A stretch of 62,356 bases of DNA, the filler included. It is 10 parts of 10 records of this genome, joined end to end, with 100 filler letters (N's around TTAATTAATTAA, not from the genome) between each part and the next. Parts side by side here need not be neighbours in the genome. Positions count along the whole stretch, not along the records: positions 11,596 to 22,927 come from SRR7504441_3375; 9 more parts are not named here. One strand, 5' to 3'. The notes under the pieces were generated by a model, which had not been told where the DNA came from, ran no database searches, and saw only the letters and a list, made by a program, of their open reading frames with translations. The position numbers and the translations under genes are program-made. Of the stretch, positions 1-62,356 are shown one piece after another (positions within the stretch are counted from its first letter, which is position 1; the number at the start of each line of letters is the position of its first letter).

Positions 1-1112
1 CGGTTTATGTTATGATGGCGCCGCGGCTGTGCGTATCTCGGGCCGTTTTGGATCCATCTGAGCCGCGGCTGTGCAGGCTTGGCTAATGAAGATGCTCTTG
101 GAGAAGGGTGCCAACCCGATGGCCAGCTGCGACGCGGACAAGAACATCCTGCACGACTTGTTTTGGCGAGCGGCCCCGCCACCGCTCGAGGTGGGCCGGC
201 TCGGCGTGCGCGAGTTGATCGCCCGGCCAGGTACTAGCGGCCATGGAGGAGGTGTTTTATCAAGTGCACTACCATGCCGGCGTGCACACTCTGCTCCATC
301 TGCTGCATTCGAAAGACCGGATGGGGTTCACTCCGCTGGATTACGTCAAGCCTGAGCATACCAACTGGCAGACGCTGTTAGACAGAGTAGCCGGCTGGGC
401 CGCCGAGGGGCAAAGTCCAGCCTCTGTGGAGTTGAAGATTCCCCAGAAACCGCCGCCAGTGAGGGTGGAAACACTAGACCCAGACACGCTGTTTGAGCAA
501 ATCTTGGAACAGATGCCCAGTGCACCGACCCGTTTGCTCCGCCGGCTGGCCGATCTGGACGCCTCTTTCTTGCTCGCGGATATTAGGGATCTGAGTGGCA
601 AGACAGTCGCGGCTTCTAGAGGGTTCTGCAGGGTAACTGGATACGCCCTGCATGAGATTTTAGGCCAGAACTGCCGGTTCCTGCAAGGCCCGGAGACTGA
701 CCCTTCGGACGTCGTTAAGATTCGGCAAGCTCTAGTTGCACACAAGCCGCTGCATGTGCGAATCACTAACTACAGGAAGGATCGGACAAAATTCGAAAAT
801 AATTTCGTGCTGATCCCGCTAGAAGGCTCATCAGGCAGCGCGGCGTATTATGTGGGGATCCAGGACTGTCCGCAGGACATAATTGATGAATATGTGACCA
901 ACCATGTGGATCATGCGACTGAGCAGCGCCACAATGAATCATCCGAGGAAAGCTCCGCTGAAGTTGGGCATAAGCGAATTCCAGGAGAGCGCTCCGCGTC
1001 GGCCATCAGTGAGACTGCCTTGACGCCGGTCTCATCTGATGGTGCTTCTGATGGTGTCTGTGATGATGGCCCACCAAATTGCAAAAGGCAGCGATGTGAT
1101 GTTGGCTTGTGA
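1..1112 (+). CDS. Ankyrin-like repeat + LOV (PAS) blue-light sensor protein, 5'-partial, with short introns (e.g. 191-230)
   Basis: LOV signature GQNCRFLQG (Cys codon 672-674) with downstream NYRKD..F.N and YYVGIQ. Upstream ankyrin-like segments LLEKGANP, NILHDLFW and KDRMGFTPLDYV. C-terminal KRQR. Confidence 0.85.
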
Positions 1113-1523
1113 AGAGCATGTACCGAGCAACTGTGATGACAAATCCAGTCTCGGATGATCAACAAAAGTGATTCCACACAGCCTTGATCGTGCTTCAGAG
1201 TTTGGGAGGGCTACTTGTCAAATAATGAATTGTCCATGCTACCATGCATTAATTTTGATTGATGAATCAGATTTACGGTACTCGTATTCGTTCATAGTTA
1301 ACAAATTGGCAATAAATGAATCTCGGAGAATATCTTGCACAGATGTCACATGCCCTCCAGTAATTAAGGACATGAAAACGAAGATGTTGGATTTGCGAGT
1401 GCCAATATAATCTGTAAAATCTAAAAAATTAATAGATTCATCGTCAATTGCCAGCAAAAGGATCTTTAATAATAAATTGTGTCGGGAGATTGTTCTATCA
1501 ACGCATCAGCATTGCGTAGAGAT

Positions 1524-2664
1524 CTATTTGGCCTTCTTGGCCTCGAACCACTTGGCGTTCTTCTCCTTGCGCTTGGCCTCATACCTGATCCCCGTGCTCA
1601 GCCACCTTGTCGCCAGCTCGAGTACAATAAGCCCAGGGCACAATCACTCATTAGTGGTCGGGGGGAGACTCACTTGTCGACGACTGACTCGTACTTCCAG
1701 CCGGTCTCGGAGGCAATACGCTTCAGGGTGCAGTACTTGCGGCCCGGGCGAAGGCGGGTCACGCTGTAAATCCAAACGAGGTCAGACCCAGCACACTGCG
1801 TGAGAGCACCGGAGAGCGGAAGGCACAACCATCTTCTTGACCTTGTCGAATGGCGAGGGGATGCCGTCGACAGCCTGCCCAAGCGGTGACCGCGCTGGGG
1901 CCTGGAGGTGAGACCTTCACGCGCTGGAAAGCAGCTGAGCCACGGTAGAACTTGTGCGGCACCATGCCACGGATTGTGCTGCGCAGGTCTGAGCACAAAG
2001 CCACAAAAGACGGGGCACCGCATCAGCATGTCGGCTGGGGAGCGATGGTGGAATGGGCCCTTCCTTGGGTTAGTCGACATCCGCTTCTGCTTCTGCATCA
2101 GACGGTGCACTGCCCAGCCGCCCATCAGCACACCCCTCTGAGCACCCTGCTATTGGCCATCTGACTGACTGCCCTGTCTAGCCCCTCTGCCTATCGCCGC
2201 TAAGGCGCTACCCTCCTGTGGTTTAGCGCGACTCACGTTTGTTGCGAATGAACGAGCCAGAGATGTTGAGCTCCTCGCACCGGACGAGCATGATCTTCTG
2301 GCCGGCCAGAGCCTCCTTGGCCACGAACGAAGCTGCCAGGCCCGGGTCACGCCGCGCTAAGGGCCCGGAGAGCCAGGCGCTAGGGACGGGCAGTTTCAGG
2401 CGGCCAGTCCGGTCGCCAGCAGTGAGAAACCCGGCAGGGAGGCGGCCAGCGCAAGGGGAGAGGCGGCAGGCAGCCACGTCTAGAACACATGTGACTAGCC
2501 CCGCCGCCGCTCGCCCCCGCCGCCCGTGAGATTGCTAGGTACCGGCGGCCCGAGGGGGGCTGCGAGCGGGGAGGCCGGCCATGGTTCAGAGGGCGGAGGG
2601 AGGGGGCACCGAGGCGGCCGAGGAGGTGGCCACGGCAGTCAATGACGATCAGCTTTTCGAACAT
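1524..2664 (-). CDS. RPL13A: 60S ribosomal protein uL13 (L13a), 6 GT-AG introns (277, 127, 40, 40, 46, 89 nt)
   Basis: Spliced translation [75 protein letters not shown]...GWKYE...; stop TAG at 1524-1526. Confidence 0.97.
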
Positions 2665-2908
2665 TCTCCTGGAGCTGCCACACGCTGGTCAGCGGGCGGG
2701 CAAGGGCTGAGTGGCGCGAGCGCCATTCACCTGGCTGGACTACCCCTCGTTCGCTACAAGGCCTGGCAACGGAATTCCGTTGTGAGCGATCCCACCAGGC
2801 AGTGCCGACACAGTGGAAGCAGAGCCGGCGGTTATGTACAGGTACTGTCCCGTCGCGTATTGATTGCACCCTCTGAGATCCAACCGGCAGCTCGCACCGA
2901 CGGACCCG

Positions 2909-3988
2909 ATGTTGGTCCATGTTGCAGCTCTCGTGCTCTGCGTGCTCGGTCCGATAAGCGTGCTGTGCTCGCCCCAAGGGCCATGCGACATTCTGGTCGC
3001 TGCTGGTAACCGTTGTGTCGCTGGGCACAGCACCGTTCGCGCACTCTACGGTGGCTACACGGGGGCCCTGTACATGCTCGCACGGCCGGACAACCAGACT
3101 AGAGACATCAGAGTGCTGGGAGCGGGCGGCTTCGCTGACGTGAGGGCACACGATGAGTTCTGTGCCGCGGGTGACTGTGTTATCAAGCTCATCTACGACC
3201 AGTCGCCGGAGGGCAACCATCTCGGCCAGCGGATCAGCAACGGCGTGGTGCACAAGATGGTGAACGCGTCCACGCACCGGATTGCCGTTCGAGGCGGTGT
3301 CGAGGTTTATGGGATGTGGTTCGACCCTGGGTACGGGTACCATATAGACAACACCACAGGCGTCCCCAAGGGTAATGAGCCAGAGTCGATCTACGCGGTC
3401 ATGAGCGGGAAGCGCTATAATGAGCACTGTTGCTTTGACTATGGTAACTCCGAGAACACGATCACCGCTGGCAAGGACTACGGCTGTGGGGCCATGGAGG
3501 CCATCTACTTCGGGAACTCGCGCTGGGTGCCACATTCGCCATGGACTGCTCCAGATGGCAATCGCGGACATGGGGATGGCCCCTGGGTTGGTGCAGACCT
3601 CGAGGCAGGGATGTATTACGGCGGTGGGAACGCCACACGGGTGAACGAACAGAACACTCCGCTGACGTCCGAGTTCGTTAGCCTGAGCCTTAAGGGCCGG
3701 ACTGACGGATTCACGCTCAAGGGGGGTGATGCGACTCAAGGGATGCTCAAGACCATGTACGATGGCGTGCGGCCAGACAAGAAGATCGCTGCGGACTGTG
3801 GGGACACGTATCACTATCAGCCGATGCGCAAGCAGGGCGCAATCATACTTGCGACCGGGGGTGATAACTCGAACGGCGCAGAGGGCAACTTCTACGAGGG
3901 CTTTATGGCCACTGGCTATGCTTCAGACGCGACCGATGCAGCTATCCAGGCCAATATCATCGAAGTAGGATACCGGACCTTGGAATAA
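2909..3988 (+). CDS. Secreted alpha-L-arabinofuranosidase B-like protein (GH54 catalytic domain only), intronless
   Basis: Signal peptide, then GPCDI..GNRCVAGHSTVRALY, IYDQS, CCFDYGNSE, GAMEAIYFG, GPWVGADLEAG, MRKQGAIILATGGDNSN and GNFYEG. No CBM42 domain. Confidence 0.92.
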   Translation: MLVHVAALVLCVLGPISVLCSPQGPCDILVAAGNRCVAGHSTVRALYGGYTGALYMLARPDNQTRDIRVLGAGGFADVRAHDEFCAAGDCVIKLIYDQSPEGNHLGQRISNGVVHKMVNASTHRIAVRGGVEVYGMWFDPGYGYHIDNTTGVPKGNEPESIYAVMSGKRYNEHCCFDYGNSENTITAGKDYGCGAMEAIYFGNSRWVPHSPWTAPDGNRGHGDGPWVGADLEAGMYYGGGNATRVNEQNTPLTSEFVSLSLKGRTDGFTLKGGDATQGMLKTMYDGVRPDKKIAADCGDTYHYQPMRKQGAIILATGGDNSNGAEGNFYEGFMATGYASDATDAAIQANIIEVGYRTLE

Positions 3989-4277
3989 CCTTGGATACCC
4001 TGCATTGCTGAGCCTAGTTTGATGATGCATAGTTAATACATGGTATTGACCTCAAAATTAGTTACAACGTCGCTAGTTCATGAATATGTAATTGATTATC
4101 TGTCGTCGGATTGTTTTTGAACTCTTTGAATAAAAAATTGCGATTGATGCATGTAGATACTTATTGATTGTCAATTTAATCATGGCCAATGGCGGACGAT
4201 CCCAATGTAACCGTGAAAGATCCACAGATCAGCTAGAATTGCGGAAATATTGGGGCACCATAGGTTAGAGCGCACAC

Positions 4278-5675
4278 TTACTTCTTCTTCTTCTTCTTCT
4301 TCTTGGGAGGAGGTCGGTGCTTGAGGAAATAGTGCCAAGCCCGCTGCAGCTTGAGCGCCGCAGCCTGCTTAAGCTCTCGCTCCTTTTCGGTCCGAATCCG
4401 GTTCTCCTCTCTCCTCTCGTCCTCTGCGATCAGCGCCTTCTTGATTTCGTTCTCCATGTTGTACCGGCCAAGTGTATCTTCCAGAGTCCCCCTAGTGCTC
4501 TCCTCGTCCTTGGTGAGCTTCTCTAATTCATTCTGCAGAGCACCGCTCACGCCGGCACCGGCTGGCCGGGACACCTCTTTGCTTTCCTTCACGTCCTCGT
4601 ACTTATCCTGCCACTCCACACCCATCTCACTCAGCTCCTTGGTCTTCTTCTTGAGGAAAAACGCATTCCCCTCGCACACCCGACGCTCCAGCGCCACCTT
4701 CTGCTCCATCAGTTGTATCTCCTCATTCAGTTCCCGGATCCTCTGCTCGTACGCGCGCTCCTGCGAGTTCATCCGCGCGCCCGTCTCCTTCTGCAAGTAG
4801 GTTGTCTCCATCTGCGACTGGCTGCGCAGGTCGTGCAGCTCCACCTTGAGCTTCATGGTCATCTCGTTCCGTTGGTCCACATCCTGCTGATGCTCCGTGT
4901 GCTCCGTCTCAAGGTTGCGCTTGAGTGTCGCCTGTCCCAGCCTCAGACCCGCCCGGCCGACACCGCTCACCAGCTGCTCTCGACTCTCCTTCTCGTTGGT
5001 TTTGAGCGCCTCGAACGCCTCGCTGCCCCCGGTTCTGGCGCCACCGTCCGGGGCCGCACCGGTCTTTCTTGTCTCCTATCACGGTCTGCTCTAAAGTGCT
5101 GAAACTATGCGGCGGCGAACTGCGACGGGGTTCAGGCGTCGGCCGGGCTGGCCGGGCACCGCAGCTCGCTGATGGTGATGGTGAATATCCGTTGGAGCAG
5201 CGCGCGCTCCTTCTGGATCTTGAGCAGGTTCTCGGCGATATTCGGGTTTGAGATCAGCGTCCGACTCAGCTGCTTGGACTTTCGATCGAGCTCCACCGCG
5301 GTCTGCCCCCGGGTGAGCTGGCCGCCCCGACCGGCTGGCTGCCTCGGCGATCTGCTCCTCGGTCTTGGCGAGCTCAGCCTGGTTGGCGTATCCCTGCAGG
5401 GTGGCCCGTCTGACAACCAGCTCAGCGTACCGGCGCTGGAGCTCTTTCTGTTCCTGGATCACTGCGGAGATTTCGTCCTGCCCCGACTCGCCCGGAGCCC
5501 GGCCGGCGGGCGGCACCCCGATCCGCTGGGAGAGTTCGTCGGTGGAGGAGCGGTCCTGGAGCGACTGCATGGCCTCGAGCAGCTCGAACTTGTCGAGCGC
5601 GTCCTCGAGCACCTTGATGGTCAGGTGCGCGTCCACCGCCGGCATGCTCACGGGCCGCGCCTCCGACGCCATCAT
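4278..5675 (-). CDS. IQCG: Dynein regulatory complex subunit DRC9/IQCG-like coiled-coil IQ protein, about 6 short introns including GC-AG 5303-5342
   Basis: Spliced coiled-coil protein containing NPNIAENLLKIQKER, a C-terminal IQ-like AAALKLQRAW and a poly-K tail. Confidence 0.75.
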
Positions 5676-5759
5676 CGCTCGGCTGTCGACCGGTCACCAG
5701 CCACTGCACTGTGCGACAGCGCCTGCCGACGCCGCGTATGCTATCTTTACACGCGGTGG

Positions 5760-7793
5760 ATGTCCGTTGTTCAGTTGCCGCCAGTGCTTGACCGACGTGC
5801 GACACACATGCCGCTGCCCACCCCCCGCTCCCGACGCAGCTCGAGGGAGGCCATATCGCCGGTGCTCGCCGGCATGAAGCACCCTTCGCCCAGCGGCTCG
5901 GTCCTGCACAGCATGCAGCTCGACCCACCGCCGCTCGAAATCGGCCAACGAGTGCACGCGCCGGAGGTCCGACCTGCACATGAGTACGATCTCTGCTTGG
6001 ACCAGCTGTTCAGGCGCCCACCACACCCCCCGGGCCGACCCCTGAGCCGGGACCAGGCTGGCTGCGTCCGAACACGCCAACGAGGTCGCGTTGGAAGGGG
6101 CTAGGTTCAGCCTAACCTACGCCGAGCTGGAGCTGCACACTGACCAGCTGGCCGCGTTCCTACGGACACACATGGGCGCCCGGCCCGAGGCTGTGTGCGG
6201 CATATTCATGGAGCGATGCGAAGAGTGCTTGCCGGCGCCGGTTGCAGCTGAATTCGAGTGCCAGGTATGTGATCGCTCTGCTCGCCATTCTGAAGACTGG
6301 TGCGGCCTATTGCCCGATAGAACTGGCGTACCCGGCGACGTTGCTCGCGTCGGTGTTCGATGAGGTGCAGCCGTGCGTGACGATCACGAAGAGGGAGTGG
6401 GCTAACAAAATCCCTCAAGGGCTCGATCAATTCATGCTGGACGATGGCTGGATTGACGATGTCGGAGGTCAGCCGCGAGGTCCGCACCAGCTAACGGCTG
6501 GTTTAGGCGTCGATTTGAGTCTTCTCGAGCAAGAACGACCTAACAGTGACTCGCTGTGCTACATTGTGTACTCGGGGGGCTCCACTGGTGCTCTATGATT
6601 CGGTTGGGCGGCATTGAATGTGAGGGTAGGCAAGCCCAAGGGCATTCAAGGGACCATCAGAAGCTGCGTGGCGTCGTATCTCTGGCGGTACGAGCTTTCC
6701 GGATACCAACGAGGAGCTCGTGTTGCGTGCAATGTCTTTTTTGTTTGGGAGGTGTGTAGCACCCGGTATGGCGCTGCTGAGTCCTGTGATGGCAGATCTT
6801 GCGGCCACTGCTTCGTGGAGGATCCGTCATCTGCGTGCCCGATGACATTATCTTTAACGCCGCGGAGCTTCTGGAGTACATGAAGAGATTCCGAGTTACG
6901 GAGATTTTGTTCACACCGTCTCTTGCAGGCTAACAGCACCTTGATAAGGAAGCGACTGATCGAGTGGTGCAGAGACCTTGCTTGCTACAACGGAGAACAT
7001 CTCGCTGCAGGTCCCATCGCTGCAGGTCGTTTGGCTCAACGGCGAGGTGGTTGGGATATTCTGCTGTCCTGGCCAATGCTTGGCTTGTTGCAGGTGGTCA
7101 CTTCGAAATTGCTTGAAACATGTGAGCACAAGATGCCCCGTGTGAAGCTCTTCAGCACATATTCAATCTCTGAATGTGGCGAGGTGCCCCCTTGTGCATC
7201 TGCGCCTGCTCACTGTCTAAAGGTATCTGGTGTGGCGCTGCGTCACGACCCTTCCCGGCAATTCGGGACTGTTGGTAAGGCCGCTTCATTTGTGACGTAT
7301 TTGATTATGGATACTGAAAGCCACACCCCAGTGCAAGAGCAGTACCAACCTGGAGAGCTCTGGGTCTCTGGGAGAGGCGTTGGCCGTGGTTACTTATACA
7401 ACCCGCAGAAGACCGCTGAGCGGTTTGTGGAGAGAGATGGTGTATCTTACTTCCGCACTGGCGACCTCTGCAGGGAGGTGGAAGGTACTGACGGGGAGCT
7501 CGAAATTCTAGGTCGCTGCGACTTCATGGTCAAGGTACGTGGGTACTCTGTGGTGCTCGAAGCAGTGGAGACTGCCATTCTCAAGCGCATTGCGAGCTCT
7601 GCATGCTGTGTTGTTGCAATAGGGGCAGAAGGGGAGGATAAGAGACTCGCTGTAAGTTTCAGATCCTCAAAAGGCTTGTTGTGAGAGGGTTACAGGCGTA
7701 CATTGTGCCGTGCAAACAGCAAGCTGACGTCAAAGGCCGGCTTGCAGAGTGGTCTATCGATGAGAATCTCGCTAAATGTCAGATCTTTCTGGC
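5760..7793 (+). CDS. NRPS-type amino-acid adenylation domain protein, 3'-truncated by the contig end, many short introns
   Basis: Motifs LTYAEL (A1), ILKTGAAYCPIE (A2), YIVYSGGSTG|KPKG (A3), YSISE (A5), GELWVSGRGVGRGY (A6), YFRTGDL (A7) and GRCDFMVKVRGY (A8). Confidence 0.88.
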
Positions 7794-7893
7794 NNNNNNN
7801 NNNNNNNNNNNNNNNNNNNNNNNNNNNNNNNNNNNNNTTAATTAATTAANNNNNNNNNNNNNNNNNNNNNNNNNNNNNNNNNNNNNNNNNNNN
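7794..7893. other. Artificial contig linker (N44-TTAATTAATTAA-N44). Identical linkers at 11496-11595, 22928-23027, 26978-27077, 39001-39100, 43706-43805, 47515-47614, 50792-50891 and 59190-59289
   Basis: 100-nt N spacer with a six-frame stop palindrome, repeated nine times. Confidence 0.99.
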
Positions 7894-8190
7894 CATTCTG
7901 ACATTGGGCTCCTAGCCCCTCTACGACATCGACGTGTACCGTACGTACATGCATGTTCTTGGCCGTTGTGCCCCCAGCCCCCAACCAAGGGGTCTGAGCG
8001 CACATTGCGACATTGGCACAGACGTAGCACAGACGAGCATGATACTCGTCAGATTGTTCCGAGGCGTGAACTGATGATGACATGCCGGCTGAAACGTGCT
8101 GAAAACGTCAGGCAGGGCCGGATTCGCCGCCCAGAACACGTAACCGCTCGTTGCCAACGTGCTCACACGCAGCGCAGTCGGGCTTCCAAG

Positions 8191-9854
8191 ATGGGCTGCG
8201 GCGGGAGCAAGGATAGAGATGACCGGCTGGATGCGGACGGGAGCGAGAACTCCCAATACGCCAAGCGCGCCCGGGCCGCCTCGGCCCAGGCCAAGTCGCG
8301 GGTGCACGCCGGGATGAATCAGACGGAGCTAGACTCGGTTCGGTCGGCCGGGGGCCTGGGCCGGACGGTTGGCAGGTTATGGACGAGCAATTCTTTGACG
8401 CGGACGACGAGATGACCTCGATGGACGACCCGTTCGGCAACCATTGGTGGGACAACGAGGATGAGTTCGAGTTCGTGGACTCCAGCGAGGAGGTGCCCCG
8501 CAAGCTGCCCCGGCCGCCCAACCGACCCAGGTGTACGCGCGGCTCAAGGCGTCGGCCGAGCGCAAACCGCCGGAGGGCTTCGACCCGAATGATGAGGACT
8601 GCCTCCGCAAGTATTACATTGACCGAGAGGACGCAGTTTGGTGGGGGCGCCCGGCAGCCGGGGCGCGAGTCGGCGGCAGGCTGGGTCGGCCGAACGCCCC
8701 AAAGTGCGGCTCGTTCAACCACAGGGTGGTGGAGCGGACTCCGGACGTCACCGCCATGGCAGACAACACCTGGTGCCCGGGGTACGGCGAGAACTTTAAG
8801 CTGAGGATTGGTCCAAACTATGCCAAGTATGGCAAAAAGGTGCCCGACTGGCTACCGGCCGGTGACTGGGGGGCAAGGACCACTCGATCGAGTCCATCTA
8901 TTCAATGGTCGCGATGGACATTATAAAATCCTCTTCTCCCATACACAACATTGCGTCACAGATGCGAATCCCCAAGGTGCCGAGCGCGCCCAGGCCGTCT
9001 TTTGAGCGGCGTGAGCAGCCCGACTTCGACATCAAAAGCAAGCACGTGCCCCCAGTGCTCGTGATCAACATCCAGCTCCCGGTCGGCTCGCCTTGGATCA
9101 TGTCCCGTACGCTGGATGGCCCGTGCCTCCAGATGGTCTCCCTGCCGTGCTCCGCCCTCGTCCGAGCTCTCGCTGCAGGTAGCCACCATGGTGCTCAAGG
9201 AGAAATACGCCAAGATGTTCGAGAAGCTCGGTGCGCCCTCGCCCCGCTCGCCTGTCACTGGCGGCAGGCACCGGCGGCGCGCTCCCCTGCATTGATCAAC
9301 TGGAGGAGTACTTCCGGGTGACCTCCTGGGCTGAACTGCCTGGGCTGACCGACCGAGCAGATTGCGCCGACCGAGAATGAAGACGGCAGCTCGTCCAAGA
9401 CTTATCGCTGGAGGTGGAAGTTCATAGGCAAGAGCGAGGACAGCGTGCCGTCCGCAGTCAAACGATTCAATGGCAAGCCTGCGCTCATCACCAAGGACGG
9501 TCGGCTGCACGTCGGGCCGAAGAAGCACAACGGCGACGGGCCGGCATACGTGGAGATGGACATCAACGTGGCCGACTGGTGCCGTCTGGCTCGCTGCACT
9601 GTGTACACGATGTTCTCCACGGTGCCCGAGCGCAGGCTGCAGCTGGCACACGTGATCGAGTCTCGCGAGGACGAGCATATGCCCGAGCAAACTTTGTGCT
9701 GCGTCCAGGTCTGACCCGCCGGCCGACCGGCTGTGCTTACTGGGGGATGCAGATTTGCCGGATAGAGTGCTTTTCGGACAAGGATGAAATCTATGAGAAC
9801 CATCCACAGATAGTCGACGGCGATAAGACGTTTGTTGTGACGAAGAGCTCGTAA
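8191..9854 (+). CDS. EDR2 C-terminal (DUF1336)-like protein with an N-terminal MGCGGS acylation motif, multi-intron
   Basis: GENFKLRIGPNYAKYGKK, VPPVLVINIQLP, KRFNGKPALI, YVEMDINV and VIESREDEHMPEQTLCC. Confidence 0.82.
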
Positions 9855-10257
9855 CTGCTGTGAGCGCACCTCGACTTGTGGGCGGAGATCCAACGGAGTC
9901 TCTCTTGTTTATCTCCGTGATCCACTCATTACTCGTACGTAGAAGTTAAGGTCAGTGTAAGGTTTCACAGGCTTTTTATTTGATGATAATGTTGATATAA
10001 ATTAAACCGTTTCTGAAAAACTGAACGCACTTACGTGTGCTTCGTTGTGCTATTGCTTATATATTGTAATTTTAAATAAAAGTTGATTGTGCGATGCTCT
10101 GACTTAATAGTGGATGCTCTCTAAAGCTCTTTGAGTTTGTGAAGCCTCCAAGCTCGATAACCACGACCCACGACGGCATAGCTCATTAAAGTGTTATTAC
10201 CAGAACCCGACACAAACGTAATTGACCTGATTCCTCGCGTAGACGCTTGTGGCCGGC

Positions 10258-11099
10258 TCAAATGAGCCTTGCATGCTGATACTCCCGCACTAATTGATGC
10301 TCCTGGTCCATCTGAAACAGCAACTCCTCGCCTCTCATCCCACTCACCACCTGCCCCGGCGCTGGCCCAACAGACACCGCCCGGCTCGCCTCGTCCTCGG
10401 AGATATATATCTTGAACACCTTTCTGAAGCACCGCTTGGCCCGCACTATGTTGAAGTCCGACGTCACGAGCTTGATCAGTGAGCACTTTGCCTTGTCATT
10501 CCCCCCGAACAGCCAGCTGCCCCGGGCTCGCCCTCACCCCGGCGCCCGGGCGCACGTGTTAACGTCCTCCGCTTGCTCGAAGTTGTTCAGCTGCTCGGGC
10601 CGGCAGTAGATCACCTTCAGCGCAGCTCCGGGCCGCCCCGGGCCCAGGCACCCACCTCTGGCGGCACCTGGATGCCTTCCGGGCCGATCCCGTGAATCAG
10701 CGCCGCCTTGGCCTTCTCGGGCCCCCCTTGGGCTGCGTTGGGGTACATGCTGCTGTCTGGGCCACAGACGACGATGGTGGTGGAGGTCGGGTTGCGCGCC
10801 CAGTGACCCGCGGCCGCCTCGAGCCGGCGGAGCAGGATGTCGTGCAGAGAGCTGCCCCGGCTGGCACCAGCCTGGGCTCTGGGCCCACCCGTCCGGGAGC
10901 AGCGGGTGCCCAAGCACGCAAGCCACCGTGGTGCAGTTGAATGCTGTCGAGAACGGATCCTGCACGCGGCTGGACCGCGGGCCGGCCGGCCGGGCACCGG
11001 GGCCGGGTGGCCGTAGCGGTTGCGCCACTTTTGCACCCCGCGGGCCTCGCGGTAGAGCCGCTCCTCGTAGTTGATCATCTCCCGGTTCGGATTCGACAT
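10258..11099 (-). CDS. Hypothetical small multi-intron protein
   Basis: Starts MSNPNREMINYEERLYREARG, is interrupted by ~40-nt GT-AG introns and probably ends ...LVREYQHARLI*. The exon structure is only partly resolved. Confidence 0.5.
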
Positions 11100-11414
11100 G
11101 CTCACCGCGCCTCCCAGGAATAGTCCCCAACGAAATGGCGGGAAAGCGCTAGCTCTGGCGACTACTGTAAGGGACCCCGTCGAGACTGCCGGGGGTCACT
11201 CCCAGGCTTCTGCCCTGTCAACTCTCTCCACCGGTCAGCGGCCCGCTTTACGGCTACCCAGGGCGTGCGGGCCCCGCTCGAGCCGTCAAGCCTCCCCCCG
11301 CACGGGCCGCTTTCAGCATTGCTGCGCCACGTGCGCCGGGATCAGGCGATCAGGGGCTTTGGGTCAACAACCTCAAACTGCCAATTCGGGGGTTACGCTA
11401 TTCTCGGGCACGAC

Positions 11415-11495
11415 ATGGTCTCTCGCCCGGGGGGCGCGCGCTCATCGCGGGGGACAGGGCTGCGCTAACTCCACCACCACTGACGACGCGCCGGC
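11415..11495 (+). CDS. 5' end of a gene: ATG, then intron 11418-11457, then MGCANS (myristoylation/palmitoylation motif); truncated by the contig end
   Basis: ATG|GTCTCT...GGACAG|GGC TGC GCT AAC TCC. The 40-nt intron matches the genome's typical size. Confidence 0.6.
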
Positions 11496-11880
11496 NNNNN
11501 NNNNNNNNNNNNNNNNNNNNNNNNNNNNNNNNNNNNNNNTTAATTAATTAANNNNNNNNNNNNNNNNNNNNNNNNNNNNNNNNNNNNNNNNNNNNTCCGT
11601 TGGCTATGTGGCAATCCGTGTATTCTTATTGGGAAGGTCAATGCAGATCATGAATCACGATCACGAGTGACCCGCCGCCGATCCACCGCCACGGCCGCCA
11701 CCACGTGACCACGCCCCTTGCCCATGGACGCAGACAAACCGTCATTACTCGAGTGCTCGACCATGTAACATTACAGCCATGCACGGCATCCGAAAAGAGG
11801 CTCCATTACGAGTATATACGTATACGTACGAGCATGACGTTGTCCAGATTTAACAGTACTAGTCAAGAATAGATCAAAAG

Positions 11881-12564
11881 CTATTGAGCGCTCCACAACA
11901 ACCGGTCAAATGCCCTCATCCGCACCCACTCGGGCCCGTATCGCAACTCGTCCCCCAGCCGCCCGAGCCCCGCCTCGGCAAGCTCCGGGCGCGCGCCTTC
12001 GTACCCCTCCCGCCACACCCGGCAGTACTCGCCATACGCCACCCCGGCCGCCAGACCCAGCGCCAGCCGCACTTTCGAGTCGAAGATCGGTACCGGCAGT
12101 CCGAGCATGTTCATGATCTTGCTCGCGGCCGATGGGTTCCGCCGGCCCAGCTCGGTGTGCATCACCTCGGTCAGACGCTCCACCAGCGCCAGCGCGGCCC
12201 CGGTGCATGGCTCGGCCTGAACCAGACCATCGATCTCCCCCAGATTCGCGCCGATGAACAGGGCAACCGGCCTGAGCTTGGCCTCGGCGGTGCCAGCCGA
12301 GAGGCCTGGAAAGCACCGGCTAACCCCGTAGGCACAGATGAACTGGTACAGCCCTGCGGCGCACCCGGCAGGGCCCTGGGTTGCGGACTGCCGGAGCCGC
12401 AGTGCGAGGCTCCGGTCCATGGCGATGAAGTGATCTTGGTAGCTGAGCATCGCTGCCCGGACTGCCTCGGGGCTCGCCGTTCGCGCCACCCGCCGCCGCT
12501 TGGGCTTGCGCGCTGTGCCCGTGGCCCCGGCGGGCGCTCGCTTGCCTGGTGGTGTGGAAGGCAT
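11881..12564 (-). CDS. Intronless bacterial-like alpha-helical (OGG/HhH DNA-glycosylase-fold) protein with an N-terminal NLS-like segment
   Basis: Pattern SAASKIMNMLGLPVPIFDSKVRLAL...YGEY...W...MRAFDRLLW; N-terminal RKPKRRR. Confidence 0.55.
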   Translation of the reverse strand: MPSTPPGKRAPAGATGTARKPKRRRVARTASPEAVRAAMLSYQDHFIAMDRSLALRLRQSATQGPAGCAAGLYQFICAYGVSRCFPGLSAGTAEAKLRPVALFIGANLGEIDGLVQAEPCTGAALALVERLTEVMHTELGRRNPSAASKIMNMLGLPVPIFDSKVRLALGLAAGVAYGEYCRVWREGYEGARPELAEAGLGRLGDELRYGPEWVRMRAFDRLLWSAQ

Positions 12565-12785
12565 GCGCCTGGAGCGGTCACCTGGACGTCAGCCGTTGTG
12601 CCGTTGTGAGCCGGGAGCGCGGCTGCAAGCTATGCCGCCTATGCGGGCCGCGCTGGCGATGGGGGCGTGGCCGGTCTGCTGTTCTGGACGCCCTGGCCCG
12701 CTGGTTGGTGTCTCTCGACACCCCAGTCCTCATAGCGCGTGGGCCGCAGCCTAGGGACCGTAATGTTTCAGTGTGCGATGCCGCC

Positions 12786-15650
12786 ATGCCGCCACGGGCC
12801 GATGAGGCCGAGGTGAAGAACTCGACCTCGAAATAGACGTCCAGCCCAGGGGCCGTCGGCACGCTCGGGTTGTCGATCAGCCGGAACTCCTTGGTCTGCG
12901 CGGCGGCTCGCGAGCGGCTGGGCGCAGGGCTGCACCTTGGGATGGCTGATCCGGATCCGGTGGGGAACCGAGTCCTGGTTTGTGACCGCTGGAACTGAGC
13001 GCCAGCCGGAGCGGGTGGTAGGTGGAATTCAATGGGAGCAAATTGGGCGAGTTCCAGGTACTGGCGCAACTCGAATTGGAACACCAGGAGGACAGAGCGC
13101 TCGAAATATCCGGTACTGTGGTCGAGCAGACGGTAGATGGCTGCGAGGCGGGGCTGATTCTGGCTGGCAGTGCGGGTAAGAAATCGAAACCCTGAACTGG
13201 CAATGAGCTACAAGATTGCCAAGGTGGCCAACTTCCGAATCGATCCCAAAGAAGGCACACTAGAACCTCTTGGTTCCAGGACGTTTGCAGTGACATACTA
13301 TCCTCAGCAGCTTGGCTCTTGTCACAATCGGTTAAATTTCATATTTGAGGGTGGAGCGCTGAAAGTGCCTCTGAAGGTCCAAGGGCACTGCATCCCAGAG
13401 ACCCATGCAGCCGGAACCACTCGGCGGGTGGTTGACCCCAAGCGCGTGGTGGCTGGCATTGACAAGACTGACGTAGATTTCAAACGCGAGCTCGACATTG
13501 TGCCGTCTGATTCAATTCCACTCAAGAACAAGAAGTTCAACTACCCAAACCCAGCACATCTGCAGACTTTATTCCTCCCAAGATTGAAATGCAGCCCAGT
13601 GAGCTGGATCTTGGCTGTCTCGCTGTTGGCGCAAGACACGAGTTCACATTTAATATTAAAAACACTGGCAAAGCTAACACCATCTTCCATCTGCAAGCCT
13701 CGTCTTCATTGTTGGATTTGAAGACAACGAAAGGCCTGATTCGGCCTGGTGCAAAGGCTGAAATCAATGGAACAGTGAAGCTGCTCGACACCAGTGTCAT
13801 AGACGAACAGGTCACAATCTTGCTCAGAGGAAGCAAGCCTGTCGTACTCAAAGTTACCGCGGAAGGTGCCCTTCCAAAAGTTGCTTTCGAGGAGGCTGAG
13901 TTTGATCTTGGCGATGTCACTGTTGGAGACTCTCATTATCTGCCCAAGACCACCATCGAATTCACAGGCCGGCTTGGCGAGCCGATTGTCAAGTCAATCG
14001 AGCTATCCAACTCATCAGCCTCACCAATACGCTACTCAGCTCGGTTGGACGGTTCTTCAGATTTCAGGCTCTTGCATGACGAAGTTCAGATCGAACCCAA
14101 GAGCAAGTTCCCCTGCACAATTGAGTTTGTGGGTAAGTTTTCACAAGAAGTCCAAGCTGAACTCTTCCTGATTCCGACGGCGTTTCTGCACCACCAAAGC
14201 CTGCAGAGAATGTCACGCTCCAGTGTAAGAAGGGCACTACTGCTAACAAGGAGATCACTATGCCCGTATTGAATCCTCAGAGGGAGGCAGCTTTAGCCTA
14301 CTTAAGCCAGCTCCAACTGAGCTCGATCAGATTCAATGCGAGATTGGTAAGCAGAGCTCTGTCAAATTTACCCAAGGCCACCTTGCCATACTCAAGTGCC
14401 GTGTAGGAGACAACGAAGTTCGTGCCCACTGATCCATAAGGCTCTAGCAAACCACTCCGCAGTCGTCCGCTCACGGCTCTTCTGCTGCGTCTCTGGTTGC
14501 AGATGTTTCACGGCTTTTTCTGCTTCCTTGGCGTCGAGCTGACATTGCTTGGTCAACAAGGAGAAGATGCAGTCAGTTTTGTATGGGTTTGCAATCGAAA
14601 TCATCTGAGTCACCGGCTCGTATGTGCATGACTCAATCGAGTAGTGCTGGCTCGGTTTGATCTCTGAGATTGATGATTTCAAATTGAAAACCAACGGCGA
14701 TCCAACTGCTCCACCGTCACGTTCGAACAAGCACTGTGAATTCACCGGCGGTTTCATCCATGAGCTGCAATTCACATTGAAAGAGACCTGGTGAGAATGG
14801 CAAGAAGGTAAGTTCAACGTCGACGCTGCTTGCAGCCTTGATAGGAATCTCAACCTGCTGGATGTGGAAAAATTCAGATATTGCTTCGTCTGGTAAGAAT
14901 TCTAGAGGCTCTTCCTTTTTCGAGGCCTTTCTCTTGCCTTTCTTCTTCTCGTCTGCCGATGGCTGGGGCTGAGAAGAGATTCGTAGGTTTAAACCTAATC
15001 GGAATCTGGATTGTTTGATGCTCAAACAGCTGCAATTGCTTGGTACCAGTTGACGAGCCCCCCATTAGTCTAAACGACTCACTTGTGCTATCCACCGCCT
15101 CCAATGAGACTGTTACATTTACTTTATGCTCAAATGGGTTGCGCAGGACCACAGGGTCGGAGACCTCCCGTCCCAGAGGTGCATAGAACATTGTCGATGC
15201 CATCTGCGTCGGAGGTTGTCCAACGCCACAGAGCGCAAATTCCCAGTCTGCCACCTTGGGATGCCGCAGCACTAAATTGGACTTCTGTTGCTGGTCCACT
15301 GTGGATGCAGTGTAAACTACTTCTAAGTCAAGTCGAGCATACGGTCCCATCACCAGTGGGCTGTCTTCGACAAGCACAAAGTTAGTGGGATTTGAATTGG
15401 TGCTGCGCAGCGTGATACTTTCACCAATTGGGTTTTCGATGGTAGGCTCGTCATCCTCACGGATGATATGCAATGGACGTACGAGGTTCGAGGCACACTG
15501 CCTCAATACCACGTTCCTGAGGGATTTGTCAAAGTAGCCACACATCTCTCGGACGAAGTGGAAGGGGAACTAACTAGGATCCATACTAGGCATCCGAAAA
15601 ATCACTTAAAAGATCAAGCAAAGCGGCCTCTCAAGCGAGGTGGCCGATGA
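12786..15650 (+). other. CFAP47: Scrambled/rearranged CFAP47-like locus: about 13 coding blocks on both strands, out of order, with internal parts missing
   Basis: CFAP47-like peptides: RIRISHPK|TKEFRL..APGLDV (-), ISGTVVEQT, KVANFRIDPKEG..PQQLG, ILLRGSKPV, YLPKTTIEF, STNSNPTNF (-), FLPFSPG (-), YTALEYGK (-) and LVILTDDMQWTYEVRG. Confidence 0.85.
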
Positions 15651-15883
15651 GCGTTTGCCAAAAAAAATAATCCACTTCGAGACCAACTTAGTAGCACTAA
15701 TAAACTCATTCTAAGATTCCCAATTTGGCAATTTATCACGACGTGGCGACTTCGGGATCGGACCATATAGAACAACGTCCACGCGTCTGCACTGATACTG
15801 TGTTATTACTGTGTTAATTAAAATTATCACCTATCACCTATATAATTAGAGAATTATCACCTATCACGGATCACGTGCTGACT

Positions 15884-18548
15884 CTACGCCGACTCTGCCA
15901 AAGTCAGAACAACGTCGATGTCGTACTTGCTTATGACTCCTGTCAGTGCAACCCGCGCAGATGTGCAAGTTTTTGCAACCTCCTTTTTGACCTCATCTGA
16001 TTGAGCATGTTGTAAAAGTTTAGCCTCAGCCTCATCGATGCTCGTATTAATTGTTGCCACACACATTGGGAACCAACGAAGCATTTTGCCCAGATCCGAG
16101 ACACACACTGCCACCATCTTGTTGAGGTTGTCATTTATCTTGGCAATCGCCAGCTGGAGTTTTGCATTCACCGCCGGCCCTTTCTCTTTCTTTTTGGGGG
16201 CATTCAAGAAAGCTATGGCTAGTGCAGACAGACCAGAGCTGACTGTGGCAGAGACCGCGCCAAATGCATTGGCAGACTTCATTAGCAGCAGCAGAATGCC
16301 CACCAGTATGGTGATTGCAGCAAGCAGCGACACCAAAGCGCCAACAATTGTCCACGTTGAGTATCCATTGTCGGACAGTGATTTACCGAGTGCATGTTCG
16401 AATGCAGATCTGACCAGAAGCACACTCTTCTGGATCTTTGTAGTCTTGAACCGCTTGAACTCCGCAATAGCGATCGCCCCATCACCGTTCACATCAAATT
16501 CTGCCCACTCATCGTCATCAACTGGTCCCATCTTCTTCTCGAACTCATCACGCTGCAGCAGTGCTCCATCAGCGCTAGCATCGCCCACCTTCGAGAACTC
16601 TGGGAGCATCTGAGTGTGCAAGGCGTCTCCCATTTTTTCGGTGGCACCAAGCAATCTTAAGCCTACTAGCTGTGACATGAGGTTGTCGTGTATCGTGTCC
16701 ATCAGCACCTGAGAACACAGCGGTCATGGCTTGTTAGGACACGAGGGCACCCGGTGATGGGAGACTTGCTGTTTGACGTTAGCCACGACGCTGCTGACCC
16801 TCATAAAGTTGGTGTACACAGCATATATGGTCGCGGTGATTGCCGTGAAGCTGAACATGTTGGTGAAGAAGTGCAGAACTAGACCCATCGCAGCGGACAG
16901 CAAGAAGCAAGCAGCGATTACCATGGTTAGCCAGGCCTGCCAACCAGTCAGCAGTGGCGACCGGTAGCGAAGTCACATGGAGAAGGAGGATGTCGCTGCA
17001 TACTCGAAACTTGATGAAGATAAGTACAAATAGCCGGTTGCGAGTGATCAGATGTAATCCAGGGATCAGCATGCCATCGAATTCAGTTCCAACATAGTGT
17101 ATCGCGAGGCAGCCCATTAGTAATATATATAATTTGTAGTTGAGGAGGACGGAAAAGTGGAAGAGCGAGTACAGCGCGTCTGATGCGAATAGCCCAAAGC
17201 TCATTCCATTCGTGCCAAACAGAAATAGCCCATTGATGAACTGAATATGCAAAAGTTGAAGAGCAGCCATCGTTGTCACAGTGAGCACGAACACGTGGAT
17301 CAGAACATTTTGTGTGCGAGAGAGCAGTTGGTCTGACATGAGTTGTGTGTCGGAGATGCTCGAGCCAGCAGTGCTCGAAGAAATCATGTGCAATATGCCC
17401 TGCTCCTCCTTGATCCGGCTCATCAGCTCATTATCGATCTCCGCTTTGAGCTGTGCAATGTCGCTGTGCTCAGTCAGCCGGCCTGGCTGCTCAAACTTGC
17501 GGGCCATGAGCTCATCGTACCACTCGCTGTGTTTTGAATCGTGAAGGAACAGGCCTTGCAGCACGTAGTTGTTGAGGTGCTCTCTGTAGCCGCGCTCAAG
17601 CGCCATTTGCAGCATAAAGGTGAATACAGTGGCCAGCAGCAGCACTGTTATGGCCACAAGCACCAGCAAGGACCGGATCTTCCGCTCGAGGTAGCTCAGC
17701 GGCTTCTCGACTAGTGAGAATTCTCCGTGCATGTCCACCTTCAACTTCCAACACCGCGATCGTCCAGCATTCGTGTACATAAAGAACCCATCTTTGAGCA
17801 CCCCGGTCTTCCGAGACTCCAGATCAAACTGCGAGCCGATCAGCTGGCCGAGGCAGGCGGTCATGTCTCCGCCCTGGCCTGGCTTCTGGGAGCACTCTGG
17901 AGAGCCAGCTTCAAGCTCCGACTCAAACGGTGCGCTTACCCAGACCGGGTCCAGAATCGAGCCCGAGATGGCATGCAGCAGCGCGGTGGGAAGCGTGGCG
18001 TACAGTACGCCGTGCGACCAAATCCACTGGCCTTGCTCTCCCCCAAACCAGCGCGTGTCCTTTGAGAAGACCAGGAAAGCGAGGTCTGGCAGTACTGGCG
18101 GCGACTGGCCCTCCTTATCCGCCGCAGCCGCCGGCGCGAAGGCGGTTTTGAAGCTGGTTACTCGATTGAGGTGCCGGGAGGCTCCGAGGTGGTCGAACTC
18201 CCGTCCCGAGTCTGCCCGGCCGAACAGGGCGTAACGGTGCAGCCCGCCCAGCACCGCCATCCCGAGCGCCAGCACCAACGCCGCCTGGAACAGGGCACAT
18301 ACCCGCCGCAGAAGCAGCGCCCGGCGCGCCCGGCTGGCCGACTCATCGGAGGGGGCGGGGCCAGCGCCGGCGAGCTCGGGGCCAGCGCCGGCGAGCTCGA
18401 TGGCGGTAGTCCCTGGTGGCGACTGGAGGGGCCGCTGCTCCTCGAACTGGAACGGCGACTCGGGTGGGCTGTCCATCGTGCCGTACGAGGGCTGCTCACT
18501 CCTCATGGCGGCCTGGACCGCCTTGCGCGCCGACTCGGTGCCTGCCAT
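15884..18548 (-). CDS. Multi-pass membrane protein with an EF-hand pair, about 2 introns
   Basis: ORFs 16779-18713 and 15884-16708 join through short introns. Many hydrophobic helices and the EF-hand loop DVNGDGAIAIAEF. Likely start MAGTES at 18548. Confidence 0.65.
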
Positions 18549-18625
18549 GGTCGCCTGCAGTTGCCAGCATAACGGCTTGTTCGGTGTCGCCTGTCGGAGG
18601 GCGGCGAACGGTTGCTGGGGCTGGG

Positions 18626-21264
18626 ATGAAGGCGGTGGTGGTGGGAGACCGCCAGACTGGTGGGTCTGCCCGCTCGGCGCCGCTGACCGGTCCGCAGGCA
18701 AGAGCACGCTCATCCGCAGGCTCGCCGGGGCTGAGGGCTCGAAAACCGAGTGCGGTGCGCGCCTGCGACTGGCTTCCCGCCGAACGGGCGGCAGGCCGTG
18801 CCGAGGTCACGCCAATGTCGCTCGGGGATGCTGGCGCGGCCAGCTCTGTGCGTGGCCTGGCCTCGCCGCCCTGCGAGCGACGGTAGGTGCACCTGTGGGA
18901 GTTCGCAGTCGACTCACCGCCTGAGCTGTACGCCGATGCCGAGCTAGCGCTGCTAGTGTACGACGTGACCAGCATGGGCTCGTTCGAACTGGCCACCACC
19001 ACAGCCATCGCGCGCCTCGGCGGGTGGCAGCTGCGGCCTCGCCGCTGGGGAGCCCGGGGGTACAGGCCTAAGTCTGTGCTGCTGGTGGGGCTGAAGAGCG
19101 ACCAGGCCGCCAACCGGGCAGTGACAATCGCGCAAGCGCACACGTGGGCGGTGTCGAACCGGTGCGGCCCTGCTCGACGGACCGGTCTGAGAGGGTGCAG
19201 CGTGCGGCTGGTGGAGGTGTCGGCGCACTCTGGGCAAAACCTCGATCAACTGCACCGTCTCGTGGCACTGAGCCACGCCGCCAGCGCGAGGGACACTGCG
19301 CACAAGCAGCCTGCAGTGCAGCCGAGCGCTAACAAGATCCAGCTCCCGATCTTCATGCAATCGCTCGGCGGTAACCAGTCCACCTCGGGTGTCCCCACGT
19401 CACAGCCGGCGCCGAGCCTCGCGACAGGTCAGCACGAGCAGGAGTGGTCTGCCGTTGAAGCCACGGCTGCCTCGTCTTCATTTGCGTGAGTGCTATTGCT
19501 AGTGCAAGCCCACCGAGCTTGGCCGCTGCAGGATGGTGGACGACAAGACGACCATGGAGTACCTGGACGCGCTGTGCGGGATCCCGAAGGCCCAAGCCTC
19601 GATCCGAGTCGCAGCCCAGCGATCTCAGCGGTCACCTACCCAGTCCTGGGCCACGTCAAGTTGGGTCGGAGAATCGGATCAGCTCTGGTCGCAACTGGCT
19701 CCCCCGTCCCAGCAGCTCAGCCTCAGTCCGAGGTTAGTGTTGTTGCGGTCACTCAGCAAGCAGGGGAACAGGCCGCAGACAACCCGCAACTACGAGCATG
19801 CGGCGAGCTTCGGCCTGGAGATAGCGAGTGCCATGCCTGAGACGCCCCCGCCGGAGTTCAAGGTGCTGCCGCTGGCCGCTGAGTCTGGCTCACAGCCGGT
19901 GTGCCAGGCCGAAGTATCAGCAAGCTCCTCATCAAAGCAGTCGCTGCAGAGGCACTGGGGCCCGGCCACTGCGCGACCAGGCCAGCACTCCGGTGGTTGA
20001 CTCTCTATGGCTGCAGCCTGACCAAGCTGCAGGCAAGAGCAGGAAGGTCGAGTCGCACGTGGCAGCCAGCTCACCGGGGCTGCCGCCCACAGTCAACGGC
20101 GACCTGCAGGTTCGCTATGCACGATCAGCTGCACCTGATGTGTGTGTCAGAGGCTGATTGGCCTCTCTGGCATGCCAGTGGTCACCCAGTCTAAACGGGT
20201 GATTCTGCATTTGGAGCTGGACATAGGGGACGGGCGAGTGGAAAGGATCGATGTAAGAGAGGGCGACAAGCCTGCTGTGAGCTCGCCGGCCTGTGTGGGC
20301 TTGACTGGCATCCGATAGGTGCTGGCGGAGGCATTCGTGCAGCTGCACGCACTAGCTCCGGCCATCATCCCTCGGCTGGCATCGTTCATAGATCAGCGCA
20401 CTGCAGCGGTCGCTTGAATCGCTGCAACTAGCTGTTGACCGCGTGGAGGTCAGGTCCAACAGGAGAGCAGTGCCAGTGCTAGCAGCAGCAAACCCCGGCC
20501 GCACACGAGCCGGGCGCCATCGGCACCCCGTACACACAAGTCGCCGCGGCGATCCGTCCAGCCGTTCCGGCTGGAGACGAGTCAGCGAGCAGAGGGCAGC
20601 AGAAGGCAGCCGCTCTGTCATTGTTGCTGGCCAACGAGTGTTTTCAGGTCTGCTATAGCACTCCTGAAATTACATATCCAGATCAGCCACGGTAGATCTG
20701 GCACAATTATTGTCCGCAAGGTGCTTTGGCCAGTGTTTCCAAGCTCCTAAGCTGTTTGGCTGTCCCAGGGCGACGACCCAAAGCAGCTCGCGCAGGCGTT
20801 TGTAGACACATTCAAATTGAACCATTCAATGGTCAGAACGATCTACGAGAAGATCAACGAGCAACTCAAGCTGCTCCAGCCGGTGTCCGCAGCACCACCC
20901 GCTAGGCCCTCATCTGTGCTGCAGAAAGTCCAGCTGCCAAAGCTCGATTTATCGCAGCTCGAGCCCAAACAGCCTGCGTCCAGCTCAGTGAACCTGTCTC
21001 CCATCACACCAAAGCCTCTGCGCGAGATCCTGTTCAATCTTGATATCGACCTCGGGGCTCAAGGCGCAGGCCGGCTGGTGGTGAGGCGAGGGGACAATCC
21101 GGGTGCGTGCTCACACCGACCGGTCTTGAACGGTTGCGGTGTGTGCAGAGGCTTTGGCGCAGGCGTTTGTACAGCAGCACAACCTGCACCCGGACGTGAA
21201 ATCTAAACTCACCCAGCTCATAACTGAGCACACTGACACCATGGCCGCATCAACACCGCGCTAG
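18626..21264 (+). CDS. Divergent Ras/Rab-like GTPase domain + long low-complexity linker + two C-terminal repeated domains, multi-intron
   Basis: MKAVVVGDRQT|GKST P-loop split by an intron, then VHLWE, LLVYDVTS, LLVGLKSD and VEVSA. Two repeats of the form IIVRK|GDDPKQLAQAFV and LVVRRGDNP|EALAQAFV. Confidence 0.7.
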
Positions 21265-21638
21265 ACATTAGCTAGATACGTATTCGTTTGTACTACATAT
21301 ATGTCTTAAACTGACCAAAGTCACCAAACTATACTGATGTACGAAATCCGGTACATGTACAATAACTGTAACAAACACGATGATCCCGCAGCGTACATGT
21401 ACGCCATCACCAGCTGGCGCTCGGTCGGAGTCCACTTGTGTTTGCCACCTACCAGCCGGCCATCTGCTTGCCCGGCAGTAGCCCGGCAGGCGGCTCACCA
21501 TTGAATAGTGACCGCTCCATTAGAGCCGCCCCGGGCCCTCGGTCAGTGAAGAGGTCTCGCGCAGTCACATAGGTCTAATTTTGGTCGCACTCGTCTCCGG
21601 GGCTGCAAGGAGGGCGCTGCTGCACAGTGCACTGCGTG

Positions 21639-22120
21639 ATGGCGCCGAAGAAGGACAAGGGGGAGGAGGAGGAGGAGGAAGTGTGGCGGCCGTTTGCGAA
21701 CGACCCCGACATGATGCTCAGAGAGCCGGTGCAGGTCGCCTCGACCCCCCGGGGCCCCCGGCGACCGGCGGGGCCAGATGGGGTTCAAGACCATCCAAGC
21801 CGTGGCCAGCGCACACGCCACCGCCTGGCAGAACCACGCCAACGCCCAGGGCGAGATCGACTTCGACGCCAAGGGCCAGCAGATCGTCTCCGACATCCGC
21901 AAGGCCCCCCGCCCCCCCGGGGTCGGCGCGAGCTGTCGACAGGCGCTGGAGGAACAGTTTGAACCGACTTGGCACGTGGTGGCCGGCCGGAACTACGGGA
22001 CCGCCGTGACTTACCAGTCCAATCAGTTTCTCTACTTTTCGAAGCACCAGGTTGGCCGCCAGCGCTGTCCGGCCCGACCGGGCGGGCCAGATTCACTTTT
22101 TGGTTATGAAGACGGTGTGA
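21639..22120 (+). CDS. Dynein light chain LC8-family protein, 3 introns (one GC-AG, 21904-21942)
   Basis: SDIRK|ALEEQFEPTWHVVAGRNYGTAVTY...FLYF...|IHFLVMKTV*. Confidence 0.85.
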
Positions 22121-22414
22121 GGGGGGCGGGCGGCGGCGGCGCAGTCTTGGGCTGGTGGCGGCGCGGCGGATCGAGCTCTCGCGACAACCAGTCGCCGGGC
22201 TCCGGGGAAGTGGGTCGATGATTAGAGCTTCGGCTAGGGCAAAGAGAGCGTTGTTAGTTCGAAACGCTCTTTTGCGAGCGTTCAATAATGGGCACATCTA
22301 GATGGCCTGGACAAACACTGGTATTTAAATAATGTACACAACTTATCAGCCCGTCGTAGCAAGCAGAATGCAGTCTACCCAAAGCCTTTGTCAGGCTACT
22401 GTACGTACTTGACT

Positions 22415-22893
22415 TCATCGGGCAGGCAGGTCGTCGAAGTATGCGTGCTCGAGCCCCTGCTGGGCCGTGACCCTGCGAGCGGGCTCGTACTTGATCATCT
22501 GAGTCAGCAGGTCCAGTCCGACCGGATCCAGACCTAACGGAGCCAAGCTCTGGCCCTGGCAACTACTGAGTGCCTCGCCACGCTGCGCACAAAGCTGGTC
22601 ACATGCGGAAGGCTCTGCCGCACCTTGAACGAAGGCGTCTCTATGATGGAGGGCCAGCTGTCGCGGGTCGGGGTGCCGAGTATCTGGGTCGGCCGCTCAG
22701 TCAGCCGGCTCTGGCTTCCAAGGCACCCGGACAATCTTGTGCAGCTGGTCCTTGTCTGAGCTACCTGGGAACAGCGGCTGGCCGGTGGTCATCTCGGCGA
22801 AGATGCAGCCGCAGCTCCAGAGGTCGAGCGGGGTCGAGTATCTAGTCGACTCCATCAGCACCTCCGGCGCCCGGTACCACAAGGTGACCACCT
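22415..22893 (-). CDS. Cyclin-dependent kinase, C-terminal half (5'-truncated by the contig end)
   Basis: [34 protein letters not shown] and [13 protein letters not shown]; stop at 22415-22417. Confidence 0.92.
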
Positions 22894-23403
22894 GGCACGG
22901 CTCCCCCCCCCCCCCCCCCCCCCCCCCNNNNNNNNNNNNNNNNNNNNNNNNNNNNNNNNNNNNNNNNNNNNTTAATTAATTAANNNNNNNNNNNNNNNNN
23001 NNNNNNNNNNNNNNNNNNNNNNNNNNNACTGTTCTGCACAGTGTTCCTATAGCCACATCAATTTCTGCCAAATGCAGTCTGTGGGCTGCATCCAGCTCAC
23101 CCATTAATCAGCAGAACTGTGGTTTGGGGGTCTAAAGCCCATGATCACAAGGTGTGAGCAAGAGCACAGGGCCAATGCCACGATGCCAACGCCACCCGCT
23201 CTTTGTTCATAACGAAATCCCGTGCCGCGGCCTCTCGCCTGATGGGCAGTGCAGTGCCGATGCTAGCCGTGCTGTGCCTGATGGTCGCGCAATGCTCTCC
23301 ACATTGTGTACGACGACCGTTGTGAAGGCCAAGGGCACGCTGAATCAGTGCGCTGATGGCCTTGAATCCTATGGCGGCTTGCAGCGGCTGAGCCTCCGGC
23401 CCA

Positions 23404-25299
23404 ATGGGCAACCGGGGATGCTGCGTCGATTATCGAGCATCGAGCGCGGATGTAGCGGATTCAGCCATCGAGGTCGAGGACGCGCCGCCCGGCTGCCCGG
23501 ACCAGCGCAGCCCGGACACCGCCCTTTCCCCCAAGGCCGAGCAGCGGCCTCCCGACACCGGCCCATCCCCGCTGCTGCCCCCCGCCGGACCGCCAGCCGA
23601 GGACAGCGTGGCGGTGGGACAGGCAATAACGCCCGCGGCGGGGCAGCAGCCGAAGGTCGAGCCGGAGCCGGTGGCCAGCCCGCCTGGCTTCACGGCAGCG
23701 CTGGAGCAGGACAGCCCGAGCCCCGCAGCAGCCGAGGGAACGCTCAGGGCCGAGTCGCCGCAGGTGGAACGCTCAGCAGCGGGAGTTAGTGAGCTCGCAA
23801 CCCCTGTGCTCAAACCACGGGAGGGTTCTGCGGCGCCCTGGTTTGCTGGGCCGGAGCAGCCGGCCGAGCCGCTCGAGGCCAGCCAGCCGGAGGGGCTCCA
23901 ACGGTTTTACACGGCGCACTCGAGTCCGATTGGCACTCCGGATGAGCTGTCCGAGAATACGCCAGCGGATGCACGTGCGCTCGGGACGAGGCTTCACAAA
24001 GCGGCGGCTGCTGGTGACACGGCGGAGATCGATTCTCTGCTGGCGGCCAATGCGGACGTGCATGAGCGAACGAAGAGGACCGGGTGCACCCCGCTGATGC
24101 TGGCCGTGGACAGAGGGCACCTGGGGGCGGTGCAGCTGCTGTTGGAGCGGTCAGCGGACCCGCGTTCGCGCGAGTCGGTGCGCGGGATGAGTTGTGATAT
24201 GGTCGCGGCCAGGCAGGGCGGGGTTCAAGTCATCTCGGAGCTACTCCAGACGGCTGACGAGCGGGCAGTCAAGGCCAGGCTGCTGGCTGCCGACCAAGCC
24301 GGCCGGAGCGGGCTGATGTTAGCTTGCAGGGAAGGGCATTTGGAGGCCGTGACTGAGCTGTTGGAGCGGGCCGATCTCAGTGCGAGGTTGCTGGCCCGGC
24401 TGCAGGACGGGGAGGGCAAGTCGGCGCTGATCTACGCTGTGTCCCCGGGGAGTGGGAACAGCGGGCCGATTGTGGCGCTGCTGATCCAGGCCAAGGCGGG
24501 GCTGCAGGCAGACGTGAGGGGGCGGGATCCAATCTTCTATGCGGCGTTTCACGGCCAACTAGAGGGGCTCGAGGCTCTGGCTGGCGCGCAAGAGGGCACG
24601 CTAGAGCACGCGGACAAGGCCGGGTACACGCCGATCATGGCGGCTGCGTTCAGTGGAGAGTTGCGAGTCGTCCGCTGGCTGATTCAACACGGGTCCTCTG
24701 TTGAGCCCGAGCTGGCCCAATTCAGCGTGTGCTGCTGCAAACCGCTCAAGCCGCCTCTGCGACAGGCATTTACTCGCAGGGCCGTCACGGCTCACTAGGC
24801 TACAGGTGCCCACAGCGCTGATCCTGGCTGCAAGGAACGGGCACCGAGATTGTGTTCTGGAGCTGATTCAAGCAGACGCCGACATCGAGGCCGCCGACCG
24901 CAAGGGGGTCCGTCCGCTGATGCACGCGGGCTGGTTTGGGCACCTGGATTGCTGTTCGGCGCTGATCGATGCAGGGGCGGACGTGAACGCGCCGGTGGCA
25001 TCAGGCAGCAAAAGGGTGGCCAGCCAGCCAGTGCAGCCCGACTGACGACGGTGCAGGAGGGGCACACCGCGCTGAGTCTAGTGGCGCAAAGGCTCAGTTT
25101 GAGTTTAGGCTTGACACGAGTCACACACACGGGGATGGAAGAGCCGGATGAGATGGACAACATGGACGCCCAGCCAGGGATAGATGCCCGGCAATCGCTT
25201 AAGATAGAAACGATCAACGAGGACCTGACTGCCCGGTTGAAGGCTTGCAAACAGCTCCTTCGAGACAACGGAGGGCACCTCTTCCCTGTTCAGCAATGA
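23404..25299 (+). CDS. Ankyrin repeat protein with an N-terminal MGNRGCC acylation motif
   Basis: Multiple ANK repeats (GCTPLMLAVDRGH, GYTPIMAAAFSG, TALILAARNGH, GVRPLMHAGWFGH). Short introns near the 3' end. Confidence 0.85.
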
Positions 25300-25480
25300 T
25301 CAGAATCATCAGATGGCCGTTGACACGCTGCTGCATCACTCATCATGAGTTTGTTGTTGACTACTCGTACTCGCATAACCACGATAGAGTAGATATAAAA
25401 GCAGACTACGGCTGCTGCGTACAGTAACGTACGTACCTGCACCTCAGCATACCTGCACCTCAGCACCTCTTACTATAAAA

Positions 25481-26881
25481 ATGTCGTTAAAACGGCGAAT
25501 GGGTGGCTTCGTTCTGCCGCTGCTCGCTGCGATCTTGGCGATGCTTGGCGCCGCTTCTGAGCCCGGCAAGCACCCGCCCAAGGTCCAGGCGCTGATCGAG
25601 CGCCTCGAGCGTGCGCGGCAACAGGAGAACAGCGGCCCCCGTTGCCTGGTGACGGAGGCACAGTACGGGGCCATGTGCGATAGCAGCACCGACGACACAC
25701 TGGCGCTGCAGGCGGCCATCGACGGCTGCTCGGGCACCGTGACATTGCCTCCCGGGAGGACGTGCCTTTCTCATACGCTGTCACTCCGCAACGGTACGCA
25801 GCTTCAAATCCCGAGGGGTGCCGCCCTCAAAGCCTTCCCGGATCCATCCAAGTGGGATAATAAGAGCCTGTACCTCGTACACGCTGGAAGCACCCGGGAC
25901 ACCGGCATCTTCGGCGAGGGCACTATAGATGGCAGTGGAAATGAGTGGTGGCAGGTGCCCAACGGCGTAAGGCCACACCTCTTCAACAACAATGCTGTCC
26001 AGAACTTCAGCATCCGTGATGTGAGGTTAATCAACAGTGGCCGCGGGATCTTGGGCTTTGGTGCGCCGTGCTCAGACATCATGGTGGATGGAGTGACTTT
26101 GATGGAGCCTGCAATCGGGAACTCGGACGGGATCGATGTCTCGTGTGATGGCTTCGTCATCCAGAACAGCCTGGTCCAGAATGGAGATGACTCGATTTGT
26201 ATGAAGTCCACGGCAGCCGGGAGTGCGAGGAATGGGTTGATCCGGAACTGCACAGTTCGCAACGGTGCACAGCTGTTGCCAGCGACCAAGAATTATCCAG
26301 GTATGGCAGGAGGGCTGGTCCTGGGGACCGCCGTCGCACCAGGGATGGAAAACATCACCTACAGTAACTGCACAGTTGAAGGGGCTCTTGCGGGCATCAG
26401 GATCAAATTCCGACCTTCTCAAGTGGGCTGGGTTAGAAATATTGTTTTTGACGACATCCGCATCATCGACCCCGTTGTATACGCCATCGATATCATCATG
26501 TCTAGCGATCACTTGTCTTCTGAATCCGACACATTGCTACCACATTCAGTCGACCTACAGAATGTGACGATCCGCAACGTCGACGGTGTGCTCGGGCCTG
26601 TGCCACAGGACGTTTGCGGCGAGGGTAGGATCTGCCCACGTGCGGTGGCCCGCTTTAGCTGTAGCGCGGCGTATCCCTGCCGTAACATGCAGTTGGAGCA
26701 CGTGCACGTCCGGGGCTTCAAGCCTTACAACACCACCAGTCATGGGCACACACACCTCGTCGAGGCGTGCACCTTCAGCAACTTCTCAGCCAGCAGCTGG
26801 GAGGATGTGGTGCCAGCAGCATGCATGCCTCCCCCGGTGACCGGACAAGAATCAACTAGGATGACGCCTTCTTTACTATAG
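25481..26881 (+). CDS. Secreted glycoside hydrolase family 28 (polygalacturonase-like), intronless
   Basis: Signal peptide, DDTLALQAAIDGC, GEGTIDGSGNEWW, RPHL, NSDGID, GDDSICMKS and GIRIK. Confidence 0.92.
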   Translation: MSLKRRMGGFVLPLLAAILAMLGAASEPGKHPPKVQALIERLERARQQENSGPRCLVTEAQYGAMCDSSTDDTLALQAAIDGCSGTVTLPPGRTCLSHTLSLRNGTQLQIPRGAALKAFPDPSKWDNKSLYLVHAGSTRDTGIFGEGTIDGSGNEWWQVPNGVRPHLFNNNAVQNFSIRDVRLINSGRGILGFGAPCSDIMVDGVTLMEPAIGNSDGIDVSCDGFVIQNSLVQNGDDSICMKSTAAGSARNGLIRNCTVRNGAQLLPATKNYPGMAGGLVLGTAVAPGMENITYSNCTVEGALAGIRIKFRPSQVGWVRNIVFDDIRIIDPVVYAIDIIMSSDHLSSESDTLLPHSVDLQNVTIRNVDGVLGPVPQDVCGEGRICPRAVARFSCSAAYPCRNMQLEHVHVRGFKPYNTTSHGHTHLVEACTFSNFSASSWEDVVPAACMPPPVTGQESTRMTPSLL

Positions 26882-27172
26882 CAACTGGTTAAATGTAAAC
26901 TACAGTGATTCTCGAGACTAAATTAGTGACTGGAATTAAATACCTTCTTAAAATTACATACAAGTGCGCATGTGTTANNNNNNNNNNNNNNNNNNNNNNN
27001 NNNNNNNNNNNNNNNNNNNNNTTAATTAATTAANNNNNNNNNNNNNNNNNNNNNNNNNNNNNNNNNNNNNNNNNNNNGCACCGACAGCGCTGCCGGCCGT
27101 GGGGACAAGGCATCCCAACGAGCTGGCAGTGTCGGTTGGCGTGCCGGTTTAGAAGTGGCGACTGTGCCTCGG

Positions 27173-28087
27173 ATGCCGGCGGCCGTCCGGCTGGCTGGGC
27201 GGGCCGGGCTCTGCCTGAGCGTGGCGCTCACCGGGGGGCTCGGAGGGAGCCTGTGCTGGCTGCTGGCCGCCCGGCGCCAGTGGGTCCTGGCTGCATGCGC
27301 GGGGCTGCTCGCATCGCTAGTGCTGGGGCTGGCGCTGCTGGTGGCCGCTGCCGACCCCGGCCGGGCCGCGGGGGAGGAGTGCCGTTACTGCGGGTGGCCC
27401 CGGCCTGCCTGTGGTGCCTGACGGCTGGCAGCTGTCCCCGCCCCGCTGAGTACGACCACCACTGCCTGCTGCTCCACAACTGTGCCCCGCCGCGGCCCAC
27501 CGGGCTGACCGCCGCCCCAGGCGTGGGCCGCGACAACCGGGGCAACTTCATCCAGCTGTGCGGATGGGCGGTGGGCGGCTAGCCGGCCCCGACTGAGCCC
27601 GGGCAGGTCGTGGGGTCGGTGGTTTACTTGTGGCTGGTCGGGGGCTTCCTGGCGGGGGAGCTCTCACAGCCGCAGTGCCTCGCCAGGCCGGAGCCCGGGC
27701 CGGCTGGAGTGTGCCTGTCGCTGGCAGCCACGCTCGGGTACGCCGGCGGCTGTGCGGTGCGCGGCGTGAGAGTGTGCATGCTCATCAGCGCAGGTGAGTA
27801 CGGTGGTGGCATTCTTTGTCGGATTCTTGTTTGTCTGGCAGCTGTATCTAGTGTGCGCCGGGCATACCCAGCACGGCTGGCTGCGCGGCACCCCGCCGCT
27901 GGCCCGGCCAGTCGGTCAGAACCTCCGGGCGGTGCCCCCGCGGTGTGTGCGTTCAGTGACTGGACGGCAGGTGTTTGGGCCCCGACTTTGGCTGGCTTGG
28001 CTTCCTTGGCCGCTAAAACCTGAGGCAGCCACCGAGATAGATAGCGAAACAGAGCTGGAACTAGAATCTGCCCAGCCGATATTATGA
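27173..28087 (+). CDS. DHHC palmitoyltransferase-like protein, multi-intron
   Basis: TM helices, a Cys-rich region and YDHHCLLLHNC|VGRDNRGNF. Confidence 0.8.
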
Positions 28088-28138
28088 CCGTTCGAGTCTT
28101 TTTAAAATTATTTGATTTACATTTGATTGGCTCGGCCA

Positions 28139-31100
28139 TTAGCTTGGGGTTTGCCGGCCTCGCATGATCGAATCCCAGTCAATCCCAAACCCTACACTCG
28201 GCTCGGCCGAAGGCGCATCGTCGTCGATTGCGTCGTTGGTGTTTTCAATCTTCTCCGCAGCCGCAGATAGCTGTTCGTGGTACTCCTGGGTAGTTCGTTT
28301 GATCATGTCTGTGATCTCGTCTGCCGATGCATCGTGCTTGGTCTCGCCCTTCTCAAACGCCCTAGTCGTCTGAATCATAGCTATTGTATTGGCTGCGACC
28401 GAAACCACCATCCCGATATCGTGGAGCAGTCTTTGGAGCACGTGCATTGGCTCGGCCACAGGGCAGCCCGGAATGCCGTCGCTCGAGTCGAACTGGAGCG
28501 ACTTCTCCTCCCATTTCTCTTTCATGAATCCACCTGCTCTCACTCAGCTGCTGCCTGGCCCGGCCGCACTCACAGAGTCTCATGAAGCGCTGGCCAAGAT
28601 CGAATTGGATGCTCTTCATCTCCTCGAGCAGCTGCTTGTGCGGGGCTATCTGCCGCCGGATCCAGCGCTTGAACTGGTCGTGCACCAGCACCACGCTCTC
28701 GTCAGCCTCGCCTGCCCCGACACCTCACTCCGACCCTAGCACTCACAGCCACCGATCCCGTTGATCGAACTGTCCAGCAGCGCCAGCGCGGTCTTGGCCT
28801 TGTCGATGTGCTCTTCGCACTCCCAGAGCGAGACTTGGGCAATCTTCTCAAGGCCTTGGTGCAGGCTGCTGATCTCAGTGGGGTCAAACCCTTCATTCAG
28901 CGGATCCGCCCACAGCACCAGCAACACCTGCCCACCGGGTTTTACAAGCTGCACTAGAATCAGCTCGGCACCGCTTCTATCGTCGGACTCGTCCCAAGAG
29001 CGTACTCTTTCTGGCTATTGGTCGTGATCGCGTAATTCTGAGCACCGTGTCACCAAGCATGGCGGCGACGGTGGCTTGCCTGGCCTTTAACAAAGATCTC
29101 TTCACCGAGGAACATTTGGAGCCCAATTTGGGGCTCAGACTTGCAGCGCACTATCGTTGCGTAGGCATAGCGGAAGGTATGGCTCCAGTCGACCCTCCGA
29201 TTCTCTTGACAGACCGGATCGGACGGCTGTACGAAGTTGCACCTGTGGCCCGGAGGCTGAGTGCTGGATGGCGGGCATTTGACCAGTTTGAGAATGAGAG
29301 GAGCGCCCGGAGCAAGCACGCGAACGAGCGGCACTCCATTAGCGTGTCGCACGCCTTGACCACCATCTTGATCTGACTCAGACTCTCGCGGACCGGCTGC
29401 AGCGTGTCGGGGAGCCCAAGCACTTGGTGGATGCACTCAAGTCGAGTCTGCGCTTGGGGGATCTATGTGCACACGTCAGCGAGGGCTGCAGCGAGCTAGT
29501 GACCTGCATCATGTTGAGCAGGGCTCTCTCGGCCACGTTCGGATGAGGCATCTCGTGCCTGATCGCGGGCTTGTTCCAATCCCACACCTTGCCGAGCCGC
29601 GCTATCTCCTCCGGCGTCTTCGGACTCGGGTAGAACTCGGCTCGGAGGTCCTGCCAACCCGCTCATTGTCTGACCGTCAGCCCAGTCACCGAAGGTTCGT
29701 TGTAGGTGACCACACCCTGACCAGGCACCTTCACCGCGCCCTCCTTTGGCAGCATCTGAGCAACACATCGTAGCGTGGTCTCGTCTTCAATAAAGCTCTT
29801 GTCCATGGTTAAAAACGCATCGCGCAGCGCCTCGATCAGTCGCCCAGGCTGCCGGGCCTCGTACATCCGAGCTTGCGCTGCTTTGATCGCGTCTCGCGTC
29901 TCCTCCGTGGGGCAGATTGCGTACTGATCTTTGGCCTGCTGCAGCTTGCGTTGCTCGTCAGTCTCCAGTGTCTTAAACTGACGGGCGATAGGCGTCCGGC
30001 GGGCAATCTGAAGCTGCATCTCGATCGCCTAAGGAACACTCACAAGATCAACCCTCTGTGGCACAGACTGTGACCTTTGATCGCTCAGCCCGAAGCAGTG
30101 GCGGCTTCTCCTGAGCCATCGACACGTCGAATACGTAAGTCCTGCCTTCGAGTCCTCTGTTCTCTGAAGTGATGATGAATCTCGAGATCCGCATCCGGTC
30201 CGGTTCAAACTTTGAAATCAGCACGTAGACTCGCTGGAGCTTGCCAGTCGCCCGATTCAGCTCCAGCTGCTCCCGTCCGGCCGACTCGTAGGTGCCAGTG
30301 CGCTCGTCGTAGGATTCTGGCTCACAGTACACCACTGTCTGGGCATCGAGCGGCTCGGCTGAGATGCAAGTCTCTTGATTGACCTTAACACACAGAGGAT
30401 CATACACGCCCAAGCAAGGACGGCGCCTTCTTGGGGTCTCCAAACTGCGTGATCTCAATAGATTCCTCCCTGGATCCTCTGGTTGAGCTGCGCAAGAAAT
30501 TGTAATTGGATCCTCTGATTTCGAGAGAGCCCAACTCTGGAGTCGCAGATGCCTGCGGCAAGCCGTCGGCACGAGCAGCCACCAGCTCACCTCGGTGATT
30601 TGCACACCAGTGGCTTCGAACAGTCGCACTATATTTTGGTCATTCTCAAACAGCTTGAACAGTTTCTCACAGTAGTGCTGCAAGCAAGCGACTCAAGGCA
30701 CCGAACAAGCAGAGCAGCTACCTTCATGTCGCCGGCCTGGGCGGCATCCTCAGTGCTCAAGGTTATGTGTCTTGCAAGCAGCATCCGCTCAGCTGCTATC
30801 CTGGCCTGAGCTTCCTCCAACAGCCCAGCCGCCGCCTTTGAGACAGCTGATGGCGGACCGGCCCCCGCTTGGGCGAGCTGCTGCTTGGCCGAGAGGATTT
30901 CGAGGCATCGCTGCAGGCCTTGGTGCATCATTCGGTTCTGGTCGGATTCCATGGCCAACACCCTCTTCTTGGCCTGCAAAATGGCTTGGCAGGCCACCAG
31001 AGCCTGTTCGACGCTCTCCTTCACATAGCTCGGGGCCAGCTTGGCCACGCGACTGATCTCATTCTCGAGAGGCTCCGGCTGGTATTCGGTGGCCTCGTCG

Positions 31101-34100
31101 TGCACTGTGCTGTCGAACCAATGCCAAAACTCGGGCTGCATGCACTCGTCCCGAGGTGGGAACTTTTCAAACACACTGCGCACAGACCCAAATCAAGCAG
31201 GTACAGCAATCCAAAGCTCTCACCCGGGCACTTTAGTGATGCAGACGGCGTTGGTCTGCATGGCGTGCGCTAGCTGGAATGCGTTCATCACCTTGCGCTT
31301 GGCCTTCTTCTTTATACGCCGGTGCTGTTCTGTGTCCTCGGGAAGCTGGCAGACGGTCTCAGCTTCGCCAAGGAATAGAGTGAAGTCTCGCAGCACTTGA
31401 GCAGCCGCCTCGCGCCCAACTCCCTCGGGCATGGCCTCGACCCGCTCTTGCTCCATCTGCAGCGTGTATAGCTCATACACGGTCGCAGCAGCCCCAGCCG
31501 CATTGGGCGAGGCGCCCGAGAAATAATCCCAGAACAAAGCCTGCGGGCTCCTGTACACAGCAGTCACTCAAAGGTTGGCTGGGCTGGCAAGGCACCCTGG
31601 CAGTTGGCGGATTTGCTTGCCTAACGGCCAGTGACGCTCGATAGCTTTCCCTCCTTTACCCCTGATCGCTGGGCCTTTGCCGCCCTTGCCCCTTGAGGCC
31701 GGGCCCTTCCCTCGGCCTTTGCCTGCGCTTGCTTGACCGCCGCGCACCGCCTCGCCTGGCCCGAACGGATTGGAGGCTGGTTTGTGCTTGAGCGTGTTCT
31801 CGAGCTTGAGCCGGACTTCTTCTATAGCAAAGTCTTTCTTCGGATCGTGCCGATATGGCAGCCGATAGCGGTCAACTCGGCCCAGCTGAAGGATGTTGAT
31901 CTCAGGCTCGGTCCAGGCTGCCTTCAGGTCCACACCTATCTGATTCATCAACATCTCCTGCTCCATCTCCGCGGCAGCTCGCGCCAAGGCCATCTTCTCC
32001 TCGGCCTTCTTGGCTTCCTGCGCCTTCTTAGCGATCAGGAAATGGGTGGCCAGTTCGATGGCCTTGAGTGCATCTGGGTTGGTATCGTCAAGCACGTTGC
32101 CCCACACCGTGTTGGGCACGTTGCGTGCATCAGCCGGGGCGGCGCCCCAGCCACACTTTGGACAGTGAGAGAAGGGCGAGGAACCCCAGAACCCTTTGGT
32201 CGGGGCATCTACCACAGCCTTGGCCACGAGCGCCATCTCCTGGAAAGCCACAAACTCATGCCTGGTGAACGAGACCGGTTCGCGCGACCCGTCATGCTGC
32301 CCCGCCGCCTTGTGACACGCCTCGCTCCGCAGAATCTGGAGCACCCCGCTGTCGCCCACCGGGACGATGACGGTATCGCGAAACGGATGCTCCGGGTCTT
32401 CTGCAAAGCAGTCTATTTCAGGCTCAAGCCCGGTTTCTGCGTGGAGCGCAGTCGAAGTGAGCCCGGTCTCCGTCTGAGCCACTTGGCCCACAAGCCCCAG
32501 GCAGGTCTCGAAATAGGCCCCGGAAGCCCCAGTCTCGGCCATCTCGTGCGCTGCAGTCGAGCCACGGTAGGAAGACAGCCTGAGCAGCCCTCCGTCGACG
32601 GTGCGCTTGTACAGTACGGCCTGCTGCTCGACAGGATCGGTCATAGAGTCGTTGTGCGGGGCCAGCATGCAGGCCGCCTTGCAAATATCGGCAGCAAAGT
32701 CGTCCAGGGTGCTCGGGGTATCCAGCACGCCCTGATAATAGTCGGGTATCTGGCCAGGTCGGCTCTTGTGCTGGTTCTCGATCGCTTTCTTCAAGGTGGC
32801 CATCTTCTGTTCGAACATGGCTCTCTGGTCATCCAGCTTGGCCTGCATCTTGGTTAGCTGCAGCTCATAATCACCGCGCATCTCCTGCTCGCGCTCCGAG
32901 GCCGGTTTGTTCCTCTCTTGCCGGAGCATGGCTTCAAGCTCGTCCTTGTACTTGTTGCTGGCCACCAGCTCCCGTTCTAAGCTGACTGCCCGCTCGTGGT
33001 TGGTGTCTGTGCTCCCTTCGAGCACCTGAATTCTGTTCACGAACTTGTACTCGACCTGCCGCTGATGGTTCTGCATGATCGACGACACGATTTCGATCAA
33101 AGAGCGCCGCAGCTCGAAGTCGTGCACAGCAGGCGCCTGCGACGCCAGGAAGAGCGAGCCACACCCGGATCTGTGGTGGGCCCGGTGCAGCCCCCACAGC
33201 CGCTGGACGGCATGCACCAGCACGCTCTGACGGACCCCAGACTCGGCGGCCTTGGCCTCGATCATCTGGTCAGCGAAGCTGTTGAGCAATCCACTGGCTG
33301 CGCGCGTGACCCTCTCAGCGAGCATGCCGGCCAGTGCGGTCGGATCGATAAGCGAGCAGCTGTTGGTCGAGTCTTCGGTCCCGATCGAGTGCCAGACGGC
33401 CCGCTGCTGTGGCCTGCTCCACTGCTCGATCTGCCGGGCTGTGAGCGGGCTCGGGGCGGCAGTGTACCTCCTCGGGGATGCTCTTCTCTATTCGGTGGAG
33501 CAGTTGATTGAGAGCTTCGACTAACCCCAGCGCCCGCAGCTGCTCCCAAAGCTCGAGCGCCGCCTTGGGCTGGTGCGCGTGCTGCCTGGGCAGCCAGTGC
33601 AGCAGCATCATCACCTGCCCATCGGGTTGGCCCCGTGCGGCCGCGGCCCAGCACCCGGCAGCAGCTGAGCACCCCGGCCTGTTCCTCCTTGAGCACCCTG
33701 AGCAAGCAGCCATACAGCGGGTCTTCGCTCTCAGGCACCCCATACCCGCCCCGCATCCGATTAAGCGCACCCGTCACTGCGTTGACCCCGTCGGACGCCC
33801 CGGAGTTGCCCGAGTGATGCTCCACCGCGAACAGAAACTCGAACACGGCCGCGTTTGCGTTCCGCAGTGCGATCAGCGCAGTCGGGTGAGGGCAGGCGGC
33901 TGCCGGTCTGAAGCACCGCGCGATCCAGAACAGGTCGAAGGCTCCGTCCGGCCCGCCCTGCTCCTCGACGAGCAGCATCACCTGAGGGCTCTTCCGGACC
34001 AGGCTGGTGAAAGCGATCACGAGCGCGCACCGGTAAAGCCAGACCGCCTCGTCCCCGCCGTCCCGGCCGGCCAGCTTGCGGATCTCGGCATACACTGCCG

Positions 34101-34938
34101 CCACTCCGCCCATCCGGACAAACCGTTCGGCGTCGTTTCTGTCCCAGTCGGTGCTCGCCTGGCGGGCCCCGGGCGAGAGCTCGGCCACTTGGCCGGCCGG
34201 CACGTCGCAGTCGGGCTGGCCGCCGAGGCAGAGGACCAGCTCCCGGATCACCTTCAGGTAGACCGCAGCCCTCGCTGACTCGCTGTCGGCCTCAGCGATC
34301 GCCAATTCCTCCAGGAAATACCCCGGCCGCCCGAACTTCACCCCTTGCTGCCCCCCGGGCTCGCACCGCCCCCCGCCGCCGCGCACCGCCCGCCGCTCGG
34401 CCCGCCGGCGCTGTCGGTTGCAGTGGGCCTCGAGCAGCAGCCTGAGCTCCTCGCGCTTCCTGTCTGGGCCCCAGCTCTGGTAAGACTCGGGCGGGAGCGG
34501 CGGGAGCTGGAGCGCAGCCAGTCTGTCGAACAGCTCCACCGCGTGCTCGTCCGAGTACCTGTGCTAGGCTGGGCGGCTGGGCTCAGGCGGCCGGCGCCTA
34601 TCGAGTCTTGCGAGCTCCTCGGTCCAGGCGTCGGCGGTGTTGGCCAGCTTGCGGGCCTCGATCCGCTTCCAGGACTGCTTGAGGTAGCCGCGGACGGTGC
34701 TCTTGGTGAACTGCTCGAGCATCCCGAGCATCTCCGGCTGCTCGGCCTCCATGTACTCGCGCAGCTGCTCGAGCGCCGCCTCGTCCGAGAGCAGGTCCAC
34801 CTTCTGCCGGACCTCCGCGGCGGACAGGTGCTGGACGCCGCTGAAGAGCACGGCCTCCAGCTGCTCCTGGTTGAGCGAGAGCGAGCCGCCCTCCCGCCCT
34901 GTGGTCGGACAAAGCCCGTCGGCACCTGCCGGCTGCAT
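28139..34938 (-). CDS. Large divergent formin-like protein: GBD/FH3 - coiled coil - GAF - G/K-rich - expanded FH2; more than 10 short introns
   Basis: The N-terminal segment KVIRELVLCL..ERFVRMGG is GBD/FH3-like. FH2-like segments: ALFWDYF, AERALLNMMQ|IPQAQTRLEC and VVKACDTLMECRSFACLLRALLSFSNW. The GAF-like segment is GLVGQVAQT..PEID..TVIVPV..GVLQIL. Confidence 0.7.
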
Positions 34939-35077
34939 GGCGGCCGTTACCACTCCAACCTGAAGACGGAACGTGCTACTCTCGGACAGTACTCAATAAA
35001 TTCGTACGCACGACAATGTCAGGACATTCATTGCTACAGGCTAGCTAATGGCGCTCGACGCGGCTAAGTCAGTAGGG

Positions 35078-36382
35078 TCACTTCATGGAGATCACGTTGT
35101 TCCACGTGTTGCAGTCCACTGTGACCACCGCTTTGGTCCACTCGCGCACAAACACATTCGGCTCGGTCTCTTTGCACACCTTGTCCACAGGCTCGCCGTA
35201 GTCCCGGTCCAGTCCGGCTGGGCGCTCGTACACCTGAGCGCACCCGCTCCAGCCATGCCCGAGCCAGGCGTGTCCCCCGCGAGTGGCCAAAAACGCGGCT
35301 ATGTCGGCCTCAGGGTCACTGATGTTGGAGGTGGACCCGTGGCAGCCCGGGGCGAAGGTGTAGACCATGGCATACTTTTGAGCGAACGATTGCGGGTCGC
35401 ACAGCGCTCTGACGTCGGCCGCGCACTTGGCCGGACTTGAGAGCGCGGGCGGAGAGACCATCGGGTCCGGGCAGTCGATCCAGGCCGTCTTCTCGGGGCT
35501 GCCGTTCCAGAACTGGTTCCAGCTGAACTTGCCCCGGCGCAGGATCTCGGCATACGCCTTGGCCTGGATCCAGTCAAAGGCGCCCACCAGCTCCGCGAGC
35601 TCAGCAGCCCCGAGACCCATGTCGGCGGCGGCGTTGCTGTCCATCTCGCTAGGGCCGCTCATGGTCCAGTGGTCGTCAAAGTAGAACCCGCTGATGTTTG
35701 GGTTGCCGGCCCCGGTCGGCCCGAATAAATACTCATCAACGTACCACTCGGCAAGTGTCTGCCCGTTGATGCTAAAGTTGGCCGCTCGAGGGTCAAACAG
35801 ATATTCGCCGACAGGGACAGACCCGACGTCGCACCCGGGCGGCAGGCAGTCCCCGTCCCCACGCGGGAACCCCGGGGTCTGAACGTGATCGTGGTACAAC
35901 TCTGTGCAGCGCGGCGGGCTGTAGCTGTCATCGCACAGCTTCCTGTGGTTGGCCGGGCTGCTCCTGTTGGCCAGAAATGCGTCGGAGAAGCGCATGAACC
36001 ACTTGGCGTACGCCGGGTCGGTGACCTTGGTCCGGACGAGTGTGTACCAGGGCAGGGCCTTGATCCCGTTCCGGTAGACCCAAACCGTGGTGCCCGGGGA
36101 GGCGCTGGTGGTCCGCCTGACCTGCTCGACCAGCATCTCCTCGCAGTTCATCGGCTTGGCCGCGGCCCACAGCTTCTTGGCGTTGCTCCAGTCGAAGTCG
36201 ACGATCCCCCAGCCCACTGTGCTGGCTGGGTCGGTTAGCCCGCTCTGGTTGCACGGCATGATGATCGTGGACCTGTTCATCGCCCACGTGACTGGGTACG
36301 GGCAGACCGACGGGATCCCCTTCTGCCCGGCCACCGCAGCCGCGAGCAGCAGCAGCCCCCGCACACGTGCCTGCACCTTCAT
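35078..36382 (-). CDS. Secreted hypothetical glycoside-hydrolase-like protein, essentially intronless
   Basis: Signal peptide, WGIVDFDWSN, VWVYRN, GFYFDD, LDRDYGEP and VFVREWTKAVVTVDCNTW. Confidence 0.6.
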   Translation of the reverse strand: MKVQARVRGLLLLAAAVAGQKGIPSVCPYPVTWAMNRSTIIMPCNQSGLTDPASTVGWGIVDFDWSNAKKLWAAAKPMNCEEMLVEQVRRTTSASPGTTVWVYRNGIKALPWYTLVRTKVTDPAYAKWFMRFSDAFLANRSSPANHRKLCDDSYSPPRCTELYHDHVQTPGFPRGDGDCLPPGCDVGSVPVGEYLFDPRAANFSINGQTLAEWYVDEYLFGPTGAGNPNISGFYFDDHWTMSGPSEMDSNAAADMGLGAAELAELVGAFDWIQAKAYAEILRRGKFSWNQFWNGSPEKTAWIDCPDPMVSPPALSSPAKCAADVRALCDPQSFAQKYAMVYTFAPGCHGSTSNISDPEADIAAFLATRGGHAWLGHGWSGCAQVYERPAGLDRDYGEPVDKVCKETEPNVFVREWTKAVVTVDCNTWNNVISMK

Positions 36383-36480
36383 CTCGTCACACGGCACTTC
36401 CTCAGGCAGAAGGTGAGAGCTGCGGCGTGGCAGCCTCGACAGAGTGCCGTTACCGTTAAACACGGCGACCGGAGGAGGCT

Positions 36481-37591
36481 ATGCGTAGCGTGCTGCGAGC
36501 GTGCGCGCTGCGGCCCGGTCAGCTGGCCCGTCGGCTGTGCTCGGCCAGCGCGGCCGAGTTCGGGGAGCACGGGTTCTGCATCGTGCGGCAGGCGGTGCCG
36601 CCGGGGTTGCTTTCCGAGCTGCAGGCGCACCTGGTCTGGTTGATGGACAAGTACCCTCAGGTACCCCCGAGCAAGCTCCAGCACCCGCTCAGCTTCACCG
36701 ACCCCTTCTGGGTGCGCGCAGTGGCCGAGCCCCGGCTGTTGGACATCGCGGCTCAGCTGCTCGGCACCGACAGCCTGGCGCTGTTTGTATCGCACTACCT
36801 GTGCAAGCTGCCCGGGGCCGGTGAGCCTGTTCTCTGGCACCAGGACGGCAGCTACTTCGGGCTCGAGCCCACCGAGCAGTCGGCCGCACTGCCGGCGATC
36901 GGCCCGATCAATATGTGGCTGGCGATCGACCCTTCGACGGCCCAGAACGGTTGCTTGCGCGTGATTCCAGGTGAGCCGGTGCCGGCATCGCCTGGGGCAG
37001 GATCCGCGCGGGGCAGGCTCGCACCGGAGCGGCGTGCTGCCTGTCACCGGGCGGACTGGCGCGGACGATGTGCTCGGCACGTCGGTGGCCGGGCCGGTGG
37101 ACGAATCGAATGCAGTCGACCTCGAGCTGAGCCCGGGCGACTTGTCGGTACACCACCCGGCGCTGCTGCACAGCTCGCGACCCAACCTGTCGGAGCGACG
37201 GCGGTGCGGGCTGAATATCCGTTACATCCCGACCAGCACCCGAGTGGTTCAGGAGCTGGGGGACGCACTGTTCCTGATGCGCGGAAGCGCGGTCGAGGGA
37301 GTCAACACGTACCGGGCCTGGCCGAGATACGTGCAGGGGGAGCACATGAGGTTCGAGGGGTGCGATGAGTGGAACCAGGCTAAGCTAGCCCGGCAAGGCG
37401 CCGGGATCCCAGAACTCGGAGAGAAGGAAGAAGACAAGAGGCGGCGGCTGGTGCGCTGCACTTACTGGCGGGCTCACGGATGGCTGTGCTAGGTGGATTA
37501 TTTTGTGCAGCTGTCCGGTCGGGCCGCGAGTGCCAAGGCGATGGCCAAGAGCATTCATCACGACATCGATCGGGGACAAAAGACTTATTAA
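36481..37591 (+). CDS. Phytanoyl-CoA dioxygenase (PhyH) family 2OG-Fe(II) oxygenase, 2 introns
   Basis: WHQDGSYF, WLAIDPSTAQNGCLRVIPG|SH, LLHSSRPN and RRCGLNIRY. Confidence 0.92.
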
Positions 37592-37822
37592 AGTGTATGC
37601 GTGTAGAGATACTACAAGGTGTACAAAACTAAGAGAGCTCGTATTTCATTTTGTATTGAGCTACTGGTGCTATATCGATTCGGCGTCTATTGTAATCCTA
37701 GTAGGGCCGGTTGGTCGATGTCGTAGCTTTAATAAGCCCAGAACCCACCCGCCAAGCCGGCGCGGCACCTCGAAATCAGATCAGCTTTGCTAGAAAACAT
37801 TTGTGTTGGCACGTAACAGTTG

Positions 37823-38919
37823 TTACTCGTTGTCGCGATTGCTAGTATACTCATTCAAAAAGGGGTGGGCTTCGATCTGAGGTAGCGTGGCTCTTTCTTC
37901 TGGTCGCTTGACCAATATTGCATCGAGCAAGCTCGAAAGCGATGGATCGACATCGGCCGGCACCGGGCGCGGATCATCGTTCGCAATGTTCTCGAACAGT
38001 TCGAAGTAATTTTGGTTGTCAAACGGAAGCCAGCCGAGCCCAAGACTGTAAATGCACACACCTGCACATAGTAAGATGAGCCCGTAGCGAGGAGATTGGA
38101 CCGACCGTATTTCCACACGTCGCTCGCGAAGCAACTAAAGCCAGTAGCGCTGCTTTGCACCATCTCCGGTGAGAAGAATTGGTAAGTCCCCTTGGAGGCC
38201 ATCGCCCATCCTCGCTCGTTGTCTGTATCAAAAAGCGTGGCCTCGCCAAAGTCGGCTATCTTAAAGACACCACCGGACCGGAGCACGTTCTCTGGCTTCA
38301 GGTCACGGTGGCATATCAAGTGACCGTGAAGATATCTCAGTCCCGCCGCCACCTCCCTTGCGCACTGCCTGAGCTCCGGGAGCTGCATCGGCCGGCCATC
38401 CGGCTGCAAGTACTCGCGCCGGTCTGCTTCCCAGTAGCCGGCTTGCCCGTCGCACAGTTCGAGAACCATAAACATCCGGTCGCCTGCCCACACGCTCAGC
38501 CCAGTCCGGCCAGCCCGCCCACAGCTGTCGTCGTCGATCAGCTCCACGAACCGGACCAGGTGGGGATGGAGCAGCCGTCGCAATATGCCCACGGCGCCAT
38601 GGACTCGCTCTCGACTGGTCCGCAGCCGCTTCGAGCCGCCCCGCCGGACATGAGTGCGCTCCATTGATCCACGCGGTAGCACCTTGATAGCGAATTCGGC
38701 GCCGTCGTCGGCTCGGACCGCCCGGTGAACAGTGGCGAAGGTGCCATGCCCAATCTCGGCTGCCAGTGTGTACTGGTTGATCGTGGAGCTGTCGCCGGTG
38801 GCCAGTTCGGTGCTCAGCCAGCGCTGCTGAACCTGCTGCCAGGCTGGGCTGGTGGGGCTCGGCTCCCCCTCCTGCTCCTCGCTGCCGCCGCCGTACTGTC
38901 GCGACTCGCCTGATCCCAT
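37823..38919 (-). CDS. CAMKK-like Ser/Thr protein kinase, short introns
   Basis: INQYTL..IGHGTFATV, AIKVL, HPHLV..ELIDD, HRDLKPENVL, KIADFG and GTYQFFSPE. Confidence 0.9.
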
Positions 38920-39128
38920 CAAGATCTGGCGCCTAACGGCAACTCAGGCTCGGTTGGGATGCCTTGCGTACACGGCCGGCAGCGCTACCAGTGCAAGGAG
39001 NNNNNNNNNNNNNNNNNNNNNNNNNNNNNNNNNNNNNNNNNNNNTTAATTAATTAANNNNNNNNNNNNNNNNNNNNNNNNNNNNNNNNNNNNNNNNNNNN
39101 ATTGAATTCCGTTCTCGTGTTCAGGGGC

Positions 39129-40724
39129 TTACGCCGACCCAACAATCCTCTGGACGAATGCTTGCACCAACGACTCTAATTGCGGGTGCGGGTTGTGCCT
39201 ACTCGTGACGACAAACGGGACCGCAGTGTGGTCACCCTCGGCTGGCAGTACCCCACAGTCCATCCATTGCTGAATGAGCAGTGCTGGGTCCTCCTCGGGA
39301 AGAGTGCACTTGATTGGCAATTGTCGCCCTTCGTGATCTACCAGAGGCACCTGCACACGAGCAGCTTGGTGGCTGGCGAGTTGGGCAGCACCTTGGCGGC
39401 ATCCGCAGCGTCCAGCGGGACCAGCGCCCAGAAATGGCCCGAAGAAAAAGCCAGACAGATCGGCTCCTTGACCTGCGTTCCACCATCTCAGCCAGGAGCA
39501 GCTGCACACGCTGCAACCGCTGTGTGCGCCACTGGGTCCCACAGTAAAGGCAGGTAGACGCCGACCATGTCGTTGGGGGCCATCCCGTCGCTCGTCTCCT
39601 TTGGGCCGTATACGATGATCGGTCTCCGCAGCACGTTGGAGAGCACAAATACATGGAGAGAGCAGAGCGACGCACTAGGTTGCTCGGCCCACTCAAGCTG
39701 CTGGTGGTATTCCCCATCCAACCGACCTGCCACGACGCTCTCAGCGGCAGCCGCTCGGAGCCCGGACCGTGCACATCAGCTATCCATTGCTGGAGGTCGG
39801 CCTGGCTGCTGCAGGCGGCCTCACCGATGGCTAGTTCCTGCGCTGCAGCTCAGGTGCTGGCAACAGCTAGGCTGGACCGCGCGCGCTTCGCACTGCTGCC
39901 ATCTGTCCCGGAGCTGCCACGACTCGTCGTCGAGCAGTCCATGCAGCATTACTGTCCTTACAGTCCGCTTACGGTCCTGAATGCCCCACATAGCAGCACA
40001 CACCTGGCCCAGCAGGCTCAGCCATCGGCCCCGAGCGCAGCGCACCGAGTTCAATAGGCAGTTGCCGTCTCCCCGGATGCCAAGCGGCACCAGCTGGTCC
40101 AGCCCGCGGTGCCAGTTGAGCACTCTGGCCGCGTTCATCCCTGCCCTGTGCGTCGGCCTTGCACGGGGCACACGCACTGTCAAAGAAATCCATGTCGCAA
40201 AGCGCGTCCAGGGCCTGCCGGTACATTGGCTGCGGCAGCCCGACGTTGTGCAGGAAGCGCAGCGTGAAATTATGCGAGACCAGCCGCCTAAGACAAGCCA
40301 GCTAAGACAGGCCGCAAGCCGTCGGCCTTCACCGTGCCACCACCGCCCGGCTGCCGCCGTCTGTTACTTGCTGCTCCAAGCTGCCCACGATCTGGCTCTC
40401 CAGCTCGGCCGCGATGAAGTAGCCCTGCCCCTTCCGTTCAATCTCGCTGGGCGGTGGCCGTACCTCGAACGTTGTGGACAAGGTCCCGTCGAATGGCATC
40501 TCCGGGGAGGCCAGCCCCGGGGCGGGGGGCGGCGGGGGCGGTGGGGGCGACCGTGGAGAGTGCTCCCGGAGCCACCTGAGCGCGGCGTTCCGGTTGCCGT
40601 GGTGCAGGCTGAGCGCGCGCAGGTTGCGCTCCCGGTCGCTGAAGCCGACCTGCTCCAGGAACTCCAACTGCTCGCTCCACTGGTCCCCGGGAAGCTCCGC
40701 GGAAGGGGGGGGCTTCAGCTGCAT
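39129..40724 (-). CDS. UBA + OTU deubiquitinase of the A20/OTUD7/TRABID type, multi-intron
   Basis: UBA-like segment LEQVGFSDRERNLRAL..GNRNAALRWL; GDGNCLL; LHVFVLSNVLRRPIIVY; GVYLPLLW; HFWALV. Confidence 0.85.
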
Positions 40725-40842
40725 GGGTGACTAATCCGAACGGCGCGGGAGCGCGCTGGCCGACGTGGCGGTCGCCAAGAGAGACGCCGTGAACCTCACC
40801 GCTTCCTTGTGGCTGCACTTTGTCCGTTACCAAACCACCGGC

Positions 40843-41805
40843 ATGTTGCGAGCCGCTCTGGTCGGAGCCTTGGTGGCGTGCGCCTCTGCAGTCGAACTGA
40901 CCGAGGCCAACTGGAGCGAACAGACAACGGGCAAATCAGTCTTCGTAAAGTTCCTCGCTCCTTGGTCCGGCCGCCTTCCGGCCGCCGGGCCCGAGCGGTC
41001 CTGCAGGTGAGGCCACTGCAAGTCCATGAAGCCGGCATGGGACCGGTGAGTAGCCGTCCGTCCGGCGTGGGGCCGACGGGCTGGGCAGGCTCATGGACGA
41101 GTTCAAGGACTCGAAAACCGCCCTGGTGGCCGACGTGGACTGTACCGTCGAGGAATCGCTCTGCTCCACACACAACGTCGAGGCGCAGCCCCGGCGCAGG
41201 CAGCCGGTCGAGCGGAGGGTAGGGGTTCCCGACTATCAAATACGGCAATCCTTCGGCGCTGCAGGACTACGACGGCGGGCGCGAGTTCGACGAGCTGCAG
41301 GAGTTCGCTAAGGTGCCCGAACCAGCTGATCGGGCCGGAGCTCGGCGGGCAGAATAATCTGGGCCCGGTGTGCGGGATCGCATCGCTCGAGAACTGCAGC
41401 GACGAGGTGAAACAGCAGATCGATGCGGCGCAGAAGCTGTCGAACGACCAGATCAAGGAGCAGCTCAAGAGCCGGAAAGCGGCAATTAAGTCAGTCGAAT
41501 CTGAGTTCGAGGAGGAGGTCGAGAAGCTTTCTAGCCAGTACGAGAAGCTGATCAAAGACAAGGACGCCAAGGTCAAGGCGCTCAAGAAGGAGGGCGACAG
41601 CACCAACCCTTCGATAGACGTTCTGAGCATGGTCTCAAGCGATAGAGGCATCAGCCCACCTCCGGAGCCGGAGGACGAGGGCAACGACTACGGCGACGAC
41701 GACATGGGTGACTATCAGGAGGGCGAGGAGGGCGACTACGAGGGCGACGACGAGTTCCCGGAGGATGGCGACGAGGGCGAGGATACTGCCGAGGACGGCC
41801 TGTAG
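40843..41805 (+). CDS. PDI/thioredoxin-like selenoprotein (active site WUGHC, in-frame UGA 41008-41010) with signal peptide and acidic tail, 4 introns
   Basis: Splicing out 40965-41006 gives VFVKFLAPW-TGA-GHCKSMKPAWD, followed by VADVDCT and GFPTIKYG. A SECIS lies in the 3' UTR. Confidence 0.9.
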
Positions 41806-41885
41806 AGCAGCAGAGGCACTTTAATGACAAGTTGCCGAGGCTGGTCGGGCTGGGCTAGGCTTGGGGCAGGCTGGGGCTGGGCATC

Positions 41886-41931
41886 GCTAATGACGCGCAA
41901 GTGACAAATTTAGCATCACTTGGGCTGATAG
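41886..41931 (+). promoter_or_regulatory. SECIS element (form I)
   Basis: AUGAC core at 41890-41894; helix GCGCAAGUGA/UCACUUGGGC (9 of 10 paired); apical loop cAAAuuuagca; UGAU at 41926-41929. Confidence 0.88.
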
Positions 41932-42253
41932 AACGTGAGTGGTCGCTCCCATCGACTCTCACAACCAGAATGCTCTCCATTGCTCCTCAAAGCCGGTTCA
42001 ATTCAATTAGCCGAGGCAACGAAGCAACGTAATGTTACGGTATATGCATGATTGTTGATCGTAAGTAATAGATTTATCATATATTTATGTATGTTTTTCC
42101 CGTAATGATCATATGATCTAAACATCGGTTGCTGCTCTCGTGCTCTCGTGTGCTCTCCTGACGTCCTGGACTCTTGGCGCGATCCAACGGCGACGCGCGT
42201 GCGGACTGCGAGTTGGCTTGCGTGTTGACCGCCTCGGCTCCCCTCCGGCCAGC

Positions 42254-43276
42254 ATGCTGTCCAAGGCGCTCCGGGCGGCAGGGCGCCGGCCGCTCCTGTG
42301 CCACCGGCTGGCCCGGCCGCAGCTCGCGCCCAGCCGAGCCATGTCCGCCAGCCCTTCCGGGCCGGCCCCGCCGATCCCGGCCCCGCCGCCGGCCGAGCCG
42401 CCGGTGGAGCTGCCGGTGGAGCTGCCGGAGGTCTATGTGCCGACCTACGCGGGCGACTCGTGGTACGGGCCGTTCGACGGGATGGAGATGCTGCTAGAGT
42501 ACATGCACGCCAACTCGGGGCTCGGCTGGTGCGAGGTGATTGTGCTCACAACCTTCGGGTTCCGGCTCATGATGACCCCCGTGATGATCGGGGTGCTCCG
42601 GAACTCGCAGCGGATACAGCGGATCCAGGGCCAGGTGCAGGCCCTGACCGACAAGATCAAAGCCGCTTCGACCACCGACCCCATGCTTCAGAAGCAGTAC
42701 GCAGCCGAGATCAACAAGCTGTTCGAGACTAACGATTGCCACCCGCTGCGCAGCCTGCGCGGGATCGCGATACAGGCCCCGGTGTTCATGAGCTTCTTCT
42801 TCGCCATCCGCAGAATCGCTGCCGCCGATCCGAGCTTTGCGCACACAGGGATGCCCGAGCCACTCAGCTGGGTGACCGACCTGTCTATGCCAGACCCGTA
42901 CTACGTGCTGCCAGTAGCGACCAGTCTGACGATGATGCTGACCATCCAGCTGGGGGCGGACGGGCAGCAGGTGCAGAACAATCCTCAGATGAAGTACATA
43001 ATGATGGGGTTCGGTGGCCTGCTCATACCGGTCACTTCGTACATGGAGTCTGGGCTCTTCTGTTACTGGCTCACTAGCAACTGCTACTCGCTGGCCCAGG
43101 TGGGCGTGCTCAGGATCCCGGCCGTCCGGAACTTTTTTGATTTGCTCCCCCCTCCTCCAGTCGAGCCAGCCCCGGGCACAGCGCCCATTCGGTATATAGA
43201 TGACGAGAAGCCGGAGGAGGGAGCCGAGGGTGACGAGCCGGCCAAGCCGCAGTTTAAGCGGAAGAAGAAGAAGTGA
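42254..43276 (+). CDS. OXA1: Mitochondrial inner-membrane insertase Oxa1 (YidC family), intronless
   Basis: Arg-rich presequence, MHANSGLGWCEVIVLTT, CHPLRS..IQAPVFMSFFFAIR, WVTDLSMPDPYYVLP and GLFCYWLTSN. Confidence 0.93.
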   Translation: MLSKALRAAGRRPLLCHRLARPQLAPSRAMSASPSGPAPPIPAPPPAEPPVELPVELPEVYVPTYAGDSWYGPFDGMEMLLEYMHANSGLGWCEVIVLTTFGFRLMMTPVMIGVLRNSQRIQRIQGQVQALTDKIKAASTTDPMLQKQYAAEINKLFETNDCHPLRSLRGIAIQAPVFMSFFFAIRRIAAADPSFAHTGMPEPLSWVTDLSMPDPYYVLPVATSLTMMLTIQLGADGQQVQNNPQMKYIMMGFGGLLIPVTSYMESGLFCYWLTSNCYSLAQVGVLRIPAVRNFFDLLPPPPVEPAPGTAPIRYIDDEKPEEGAEGDEPAKPQFKRKKKK

Positions 43277-43805
43277 ATGGGGTGCCTGCGAGAGGGATGG
43301 TTCTGTGGATAGCTCGGCTTTGACGCTAGTGAGTGTCGGTGTTTGGGGGTGAATCATTGCCCGATTTAATAGTAAGTTAATCTATGAAACCCGCATAAAC
43401 TTGTTCTGCTTTCTTACATAGAGTAGCCTTTATCGATAAACTGTAATTTTAAAAGGGATTTTAATTGAAGATAAATTGAAGACCGGTCACGAGTAAGCTT
43501 ACATGGCGTGCCTTCGATGGAAACCATATTGCAGACAGATCAAAATACAGAATACTTGTACCGTCGGGCTACGTGGTCCAGCGTGCTATTATCCGCTGCA
43601 CGTGCGTGCTCTTCGCATAGATCCGGTCCCAGAAGCCACGCACACGCCGTGTCCCACCCCGCGACCTCCCCGCAGGCTGGGCAGCGCCATCTCGTCCCCC
43701 CCCCCNNNNNNNNNNNNNNNNNNNNNNNNNNNNNNNNNNNNNNNNNNNNTTAATTAATTAANNNNNNNNNNNNNNNNNNNNNNNNNNNNNNNNNNNNNNN
43801 NNNNN

Positions 43806-46186
43806 CTCGCATTAAACAGGGCCGGCTGAGCGGTGCGCTGCAGGGGCTACTACCAGTACCCCAAGGTACCTCATGTGGATCGGTTCAAGTTCATCACCCG
43901 CGGACGTTTCATGACCAATATATGCGACCGCTGGGCCTTCCACAAGACCGACAACCTCCAAACCGCATGGTTCAACGGAGCCGGCTATGAGTCGTGGGGT
44001 GCCCGGCCCGGCCCGTCCAACCACTCACTGTATGGCCAGAGAACGTGTGGGGCACCTGGAACGGGATTGTCCCGCGGGACGGCGAGGCTATCCGCCGTGT
44101 GGCTACAATGCTCCGGTACTTTGGGGCACCGCACACTGGCCTGCTGCATTCGCCGGACTGGGAGCCTCACACCCCCAGCTGCATCCAGCCCGGGGTATAC
44201 TGCTCTGTCTTCCCTGGCACGGCCGGTGACCGTCTGTGGACGCTGGTCAATCGTGCCGGTGCCAACCTGACCAGTGCTGTCCAGCAGCTCTGGGTGGTGC
44301 CTCAGCAAGCCTCCAGTCTGTTCTGGGACTGCTACAGCGGCGTACAGCTCACGCCGGAGCCCGTGACACCAGTCCCGGCCCCGCCGGCTGTCCCTGCCGG
44401 GTTCCGGGCGTTCGAGGGCGCCAACTGCTACTCGGGGCATGGCGGGGACGATATGGATGGCAACCAGCCGTCTCACGCAGGCTCTGTCCAGGCTTGCGTG
44501 GCCAGCTGCAACAGCAGCAGCAGCTGCGGCTGTGTCACTTACCAGAGCAGCACCGGTCAATGCTGGCGGCGGTCGTCGTGCGAACCGGCCGGGTTCGAGT
44601 ACAAGACCGAGTACGATACGTACCTCAAGGCCGAAGGGTACTCGACCTACCCGGCTTCGAATTGCTATGCGGGCCACGGAGGCCAAGACATCGACTCAGA
44701 CCAGACTGCGCCGACAGGACTCTCCCAGCAGCAGTGCCAGGTGTGCTCCCGGGCAGCGATGGCTGACCCGCTGCGCAGGCTCGGTGCGACGCCGACAAGG
44801 CGTGCAGCTGCGCCACGCTCTCCCCATCCACTGGGAAGTGCTGGAAGCGATCTGAGTGCGATCCGTCCGGATTCGCGCATGATCCCGGCTTCGTGGTGAT
44901 GCTCAACCAAGCCCGTGCCCCGACCGGGCCGTCGCCGGCGCCAGTCCCTGTACCGCCCAACGCCAAGTGAGTCGGCTCTCGCTCTGCGGCCGACTGTGTG
45001 GACAGGGCATTGGCTTTCCCAATCGAGGCTGACGGGTATGGCTGTGTGCTCGAGACCAACGGGCCAGCCGATACGGCGCTGCAGGGCTTTCTGGCCAAGA
45101 TGAAGCAGCTGACTGCAGCGCCGCTGTACACGCTCTCGGCGGAATGGACCTACCTGCCGCAGACCATTGTGGCGATCCCGCTTACCAAGAGCTACTCGAG
45201 CGCCCCTGCTGGGACTGTGCTGGTGCCAAAGGCTGATGCATACCGGTTCCAGACCAGGGGGGTGATGATAGAGGGCGATGACGGGCACGGGGTGGACGTC
45301 CAATACCCATGGGAGTCGCACCCGGCCCGCGAGCACGACCACACTCTCTCGGTGACCAGATCTCTATAAATAACTGCCACGGCTGTAGTAGAGTATTAGC
45401 TATGGCATGGCGAGACCGTGCGGGCAGGTCGGGCCGTTCTACATGCACAAGTACCCTGTCACTACCGGCCAGTACGCCAAGTACCTGGCGGCCACCAAGT
45501 ACCAGCCGAAGGAAGACTACCGCTGGTTGAAGAACTGGCAGGTGCCCTCCGCTCGGCGGCTGGTCGCTCACTGAGTTTCAGGGCAAGTCAAGTCCGCCTG
45601 CCGGAATGGAGTCTCTGCCAGTGAGTTACGTCAGTCTGAACGAGGCCCGGCTCTTCTGCAGCTGGGCTGGTGGCCGGCTGCCGCACAGCTACGAGTGGCA
45701 GTACGCTGCTCAGGGCACCGACGGCCGCAAGTACCCCTGGGGGAGCACCGCAGACCAGGCAGCCGCGCTGCCCGACCGGTGCTCAGATCTGGGGCCAGTC
45801 CAAATACCCAGTGCTGCATTCTGGCAACAACTTCCAAGGACCAGAGAATGTCACTGCACACGCGCCCGCCGGCGACTCTCCGTTTGGCGTGTCTGACTTG
45901 GTCGGGAATGTGCGAGCTACGTTCGGGCCGGGCCGAGCGGTGGCAGGTGTGGCAATATACAGACGAGTTCCAAGATGCGCACACCAGGGCGGTCATCCTG
46001 ATGGGAGGCTCAAACTACCGGCCGACCGGATCGAACTGGTATTTCCCGCAGGCGGTTGAGCTCGATACACACAACAAGTCCGGGCCGGGCTGGCGGTTAG
46101 CTGAGCTGTGGGGCAGGTACTTTCTGATGTCCGACTCGTATGAGCGGGCGGGGACTGTCGGATTCCGTTGCGTGTTTGATGCTTGA
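43806..46186 (+). CDS. FGE-sulfatase domain protein with inserted PAN/apple-like Cys-rich repeats, 5'-partial, multi-intron
   Basis: AWFNGAGYESW|ENVWG; repeats NCYSGHGG and NCYAGHGG; C-terminal PVSYVSLNEA, RLPHSYEWQYAAQG, YPWG, DLVGN|VWQ and GFRCV. Confidence 0.85.
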
Positions 46187-46509
46187 TTCTCGAGAGCATT
46201 TCTCAAGAGATCAGGGCGTGATTTTGATCGCACCCGTGGTCGTGATCAATGATGTGTACAAGTGCAACCGACAAGCCGATTGTTAACGACACTCTTACAG
46301 GCTCTTAACAATAAATGGCAGTACTTGTATTACAGTAAGCAGCATGCAATAAGTGTCAAACTGACTCAATAGATCAATGAACCGACCGATCATACGTACG
46401 CAAGTACAGACACGGTTAGCTCACCGACAACCGGATCCGCCAACTAACGATTGCAATCGCCTTCGCGGGATAATTATAGCAGCACGCCATCTTGAGCCGC
46501 TGGTCGGAT

Positions 46510-47392
46510 TCAAAGCTCGATCTTCTCGCCTTGGAGCAGCGCCGCATACTTGTCACTGAGTGTCTTCGAGCCTTTGATTCCTTCCAAAGGATCCGGGAAC
46601 AGAGGGCCGTACACAGGAATGTCATGCAGCGGGTAAGCCCCTGCACGCCCACTCAGTCTGCGCCGCGCCGAGGCCGCACCAGACACCGCCGGGCCCGCAG
46701 TCTGCAGCTTGATAGCAGAGCTCCCTGAGACCGCATCCGCCACAGCCTGGTTGGAGCCATCGAACACGACACACTTGGCTCCCGACAGTCCCGCCGCCGA
46801 GTTGACCGAGGCCACGCTCGCCCCGAGTATGCCCGACGAGAGCTCACAGAGCAGCTGTTCGGCAGGCGTGTCGCACCACACCGCTATGGTGTCGCCCTTG
46901 GTCACCCCCAGCTCCAAAAGCCCGCAGGCCAGCGCGTCGGCGTGACCCTTGACCTGATCCCGGGTGAGCGGGCGGCCACCGGCGATACGGACCTCCTCGA
47001 AGCTCCACTTGATGTTCTGAGAGTCGATTTGCACCGCCGGTCGCCGACTGGTCCGCTCGGCGTGCATCGTGAGAGCCATCCCAACAGTAAGGTTGCCGGT
47101 CTCCGCCGGGCTTAGCCGCGGCGGGTTGGCGTTGTCGCCCGTGAAGAACGGCGCGCCCTCCTGCCGCCGGGCGTGACCGGCGCGGCCGCCGGCCGGGCAC
47201 CTGGCCGCCAAGGGGGAGGGGCCCGATCTCGCCTCCGGTTGTGAAGTCGGTACCGGACACCAGTTCGGACCCGTGCAGCCGGCCCGCGGAGCACAGCCAT
47301 CTGCCCCGGTTTAGCCGACGCCCATTGCCAGCTTCGCACCGGGCTTGGAATCGGCGCATGCCCATGCCCACGATAGCTCGGCGCACAGCCAT
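46510..47392 (-). CDS. Short acyl-CoA-synthetase N-terminal-like protein with a probable mitochondrial presequence, about 4 introns
   Basis: MAVRRAIVGMGMRRFQAR leader; LTVGMAL...KWSFEE|VKGHADALACGLLELGVTKGDTIAVW. It ends without the AMP-binding P-loop. Confidence 0.65.
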
Positions 47393-47614
47393 CGAACTTG
47401 GCGAGCCCACACCCAACGGTGATTTGCTGACCTGATCACCCCTCATGATGATGATCATGAGTGGGGCCGGCGAGCTGTAGACTCCGTAGACTAGTGGACC
47501 GACCTACTGACCTANNNNNNNNNNNNNNNNNNNNNNNNNNNNNNNNNNNNNNNNNNNNTTAATTAATTAANNNNNNNNNNNNNNNNNNNNNNNNNNNNNN
47601 NNNNNNNNNNNNNN

Positions 47615-50600
47615 CAAGCGGATGCAGATTTGCTGGATGCTGGATTGAACTCTCAACAAGGCATAGGACTCTTAAAAGCACTCGAGGCAGAAACAGGTAA
47701 AGATCTCCCGCCAGGGCTCTTGTTTGAGCATCCGTCAATCAATGCGATCGCGCAGCATCTTGATAGCGACCACGGCAAAGCGACTGATCTGCACCATGAC
47801 GGCCTGGCGACAACATCCAGTGCTACAGAGCGTGAAAAAAAGAGCTCTCAAGCGAGCAGCAGCAAAGGCAATCACACGTCATCGAGGGTGGTTACTGCTT
47901 ACACCACAAGGACTCACCAAACCAAGGAGAGAAACGACCCAAGGGTCAAAATCGGTAGCAGGGACGCGCAACGAAGGTCAAAATCGGTAAGTGATTACTT
48001 AGCCCGTCATACGGCTCAACAAAGTTCAGGCTCTCGTGTGAGTGGTGTTAGTTCTGATCAGCATGCAAGCCAAAGAACCCAAAGTATGTCAATCGATGCT
48101 CCAGGGCGTTCAGATTCGAGTGTTGAGCTGGTAAGGTATGTCCTGTTGCGGCATTTCCAAGCAGTTGAGCTAGATGACGACTTGATGGAAGCTGGACTCA
48201 ATTCACAGCAGGGAACAACAGTGATTAGAGTGCTCGAAGAATCGACGGGCATGTTATTGCCACCGGGGTTGCTCTTTGAGCATCCTTCTGTTCGGGAAAT
48301 TGGAGAGCACCTGGACCAGGCATTAAATCACACCAATCACACAGGAAGCAATGACACAAATCCGTATAAAGTGAGTTGGGCCCAAAGTGACCAAGACAAC
48401 AACAAAGAAGCTCTTGGGTCAGCAAATAGGGGAGTTGACCGAAGGCGTGATGCTGCCAATTCTGTGGCAATGCATGATTTGACATCCTCCAATTCGGGTG
48501 CGAAGGAACAAATTCAGCAATCAATTGTTAAAGATGTGCCTAACACGCATTTGGAGAAGGGCCCTGAAACAGCCCTTGGCAATGATTCTGTTGGCCTAAT
48601 CCAACAGACAGAGCGAGGTGACACGGACAGCCAACGGCGGCCCAGCATCTTGGTCAGTACTGTAGCTCTGCTTTACCTCACCACCATACCATTGCTACCA
48701 GGATGGGCGCTGTTCTACCTGACATTCCACCACGTCTACCCTGCACACGGAGATTGGGCGCTAACCATCCTGGCATTCGTGCCTTTGGGGTGGCTTGCCT
48801 GGGGGTTGTCGCTGTGTCTGATGGTAGTGCTCAGTAAGTGGCTCCTGTTTGGCCGTCTCGATCCAGGTGCCACCGCTTTATCATTATCGGCTCACATGCT
48901 CATGTCACAGGTCAGCGTTTTTATATTGCCAGCTGGCTTGGTTGGCGATGGTGGGTGGCAAGTCGGCTACAACATTTGGCCATCAGATCCTTTGTCTCCC
49001 AGCTCAGGCGCACCTGGTGAGTGTACATCTCCCAACAAGGCTGAGATTCCGCCGTATGCAGGTTAGTACTGCTGTATTTCAGAGCATTGGGCTGCCAGCT
49101 TCGTCAAGGGCTGCTTTTGGAGTCGGTTGATTTGTTTGAACCTGATATGATCTCAATGGGGGCTCACTGTGTAGTCAATACGCGGGTTGTTCTCAAGGGA
49201 TACAGCTTAGCTCACATAAATGGTGGCCACTGGGTCTCGGTGGGACCAATTGCTTTGGGCTCCGGCTGCTGTGTACACCCGGGTGCAATTCTCGAACCAG
49301 GCACAGAAGTTCTGGATGGTCACTCAGTGCCAGTGTTGGCCGATAAGGACACCCAATACACTGCTGGCGAAGAGTTTGACACGGAAGAGCGCTCATGCTT
49401 CGCAACTCTGCTGCAAGTGTCGATTGATTATGTAGCATTGTATCTAATGATTGCTGTTGCGGCATGTGCTGCTTACCCAGCCTTTAGAGTAGCATCCTGG
49501 TTGCTAGCGCATTTTGAAGTGTACCCGTGGGCTGCACTCAAGGGCCTGGACGTCCCATCTTTAGAGGAGAGTAACTTTGCTTTCATGCTAATTGGCTACT
49601 TCTTGCTCCTGCCTCCGTGGTATGGTCCCTTTGTGTTCATTTTCAACAGAGCAGAGGATTCAACTGCGACTGTCACAGTCCAAGGGGTTTCGTATACCAC
49701 GACAGTGGATTCGATTCAAGGCCTAGACTACTTTGTGATGGATGTGTTCACCAATGAGTTCTATGTGTTTGGTGTGCTCTGGATCGTCGCTGTTGCATTT
49801 CTAGTCTATCAGTGGTGCATGTTATTGGCAACAATCCTCTTGAAATGGACACTGGTGTACCGCACTCGCTGCGACGGTGTAATCAGTGTGGGATCGCATT
49901 GGGCCATCCGCAAGTTGCTGTTCGAGCGCCTGATGACCTGGACATTTGTCCGCTTTGTCGATGACAGATTCCTTGTAATGCTGTTTTTGCGGGTCTGTGG
50001 GGCATCAGTCGGCAGTTTGGTTAGTTTGCCGCCCGGGTTTGGATCAGTTGCAGATCCTGACCTCCTCGAAGTCGAAACAGACACACATCTCGCATCTTCA
50101 ATCTGCACCTCACTTTGGCTGACACCCCGCAAGCTTCTCTTCGGAAGCATTAGAACAGAACAAAGAGCCCTGGCGGGAGGCGGTAGTGTGCTGATGCCTG
50201 GGAGCATATTACGTGAAGGGAGTGGAGTCGGGTTCATGTCGGCAGTTAATTGCAACATGGAATGCCGAGGTGGGCTCATGTACGCCGGCCGTCCAGTGGC
50301 ACATGCAGTGAGTCGGATCGAGTCAACGCCTCAGCAGCTGACACTGTTCGACAAGTTAGTGAATAGCTGCGCACCTTTAATGTGTGGCTTCTCGATTCAG
50401 GTGGTCGGAGCACTAGTTCTGTACCCTGCGCTAGTCATCTCTACCAAGTTGGTCGTTTCACAAGGTAACTACGACTTGGCAACCGCACTGATGCCCTTGC
50501 TTTTTTGGTGCTACAGTCTTACTGTGGCTGTGACGAGTGGGCTACTGTGGTGGGTTGCTGGCCATGCAAAAGACGGCGACACCTTTGGGCTATGGAGTGG

Positions 50601-50791
50601 CAAGCCTGAATGGTGGTTTCGGGTACCTATTGGTCTGCGCACAACCATGGCCGAGGACTGGGTTGCGGGGACCGAGCTCTTTGCTTGGCTGTTCCGACTC
50701 CATGGCGCGCGCATCGGAAAAAGCACGACACTGTTTGCAGAATACATACTTGAGCCCGAAGTGTCGACCATAGGCGAAGGTAGCATTATGG
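47615..50791 (+). CDS. Two phosphopantetheine carrier domains + membrane/left-handed beta-helix NRPS terminal domain (Pls-like); partial at both ends, 2 introns
   Basis: GLNS motifs (Ser codons 47651 and 48203), each followed by LPPGLLFEHPS. Three TM + LbH units: FRALGCQL, LRVCGASVG and FRLHGARIG. Confidence 0.85.
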
Positions 50792-51032
50792 NNNNNNNNN
50801 NNNNNNNNNNNNNNNNNNNNNNNNNNNNNNNNNNNTTAATTAATTAANNNNNNNNNNNNNNNNNNNNNNNNNNNNNNNNNNNNNNNNNNNNGTCAATGAG
50901 AATAAAACCCCCTCAAATGTAGAATTTAGCTTGGGGTCAGTCCGTTATGATCATTATATGATCATGATACACTGATGATTTTGGTTGACAGTCAGCCGTC
51001 CGTCGAGCTGATATCTATTTAATATACAGCAG

Positions 51033-53285
51033 CTAGATGCTGAATTCGAGGCTGAATCGGAACTCGAGGTTTGTATCGGCCGGGTCGAAAGGATACCACT
51101 GCGGATAGTTCGTGCCCCACAGGTTGTTCCAGAGGTTCCAACTGGCGCCTTGACTCAAGTCCGGAAGCCCAAACGGCTCCTGCACAGAGGTGCCGGCGCT
51201 GGTCGGGAACGCGGTCGGTTCGCCGTAGCAGAGCAGACCGGCGTCCAGTGAGGCGACCCGTAAACTGCCACCCGCCGCGCCATGCCAGTCGACCGCCTCA
51301 GCGCCATGCAAGTGAGCCGACCCGTGGCTGACAAGGGCAGTGGCGTTGCTACTCAGCCCGAGGGTCTGGTGGCTCCAGCTGCCAGTGGCGTTCGGATTGA
51401 AAGTGACGAATGCGGCCTCAGGCAGCCTGGTGGCTGTCTTCTGGAGAGCCGTGACGACAATGTCCATTTGCGAGCCGCTGGCGTTAACACTCACCATCAC
51501 CGTCTGTGGCGCACCGTAGTCCTCGTACGCCGCCGGTGTCATTGTGAGGTTGAGCATAAAGAGGGTCGTACCGCCAGAGGCGGCCACATGCACAGAGGCT
51601 AGGGTGGGAGTCCAGACCGCGCTTGTGGCGCTATTGCGGTCATGTACGGCTCCAGGCATCCCCGGCATCCCCGGCTTGCAAAAGTCCTTGTCTCCGCAGT
51701 CCGGCACACTGGAGCCATTCTTGTTCTCTCTGTACTGGGCGACATAGTTTGAAACGTCAACAGCGCTGTACGAGCGGTAGGAGAACCTGGCTAGCTGAGC
51801 ACCCCCCAGCACCAGGGCGCCGTCTTCTGCCAAATCGAGAGGCACGGAGAACCCAGGTAGGCTGAACGTTCTTTGCTTTGTCAGGTTCATTCCAGCTGTC
51901 GACGGCACAGTCGGAGGCGCTAGCTCGGTTTTGATCTCCGCAGCAAGAGGGTGCGATCCGAGTGCGTCGAGTGCCGTGTCAATTCCCCACAGCCGCTGCT
52001 CCTGCCAGCTGCTCTCCATGTCCTGAAAGTTGCTCTTGCTCCGCCTGGCAGTTTGCAGCTCGCTATTAGTCCAGGCCCGCATGTAGCTGTCCTTGTCTTT
52101 GCCTAGCCAAGTCTTCACGTCTTTCCCCCAGGCTGGCCCCAACAGTCAGCCGGCTTATCAATCAGGCAACGCACTGTGCTCGCCGTTCTTCATGAGTAAA
52201 CGGGTGAAGTTCGCGATCTCGGCCGCTTGTGGGTCACAACGGCCGGACTCGACACATGCTGTCCGGTGCCTCATCATGGCCCTCATCGCGCGTGTTTTGA
52301 AGGGATCCGATTGCATGCCGTGTATCCAGGTATCCCCGATCTCCTGAGTCACTACCGGCAGCTCGCCCGACGCATTCGCCCGCACCAGCGCCGGCAAGAA
52401 GTCGTCAAATCGAGCGGTACGGATCGTGGCGTTCGGGAACTCCTTTCGCATCTTGGCCCACTGAGCTTCCACCCCAGAGACACTCAAAGGACCCGAGTTG
52501 TCGCCATTCCAGTCCGGACAGAGCGCCTCGCCGGCCGCGTAGTGGCAGTCGGCCCGTCCATCCCCGCCATACCCGCCCCGGTGGAACAGCACGAATACTT
52601 CTTGCCCTGCTACTCTCCACCGAAACACCGGCGCAGTCGCTTCTGGGGCGAGCGGCACTGGCGCCTCGTTGATCCCGTTCGCCCCAATCGAGACGATCCG
52701 GATTCCGTTGGCCGCAAACACCGGGACCACCGCCCGGCTGATCCCGGGGACGTCCCGCTGGCTGTAAGCCACCGAGGGCAGGCCGCCGTTGGCTAGGCTC
52801 ACGTTTCGTGAGAAGGCCAGCCCGGCGGCGAGGGTGGTGGCGTCGAAGGTCTCAGGCTCGCCCGAGTGCGGGAAGCCGGCCAGCCAGAGGTCGCCCCGCT
52901 GGATCGCCGCCCGGACGCTGGCCTTGGCCGGCTCGGACGGGCAGTGCAGCCCAGGCCAGGCCGGGCAATCCATGTAGATCGAGATGAGATACGGGAAGGT
53001 CATGAAGCTCAGCCGGGCCTCGCCCCCGGCCGCAGTCAGGTTGGCGGCGGTCTGGATGGCCGCCTGGTAGAAATGGTCGAAGTACCGGTTGAGGATCCCG
53101 GCGCACGAATCGGCGAACCCGACGTCCAGGTGGCAGCTCTGCACCACGTGCACCGTGTGGATCCCCGGAGGCGGGGCCGGCGGCGGCGGGCCGGTGTATG
53201 CCGGCTCCGGCCAGTCGTCGCACAAGGCACCGGCTGCAAGGGAGAGCACCACCACGAGCAGAGTGCGCATTTGAGGGAGGAGCAT
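51033..53285 (-). CDS. Secreted GH38-like / DUF5054 protein, 1 intron
   Basis: Signal peptide, HVVQSCHLDVGF, SQRDVPG, GDNSGP, EIGDTWIHGMQSDP, EH|TWG and WNLWNNLWGTNYPQWY. Confidence 0.85.
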
Positions 53286-53962
53286 TGGAGAGCCGCGTTC
53301 GAATTCCGTTAAAATCTGGCAATGGCGGTTGTGTCTGAGCTACTGTAGCTCGTAACGCGGTAGTAACGCGGAGGCAGAGGAACTGGTCGACCGTTGCAGG
53401 CACTCTCAGGACAGCTCAAGGTTCAAGATCCCGGACCCGCTCTCGGCTGAGGCCTCGGGCGCGGGCCCCGCCTGCGATTTGTCCTGATTCAGCAGCATGG
53501 CGCAGATGCCTCGGTCATTGGAACGGGTACGGTGGCAGGATGGTCTGGGGCGTACCCGTGGGGCACGTTCTGTGTCCACGGGGTCACGTTCTGCGCGCCG
53601 CTGGTCTTCCAGCTCCTGGACGTCGGGATGTCTCCTGTCGTGCAGAGGAGGTGGGTGAGGACCAACCCGAGGACAAGGAGGGCGGCGGGGCACCAGACGA
53701 TCCGGGACGCCGGGATGACAAAGCCTAGACAAAGCCGATCGGCTACGTACGAGCCGGACAAGAACGTACCAATACTTGGTAAAATGGAAACACTACGGGA
53801 AAAGGCAGGCCACATGGGAGCCCGAAGCCTTTATTTGATCTAGCCTACAGAGCATAGGGATCAACTCTTGGAACTCTGATACGTAGCTCACTCAACTCGT
53901 GATGCGCCAGAACAACAATCCGCGACAACAACACTAGCTGGCGGTTGGACTTGTTTCAAGAA

Positions 53963-56680
53963 ATGGACCACAGGCGCTCGCCAAAGAGCCCCACTGGACG
54001 AGGGAGGCGGTCGGCGGCCCTCGCGGCGCTGCTGATGCTGGCCGTGATGCCCCAAGCATCCAAAGCTGGACAGCACGGCGACGAGCCCTCCGCGTGCGCT
54101 GCAAAGCTGGACACCACAGACGAGATGGCATATGCCTCCCTCGCCTCGGTGGGGCGGCAGGACGAGGAATTCGGGACGGCCGTGGCCGTTGAAGAGAGCT
54201 GGGCGGTGGTGGGGGCCCCGCGGGACCCAGGGATGACCGCCAACCAGCTCAACGACACTCTGAGCAACGATGGAGCGCAGGATTTCGCGGACGACCTGCT
54301 AGCGTCGGCGGTGCAGGACGGAGCCGTGATGGTCTACAACCGGGGAGGCGGTCTACACGGGAAGTGGCGCAAGCATGTCCGGCTGATCCCGTCGGACCAT
54401 GAGTCGACGGCGTCGGAGCAGTGCCGGGCATCCCGAGCCGCGATGGAGATGGTGACGACGATCGGGGCAGCGGTTCCGGCGCTCGTGGTCAGGACAGCCG
54501 TGGAGCAGCACGTGATCAAGGCCATGTTCGGCGCTTTCAGCTTTTGCATGGACATGGGAGGCGCCGGTCCGCGGCTGTACCTGGTCGGAGATGAGCTACA
54601 GGTGCATCAGGCGGGCGCATCAGCCAAGGTGGAGCAACTGACGCCGGAGCAGCGGGACGCCTTGCTCGACAACACGACGGAGGAAGACATCAAGGTGTGG
54701 ATCAGCCAGAGCCTGACGGAGGAGAACAGTGGCGAAGGCAGTGAAGCCATGCTCAAGGCAGTGAGACAGAAGTCCGGAGTTCACCTTGGGGTGTGCAAGC
54801 TGCTCACGGGGATTGCACAATTCGCCACCCTCAATGTGCTGCCGGCCTACATGTGGTACGCGCTCCGGAATCTGATCATGCCCTGGAACCACCAAGAGAT
54901 CACCCCGTGTGGCTCGCGTTTCGGGTCTGCCGTCGCCATCAAGGGAGGTCGAGTGCTGGTCGGGGCACCTTTCTTTACTGACCCAGCCGTACCGGGCGGC
55001 GGAGAGTACACCGGGGCGGCGTATGTGTTCACCCTGCAGCGGGACGGATCGTTCGTGCAGACTGCCAAGCTAACTGCGCAGGTCCCAAAGGAAAGGTCGC
55101 TGTTTGGGTCTGCTGTCGGAATCAATGGAGACATCATCGCCATCGGGGCGCGCGGCTTCTGCTCGTCGGGCTGCGCTGGCTCGGTTCACATCTTCAGGCG
55201 GTCGGGGTCCAGCTGGGTTCCAGAGACGATGCTGACACCCTCCCATCTTGGCGCTCCGGAGTCTTCGCCTGGAGACATGTTTGGCCTCTCCCTCAGCTTG
55301 AGCAGCGGCGGCCGGCTGGTGGTGGGCGCCACTGGTGCCAACGCTATCGGAGCCAAGGCCACAGGAGCCGCCTACATATTCGACCGAACCGACGGCTGGT
55401 TCAGTGATCCTGAGTGGACTCAAGCTGCGAGACTGGTGCCAGAGAACAGCGGCAATATCGGGTTCGGGCACAGCGTGGCAGTCGACGCCGACACGGTCAT
55501 GGTTGGGGCTGTCGACCCCACAGGAGCGAGCGATATGACTGGGGCCGTCTACGCGTATTCCAATGATGGCGGGACCTGGGACAAGCAGCAGCAGCTCGAC
55601 TCCCCCACGGCTCCAGGTGCCATGTTCGGTAGCAGCATCGCTGTCGTCGGGGACTACGCTATTGTTGGGGCGGCCGGGATGGACCAGCCGAGCGTGCCAT
55701 ACCAGTCCGGGCTCTATGGGATGCTCGGGCTGCGACAGTCGATGAGTGGTGTCGGGGCGGGCTGGATGTATCACAAGCGGAGCAATCGCTGGCAAACAGT
55801 GCCCAAGCCGAGACTCGACCCAACCTGCCCCCTCACTGAAGCCGGCGCCCAGTTTGGATCATCGGTGGCGCTTACTGGCTGTGCATTCGGGCTCACTGCA
55901 CTAGTCGGAGTACCCTACGACGTATCTGGCTCGGTTTATGTCTTCGAGACACCTCGACCCAGCCACTGGTCCAAGTTCGTGATGTCTGTTTCAGGCCTCT
56001 TCGGGAGCAAGCCTCAAGCCGGCGTGGCCGAGCTGACCGACACGTTCAGGTACGAGCGACAGACAGGCACGCTCTCGGCTACAGTCTCCCAGTTGCTTGC
56101 AGGCTACCTGAGCAAGACCACGCCCGTGGCCGGCCCGGACCAGGCGCAGGAGTTCGCCGAGAGAGATGTGGACTTCCAGATGTCGAGCCGTCGCGAGGCT
56201 GTCACAGTGACACTGATGATCCCGACCTATGGTGAGGGCCCGGCGCGGGCTGTCTTGGAAGGACTCCCGGTGTTTCTCTCCTCGGCGGAGTTTGCAGCTG
56301 AGCTGAATGCAATCTCTCTTCTCGGAAACGTGACCATGACATTACACACAGTGGAGATCGTGGCCACTGCTGACAGCGGCAGCAGCAGCACAAGCAGCGC
56401 TTTGATTGTGCTGGCTGTGCTGGCTGTGCTGTTGGTACTGGTGCTGGCTGTGCTGGTGGTCGGCGGGCTGTACTACATCTGGAAGCAAGAGACGGCGCCT
56501 GCGCACCACGCTGCGCCCACACCACCCGAGATGGAGATGTCCCCAAACAATAGCATCATTGTGGGCACCTTGGTGAGCAACATCGACGTTGACGTGAATC
56601 CTATCCACGAAGAGGAGAAGAAGCCACTTACGCCGAAGAATGAGATACAAGTGCTCAAGGCATCTTACGCCAAAGAATAG
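53963..56680 (+). CDS. FG-GAP repeat (integrin-alpha-type beta-propeller) type I membrane protein, intronless
   Basis: Repeated FG.AVA....VVGAP...GAAYVF units, a signal-like N-terminus, a C-terminal TM (LIVLAVLAVLLVLVLAVLVVGGLYYIW) and a short tail. Confidence 0.88.
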   Translation: MDHRRSPKSPTGRGRRSAALAALLMLAVMPQASKAGQHGDEPSACAAKLDTTDEMAYASLASVGRQDEEFGTAVAVEESWAVVGAPRDPGMTANQLNDTLSNDGAQDFADDLLASAVQDGAVMVYNRGGGLHGKWRKHVRLIPSDHESTASEQCRASRAAMEMVTTIGAAVPALVVRTAVEQHVIKAMFGAFSFCMDMGGAGPRLYLVGDELQVHQAGASAKVEQLTPEQRDALLDNTTEEDIKVWISQSLTEENSGEGSEAMLKAVRQKSGVHLGVCKLLTGIAQFATLNVLPAYMWYALRNLIMPWNHQEITPCGSRFGSAVAIKGGRVLVGAPFFTDPAVPGGGEYTGAAYVFTLQRDGSFVQTAKLTAQVPKERSLFGSAVGINGDIIAIGARGFCSSGCAGSVHIFRRSGSSWVPETMLTPSHLGAPESSPGDMFGLSLSLSSGGRLVVGATGANAIGAKATGAAYIFDRTDGWFSDPEWTQAARLVPENSGNIGFGHSVAVDADTVMVGAVDPTGASDMTGAVYAYSNDGGTWDKQQQLDSPTAPGAMFGSSIAVVGDYAIVGAAGMDQPSVPYQSGLYGMLGLRQSMSGVGAGWMYHKRSNRWQTVPKPRLDPTCPLTEAGAQFGSSVALTGCAFGLTALVGVPYDVSGSVYVFETPRPSHWSKFVMSVSGLFGSKPQAGVAELTDTFRYERQTGTLSATVSQLLAGYLSKTTPVAGPDQAQEFAERDVDFQMSSRREAVTVTLMIPTYGEGPARAVLEGLPVFLSSAEFAAELNAISLLGNVTMTLHTVEIVATADSGSSSTSSALIVLAVLAVLLVLVLAVLVVGGLYYIWKQETAPAHHAAPTPPEMEMSPNNSIIVGTLVSNIDVDVNPIHEEEKKPLTPKNEIQVLKASYAKE

Positions 56681-56690
56681 AATCAAGTGT

Positions 56691-56784
56691 TGACAACTTC
56701 AACACATCACTTATACCACATCACTTTAATTTATACGTACCACATGACAAGTTCAACACATCACTTTGTACCACAACACTTATT
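56691..56784. repeat. Imperfect ~40-nt direct duplication in a 3' UTR/intergenic region
   Basis: tgacaacttcaacacatcacttataccacatcactt versus tgacaagttcaacacatcactttgtaccacaacactt. Confidence 0.7.
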
Positions 56785-56979
56785 CTAATGGAACTTTATA
56801 AATCCAATTTTTGTCAAACACAACGAGCTATACGCCATTGCTATTGTATACACGTGCTCTCGCTACACGATGAACTATTATAGTAGACTAGCTACACAGA
56901 GCTTCGTAAGAGCTTCGTACACGCAGCCTTGGTTCGGCAACGTCACCTGGCTGTGCCACGCGCGGGCGGGCGGATACGA

Positions 56980-59076
56980 ATGGCGTTGCAGCAGGAGCTC
57001 GAGGCGCGCGGGGTGCCGGCCGGGCTGCGGGCTCGGGCGGAGGAGCTGGTGGTGGGGTGCGAGTTCGACGCCGGCCGATGGGTGGCCCTGCAGCAGCACC
57101 CGGACGGCAGCGCCGGGCTGGTCGCCGCTGCGGACCTGCCGGATGCCACCATCTTCTTGATAGACCACTGCTGGTCGTTTGACGGGGCGCCCACCGCGCT
57201 GCAGGCGCTGCACCAGCTGCCGCGGGCCCAGCTGGCCGACCGCATAGCCGCGCTGGTCCCGACAGAGTGCGGAACCGGACCCGGCTGGCAACGCGAGCTG
57301 CTCCAGGCGGCGCTCCCGCTGGTCGGCCGGTACAGTACCGGGCCTGGACACAGCGTGTGCTTCGTGATGGACGAGGTGGGGTCCAGGCTGGGGCACGAGC
57401 CTGACAGCCCGAATATGGGGCTCTGCCCGGTGGTTCACAGCGAGCTTGGGCTGGCGTATAGCCTGGCCTGGTCGCTTCGACCGATCCGCCAGGGCGAGCC
57501 GCTTGCTGCATGCTGGCGGGACCCGGAGCTGCAGGCCGAGCTGCAGGCCGAGCTGGCCAGTGCGGCTGACCCGGACGCCGCAGCTGAGCCGGCCGAGGGT
57601 CCGGTTCAGCTGTGGCCAGGTGACGGGGCGAGCTGCTGCCGGGTCGGAGTGGCTTGCATCACCCCACCGCCGCCCGGGGTGAGCTTCGCGGTGCTGACCG
57701 ACTCGGAGACCGTGGCCGGGGCTAGGCTGGCCGAGGCCGCCGCTGCGGCTCAGGTGCCAGCCAAGAAGGCAATGCTGGCTGAGTGCGTGCACGGCAGCCG
57801 AGGAAAGGATTGCTCTACGATACTAGCATAAGTCCGGAGGCATTCAGCCGGGGGGCGGCCGAGGACCCGGAGTTGGCGGGACGGGCTGCAGCTGAGCTGG
57901 CCGATCGGTACGATGTGTTGATGCAGTATGCAGTTGGCGACCTGGTTGAGGTGGGTGCCGCGTGTGATCAACTCACATATCCTGGGCAGAACTGCAGCTG
58001 CGGCGAGCGAATCAGCCGGTGCAAGGACATCTTGGCGGTGCTTGAGCAGCTGGCGGCCGGGCCCTGCACGCTGCTGCCCAGCTTTGCTGTGCTTGAATTC
58101 CCGTTCTACAAGACACGGTACCTGTCGACCGGTGCTTGGCTTGATTGAGTGCAGCTATATGGCGCATCTGATCGGGCGGGGCGCTCCAGTGATTCCAACC
58201 GTGCTGGTTAGACAGGAAGAGTACGCGTTGACCGGGATTGGGCCGGTGGCTGAGGCAGTGGTGGCTCAGCAGAAGACTAACTGGGGCTGTGACATGAAGC
58301 TAGACTGCCGGCTGCTCTTCTGCAAGGTCAGCAGCCCGGGCCTACCTGGCAGCTAGCTCTGGGCAGGCCGACATGCACTGGGCGCGTGAGGGCAATCGGA
58401 CTGCCAAGCTCCACCAGCCGGCTGAGCTGGATTCGATACGCTCGCAGCTCGAGCCGATCTTGGACGAGCTGCTGCTGCAGCACCGGTCTCCTGGGGTGCA
58501 GATTCAGCCATGCCTGCTCGGGCTGGCTGGAGAGCAGCCAGAGTACCGAGGATTCTGGCTGGAAGGCGAGCTGCGTACTGTGGTGCGCTCTGTGGCTGGC
58601 TGGAGGAGAAGTCTAGGCAGGTGACTACGCATTTCAAGGTCCCTGCAGAGCAGCTGCAGCATGCCGCCTGCCCCGTGATGGACCAGGCATTTGGCCCACC
58701 TGTGCGCCTGAGCCTGTGCAGGCGCTCAAGCAGGAGCGCGGGCAAGTGATGGTCTCCGACTTGAAGCTTCCTGACGACAATGAACCGATGAGCAGGATCA
58801 CCTTTGGCGCGATTCGGGAGGTTTGCGCCAGCCTGGAGGTGAGCTGACTGGCCGGGGTAGGCGATGGCTCAGATCAAGGACGGGTTGGTCGAGCTGGCTG
58901 GCGAGGTGCCACCGTTGCTGCGGACGGACATGGCTGTTGATCCGGATACGGGCCGAGTGGTACTTGTGGAGGCCGAGACGGCATTCGATATAAGCTTGTT
59001 CCCACAGCACATGGAATTTGACATCAACGGTGCATTGGCTGATTGGTATGCCGCTACGATTGTGAAAGAGCTGTAA
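56980..59076 (+). CDS. TTLL12-type SET-like N-terminal domain fused to a RimK-like ATP-grasp domain, multi-intron
   Basis: TTLL12-like: IFLIDHCWSF, VMDEVGSRLGH..PN and AYSLAWSLRPIRQGE. ATP-grasp-like: K..YMAHLIGRGAPVIPT, VQIQP..EYR and LRTDM..LVEAE..ISLFP. Confidence 0.65.
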
Positions 59077-59312
59077 AAGACATATTTCAGAGTGACGCAT
59101 AATTTCAGTTTACTAGATTATTCGTTAGATTAATCGACGGTTTAATCGCAGATTCATCGCTAGATTATGTCCCATTTAAAAGGATCGTTNNNNNNNNNNN
59201 NNNNNNNNNNNNNNNNNNNNNNNNNNNNNNNNNTTAATTAATTAANNNNNNNNNNNNNNNNNNNNNNNNNNNNNNNNNNNNNNNNNNNNATTGAGGTGGA
59301 GCCTCGTGGTGG

Positions 59313-62306
59313 ATGAGCCGCCGGGAGCTGGACAGGGTGCTGGCCCAGCTCGGCCGACCGTCGCCCCCGGACCAGGGCGACCGGCAGCTGGCGCACATGC
59401 CCACCGGGGTGGAGGCCGGGCTGCGCGGCCGGGGGGCTCGCAGCGCGCTGGAGCGCGACTGGTTGCTCGAGGCTCTCCTGGCCAAGGTCGGACAGCGGAC
59501 AGAGCCCCAGGGCCGCGCCCGGGGCTGCCAGACCGAACAGGCCGCCGCGCAGCTCGAGGGCCAGCTGGGCCGGCTGCGGGTTGCCGAGGCTGCGGCCCGG
59601 GCCGGGCAGGCCGAGGCCGAGCAGCGGCTGGCTGCCAGCGAGCTGGCGGCCGAGCGGCTGCGCGAGCAGCTGACCGAAGCGCTCCAGGGGGGGACGCAGC
59701 ACGGGCAGGACCCGGCGCTCCGGGTGGAACTGTCGGTTGTAGCTGCCGAGAGAGATGGCCTGCGCGAGACGGCAGCCAGGGAGGCCGCCCGGCGGGCCGA
59801 GGCAGTGGGCCGAGTGCTAGAGCTCGAGAGTCAGCTGGCGGAGGCGGGCGAGGCGCTGGCGGCCGAGGAGCGGCGGGGGGAGCAGAGCCAGCAGGCGGTG
59901 CATGCGCTCGAGGCCGAGCTGGCAGCTGTCAAGAGGTTGGAGCAGGAGCACGAGCAGGCCAGTCGGCACAGGAGCCGGCGGGGCTCGCGGGCCAGTGTGG
60001 AGCCGAGGCGGAGCAGGAGGGCCAGCCGGGTCAGTTTGAGTGGCCTGGAGGCTGCCCCAGTGGGGGGGGCGCCAGTGGGGCAGCTGCATGAGCCGGAGAA
60101 TGGTCGCGCCAACCCACAGACGGAAGCCGAGACCGTGGCTGCGGCCGTTGCTGCGTTTGCAGGTGCGGATAGCAAGCCGGCGGCAAGTGGCGGCCTCCAG
60201 CGGCTGGTTCTCCTTCAGCAGCAGCTGGAGCAGCAGCAGCAGCTGCTGTTGGAGGAGGGCGAGGCACTGGAAGCAGCGAGGAACTTACTCGGAGCTGAGC
60301 AAGATCGGGTGGAGGAGCTGGAGGAGCAGCTGGAGGAGGCCGAGGACGAGATCGCCGAGCTGAGCCAGGCGGGCGCTGCGTTGGAGGAGCTGCAAGGGGA
60401 GGTCGGCTCGTTGCAGGACGACCTCGAGACCCAGGCGGACACGTCGCGTGGGCACGCGATAGAAACTCAGAATGTTGTGAAGCGGCTGCATGCGTGTGAG
60501 CAGGAACAGAACCGGCTCGAGTGGAAGGTGGAGAGCCTGGAGAGGGAGAAGCATGACCTAGAGCTGATGGTGGAGATGGACTATGGCAAGGAGGCAGTCC
60601 AGAAGCGGAAGGCGGCGCTCAAGCTGATCGGCAGGCGAGCTCGCCGGTACGTGCTCAGGCGGAGGCTGAAGTTGATGATGGCCGACCTGAATGAGTTCAA
60701 GAGAATCCCCGACACCAAGGCGCAGGTGGTAGCCGCCACAGCCAGCTTTGTCGGCAAGCAGCAGGAGGCGCTCAGCACGCTGCTAGAGCTATACGTACGC
60801 CCTACCGAAGCCGCACTGGCCGGCTGGCCCGCAGACCTCGACCTGCCGGCCGGCAGGCAGAGCCTCCCTGTCTTCAAGGAGCTCTTCCTGGAGCCGTTCG
60901 GGCAGTCGCTGGCGACTGTAACCCGGCTGCTGAAGTCTATGCTAAACGGGCTGTACACAGCGATGCACCTGAGCCAGCGCGAGAGCAGTGGGAGCAGGGA
61001 GGAGCTCGACCAGGCAATCGTGGACTTCAACCGAGTGGCGCTGAGCTCCGAGATGATAGACGCCGCAGCCGACTTCTTCAAAAGGGGGAACGACATTCAG
61101 GACGCTGTCCGAGACGCCGGCTGGGCTCGCCGCAGGGACCCTGAGCTGTGCAAGCAGTTAGAGCACGGAGACAAAGGGATGATCAAACTAAACAAAACGC
61201 TGCAGGGGGTGCTGAACATGCCCATGTCTCTCGCAGCCACGTTCAAGTCTTTGCTGAAAGATTACATCAAATACAGCAAGAGCGAGAATGCAGAGCTCAA
61301 GTACTTGCAGGAGCAAGAGTCGCTGAGGCTGATTCAGCAGAACTATGCAGACTTTGGTAAAGTGAGGCGGATCTATGATTCAATTGAGATGGAGGGCGCT
61401 CCGCTCAATTCCTGGCAGCTCCGCATGGCCCGGGTTCTGCTCGGCGAGAAACACTCGTGGCATGTCGGGTTGACACTGGGAATGCATGCCACCAGTGTGG
61501 AGAAGGCCTACCAAGCTCGGCGGAAGCAGGCGGGCTCCCCGATGGTCACTAGCTTCCTGCGTGCCGAGCTGCTCGAAGGGCACGTTCTTCTCGCTGAGGC
61601 GGTGGAGCACGATCAGAAGGACGGGTTTCAGTTCCGGCAGCTGATTCCACAACCAAGCAACAACTGGTTCAGCGCCCGATACAGAGTGGGGCTCGTCTTG
61701 TTCGGGGCTGGCTCAAGGCTGATGGGGCTGGTGGTGCGCGGGTTGAACATGGGCCAATTCTTGGAGCAGCTCACAAGTGCTCAGAAGCTGGCGCTGTACA
61801 ACACGATTACCAATACCAGTCCAGCCAGTTCTTGCCCGGCACCCTGCTGCGCTGATAAGACGACAAGCTTGAGCCGCAAGGGCTGCATCGACGGGTCGAT
61901 GATACAGACAACTCAGCCGTCATCTCCAACTATCCTTGACCATGAGCTCAGCAATTATCTGCGCCCGGTGCTCAAGCAGTGGGGAGCTTCAGCAGTGCCC
62001 CCAGAGCTCCAGCAGCTGCTCAACGGGGTGCCTTGCTTTGACCAGGAGTATTTGATTCAGGTAGAAACTGACCAAGCAAAGCAGTTTGAGAATGATATTA
62101 GGCGGGCGCTTCCTGGGCTTGAGGTTTGCGATTATGAAGCAGCTGTAAAGTCGGGGCTCCTAAAGCTTTCCAAGAAGAACAAGGCTTCAAGCAGTAGCGG
62201 TGCCAAGCCGGAAGCCAAGCTCTCAGAAAGTGCGAAATGGAAGCTAAAGCGGCAAAAGGAGCTTGAAGAAGCCCGGCGAATCAAAGCGAGCCTACTGGGC
62301 ACTTAG
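59313..62306 (+). CDS. Long coiled-coil protein with a DH (RhoGEF)-like C-terminal region; start may be partial
   Basis: A 997-aa ORF with an E/Q/L-rich coiled coil, then LSTLLELYVRP, LQGVLNMPM..FKSLLKDYIKYS (DH-like). Confidence 0.6.
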   Translation: MSRRELDRVLAQLGRPSPPDQGDRQLAHMPTGVEAGLRGRGARSALERDWLLEALLAKVGQRTEPQGRARGCQTEQAAAQLEGQLGRLRVAEAAARAGQAEAEQRLAASELAAERLREQLTEALQGGTQHGQDPALRVELSVVAAERDGLRETAAREAARRAEAVGRVLELESQLAEAGEALAAEERRGEQSQQAVHALEAELAAVKRLEQEHEQASRHRSRRGSRASVEPRRSRRASRVSLSGLEAAPVGGAPVGQLHEPENGRANPQTEAETVAAAVAAFAGADSKPAASGGLQRLVLLQQQLEQQQQLLLEEGEALEAARNLLGAEQDRVEELEEQLEEAEDEIAELSQAGAALEELQGEVGSLQDDLETQADTSRGHAIETQNVVKRLHACEQEQNRLEWKVESLEREKHDLELMVEMDYGKEAVQKRKAALKLIGRRARRYVLRRRLKLMMADLNEFKRIPDTKAQVVAATASFVGKQQEALSTLLELYVRPTEAALAGWPADLDLPAGRQSLPVFKELFLEPFGQSLATVTRLLKSMLNGLYTAMHLSQRESSGSREELDQAIVDFNRVALSSEMIDAAADFFKRGNDIQDAVRDAGWARRRDPELCKQLEHGDKGMIKLNKTLQGVLNMPMSLAATFKSLLKDYIKYSKSENAELKYLQEQESLRLIQQNYADFGKVRRIYDSIEMEGAPLNSWQLRMARVLLGEKHSWHVGLTLGMHATSVEKAYQARRKQAGSPMVTSFLRAELLEGHVLLAEAVEHDQKDGFQFRQLIPQPSNNWFSARYRVGLVLFGAGSRLMGLVVRGLNMGQFLEQLTSAQKLALYNTITNTSPASSCPAPCCADKTTSLSRKGCIDGSMIQTTQPSSPTILDHELSNYLRPVLKQWGASAVPPELQQLLNGVPCFDQEYLIQVETDQAKQFENDIRRALPGLEVCDYEAAVKSGLLKLSKKNKASSSSGAKPEAKLSESAKWKLKRQKELEEARRIKASLLGT

Positions 62307-62356
62307 AGCAAAGTTCTCAGTCTAGAGTAACTCTTAGCGCCGATCCTAACGCCGAT

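Follow-up and report, generated by a model that had tools for sequence, protein, structure and literature searches.

A CFAP47 gene shuffled into about 13 pieces in a draft assembly of an uncultured marine protist: probably one-off breakage or artefact rather than programmed scrambling

The window, meaning the whole 62,356-nucleotide stretch of DNA analysed here, consists of ten contigs linked by N44-TTAATTAATTAA-N44 spacers, so physical linkage to the CFAP47 locus is limited to positions 11596-22927. The source record is a fragmentary draft in which contigs of 3-12 kb are joined as a pseudomolecule, and two of the contigs end in poly-C. The host is an uncultured marine protist with GC-rich GT-AG introns and AATAAA in its genome. 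The Ras-like, dynein light chain and kinase genes traced on the 11.3-kb contig are of normal appearance, as the initial annotation had described the genes around the locus, and the contig is normal for 1.2 kb to the left of the broken gene and for 7.2 kb to its right. Rfam gave 0 matches on the window. The tblastn matches listed below were obtained with the nearest relative, P0001 (1790 aa), whose cluster mates are P0153 (2543 aa) and the pair P0156 (1650 aa) and P0157 (1214 aa).

12786..12809, + strand: candidate block A, a proposed start (ATG plus 7 codons)
12810..13005 (right end approximate), - strand: fragment B; P0156 residues 61-105, 72-74% identity; tblastn (-) 12983-12809
13006..13169 (left end approximate), + strand: fragment C; P0156 residues 203-240, 58% identity; tblastn (+) 13022-13135, also matched by P0009 (E=1e-7)
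13170..13553, + strand: block D, starting mid-exon; P0156 residues 398-521, 58% identity, E=1e-38; tblastn (+) 13170-13562, E=2e-39
13554..13932, + strand: block E; P0156 residues 868 to about 993, 55% identity, E=2e-47; tblastn (+) 13562-13932
13933..14176, + strand: block F; P0157 residues 79-159, 79% identity; tblastn (+) 13934-14176
14177..14303, + strand: block G, after K in the protein; P0157 residues 331 to about 375; tblastn (+) beginning at 14179
14304..14372, + strand: block H; RNA contig X1 record 1, 0 mismatches; tblastn (+) extending to 14369
14373..14460, - strand: block M, inverted; P0157 residues 1121-1152, contigs of X1 (0 mismatches) and X3, both linking it to N; tblastn (-) 14459-14364
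14461..14724, - strand: block L, inverted, after F in the protein; P0157 residues 160-248, 58% identity; tblastn (-) 14724-14455
14725..14976, - strand: block K, inverted; P0157 residues 238-329, 52% identity; tblastn (-) about 14995-14726
14977..15440, - strand: block J, inverted, after H in the protein; P0157 residues 778-932, 67% identity, E=3e-59; tblastn (-) 15440-14976, E=1e-60
15441..15650, + strand: block N, the C-terminal part, with a TGA stop at 15648-15650; P0157 residues 1150-1212, 71% identity, contigs of X1 and X3; tblastn (+) 15441-15635
15651..15717, + strand: 3' UTR; AATAAA, 15699-15704; poly(A) site, 15717

The gene had been named CFAP47, and database searches bear this out. 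An exhaustive phmmer search returned 560 proteins at E<=1e-3, many of them 2800-3100 aa long; an atlas search confirmed the family, Ig_CFAP47 being present in the atlas neighbours. Pfam places Ig-like/ASH matches on blocks D, E and J, that on E being a HYDIN/CFA65/VesB-like Ig domain (47 bits). When 68 of the phmmer proteins, CFAP47-like, of full length (2700-3300 aa) and more distant than the relative, were aligned to the window, all 328 HSPs fell within 12700-15750, in agreement with tblastn using the relative, and the missing two thirds of the protein were found nowhere else in the 62 kb (0 of 328 HSPs outside that interval). Judged from its sequence, the gene is a CFAP47 orthologue by descent but not a functional member of the family. 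The loss of about two thirds claimed for it also holds, with ~925 codons kept against ~2872 in the full-length protein of a close relative (P0156 plus P0157, and P0153). The gaps correspond to ~345 codons between D and E, ~745 between E and F and ~355 between G and H. Both the PF24529 CFAP47 domain and the calponin-homology domain of the relative fall in the E-F gap and are absent from the window copy; in P0153, Pfam places the former at residues 1105-1263 (100.7 bits) and the latter at 1296-1401.

Based on tblastn with the relative, the protein order of the 12 verified blocks is B-C-D-E-F-L-K-G-H-J-M-N, while along the DNA they are arranged as B'(-) C D E F G H M'(-) L'(-) K'(-) J'(-) N; the positions, strands and protein order first proposed for B to N agree with this alignment, and the same order was obtained with the best 8 of the 68 distant queries. 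The scrambling is thus confirmed as a property of the sequence, with about 13 pieces shuffled, flipped and two thirds of the gene missing. Of the 12 junctions, all within 2.9 kb, 6 skip forward, 2 jump back and 4 switch strand; tracing the remaining genes of the contig brought no further junction to notice. Retained and lost segments alternate along the protein (D, gap, E, gap, F-L-K-G, gap, H-J, gap, M-N), and breakpoints hit exons and introns alike. As had been noted, the blocks are free of decay, with no in-frame stop in any of them under the standard code. Neighbouring blocks lie in differing frames, so the rearranged product is unable to encode the protein.

At the 5' side, no homology was detected between block A and the N-terminus of the relative, and environmental contig X2 record 5 departs from the window exactly left of 12810. 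Fragment B consists of an exon (12810-12895), a GT-AG intron (12896-12935), a second exon (12936-12988) and the tail of the upstream intron; its 40-nt intron is exactly as originally described and is covered by X2 record 5 over 12810-12952 with 0 mismatches. The B/C breakpoint lies somewhere within 12989-13021. Fragment C is made up of an intron tail ending in AG, an exon (13022-13132) and the first 37 nt, with GT start, of the next intron. The '38-nt intron' that had been read at 13133-13170 is incomplete: it is the first part of a natural intron, joined to D in mid-exon. Contigs of two runs part from the window left of 13170: X2 record 6 and X7 record 9 agree with it from that position on, and upstream of it they share one in-frame coding stretch that is absent from the window. 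From D to N the blocks adjoin directly, the only non-coding remnants being pieces of the gene's own introns at B/C and C/D, and nowhere are blocks separated by filler, adaptor or spacer sequence. Exon shuffling at intron positions was rejected, given that D starts mid-exon and that probable-DNA contigs are intron-free through C/D and from J into the next segment. A retrocopy or cDNA origin was likewise set aside on the introns in B and C and the lack of an A tail past the poly(A) site.

GC3 declines from block to block along the protein (B 0.93, C 0.68, D 0.56, E 0.49), a gradient from which we infer that the blocks derive from one once-collinear gene of this genome; of 6 further long ORFs binned in the window, 3 show such a fall. 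GC drops near 13170, which might point to a chimera of two organisms; this reading is rejected on the gradient and on the similar depth (2.6-4.4) of the B, D and J contigs in run X2.

An RNA contig corrected several boundaries (G/H to 14303/14304, M/L to 14460/14461, L/K to 14724/14725 and K/J to 14976/14977), and five natural joints, F-L, L-K, K-G, H-J and M-N, have both sides present in the window and can be restored. Restored by coordinates, all five are in frame and match the relative; at K-G the last base of K and the first two bases of G make up one codon, and at H-J and M-N the RNA contig shows 0 bases lost and 0 gained. K precedes L on the minus strand and follows it in the protein, and at positions 14975-14976 it carries 2 additional bases, 'CT' when read on the minus strand, identical to the last two of L. 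Repeats at the ends of the five joints measure 0, 0, 2, 4 and 4 nt, both 4-nt cases being one TACC/GGTA inverted pair; for random pairs, chance gives 0 nt in 56% and at least 4 nt in 1.8%. The H/M and J/N junctions together form an in-place inversion between these 4-nt inverted repeats. No common or palindromic restriction site was seen by eye at the breakpoints, and joints of the Hi-C type at shared sites were rejected for this reason. Blunt, conservative and free of spacers, the joints match neither the pointers and IESs of ciliates nor the template-switch chimeras of phi29 multiple displacement amplification (MDA).

Copying errors would be of that second kind, either phi29 MDA chimeras or other replicative template switching (MMBIR, chromoanasynthesis) stacked in one region. 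Two switches could produce the H/M and J/N inversion, and every jump stays below 10 kb on the natural gene, like those of the MDA chimeras in PMC9984789; such chimeras are intramolecular rearrangements, inversions included, that reach single-cell assemblies, and many false inversions are also known in MDA-derived assemblies, according to bioRxiv 10.64898/2026.06.11.730069. In PMC9984789, 85-91% of these copy-based chimeras are inverted, their overlaps mostly measure 5-8 nt, and they reach at most 469 events per Mb. Here, only 4 of the 12 junctions switch strand, most being same-strand, the overlaps are 0-4 nt, and the 12 junctions crowd into 2.9 kb. Copying also yields duplications and arbitrary restarts, whereas five breakpoints here are reciprocal to the base and nothing is duplicated. 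We consider template switching improbable. A library chimera had been offered as an alternative, along with localized shattering; both are what the evidence leaves, but the classical MDA chimera fits poorly.

The search for a collinear transcript that had been advised succeeded. A metatranscriptome contig of 1644 nt (X1 record 1) runs in the normal order, from H directly into J, then through 564 nt absent here to M, N, the 3' UTR and poly(A), with 1 mismatch in 898 nt and 100% identity across H, J and M. Upstream of H it has 159 letters that differ from the window, so that 564+159 nt present in the RNA are missing from the locus. Within this contig J maps to 14977-15440 with 0 mismatches, and its 3' end reaches 15717, followed by C and 22 A; the window continues past that position with no run of A. 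In two probable-DNA metagenomes from other studies, contigs are collinear at three of the window's junctions, and X7 record 11 runs on collinearly past 14977. Altogether, contigs of four of the 24 listed runs contradict 7 of the 12 junction positions and bridge none (0 of 12), with 4 mismatches in 2121 nt against the blocks. These contigs leave some intervals uncovered, e.g. 13336-14170 and 15841-17000; the largest share of the stretch's words in any run was 0.24, and the assembly's own data were not among the runs. A metagenome scan with block J gave 123 pattern matches, none related, and with block F the sole return was the relative's collinear, transcript-like contig L001. A protein search at similar length with the ORF spanning E/F returned no near-identical protein, hence neither an independent copy of the E/F junction nor a natural fragment of the same species was found. 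On the reading favoured below, the collinear form recovered from environmental RNA and DNA is the species' functional CFAP47 gene.

Programmed unscrambling of DNA, or assembly at the RNA level, had been proposed for the locus. On that proposal a non-ciliate marine protist with the standard code would hold a germline-type locus, the collinear copy being somatic or assembled in RNA. Scrambled and collinear forms do coexist at (near) 100% identity, the blocks are undecayed, the joints are base-exact, and the missing two thirds could sit elsewhere in the assembly, beyond the 62-kb window. The RNA, however, carries the 564+159 nt lost here, and probable-DNA contigs from ordinary metagenomes are collinear at three junctions. 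In Oxytricha, Tetmemena and Euplotes woodruffi, scrambled germline genes likewise have permuted and inverted coding segments with exact joints, and PMC9797194 gives canonical ciliate pointers of 2-20 bp, longer ones for scrambled segments, and eliminated sequences between segments. At this locus, two of the five joints that can be restored have no pointer repeat and the other three have repeats of 2-4 nt, the blocks abut with no eliminated or IES-like spacer, some breakpoints are intronic, two thirds of the gene are absent and no other scrambling was noticed in the window. The host is also without ciliate features: the close relative uses TAA as a stop codon, the host's introns are GT-AG and GC-rich, and AATAAA is present. 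Such a system would have to unscramble with neither pointers nor spacers, unlike that of ciliates, and we regard it as very improbable. Since environmental RNA and DNA show the gene in its normal order, we read the locus as a single breakage or an artefact and not as a gene scrambled by a programme.

The reading we favour, at about even odds (roughly 0.5), is a single chromothripsis-like shattering of a normal gene, repaired by a process of the non-homologous end joining (NHEJ) type and confined to the cell, clone or molecule that was sequenced. What was observed directly is the order of the blocks, the blunt and conservative nature of their joints, and the existence of collinear RNA and of probable DNA in the same arrangement. 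An ordinary collinear CFAP47 of ~2870 codons, with short introns only near its 5' end, would have suffered at least 13 double-strand breaks on one DNA molecule. Pieces of 24-464 nt would then have been religated end to end by NHEJ, without homology and in random order and orientation, as a kilobase-scale chromothripsis-like event in which about two thirds of the gene were lost. We infer that the breakage took place in a living cell or clone, on a chromosome, one allele or an extrachromosomal multi-fragment circle, and not in the tube. The event appears recent, since the blocks differ from the contigs of the four runs by only 4 mismatches in 2121 nt and contain no stop. It is also local, the other traced genes of the contig being normal and no inverted duplication of at least 28 nt being present in the 62 kb.

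The criteria for chromothripsis that Korbel and Campbell reportedly set out in 2013 include breakpoint clustering, random order and orientation, alternation of kept and lost segments, and restriction to one haplotype; clustering, random order and orientation, and kept/lost alternation are all found here. In plants, sites of transgene integration or of biolistic delivery reportedly also undergo local shattering (Liu et al. 2019), with small fragments similarly shuffled and religated, but the CFAP47 locus is without foreign DNA. PMC13390643 describes chromothripsis and chromoanagenesis as clustered breakpoints with fragments rejoined in random order and orientation, kept and lost segments alternating, joints that are blunt or have microhomology of up to 4 nt, and a derivative that can be walked from flank to flank; tens to hundreds of fragments come from a chromosome or chromosomal region, and the authors' verdict on their own picoalga rearrangements is that they are not chromothripsis. 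Our joints resemble these, but the fragments of 24-464 nt lie inside one gene of ~9-10 kb in an uncultured marine protist, and their size, far below those described, counts against shattering. So do the zero loss at four well-resolved breakpoints, cleaner than is usual for NHEJ, and the 7 of 12 junctions contradicted, with 0 of 12 bridged, in the four runs. An intact copy may also lie in the assembly beyond the 62 kb analysed.

The clean breakpoints and the contradicted junctions favour the main rival, a laboratory or computational artefact, which taken as a whole we hold to be a tentative prospect, less probable than shattering. Most of that weight falls on a conservative artefact in a library or assembly, itself unlikely, by which the organism's chromosome would be collinear. 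Fragments of a single molecule may have been ligated before amplification or sequencing (a product of the proximity-ligation or concatemer type), an over-amplified multi-fragment circle may have captured the assembly path, or the rearrangement may have arisen in silico. Every independent datum is collinear, the blocks are the same as in the wild population, the joints are perfectly clean, and the record is a draft with poly-C ends. Against this, we can think of no standard library procedure that would join a dozen fragments of a single 9-kb gene and also supply copies enough for assembly through all 12 junctions. The contig is also normal on both sides. De Bruijn mis-traversal is ruled out: it requires overlaps of k-1 bases, and the blocks have none in common. 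The 2 extra bases at K/J resemble enzymatic end processing, not a text operation.

Another reading is that the same genome also holds an intact CFAP47 locus, the window showing a second copy that was shattered into a pseudogene after duplication, or gene fragments joined into a concatemer that entered a break at another place in the genome; in mechanism this would be a sub-case of the shattering explanation. Block A and the left flank are not demonstrably the native 5' end, and collinear DNA and RNA exist, both as this reading expects. The reciprocal, non-overlapping breakpoints, however, imply a single donor molecule that was consumed rather than sampled, and the window passes the poly(A) site into non-A sequence, as a native 3' flank would. 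A separate copy seems quite doubtful.

If the junctions are in the organism's DNA, the locus would represent gene-scale, chromothripsis-like shattering in an uncultured marine protist, with fragments one to three orders of magnitude below usual descriptions and blunt end-joining repair seen at work in the wild. If they are absent from the organism, it would be an unusual conservative artefact, distinct from the known MDA chimera and worth recognition by genome-mining pipelines. In both cases, on present evidence, the reading of the locus as a scrambled gene outside ciliates fails, and public environmental RNA and DNA contigs are able to adjudicate such claims.

The window is a pseudomolecule of 62,356 bases and not a single molecule: ten contigs of 3-12 kb are separated by identical spacers (44 N, TTAATTAATTAA, 44 N; at 7794-7893, 11496-11595, 22928-23027 and six more sites), and gene neighbourhood across a spacer is therefore meaningless. 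Pieces of the stretch were seen only in metagenomes and metatranscriptomes of marine or aquatic origin, with a maximum share of sampled words per run of 0.24. The gene content of the contig that carries the locus (11596-22927) is eukaryotic, including a Ras-like GTPase, a dynein light chain, a protein kinase and an EF-hand membrane protein, and short GT-AG introns and an AATAAA signal are visible in the sequence. Between CFAP47 and the gene that follows it, the AT-rich spacer holds a perfect 16-nt direct repeat, AATTATCACCTATCAC (15822-15837 and 15852-15867, 30 nt apart). Poly-C runs at the ends of two contigs (22900-22927 and 43696-43705) appear to be end artefacts of sequencing or assembly. 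The contig at 47615-50791 has about 50% GC throughout, unlike most other contigs of the window, and phosphopantetheine-attachment (PP-binding) domains occur in its long ORFs.

The ORF at 13511-14272 led to a single long protein of a close relative, P0001 (1790 aa; 79% identity across block F). Its 90% cluster also contains P0153/P0154 (2543 aa), P0156 (1650 aa) and P0157 (1214 aa). In P0153, Pfam finds a CH domain and the CFAP47 domain (100.7 bits); P0156 and P0157 share one 8726-nt contig and together make a protein of about 2872 aa, of which about 925 codons are retained at the locus. Blocks were placed by tblastn of the relative's proteins against the window.

CFAP47 blocks in protein order, with strand in the window and matching residues of the relative
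Block B, minus strand: residues 61-105 of P0156
Block C, plus strand: residues 203-240 of P0156
Block D, plus strand: residues 398-521 of P0156
Block E, plus strand: residues 868 to about 993 of P0156
Block F, plus strand: residues 79-159 of P0157
Block L, minus strand: residues 160-248 of P0157
Block K, minus strand: residues 238-329 of P0157
Block G, plus strand: residues 331 to about 375 of P0157
Block H, plus strand: residues about 755-776 of P0157
Block J, minus strand: residues 778-932 of P0157
Block M, minus strand: residues 1121-1152 of P0157
Block N, plus strand: residues 1150-1212 of P0157

This is the protein order proposed in the initial annotation, and the 40-nt GT-AG intron that it described in block B is present. 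Homology was not detected for block A, the supposed start. A set of 68 full-length homologues of greater distance yielded 328 HSPs across the window, none beyond the locus, and the best 8 of these 68 queries returned the same block order.

From block to block in protein order GC3 drops from 0.93 in B through 0.68 in C and 0.56 in D to 0.49 in E, which accounts for the GC step at 13170, and it falls likewise from 5' to 3' in three of the six further long ORFs analysed in bins. This gradient argues that the blocks come from one gene of one genome. Strong falls in both GC and GC3 occur inside long genes at 16779-18806 (-), 59295-62306 (+) and 31568-33487 (-) as well as in the CFAP47 blocks, with GC3 going, for example, from 0.90 to 0.57 or from 0.78/0.87 to 0.56. 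The gradient is specific to the window's genome, in contrast to a transcript-like contig of the relative (L001), which is flat at about 0.48 GC.

Four public environmental runs of the 24 listed, all as contigs, were aligned to 12000-17000: the metatranscriptome X1, X3, and X2 and X7, whose label as probable DNA is the tool's guess; X2 carries the block B intron. The X1 contig (1644 nt) is collinear, running through 159 letters foreign to the window, H, J, 564 further non-window letters, M, N and the UTR to 15717, followed by a poly(A) tail, with no mismatches to H, J and M and one to N and the 3' UTR. In the X3 contig M is joined to N, with 211 non-window letters upstream of M. Record 5 of X2 spans B with its intron and then departs from the window left of 12810; record 11 of X7 matches the end of J and departs beyond 14977; and record 6 of X2 and record 9 of X7 both match D from 13170, preceded by an identical sequence that is absent from the window. 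Translated by hand, each of the loose contig ends continues the reading frame of the relative's protein: those that follow B and J as well as those that precede D, H and M. Collinear continuation contradicts seven of the twelve window junctions (A/B, C/D, G/H, H/M, M/L, K/J and J/N), three of them through the probable-DNA runs. No contig in the four runs bridges any of the twelve, and B/C, D/E, E/F, F/G and L/K lack cover there. All environmental pieces together differ from the blocks by 4 mismatches in 2121 nt, so the blocks are ordinary members of a wild population; the contigs may come from strains other than the assembled one. The X3 contig leaves the window at 15698/15699, 19 nt before the X1 poly(A) site and just upstream of AATAAA, possibly because the 3' end is an alternative or allelic one. 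Two short X2 contigs of higher depth (11 and 21) align to about 45 nt within 12687-12745 with about 91% identity and part from the window to either side; they may stem from a different organism or from a short dispersed repeat.

Both partners of five natural joints are in the window (F-L, K-G, L-K, H-J and M-N), and all five, when rejoined by coordinates, are in frame and match the relative. At K-G a codon is rebuilt from one K base and two G bases; at H-J and M-N the RNA contig shows nothing lost and nothing gained. End repeats ("pointers") measure 0 nt at F-L and K-G, 2 at L-K and 4 at H-J and M-N, the last two being a single TACC/GGTA inverted pair that borders an in-place inversion; among 20,000 random position pairs, 56% had 0 and 1.8% had at least 4. 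From D to N the blocks directly adjoin with no intervening sequence, K/J has two extra bases, and the only extra sequence at B/C and C/D is pieces of CFAP47's own introns, so that both exons and introns were hit by breaks. No duplicated segments were found, nor any inverted duplications of at least 28 nt in the 62 kb. The joint pattern is one of conservative cut and paste: a single molecule was cut at at least 13 places, some of the pieces were rejoined bluntly and in random order, and the remainder was lost.

Ciliate-type scrambling, as described in PMC9797194, involves pointer repeats and eliminated spacers, a pattern that does not fit the locus. The ciliate-like programmed unscrambling suggested in the initial annotation is not borne out, given end repeats of 0-4 nt, no eliminated spacers and collinear probable-DNA contigs. 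Programmed scrambling is very improbable: it would require a mechanism without pointers and without spacers, as well as an unseen reservoir holding the two thirds that are missing, and it is contradicted by the collinear probable-DNA contigs from ordinary metagenomes.

Two readings are left, end joining in a living cell and a conservative artefact. Artefacts taken together are a real but lesser possibility; we can name no concrete standard mechanism for a conservative one. Mis-traversal by the assembler requires shared k-mers, and none are present. The twelve junctions comprise six forward skips, two backward jumps and four strand switches. Chimeras from phi29 MDA, according to a review (PMC9984789), are inverted in 85-91% of cases, overlap mostly by 5-8 nt and reach up to 469 events per Mb; they are copy-based, whereas the joints here are conservative, and the four strand switches in twelve and the 0-4-nt end repeats do not fit them either. 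A recent preprint on single-cell genomes from long reads confirms the abundance of false inversions in MDA assemblies (bioRxiv 10.64898/2026.06.11.730069); this signature is not seen elsewhere in the window, as judged by inverted duplications of at least 28 nt over 62 kb.

End joining in a living cell, chromothripsis-like in the sense defined in PMC13390643, has a probability of about 0.5.

Follow-up and report, generated by a model that had tools for sequence, protein, structure and literature searches.

Introduction

For colour-sidedness in cattle, Durkin et al. reportedly described in 2012 a translocation or duplication through circular DNA intermediates. Chromothripsis-like shattering followed by end joining is marked by clusters of breaks, by loss of fragments and by blunt joints in which both sides of a breakpoint survive. 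The scrambled germline genes of spirotrich ciliates consist of permuted and inverted segments next to a collinear expressed form. The signature published for circular DNA intermediates, given in the sections of PMC7450558 on human segmental duplications, is a flip in segment order together with end-joining scars, and the same sections also name chromoanasynthesis. Erosion of flagellar genes is documented for the dynein heavy-chain loci of Emiliania huxleyi CCMP1516, which the part of PMC4438323 devoted to them describes as ‘short segments’ with large deletions, rearrangements and inversions, confirmed by PCR and with complete counterparts in other strains. Among MDA chimeras that join segments <10 kb apart, the figures excerpted from Lasken and Stockwell (PMC1855051) are 337 joins in inverted and 11 in direct orientation, more than 90% of them with complementarity of at least 2 nt, and the section of a review on amplification chimeras places the peak of their overlaps at 7 nt (PMC9984789).

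Here we analyse a locus in which a CFAP47-like flagellar gene lies in pieces and in which one segment of 517 nt has left its place and reappears, with its two halves exchanged, further along the same gene. We tentatively favour the view that the source DNA was truly broken and rejoined by way of a circular or unit-length intermediate, a reading that we consider a good possibility, just short of probable.

Results and Discussion

The window, by which we mean the whole analysed stretch of 62,356 nt, is made of 10 contigs of 3–12 kb joined by 100-N spacers, and the locus lies in the part from SRR7504441_3375 (11,596–22,927). The assembly is fragmented; GC3 varies from contig to contig between 0.49 and 0.83, the GC content is 48–70% and the genetic code is standard. 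The pieces of the locus have a GC3 of ~0.5, presumably unlike E. huxleyi. Pieces were placed on the window with three orthologs (P0001, P0002 and P0003) as tblastn queries and were compared with eight contigs from four sequencing runs (23 runs matched), of which X1 and X2 are RNA and X4 and X7 are labelled ‘DNA?’. In a repeat search of the whole window the artificial spacers were the sole hits and inverted duplications were absent, and Rfam gave no match across the window. Relics of a dinoflagellate spliced leader, a sign of a retro-copied mRNA, gave no match with up to three mismatches allowed. A pattern scan of JGI metagenome contigs with piece M led to 123 matches, none of them a relative. 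The upstream ORF 11881–12588(-), tested as a sign of an inter-organism chimera, belongs to no Pfam family and found no homolog among 2211 candidates.

Positions 13022–15717 hold 11 pieces of a single CFAP47-like gene, all without introns, which form a patchwork on both strands with 10 non-native joints (Table 1; a slash marks a joint). The moved segment described in the initial annotation is not an isolated event and forms one part of this larger patchwork. All 11 pieces match P0003 by tblastn, and P0008, which bears the NCBI name CFAP47, matches P0001 with an E value of 1.7e-122. The pieces measure 69–464 nt, are free of stops and frameshifts and carry ~32% of the coding sequence of the gene, the other 68% being missing from the contig. 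The families found by Pfam on pieces B and C-E (Ig_CFAP65_4th, ASH and HYDIN/CFA65/VesB-like Ig) represent a CFAP47-type ASH/PapD-like Ig array. Neither the CFAP47 domain PF24529 nor a calponin-homology (CH) domain was matched by Pfam in any of the window pieces; in P0003 they occupy aa 1296–1450 (98 bits) and aa 1482–1587, respectively, and both fall within aa 867–1593, which the window lacks. As the PF24529 stretch is missing, the locus is what remains of an ortholog of proteins with the CFAP47 domain and not a domain-bearing gene. We take it to be the dead relic of a flagellar gene of the CFAP47 type that had no introns.

Table 1: Pieces of the CFAP47-like gene and special features of the patchwork, in positions of the window.
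Feature	Position	Strand	Match and remarks
A	13022..13169	+	N-terminal Ig/ASH region; P0003 aa 80-117 matched over 13022-13135, 55% identity, E 1.6e-6
Non-native joint A/B	13169/13170	+	fixed by X4 record 4 and X7 record 6
B	13170..13550	+	P0003 aa 269-388, E 1e-26; Pfam Ig_CFAP65_4th, ASH
C-E	13551..13933	+	P0003 aa 740-866, P0002 aa 12-147; HYDIN/CFA65/VesB-like Ig 2.4e-12
F	13934..14175	+	P0001 aa 655-735 (79% identity, no gap); P0003 aa 1594-1674
G	14176..14303	+	P0001 aa 907-~945; P0003 aa 1836-1875
H	14304..14372	+	P0003 aa 2270-2291; native continuation M
J	14373..14460	-	P0003 aa 2631-2659; native continuation N
L	14461..14725	-	P0001 aa 736-~823; P0003 aa 1675-1760; first half of moved 517-nt unit
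K	14726..14976	-	P0001 aa ~824-906; P0003 aa ~1761-1835; second half of moved unit
M	14977..15440	-	P0001 aa 1354-1508, 67% identity, no gap
N	15441..15717	+	C-terminus, stop codon ending 15650, 3' UTR, AATAAA 15699-15704, poly(A) site near 15717
Inverted block J, L, K, M	14373..15440		joints 14372/15440 and 14373/15441, opposite strands

In the six leading pieces (A, B, C-E, F, G and H) both the order and the strand are those of the native gene, with ~150 aa missing upstream and ~350 aa missing downstream of B, ~727 aa missing after C-E, the CFAP47 and CH domains among them, and ~394 aa missing downstream of G. Breakpoints are exact at seven joints. The start of B is fixed by contigs and its end, taken from the ortholog alignment alone, is placed to ~±5 nt; the joint between C-E and F lies within ~3 nt of 13933/13934. 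The last two bases of F are the first two of a Pro codon, and G is delimited at its end by H, which begins at 14304. Beyond the poly(A) site the window continues as genomic DNA into a convergent neighbouring gene.

The native gene can be read in marine contigs. RNA contig X1 record 1 has the order H-M-[564 nt]-J-N-poly(A) with one differing letter in 898 aligned bases: 14304–14372 (H) runs straight into 15440..14977 (M), 14460..14373 (J) runs straight into 15441 onward (N), as it does also in X2 record 2, and a tail of 22 A follows 15717. The native order is H-M-y-J-N, where y stands for the 564 nt between M and J. This segment is missing from the window and the rotated K-L piece is found in its place (joint 14460/14977), in agreement with the earlier proposal that the piece replaced a missing segment between J and M. 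X7 record 8 leaves the window at 14977, the end of M, and its letters translate as the continuation of the ortholog. X4 record 4 and X7 record 6 both quit the window ahead of 13170; the 30 letters that they have there are identical in the two and continue the native coding sequence. X7 record 7 covers 14505–14676 in piece L with two letters different. In ocean samples the normal gene of this species is intact, collinear and expressed; the collinear form exists as RNA (X1, X2) and probably also as DNA (X4, X7).

Six of the eight contigs meet a piece boundary and all six depart from the window there. None of the eight, which come from four runs not known as the source and drop rare variants as contigs do, spans a non-native joint, and they leave 13320–14255 and 14677–14976, among other stretches, uncovered, so that F/G and K/L are not reached. 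No sequence outside the assembly contains any of the non-native joints. The ‘real breakage and ligation’ of the initial annotation is thus a possibility, and the shuffling may be the work of the cell or of the laboratory.

The description of the moved unit itself is largely borne out. The junction letters are as reported, with ...CTGATTCC/GACGGCGTT on the plus strand at 14175/14176 and ...GTGCTTGTT/CGAACGTGAC on the minus strand at 14726/14725, and all three orthologs place the pieces in the proposed native order F-L-K-G by tblastn. Joined by coordinates, F+L+K+G is the predicted open frame; it has 295 aa, of which residues 1–293 align to P0001 with 62% identity (E 3e-119). An alignment free of gaps had been predicted at all three joins and is seen at F/L (aa 80.7) and K/G (aa 253), while L/K (aa 169) is uninformative: the only gaps against P0001 fall in aa 157–195, a variable Lys-rich linker around L/K in which the lengths of the orthologs also differ. 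For the species of the window, the native F-L and K-G adjacency is taken from the orthologs and the restored frame, not from reads.

The length of ~517 nt probably holds, as the frame closes only with 517 nt. Positions 14461–14976 between J and M amount to 516 nt, a version that breaks the frame and contains three stops, and 517 nt are reached only if the T at 14977 is common to K and M. The end originally assigned to L was ~3 nt off because a GCG read as Ala is part of J, which starts at 14460. The reciprocal geometry is correct in that F/G is the empty donor site and K/L joins the two ends of the donor.

Microhomology at the joints amounts to 0 nt for F/G, K/L and L/J, 1 nt for M/K and 3 nt for the inversion, whose block ends in an inverted match of ACC (14370–14372) and GGT (15441–15443). 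The characterization of the junctions as homology-free is therefore right for F/G and K/L and wrong for the reinsertion, where the last 8 nt of L (14468..14461) are GGACGACT, identical to the first eight letters of the displaced native segment y as read in the loose end of X7, a match that depends on one contig with a depth of 2.1. Extended through the start of K, the end of L and the start of y agree in 15 of 18 positions with one gap (by eye). The 8-mer occurs three times in the 62 kb, with 2.04 occurrences expected, and its position exactly at the end of L and the start of y would give a reason for both the point at which the circle opened and the target. Five native adjacencies have both sides in the window (F/L, L/K, K/G, H/M and J/N); they are complete within 0–3 nt and not one native base is duplicated. 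Such retention of both sides of a breakpoint is a mark of cutting and rejoining of whole fragments and would not result from a polymerase halting and resuming synthesis. Eight of the ten joints connect the same strand and two switch strand.

We infer from these observations a circle, an order of events and an origin in vivo, as follows. Double-strand breakage and end joining would have acted on the DNA of the sequenced cell or strain. In a first step the 517-bp L-K segment would be excised at two blunt breaks, the flanks being sealed (F/G) and the segment's own ends being joined (K/L) to give a small circle or, equivalently, a template of unit length. This unit could then enter the same gene ~2 kb downstream at the M/y boundary, either by annealing or a single crossover at the 8-base match between L/K and the start of y, or by copying once round the circle. 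The match would fix the apparent opening of the circle and yield the order K-L, and the remaining ~556 nt of y would be lost. Thereafter the block M-K-L-J would be inverted between the 3-nt inverted match, and five more internal deletions may have taken away most of the remaining gene. The hallmark of a circle is present, with the flip from L-K to K-L and the two donor ends fused at 14726/14725, and the genomic right flank past the poly(A) site speaks for real breakage. A flagellar gene would also be of a dispensable kind that can be lost, judging by the precedent of E. huxleyi CCMP1516. With ten joints within 2.7 kb and hardly any base changes compared to the wild gene, the burst would be very recent, although an artefact would look alike. 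Against a circle, its insertion needs an extra loss of 9–10 nt at M/K as well as the loss of 556 nt beside the insert.

It is also possible, if rather doubtful, that the organism has the collinear gene only and that the patchwork was made in the tube, by whole-genome amplification or ligation of fragments, or by an assembler or scaffolder. The departure of all six informative contigs at piece boundaries, with the non-native joints supported by none, agrees with this, as do the intact, polyadenylated and nearly identical wild gene and the highly fragmented assembly. Pieces of 69–464 nt have the size of reads or unitigs, and the five ordered same-strand ‘deletions’ from A to H resemble a scaffold of small contigs with gaps closed to zero. 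Many misassemblies are known from amplified single-cell DNA, according to the abstracted account in bioRxiv 10.64898/2026.06.11.730069. The locus shares with the MDA chimeras of the excerpts cited above (PMC1855051, PMC9984789) intramolecular joins within <10 kb, two strand-switch joints and one possible overlap of 8 nt, which arises only on reading L as continuous with the start of y. However, typical amplification chimeras explain the locus poorly: 97% of those joining segments <10 kb apart are inverted in the same excerpts (337/348), mostly with overlaps of 2–21 nt, whereas 8/10 joints here are direct and have 0–3 nt. The chance of at least 8/10 direct joins is ~4e-11 by our own arithmetic, with the joints assumed to be independent. 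The joints at this locus also differ from such chimeras in having breakpoints reused from both sides and no duplicated segment, and reuse of a breakpoint from both sides in five instances is not expected of template switching, nor would fragments free in solution be expected to be ligated again to their own neighbours. The joints contain no Ns, and there is only a small chance that a random artefact would hit a dispensable flagellar gene.

Three particular routes were dropped. De Bruijn paths require common k-mers at the joints, and the joints are without common words. Restriction cutting would leave a common motif, which the nine readable breakpoints do not have; K/G reads GTT/GAC, which we take to be HincII-like. 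For an origin by splicing (exon skipping and a back-splice, copied to DNA) the borders lack GT..AG, two joints switch strand and the window passes the poly(A) site.

A real rearrangement that did without a circle, by three successive nested inversions with deletions or by one local shattering with random re-ligation, appears unlikely to us. By a breadth-first search over signed orders, the observed F G H J' L' K' M' N is reached from F L K G H M J N in three inversions, which is also the lowest number possible in theory. An inversion of 14176–14725 would end precisely at F/G and K/L, and one of 14373–15440 precisely at H/J' and M'/N. Circularization as originally proposed is in this respect only partly upheld: the order flip and the fused ends are there, but the same two joints are the ends of a plain inversion, and because the entire right half can be sorted by three nested inversions, the circle is not the sole path. 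On the inversion path, however, one breakpoint has to hit the y-deletion joint to the base, with y then removed exactly, and the 8-base (15/18) match between L/K and M/y is left without a role. Shattering fits the clustered breaks, the lost fragments and the blunt joints, but random re-ligation leaves the native order and strand of A, B, C-E, F, G and H unexplained.

Programmed scrambling, with the locus as a germline-like scrambled copy that is unscrambled at the DNA or RNA level into a collinear expressed form, is highly improbable: the pieces of both strands do abut exactly at the would-be segment boundaries, are without stops or frameshifts and have a collinear counterpart as RNA and probably DNA, but repeated ‘pointer’ bases at F/L and K/G amount to 0 nt, spacers between pieces are absent, 68% of the coding sequence is not on the contig, piece borders are without splice-like ends visible by eye, and neighbouring genes on the contig are ordinary open frames. 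The standard code and a GC content of 48–70% differ from the known ciliates with scrambled genes. It would take a GC-rich non-ciliate marine protist that reassembles pieces stored elsewhere into a collinear gene, with neither pointer repeats nor spacers, which we find hardly credible.

Returning to breakage with a circular intermediate, the locus resembles the relocations in the relevant sections of PMC7450558 in the flip from A-B/C-D to B-A/D-C, the fused donor ends and the blunt or short-microhomology scars, and in an insertion compatible with end joining or with microhomology-guided copying. In contrast to those cases, which span tens to hundreds of kb, the segment here has 517 bp and stays within one gene, the donor is empty in cis, so that a single molecule carries both reciprocal products at a distance of 550 bp, a segment of 564 nt has given way to the insert in a block that is then inverted, and the circle is a putative one. 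The locus resembles the erosion of flagellar (haploid-phase) genes in E. huxleyi in that a flagellar gene of very large size is cut down to short stretches of near-identical sequence, with large deletions, rearrangements and inversions, and in that complete expressed copies exist within the species, here the polyadenylated copy of X1; it differs in that joints are given at base level, which the part of PMC4438323 on these loci does not do.

Shattering in chromothripsis differs from the locus, which has fragments of 69–464 bp at kilobase scale and six pieces in native order and strand, and spirotrich scrambled genes differ in pointers, eliminated spacers, the presence of most segments, base composition and code.

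If the joints are real, the empty donor, the joint of the fused ends and the reinsertion site of a 517-bp segment lie in one 2.7-kb stretch at base resolution, with a short match that explains both the opening of the circle and its landing; this would be an unusually complete record of the re-entry of a small circular DNA into a genome, and a second independent case in which a flagellar gene still expressed by wild relatives has been taken apart in a marine protist. If they are an artefact, it would be of a kind outside the amplification chimeras described in the excerpts cited above, being same-strand, overlap-free and with breakpoints reused from both sides, and would be relevant to curators of single-cell and draft protist assemblies.

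ORF 18887–19489 was checked as a possible second broken flagellar gene; it contains only the C-terminal part of a Ras-family domain and carries the Atlas label ‘Ras family’.

Results and Discussion

Using piece F of the rearranged gene as query we found one longer relative, the ortholog P0001 (1790 aa, 79% identity across the matched part), and P0001 as query returned eight proteins including itself, among them P0002, P0003 and P0008. P0003 is a near full-length ortholog of 2723 aa, P0008 is named CFAP47 by NCBI, and the Pfam CFAP47 domain and a CH domain were both found on P0003, where they map to a part absent from the window. Ortholog mapping by tblastn showed 13022-15717 to be a patchwork of 11 pieces, each free of introns, from a single coding sequence of about 8.2 kb, of which about 2.6 kb is kept. 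The pieces meet at ten non-native joints, eight on the same strand and two with a strand switch. A possible further joint is 12809|12810, as a 167-nt contig from the public run X4 (record 3) matches 12810-12952 exactly and leaves before 12810 with 24 unlike letters. Either an eleventh joint or natural variation could explain this, and the gene may naturally have an upstream sequence other than the GC-rich left flank (11596-12809).

Pieces of the CFAP47-like gene (in window order) and other features of the window
Feature	Window position	P0003 residues	Strand
Piece A (first)		80-117	+
Piece B (second)		269-388	+
Piece C-E (third)		740-866	+
Piece F (fourth)		1594-1674	+
Piece G (fifth)		1836-1875	+
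Piece H (sixth)		2270-2291	+
Piece J (seventh)		2631-2659	-
Piece L (eighth)		1675-1760	-
Piece K (ninth)		~1761-1835	-
Piece M (tenth)		2292-2443	-
Piece N (last)		2660 to stop codon	+
EF-hand gene, convergent	15884-16723		-
675-aa open frame	16779-18806		-
Artificial spacer (44 N + TTAATTAATTAA + 44 N)	7794-7893, 11496-11595, 22928-23027, 26978-27077, 39001-39100, 43706-43805, 47515-47614, 50792-50891, 59190-59289		

A search of public sequencing runs listed 23 runs, of which 20 include some of the stretch. All come from community samples, marine or aquatic, and each contains fewer than half of the words of the stretch. Contigs from four runs (X1, X2, X4 and X7, with X4 and X7 labelled only 'DNA?') were compared and eight matched. 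A 1644-nt metatranscriptome contig from X1 (record 1), with one differing letter, contains in order 159 unknown nt, H, M, 564 nt not in the window, J, N and a tail of 22 A after 15717, and the window carries AATAAA at 15699-15704, 13 nt before this poly(A) site. X2 record 2 runs from native sequence through J into N, X7 record 8 departs from the window at 14977 with letters whose translation continues M as the orthologs do, and X4 record 4 and X7 record 6 depart before 13170 with the same letters, continuing the coding sequence. Two further records each lie within one piece. As all six records that reach a piece boundary diverge from the window there, the normal gene is collinear and expressed. 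In sequence it is almost the same as the pieces in the window, and it is intron-free wherever RNA contigs were matched. The contigs directly show H-M and J-N to be native neighbours, 14373-15440 to be inverted as a block, its two ends carrying an inverted match of 3 nt, and the K-L piece to occupy the place of 564 other native bases. None of the eight contigs spans a non-native joint, and their cover excludes F|G and K|L. Past 15698 the X2 contig diverges from the window in 11 letters, owing to either a variant 3' end or a contig-end error.

The initial annotation had proposed that a segment of about 517 nt, L-K, was excised, circularized, reopened and reinserted by homology-free joints. The letters it read at the empty donor site F|G (14175/14176) and at K|L (14726/14725, minus strand), where the donor's two ends are joined, are indeed present, and the native order F-L-K-G is the same in P0001, P0002 and P0003 (three of three by tblastn onto the window). 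Joined by coordinates, F, L, K and G give 295 open residues that align end-to-end with P0001 (E 3e-119); the predicted gap-free alignment was obtained at F|L and K|G, while gaps occur around L|K, confined to a variable Lys-rich linker. The length is likewise correct, as the open frame requires 517 nt and the J-to-M interval is 516 nt plus a T (14977) common to M. Since ortholog order, restored frame and joint letters agree, the F-L-K-G observation is confirmed, far beyond chance.

Microhomology is 0 nt at both F|G and K|L. The reinsertion, however, is not homology-free: L ends in GGACGACT (14468..14461, minus), and the native 564-nt segment following M starts with the same 8 bases. A by-eye reading of the X7 loose end against the piece ends extends this to 15/18 with one gap when K's first bases are included; the 8-mer occurs three times in the window versus 2.04 expected. 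Judged from the letters, the presumed opening point of L-K and its landing point thus resemble each other, and the circle model gains support because they share this match. A circular or unit-length L-K molecule could have entered there by annealing, a single crossover or one copying round, which would also entail losing 9-10 nt at M|K and about 556 nt next to the insert. The end of M (…ACGAATCT, 14977-14987) also resembles GGACGACT (14461-14468, minus), so that the native M|y border, y being the 564-nt segment, holds a short near-tandem motif.

We tentatively favour real breakage and rejoining with such a circular or unit-length intermediate. An artefact of preparation or assembly is a doubtful but serious possibility: nothing outside the assembly supports any joint, the joints do not establish the real ligation that the initial annotation favoured, and ten events accompanied by hardly any base changes would mean a very recent burst. 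Furthermore, the assembly is poor, with codon GC differing between contigs, the ordered same-strand 'deletions' resemble scaffold gaps closed up, and misassemblies are known to abound in amplified single-cell assemblies (bioRxiv 10.64898/2026.06.11.730069). Amplification chimeras between segments less than 10 kb apart, however, are inverted in 337 of 348 cases with complementarity of at least 2 nt in more than 90% (PMC1855051), and the overlap of chimeras peaks at 7 nt (PMC9984789), whereas eight of the ten joints here are direct with overlaps of 0, 0, 0, 1 and 3 nt. Graph misjoins require shared words, which are absent at the joints, and loose fragments in a tube would not rejoin their former neighbours. 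Both sides of five breakpoints have been used and no base is duplicated, which suggests cutting and rejoining of whole fragments. The genomic right flank and the dispensable flagellar nature of the gene also speak for real rearrangement, and there is a PCR-confirmed precedent in which flagellar genes that are whole in other strains survive as short near-identical segments after deletions, rearrangements and inversions (PMC4438323).

Inversions or a single shattering of real DNA are an unlikely origin. In signed notation the right half is F G H -J -L -K -M N, for which three inversions proved sufficient in a breadth-first search. F|G and K|L are then both ends of one inversion (14176-14725), and the circle is therefore not the sole path. 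Yet one breakpoint would have to match, to the base, the joint left by the 564-nt loss, and the 8-base match stays without explanation. Programmed scrambling is highly improbable.

The circular mechanism of the initial annotation is thus plausible and partly strengthened by the 8-base match. Circular intermediates have a published signature, an order flip accompanied by end-joining scars (PMC7450558), and if the joints prove real the L-K move, which operates alike, belongs with known relocations through circular DNA intermediates. It differs from these in its scale of 517 bp, in a cis arrangement that fits donor site, fused-ends joint and target into 800 bp, in a donor that is empty and not duplicated, and in an entry point marked by a short match. 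As in one coccolithophore strain with dismantled flagellar genes, the gene in the window is being dismantled.

The window, 62,356 bases in all, joins ten contigs of about 3-12 kb and is not a single molecule; the nine spacers are its sole long repeats, and features are not readable across them. The CFAP47-like pieces sit in contig 11596-22927 together with ordinary eukaryotic open frames. Genes of this contig show a steep fall in GC from about 64-74% at the 5' end to about 45-52% inside (for example 16779-18806, minus, and 12810-15650, plus), so that the low-GC core 13100-17800 is probably native rather than foreign. Along the contig as a whole, GC declines from about 70% at gene 5' ends to about 47-50% deeper inside. 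Third-position GC is 0.49-0.57 in the CFAP47 pieces and the EF-hand and PP-binding frames and 0.74-0.83 in the FG-GAP, 1003-aa and YidC-like frames, a wide spread between contigs that could reflect within-genome heterogeneity or a mixed bin. A 235-aa frame (11881-12588, minus) in DNA of 70% GC resembles a genuine protein; it gave no Pfam family and no relatives among 2211 candidates. A Ras-family frame (18887-19489, plus) matches only positions 67-153 of the 162 in its profile, with a P-loop-like GAADRSAGKST upstream in a different frame at about 18700; an intron may interrupt the gene, or it may be a further damaged one.

Follow-up and report, generated by a model that had tools for sequence, protein, structure and literature searches.

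The window (the whole stretch of DNA analysed, 62,356 nucleotides with filler) has at positions 13170-15717 a patchwork built from ten pieces of one CFAP47/FAP47 gene, which follow each other as S1 S2 A D E G' B' C' F' H; a polyadenylated mRNA contig from public marine data carries the normal gene order, including 564 nt between F and G that are absent from the window. The inversion at 14369..15444 described in an earlier note is only one of about ten misjoins, and same-species seawater transcripts have the normal, intact order. Therefore, whichever origin holds, the locus is no switch but either an artefact or a dead copy in rearranged form. The reading favoured here, to which we give an even chance, is that the patchwork is a real, dead, rearranged allele.

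CFAP47/FAP47 is a central-apparatus protein of motile flagella of about 2,900 aa. The window pieces share 52-79% identity with the orthologue P0003, which itself matched Chlamydomonas FAP47 (PDB 7n6g) with an E-value of 2e-234, CFAP47 (PDB 9ijj) with 1.5e-124, and HYDIN with only 1e-12. Judged by these sequence matches, the remnant is orthologous to CFAP47/FAP47. As in this C1 protein of the central apparatus (PDB 7n6g, 7sqc, 9ijj), Ig/ASH-type domains are recognisable in the window pieces, and the window ORFs match Pfam families of this type only. Unlike the complete protein, the remnant is shuffled and retains only ~27% of it, with ~73% of the coding sequence absent (~2,100 of ~2,900 codons, in five lost stretches). 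The Pfam CFAP47 (PF24529) and CH domains, present in P0003 and in P0006 (in the latter at residues 1463-1614 and 1678-1783), are not in the window but inside the lost part between piece S2, which ends at P0006 residue 1003, and piece A, which starts at residue 1786. The features of the locus are as follows.

12810..13169, minus strand: GC-rich fragment, unrelated to the gene, fused to the remnant at its 5′ edge; the left edge of the fragment (12809/12810) also conflicts with a public contig
13170..13570, plus strand: piece S1, P0006 residues ~403-523 (tblastn, E 1.8e-8); right edge approximate (13560-13604)
13571..13931, plus strand: piece S2, P0006 residues 896-1003; query 4-122 matches position ~890-1005 of ~2,900-aa proteins
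13932..14176, plus strand: piece A, P0003 residues 655-735 (P0006 1786-1862), 79% identity, E 2.5e-33
14177..14303, plus strand: piece D, P0003 residues ~906-946; adjoins A since B and C are removed
14304..14372, plus strand: piece E, P0003 residues 1331-1353; terminates in TACC
14369-14372: TACC, left copy of the 4-nt inverted microhomology, with the partner GGTA at 15441-15444 (read in the sequence)
14373..14460, minus strand: piece G, inverted, P0003 residues 1697-1725
14461..14724, minus strand: piece B, inverted and transposed, P0003 residues 736-821, E 1.9e-24; its normal place is after A
14725..14976, minus strand: piece C, inverted and transposed, P0003 residues ~822-905; precedes B on the minus strand (swapped order)
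14977..15440, minus strand: piece F, inverted, P0003 residues 1354-1508, 67% identity, E 1e-58
15441..15650, plus strand: piece H, C-terminal end of the protein with the TGA stop, P0003 residues 1726-1788; starts with GGTA
15651..15717, plus strand: 3′ UTR to the poly(A) site of the mRNA, with AATAAA at 15700-15705 and no A-run in the window at that site

The pieces are 69-464 bp long and derive from a single gene, all within a span of about 9 kb. Those on the plus strand have kept their native order, and B and C were displaced into the inverted block with their order swapped. Upstream of S1 the gene lacks its initial ~402 residues; further gaps comprise about 372 residues from S1 to S2, where the frame changes, about 782 from S2 to A, the CFAP47 and CH domains among them, and about 383 from D to E. 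Frame changes occur also at A/D, D/E and B/C, so that the product of the patchwork would be unable to encode the protein. No piece is duplicated, as the P0003 ranges are free of overlap except for a low-complexity linker and one alignment end that runs too far. Each stretch is either retained or lost, which makes two copy-number states and points to shattering rather than to replicative copying. A search of 12600-16000 for repeats gave none longer than 30 nt and only chance-level short ones, none able to mediate the joins or to confuse an assembler.

All ten joints lie within 2.3 kb, and the pieces abut directly with no spacer. The joints are mostly blunt, eight being same-strand and two inverted; the strand switches at 2/9 scorable joints (binomial P ~0.09 for two or fewer under 50:50). 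The breaks A/B, C/D, E/F and G/H were each used on both sides and no bases were lost; A/B and C/D share 0 nt, while E/F and G/H share 4 nt each. Restriction-site or Hi-C type ligation was considered and rejected, as the contexts of nine joints have no common motif. Retro-copying of an aberrant mRNA was discarded as well, as the window carries on as genomic DNA beyond the poly(A) site of the mRNA and has no A-tail there.

For comparison, assembled contigs from four public marine runs were used, the longest and most informative records being RNA; an unexpressed or degraded allele would escape such an RNA-dominated comparison. The contigs are 99-100% identical to the pieces (0-1 mismatch per contig), and because the pieces show no decay against the wild transcripts, the rearrangement, if real, would have to be very recent. 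At nine of the ten joints contigs depart from the path of the window, and none bridges any joint (0/10); coverage is lacking at the S1/S2 joint and in most of S1, S2 and B, which has no bearing either way. At the left edge, X5 record 8 equals 12810-12952 with 0 mismatches, followed by 24 unlike letters before 12810, and X5 record 9 matches 13170-13261, with its 170 upstream letters unlike the window. X4 record 3 follows the window up to 13931, the end of S2, and departs from it there. The X1 contig matches 14304-14372 (E), preceded by 159 unlike letters, is identical to 14977-15440 (F) with 0 mismatches, and has its match end at 15717, after which it carries a C and 22 A. X4 record 4 links 14725 on the minus strand to 14177 with 0 shared letters, and the re-joined C+D gave one HSP with 0 gaps. 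The window itself has A (14176) next to D (14177) and C (14725) next to B (14724), so that it shows both products of one exchange. Re-joined A+B also gave one HSP (168 aa, 1 gap). A scan of JGI metagenome contigs with piece F returned one distant locus only (L001, 35% identity) and no same-species DNA. The search for near-length protein homologues of the minus-strand ORF spanning the F'/H joint yielded 123 candidates, none of which scored, so that among them no independent protein has this non-canonical joint.

The claim of the earlier note that TACC at 14369-14372 and GGTA at 15441-15444 bound a block inverted relative to orthologous proteins was borne out. The plus frame runs ...QCEIGKQSSVKFT to 14372, and the minus strand runs IENPIGE... 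from 15443 downward. In tblastn, P0003 residues 1354-1508 correspond to the minus strand at 15440..14976, residues 1697-1739 to the minus strand at 14459..14307 and residues 1726-1788 to the plus strand at 15441-15629 (71% identity). The orthologues P0001 and P0002 gave the same inverted pattern as P0003. The note also read both ends as in frame once flipped, and in scripted re-joining un-inverted E+F gave one HSP of 177 aa and G+H one of 92 aa, each with 0 gaps. The 4-mer occurs as a single copy at each end of the inversion, and both ends are present. Inverted microhomology of at least 4 nt is found at 2.0% of inversion breakpoints placed randomly within the window; it is the homology, not the 4-mer, that carries the evidence for the inversion beyond chance. 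The description of the inversion as clean did not hold: within the inverted block G, B, C and F form a mosaic, 564 nt that the normal gene has are gone, and the inversion is only part of a set of ten non-canonical joints. Of the two readings offered for the short junction repeat, end joining fits best, and the ciliate pointer failed at the junctions open to a test, with 0 nt shared at A/B and C/D; eliminated spacers are lacking too, and the window is short of ~73% of the coding sequence. The suggested orientation switch was checked in independent libraries: both junctions are crossed by contigs from two runs of two studies (the X1 and X2 contigs link G to 15441/15445 on the opposite strand), in the uninverted form, and the inverted form occurs in 0 contigs of four runs. 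Because only the uninverted orientation is seen there, the outcome that the note itself named as refuting its claim, a reversible switch is unsupported; a private lesion or an artefact remains.

If the locus is a real allele, positions 13170-15717 would be the native 3′ end of a CFAP47/FAP47 gene whose body was cut into many small pieces and religated. A minimal history would need three two-break operations plus deletions. The B-C block may have been excised, leaving the A/D joint and a joint of the end of C to the start of B; the excised block, opened between B and C, could then have re-entered where the 564 nt had stood between F and G, and finally the F..G block may have flipped between the 4-nt inverted match TACC/GGTA. 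One catastrophic shatter-and-stitch event could give the layout equally well. In either case the joins look NHEJ-like: they are blunt or carry no more than 4 nt of microhomology, and the reciprocal breakpoints lost no bases. We infer that end joining made the joins and that the molecule was present in vivo, whether as an allele private to the sequenced cell, strain or population or as an additional dead copy. Clustered breaks, reused break sides, two copy states only, blunt or short-microhomology joints and lost fragments, the marks of chromothripsis-like cutting and rejoining, are all seen at the locus. A comparable system is biolistic damage in rice and maize, where fragments of less than 200 bp are restitched by NHEJ, with 25% of joints blunt and 50% with 1-4 nt of microhomology (bioRxiv 10.1101/379644). 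The likeness to this chromothripsis-like shattering and stitching comprises clustered breakpoints, small fragments religated in altered order and orientation, the loss of intervening pieces, two copy states only, and joints that are blunt or have 1-4 nt of microhomology. Unlike in the plants as described there, the scale here is tiny (~9 kb, one gene, pieces of 69-464 bp), order and orientation are less random, there is no foreign DNA or known trigger, and the in-vivo origin is our interpretation. Two features count against this reading: loss-free joining at all four reciprocal breakpoints is unusually neat for NHEJ, and order and orientation (2/9 switches, plus strand colinear) are less random than in classical chromothripsis.

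The main competitor, less probable than the real allele and yet a serious one, is that the patchwork was made in vitro, by whole-genome amplification of one or a few cells, as another library chimera or by an assembler threading chimeric reads, and that the real gene is canonical. In the window, a draft, contigs of 3-12 kb are glued by N44-TTAATTAATTAA-N44 spacers, and the locus contig terminates in a poly-C run; the library behind it may have been amplified. That 0/10 joints have independent contig support and 9/10 are contradicted across the four runs counts against a real allele and for an artefact; so do the identity of the pieces with wild mRNA and the incorporation of the unrelated fragment 12810-13169 with its contradicted left edge. 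Early-formed chimeras of multiple displacement amplification (MDA) can moreover attain high depth, and short-read single-cell assemblies are rich in misassemblies (bioRxiv 10.64898/2026.06.11.730069). The locus shares with phi29 chimeras in amplified single-cell DNA (PMC1855051) its local range (<10 kb), the combination of deletion and inversion, and a 4-nt complementary match at the inversion joint. However, 85% of the MDA chimeras in that source are inverted, inversions are favoured about 26-fold within 10 kb, and at least 2 bp of complementarity is found in about 91-94% of those less than 10 kb apart, whereas here only 2/10 joints are inverted, eight are direct, and the testable direct, reciprocal ones have 0 nt of homology. 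Neither the reciprocal reuse of the same two breakpoints nor the lack of duplicated pieces is predicted by replicative switching. Random in-vitro ligation should draw partners from anywhere, yet the pieces come from one gene. De Bruijn misassembly requires repeats of about k length, and only chance-level short ones are present. Further split genes were checked elsewhere in the window (AMP-binding, Pkinase, PhyH and DUF5054), and 4/4 proved colinear on one strand, so that the assembly is not generally scrambled. An unlikely in-vivo alternative is replicative template switching, a collapsed-fork repair of the MMBIR/FoSTeS type in which the patchwork was copied from nearby templates and the rest of the gene deleted. 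Clustered breakpoints, small pieces from within about 9 kb, both orientations and 0-4 nt of microhomology would suit it, but duplicated or triplicated segments are absent, and the use of A/B, C/D, E/F and G/H on both sides is what breakage and religation predict, not copying. With its reciprocal breakpoint reuse, mostly blunt and loss-free joints, lack of duplication and 8/10 same-strand joints, the locus is better explained by chromothripsis-like cutting and rejoining through NHEJ than by template switching or by MDA chimeras.

Two further readings, ciliate-style unscrambling and a reversible switch, have very little probability. In the former, the window would hold a germline-type scrambled gene that is unscrambled at the DNA level, guided by pointers, before expression. 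This would explain an mRNA in unscrambled order that is 100% identical to the scrambled pieces, and a 4-nt repeat lies, pointer-like, where E ends and F starts and again where G ends and H starts; the shortest known pointers are 2 bp (PMC9797194). As in the scrambled germline genes of the hypotrich ciliates Oxytricha and Tetmemena in that source, a colinear expressed sequence goes with permuted and inverted segments in the DNA, and a short repeat stands at two junctions. Pointers of at least 2 bp would be expected at every junction, but A/B and C/D share 0 nt, and for the other junctions the window lacks the partner pieces. Further differences from the hypotrichs, as portrayed there, are the lack of IESs or other eliminated spacers between pieces, the absence of most segments, including the 564 nt between F and G, from the 62-kb window, and the restriction to one gene, the other 4/4 genes checked being colinear. 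The frame change at B/C is another point against this reading. A GC content of about 0.6 and a standard stop codon at the orthologous position give composition and genetic code nothing ciliate-like, and a single 4-nt match has the 2% chance rate per breakpoint pair given above. We hold programmed rearrangement to be highly improbable; its variant of a scrambled, partly dispersed germline-type CFAP47 locus in a GC-rich non-ciliate marine eukaryote, with seawater mRNA from a DNA-level or RNA-guided unscrambled copy, merits equally little credence. Least credible of all is a recombinase that flips 14369-15444 and turns the gene on and off. Short inverted repeats do flank the block and flipping restores the frame at both ends, but the repeat has only 4 nt, and the flipped gene would still lack ~73% of its codons, with B and C misplaced and frames changed. 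The six stop-to-stop ORFs of at least 200 aa scanned from the locus contig had no match to a recombinase family, and one orientation only, not that of the window, is seen in the contigs of the four runs. The flipped form in RNA has the 564 nt in place of B and C, and thus is not a simple flip of the window DNA.

If real, the patchwork would be a base-pair-resolved natural case of gene-scale shattering and loss-free religation, in which a central-pair flagellar gene was killed in a marine protist with wild relatives in which the same gene is still expressed, and it would bear on the loss of motility genes and on end-joining behaviour in organisms of this kind. As an artefact, it would be an annotation warning for draft eukaryote assemblies, since the opposite-strand ORFs would pass as two convergent Ig-domain genes.

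The left flank was examined separately. A search of prokaryote genomes for relatives of the GC-rich ORF at 11884-12564, with regard to bacterial chimerism, gave 130 pattern matches and 0 relatives, and Pfam returned a weak DUF6308 match only (E 0.05). The fragment 12810..13169 had no Pfam match. In ESM Atlas, 12812-13198 on the minus strand was recognised poorly, with AraC-type matches that share only 131 features and are thus unreliable. An Oxa1-like ORF was placed by ESM Atlas in 'Eukaryota', at no finer taxon.

The rearranged gene at 13170-15717 is identified by homology as CFAP47/FAP47, whose product is a large protein built of Ig repeats in the central apparatus of motile flagella. A word-indexed search with a minus-strand piece as query gave P0001 (903 aa) and P0002 (716 aa), both long homologues. 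When the plus-strand ORF was used in an exhaustive search without profiles, 368 relatives were recovered; P0003 (1,790 aa) is the closest, and many proteins of ~2,900 aa come next. P0003 matched Chlamydomonas FAP47 (PDB 7n6g/7sqc, 2,939 aa) with an E value of 2e-234 and CFAP47 (PDB 9ijj) with 1.5e-124, but HYDIN with only 1e-12. The Pfam CFAP47 domain and the CH domain are present in both P0003 and the orthologue reference P0006. In the locus itself, Ig domains of the HYDIN/CFAP65/ASH/Cep192 type were detected in ORFs on the plus strand (13170-14272) and on the minus strand (15545-14717). Ten pieces were delimited against the orthologues; their left-to-right order in the window is S1 S2 A D E G' B' C' F' H, with primes marking inverted pieces.

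Pieces of the CFAP47/FAP47 remnant, with window coordinates, strand and matching orthologue residues
S1: 13170 to ~13570, plus strand, P0006 403-523
S2: ~13571-13931, plus strand, P0006 896-1003
A: 13932-14176, plus strand, P0003 655-735
B: 14724..14461, minus strand, P0003 736-821
C: 14976..14725, minus strand, ~P0003 822-905
D: 14177-14303, plus strand, ~P0003 906-946
E: 14304-14372, plus strand, P0003 1331-1353
F: 15440..14977, minus strand, P0003 1354-1508
G: 14460..14373, minus strand, P0003 1697-1725
H: 15441-15650, plus strand, P0003 1726-1788 plus stop

Five stretches are absent (P0006 1-402, 524-895 and 1004-1785, the last including the CFAP47 and CH domains; P0003 ~948-1330 and 1509-1696), amounting to ~2,100 of ~2,900 codons, and tblastn found no match to them elsewhere in the window at E <0.05. 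With frame changes at S1|S2, A|D, D|E and B|C, neither orientation of the inverted block allows the protein to be encoded here.

The earlier note had described a clean ~1.08-kb inversion at 14369..15444. Its 4-mers (TACC at 14369-14372, GGTA at 15441-15444) and translations are correct, and the block between them is truly inverted relative to the orthologues, because tblastn against the window placed flanking and block residues on opposite strands: P0003 1354-1508 matched the minus strand at 15440..14976 (67% identity, E 1e-58) and 1697-1739 the minus strand at 14459..14307, whereas the residues immediately N-terminal of 1354 ended at 14369 on the plus strand and 1726-1788 lay on the plus strand at 15441-15629. 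After re-joining by coordinates in a script, E+F and G+H each aligned to P0003 as a single HSP without gaps (177 and 92 aa). Inverted microhomology of at least 4 nt occurs at 2.0% of random inversion breakpoints in the window, and we take the support for the inversion to be the homology to the orthologues, not the 4-mer. Both breakpoints of the inversion, E|F and G|H, are used reciprocally, and each joint keeps a single 4-mer copy. The inversion is not clean, being only one joint pair among ten non-canonical joints.

A word index placed sequence of the locus in marine/seawater runs only; the best-matching run, of RNA, contained 36% of the words, and all runs stayed below half. Assembled contigs of four runs from four studies (X1 and X4, RNA; X2 and X5, RNA and DNA according to the tool's guesses) were aligned to 12500-16500 at ≥90% likeness. 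Ten records aligned, of which two from X5 (records 6 and 7, ~91% alike, high depth, 12687-12745) look like unrelated repeats. The X1 contig (1,644 nt) carries a poly(A) tail (C plus 22 A past 15717) and, reading inward from it, H with the 3' UTR (15717..15441, 1 mismatch), G (14460..14373, 0 mismatches), 564 letters absent from the window stretch, F (15440..14977, 0 mismatches), E (14372..14304, 0 mismatches) and 159 letters differing from the window; the 564 letters correspond to P0003 1509-1696, the 188 residues that separate F from G in the orthologue. A 568-nt X2 contig has the same G-H union (4 letters shared) and differs from the window beyond 14460. Among three X4 contigs, one of 151 nt runs from the end of C (14725) straight into the start of D (14177), the two sharing 0 letters, and a second departs from the window at 13931. 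Three more X5 contigs cover 13170-13261, 12810-12952 (exact, differing before 12810) and part of F; in the first, the 170 upstream letters are unlike the window, and the 30 printed letters before 13170 continue the coding frame when translated.

Contigs thus depart from the window path exactly at 9 of the 10 joints, S1|S2 having no coverage, and no record of the four runs bridges any of the ten. Assembled contigs reveal presence, not absence; in them the window's inverted orientation was not seen in any independent library, while X1 and X2 have the uninverted G-H union and X1 also E-F. The 0-1 differences per piece, together with the canonical contigs, indicate that wild members of the same species express a canonical, colinear gene. 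By the same sequences, the wild population is conspecific, but not clonal, with the sequenced source. Single-base differences from the window are 13226 G>A, 13867 T>C and 15659 C>T. AATAAA lies 12 nt upstream of the poly(A) site of the mRNA contig (15700-15717); the X2 contig stops following the window at 15698, and its 11 differing letters may mark an alternative 3' end.

In the window, the end of A joins the start of D and the end of C joins the start of B, using the identical two breakpoints (canonical C|D, 14725|14177) with 0 bases shared, lost or added. These joints are reciprocal products of a single exchange, in which the B-C block was deleted and its end joined to its start. Opened between B and C, this block occupies the place of the 564 nt that normally separate F from G; because the B|C joint shifts the frame, a few bases were lost there. 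Four further joints have, on their visible side, 0 bases in common with the canonical continuation of the environmental contigs. Eight of the ten joints are direct, the testable direct ones are blunt, no piece is duplicated, and a search around the locus found no repeat >30 nt able to guide recombination or mislead an assembler. In double-cut-and-join terms, the history would comprise three two-break operations and five deletions. Because breaks are clustered, both sides reused, fragments lost without duplication, and joints blunt or of ≤4 nt, the gene would have been physically broken and religated by NHEJ-type joining, chromothripsis-like at gene scale. A report on biolistic damage in plants describes restitched fragments <200 bp, with 25% blunt joints and 50% with 1-4 nt of microhomology (bioRxiv 10.1101/379644).

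Whether this lesion is real we regard as an even call; if so, the sequenced cell, strain or population may carry it as a private allele, or it may be a surplus dead copy of a gene that is also present intact. A restitched molecule arising in amplification or library making is a possible, somewhat unlikely source: the assembly is a draft, independent support for the joints is entirely absent, the pieces are perfectly identical to wild transcripts and the unrelated fragment 12810-13169 is included, but neighbouring genes are normal and the junctions are reciprocal, free of duplication and mostly direct, the testable direct ones being blunt. According to one preprint, early chimeras in single-cell MDA can attain high depth and short-read single-cell assemblies contain many misassemblies (10.64898/2026.06.11.730069). 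MDA chimeras do not fit the joints well: in one systematic study 85% were inverted, direct joints <10 kb apart were rare (11 vs 337 inverted), and ~91-94% of joints <10 kb began at ≥2 bp of complementarity (PMC1855051), in contrast to the joints here, which are mostly direct and, for the testable direct ones, blunt. Reciprocal reuse of breakpoints is not expected from in-vivo replicative template switching (MMBIR), which as a rule leaves duplications behind. The ciliate-type pointer unscrambling offered in the earlier note, which needs a repeat at every consecutive junction (shortest known 2 bp; PMC9797194), is very unlikely given two junctions without a repeat, missing spacers, the absence of most pieces from the window and normal neighbour genes. 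A reversible switch was ruled out, since the RNA form is no flip of the window's DNA: in place of B and C it has 564 letters of different sequence. DNA of the same species was not found in JGI metagenome contigs.

The window consists of ten contigs of 3-12 kb, the locus lying on that at 11596-22927, separated by nine 100-nt spacers (44 N, TTAATTAATTAA, 44 N), so adjacency across spacers is meaningless.

Spacers
7794-7893
11496-11595
22928-23027
26978-27077
39001-39100
43706-43805
47515-47614
50792-50891
59190-59289

Gene style is eukaryotic, with numerous long open frames (largest 997 aa) and an Oxa1-like ORF clustering with eukaryotic groups only; GC is ~0.6 overall against 0.45-0.54 across the locus. 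All four other multi-ORF split genes checked in the window are colinear on one strand, which argues that scrambling is not a trait of the whole assembly.

Other split genes, with colinear profile segments
6046-7681, plus strand, AMP-binding gene, segments 4-64, 52-175, 298-384
37826-38943, minus strand, protein kinase (Pkinase) gene, segments 1-185, 183-263
36460-37489, plus strand, PhyH gene, segments 3-148, 148-211
51033-53285, minus strand, DUF5054 gene, segments 3-47, 79-285

Each comprises 2-3 overlapping or adjacent ORFs in differing frames on one strand, and either short introns or frameshift errors may explain the splits. The locus contig ends in >20 C (22900-22927), as many short-read contigs do. 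A 227-aa ORF at 11881-12564 (minus strand, 70% GC) has a weak best Pfam match (DUF6308, E 0.05) and no close relative in the prokaryote genome collection. The GC-rich fragment 12810-13169, for which no protein family was found, may be a further restitched piece from another gene; X5 record 8 matches 12810-12952 exactly and diverges at 12809|12810. An AT-rich spacer leading from CFAP47 to the next gene contains an exact 16-nt direct repeat, AATTATCACCTATCAC, in two copies 30 nt apart (15822-15867), with more ATCACCTATCAC-like copies. Two ORFs follow downstream at 15884-18713 (minus strand), one of 274 aa of EF-hand/transmembrane type and one of 644 aa without a Pfam family; the latter runs from 45-54% GC DNA into coding sequence of 70% GC, which shows that GC shifts strongly inside single genes here.
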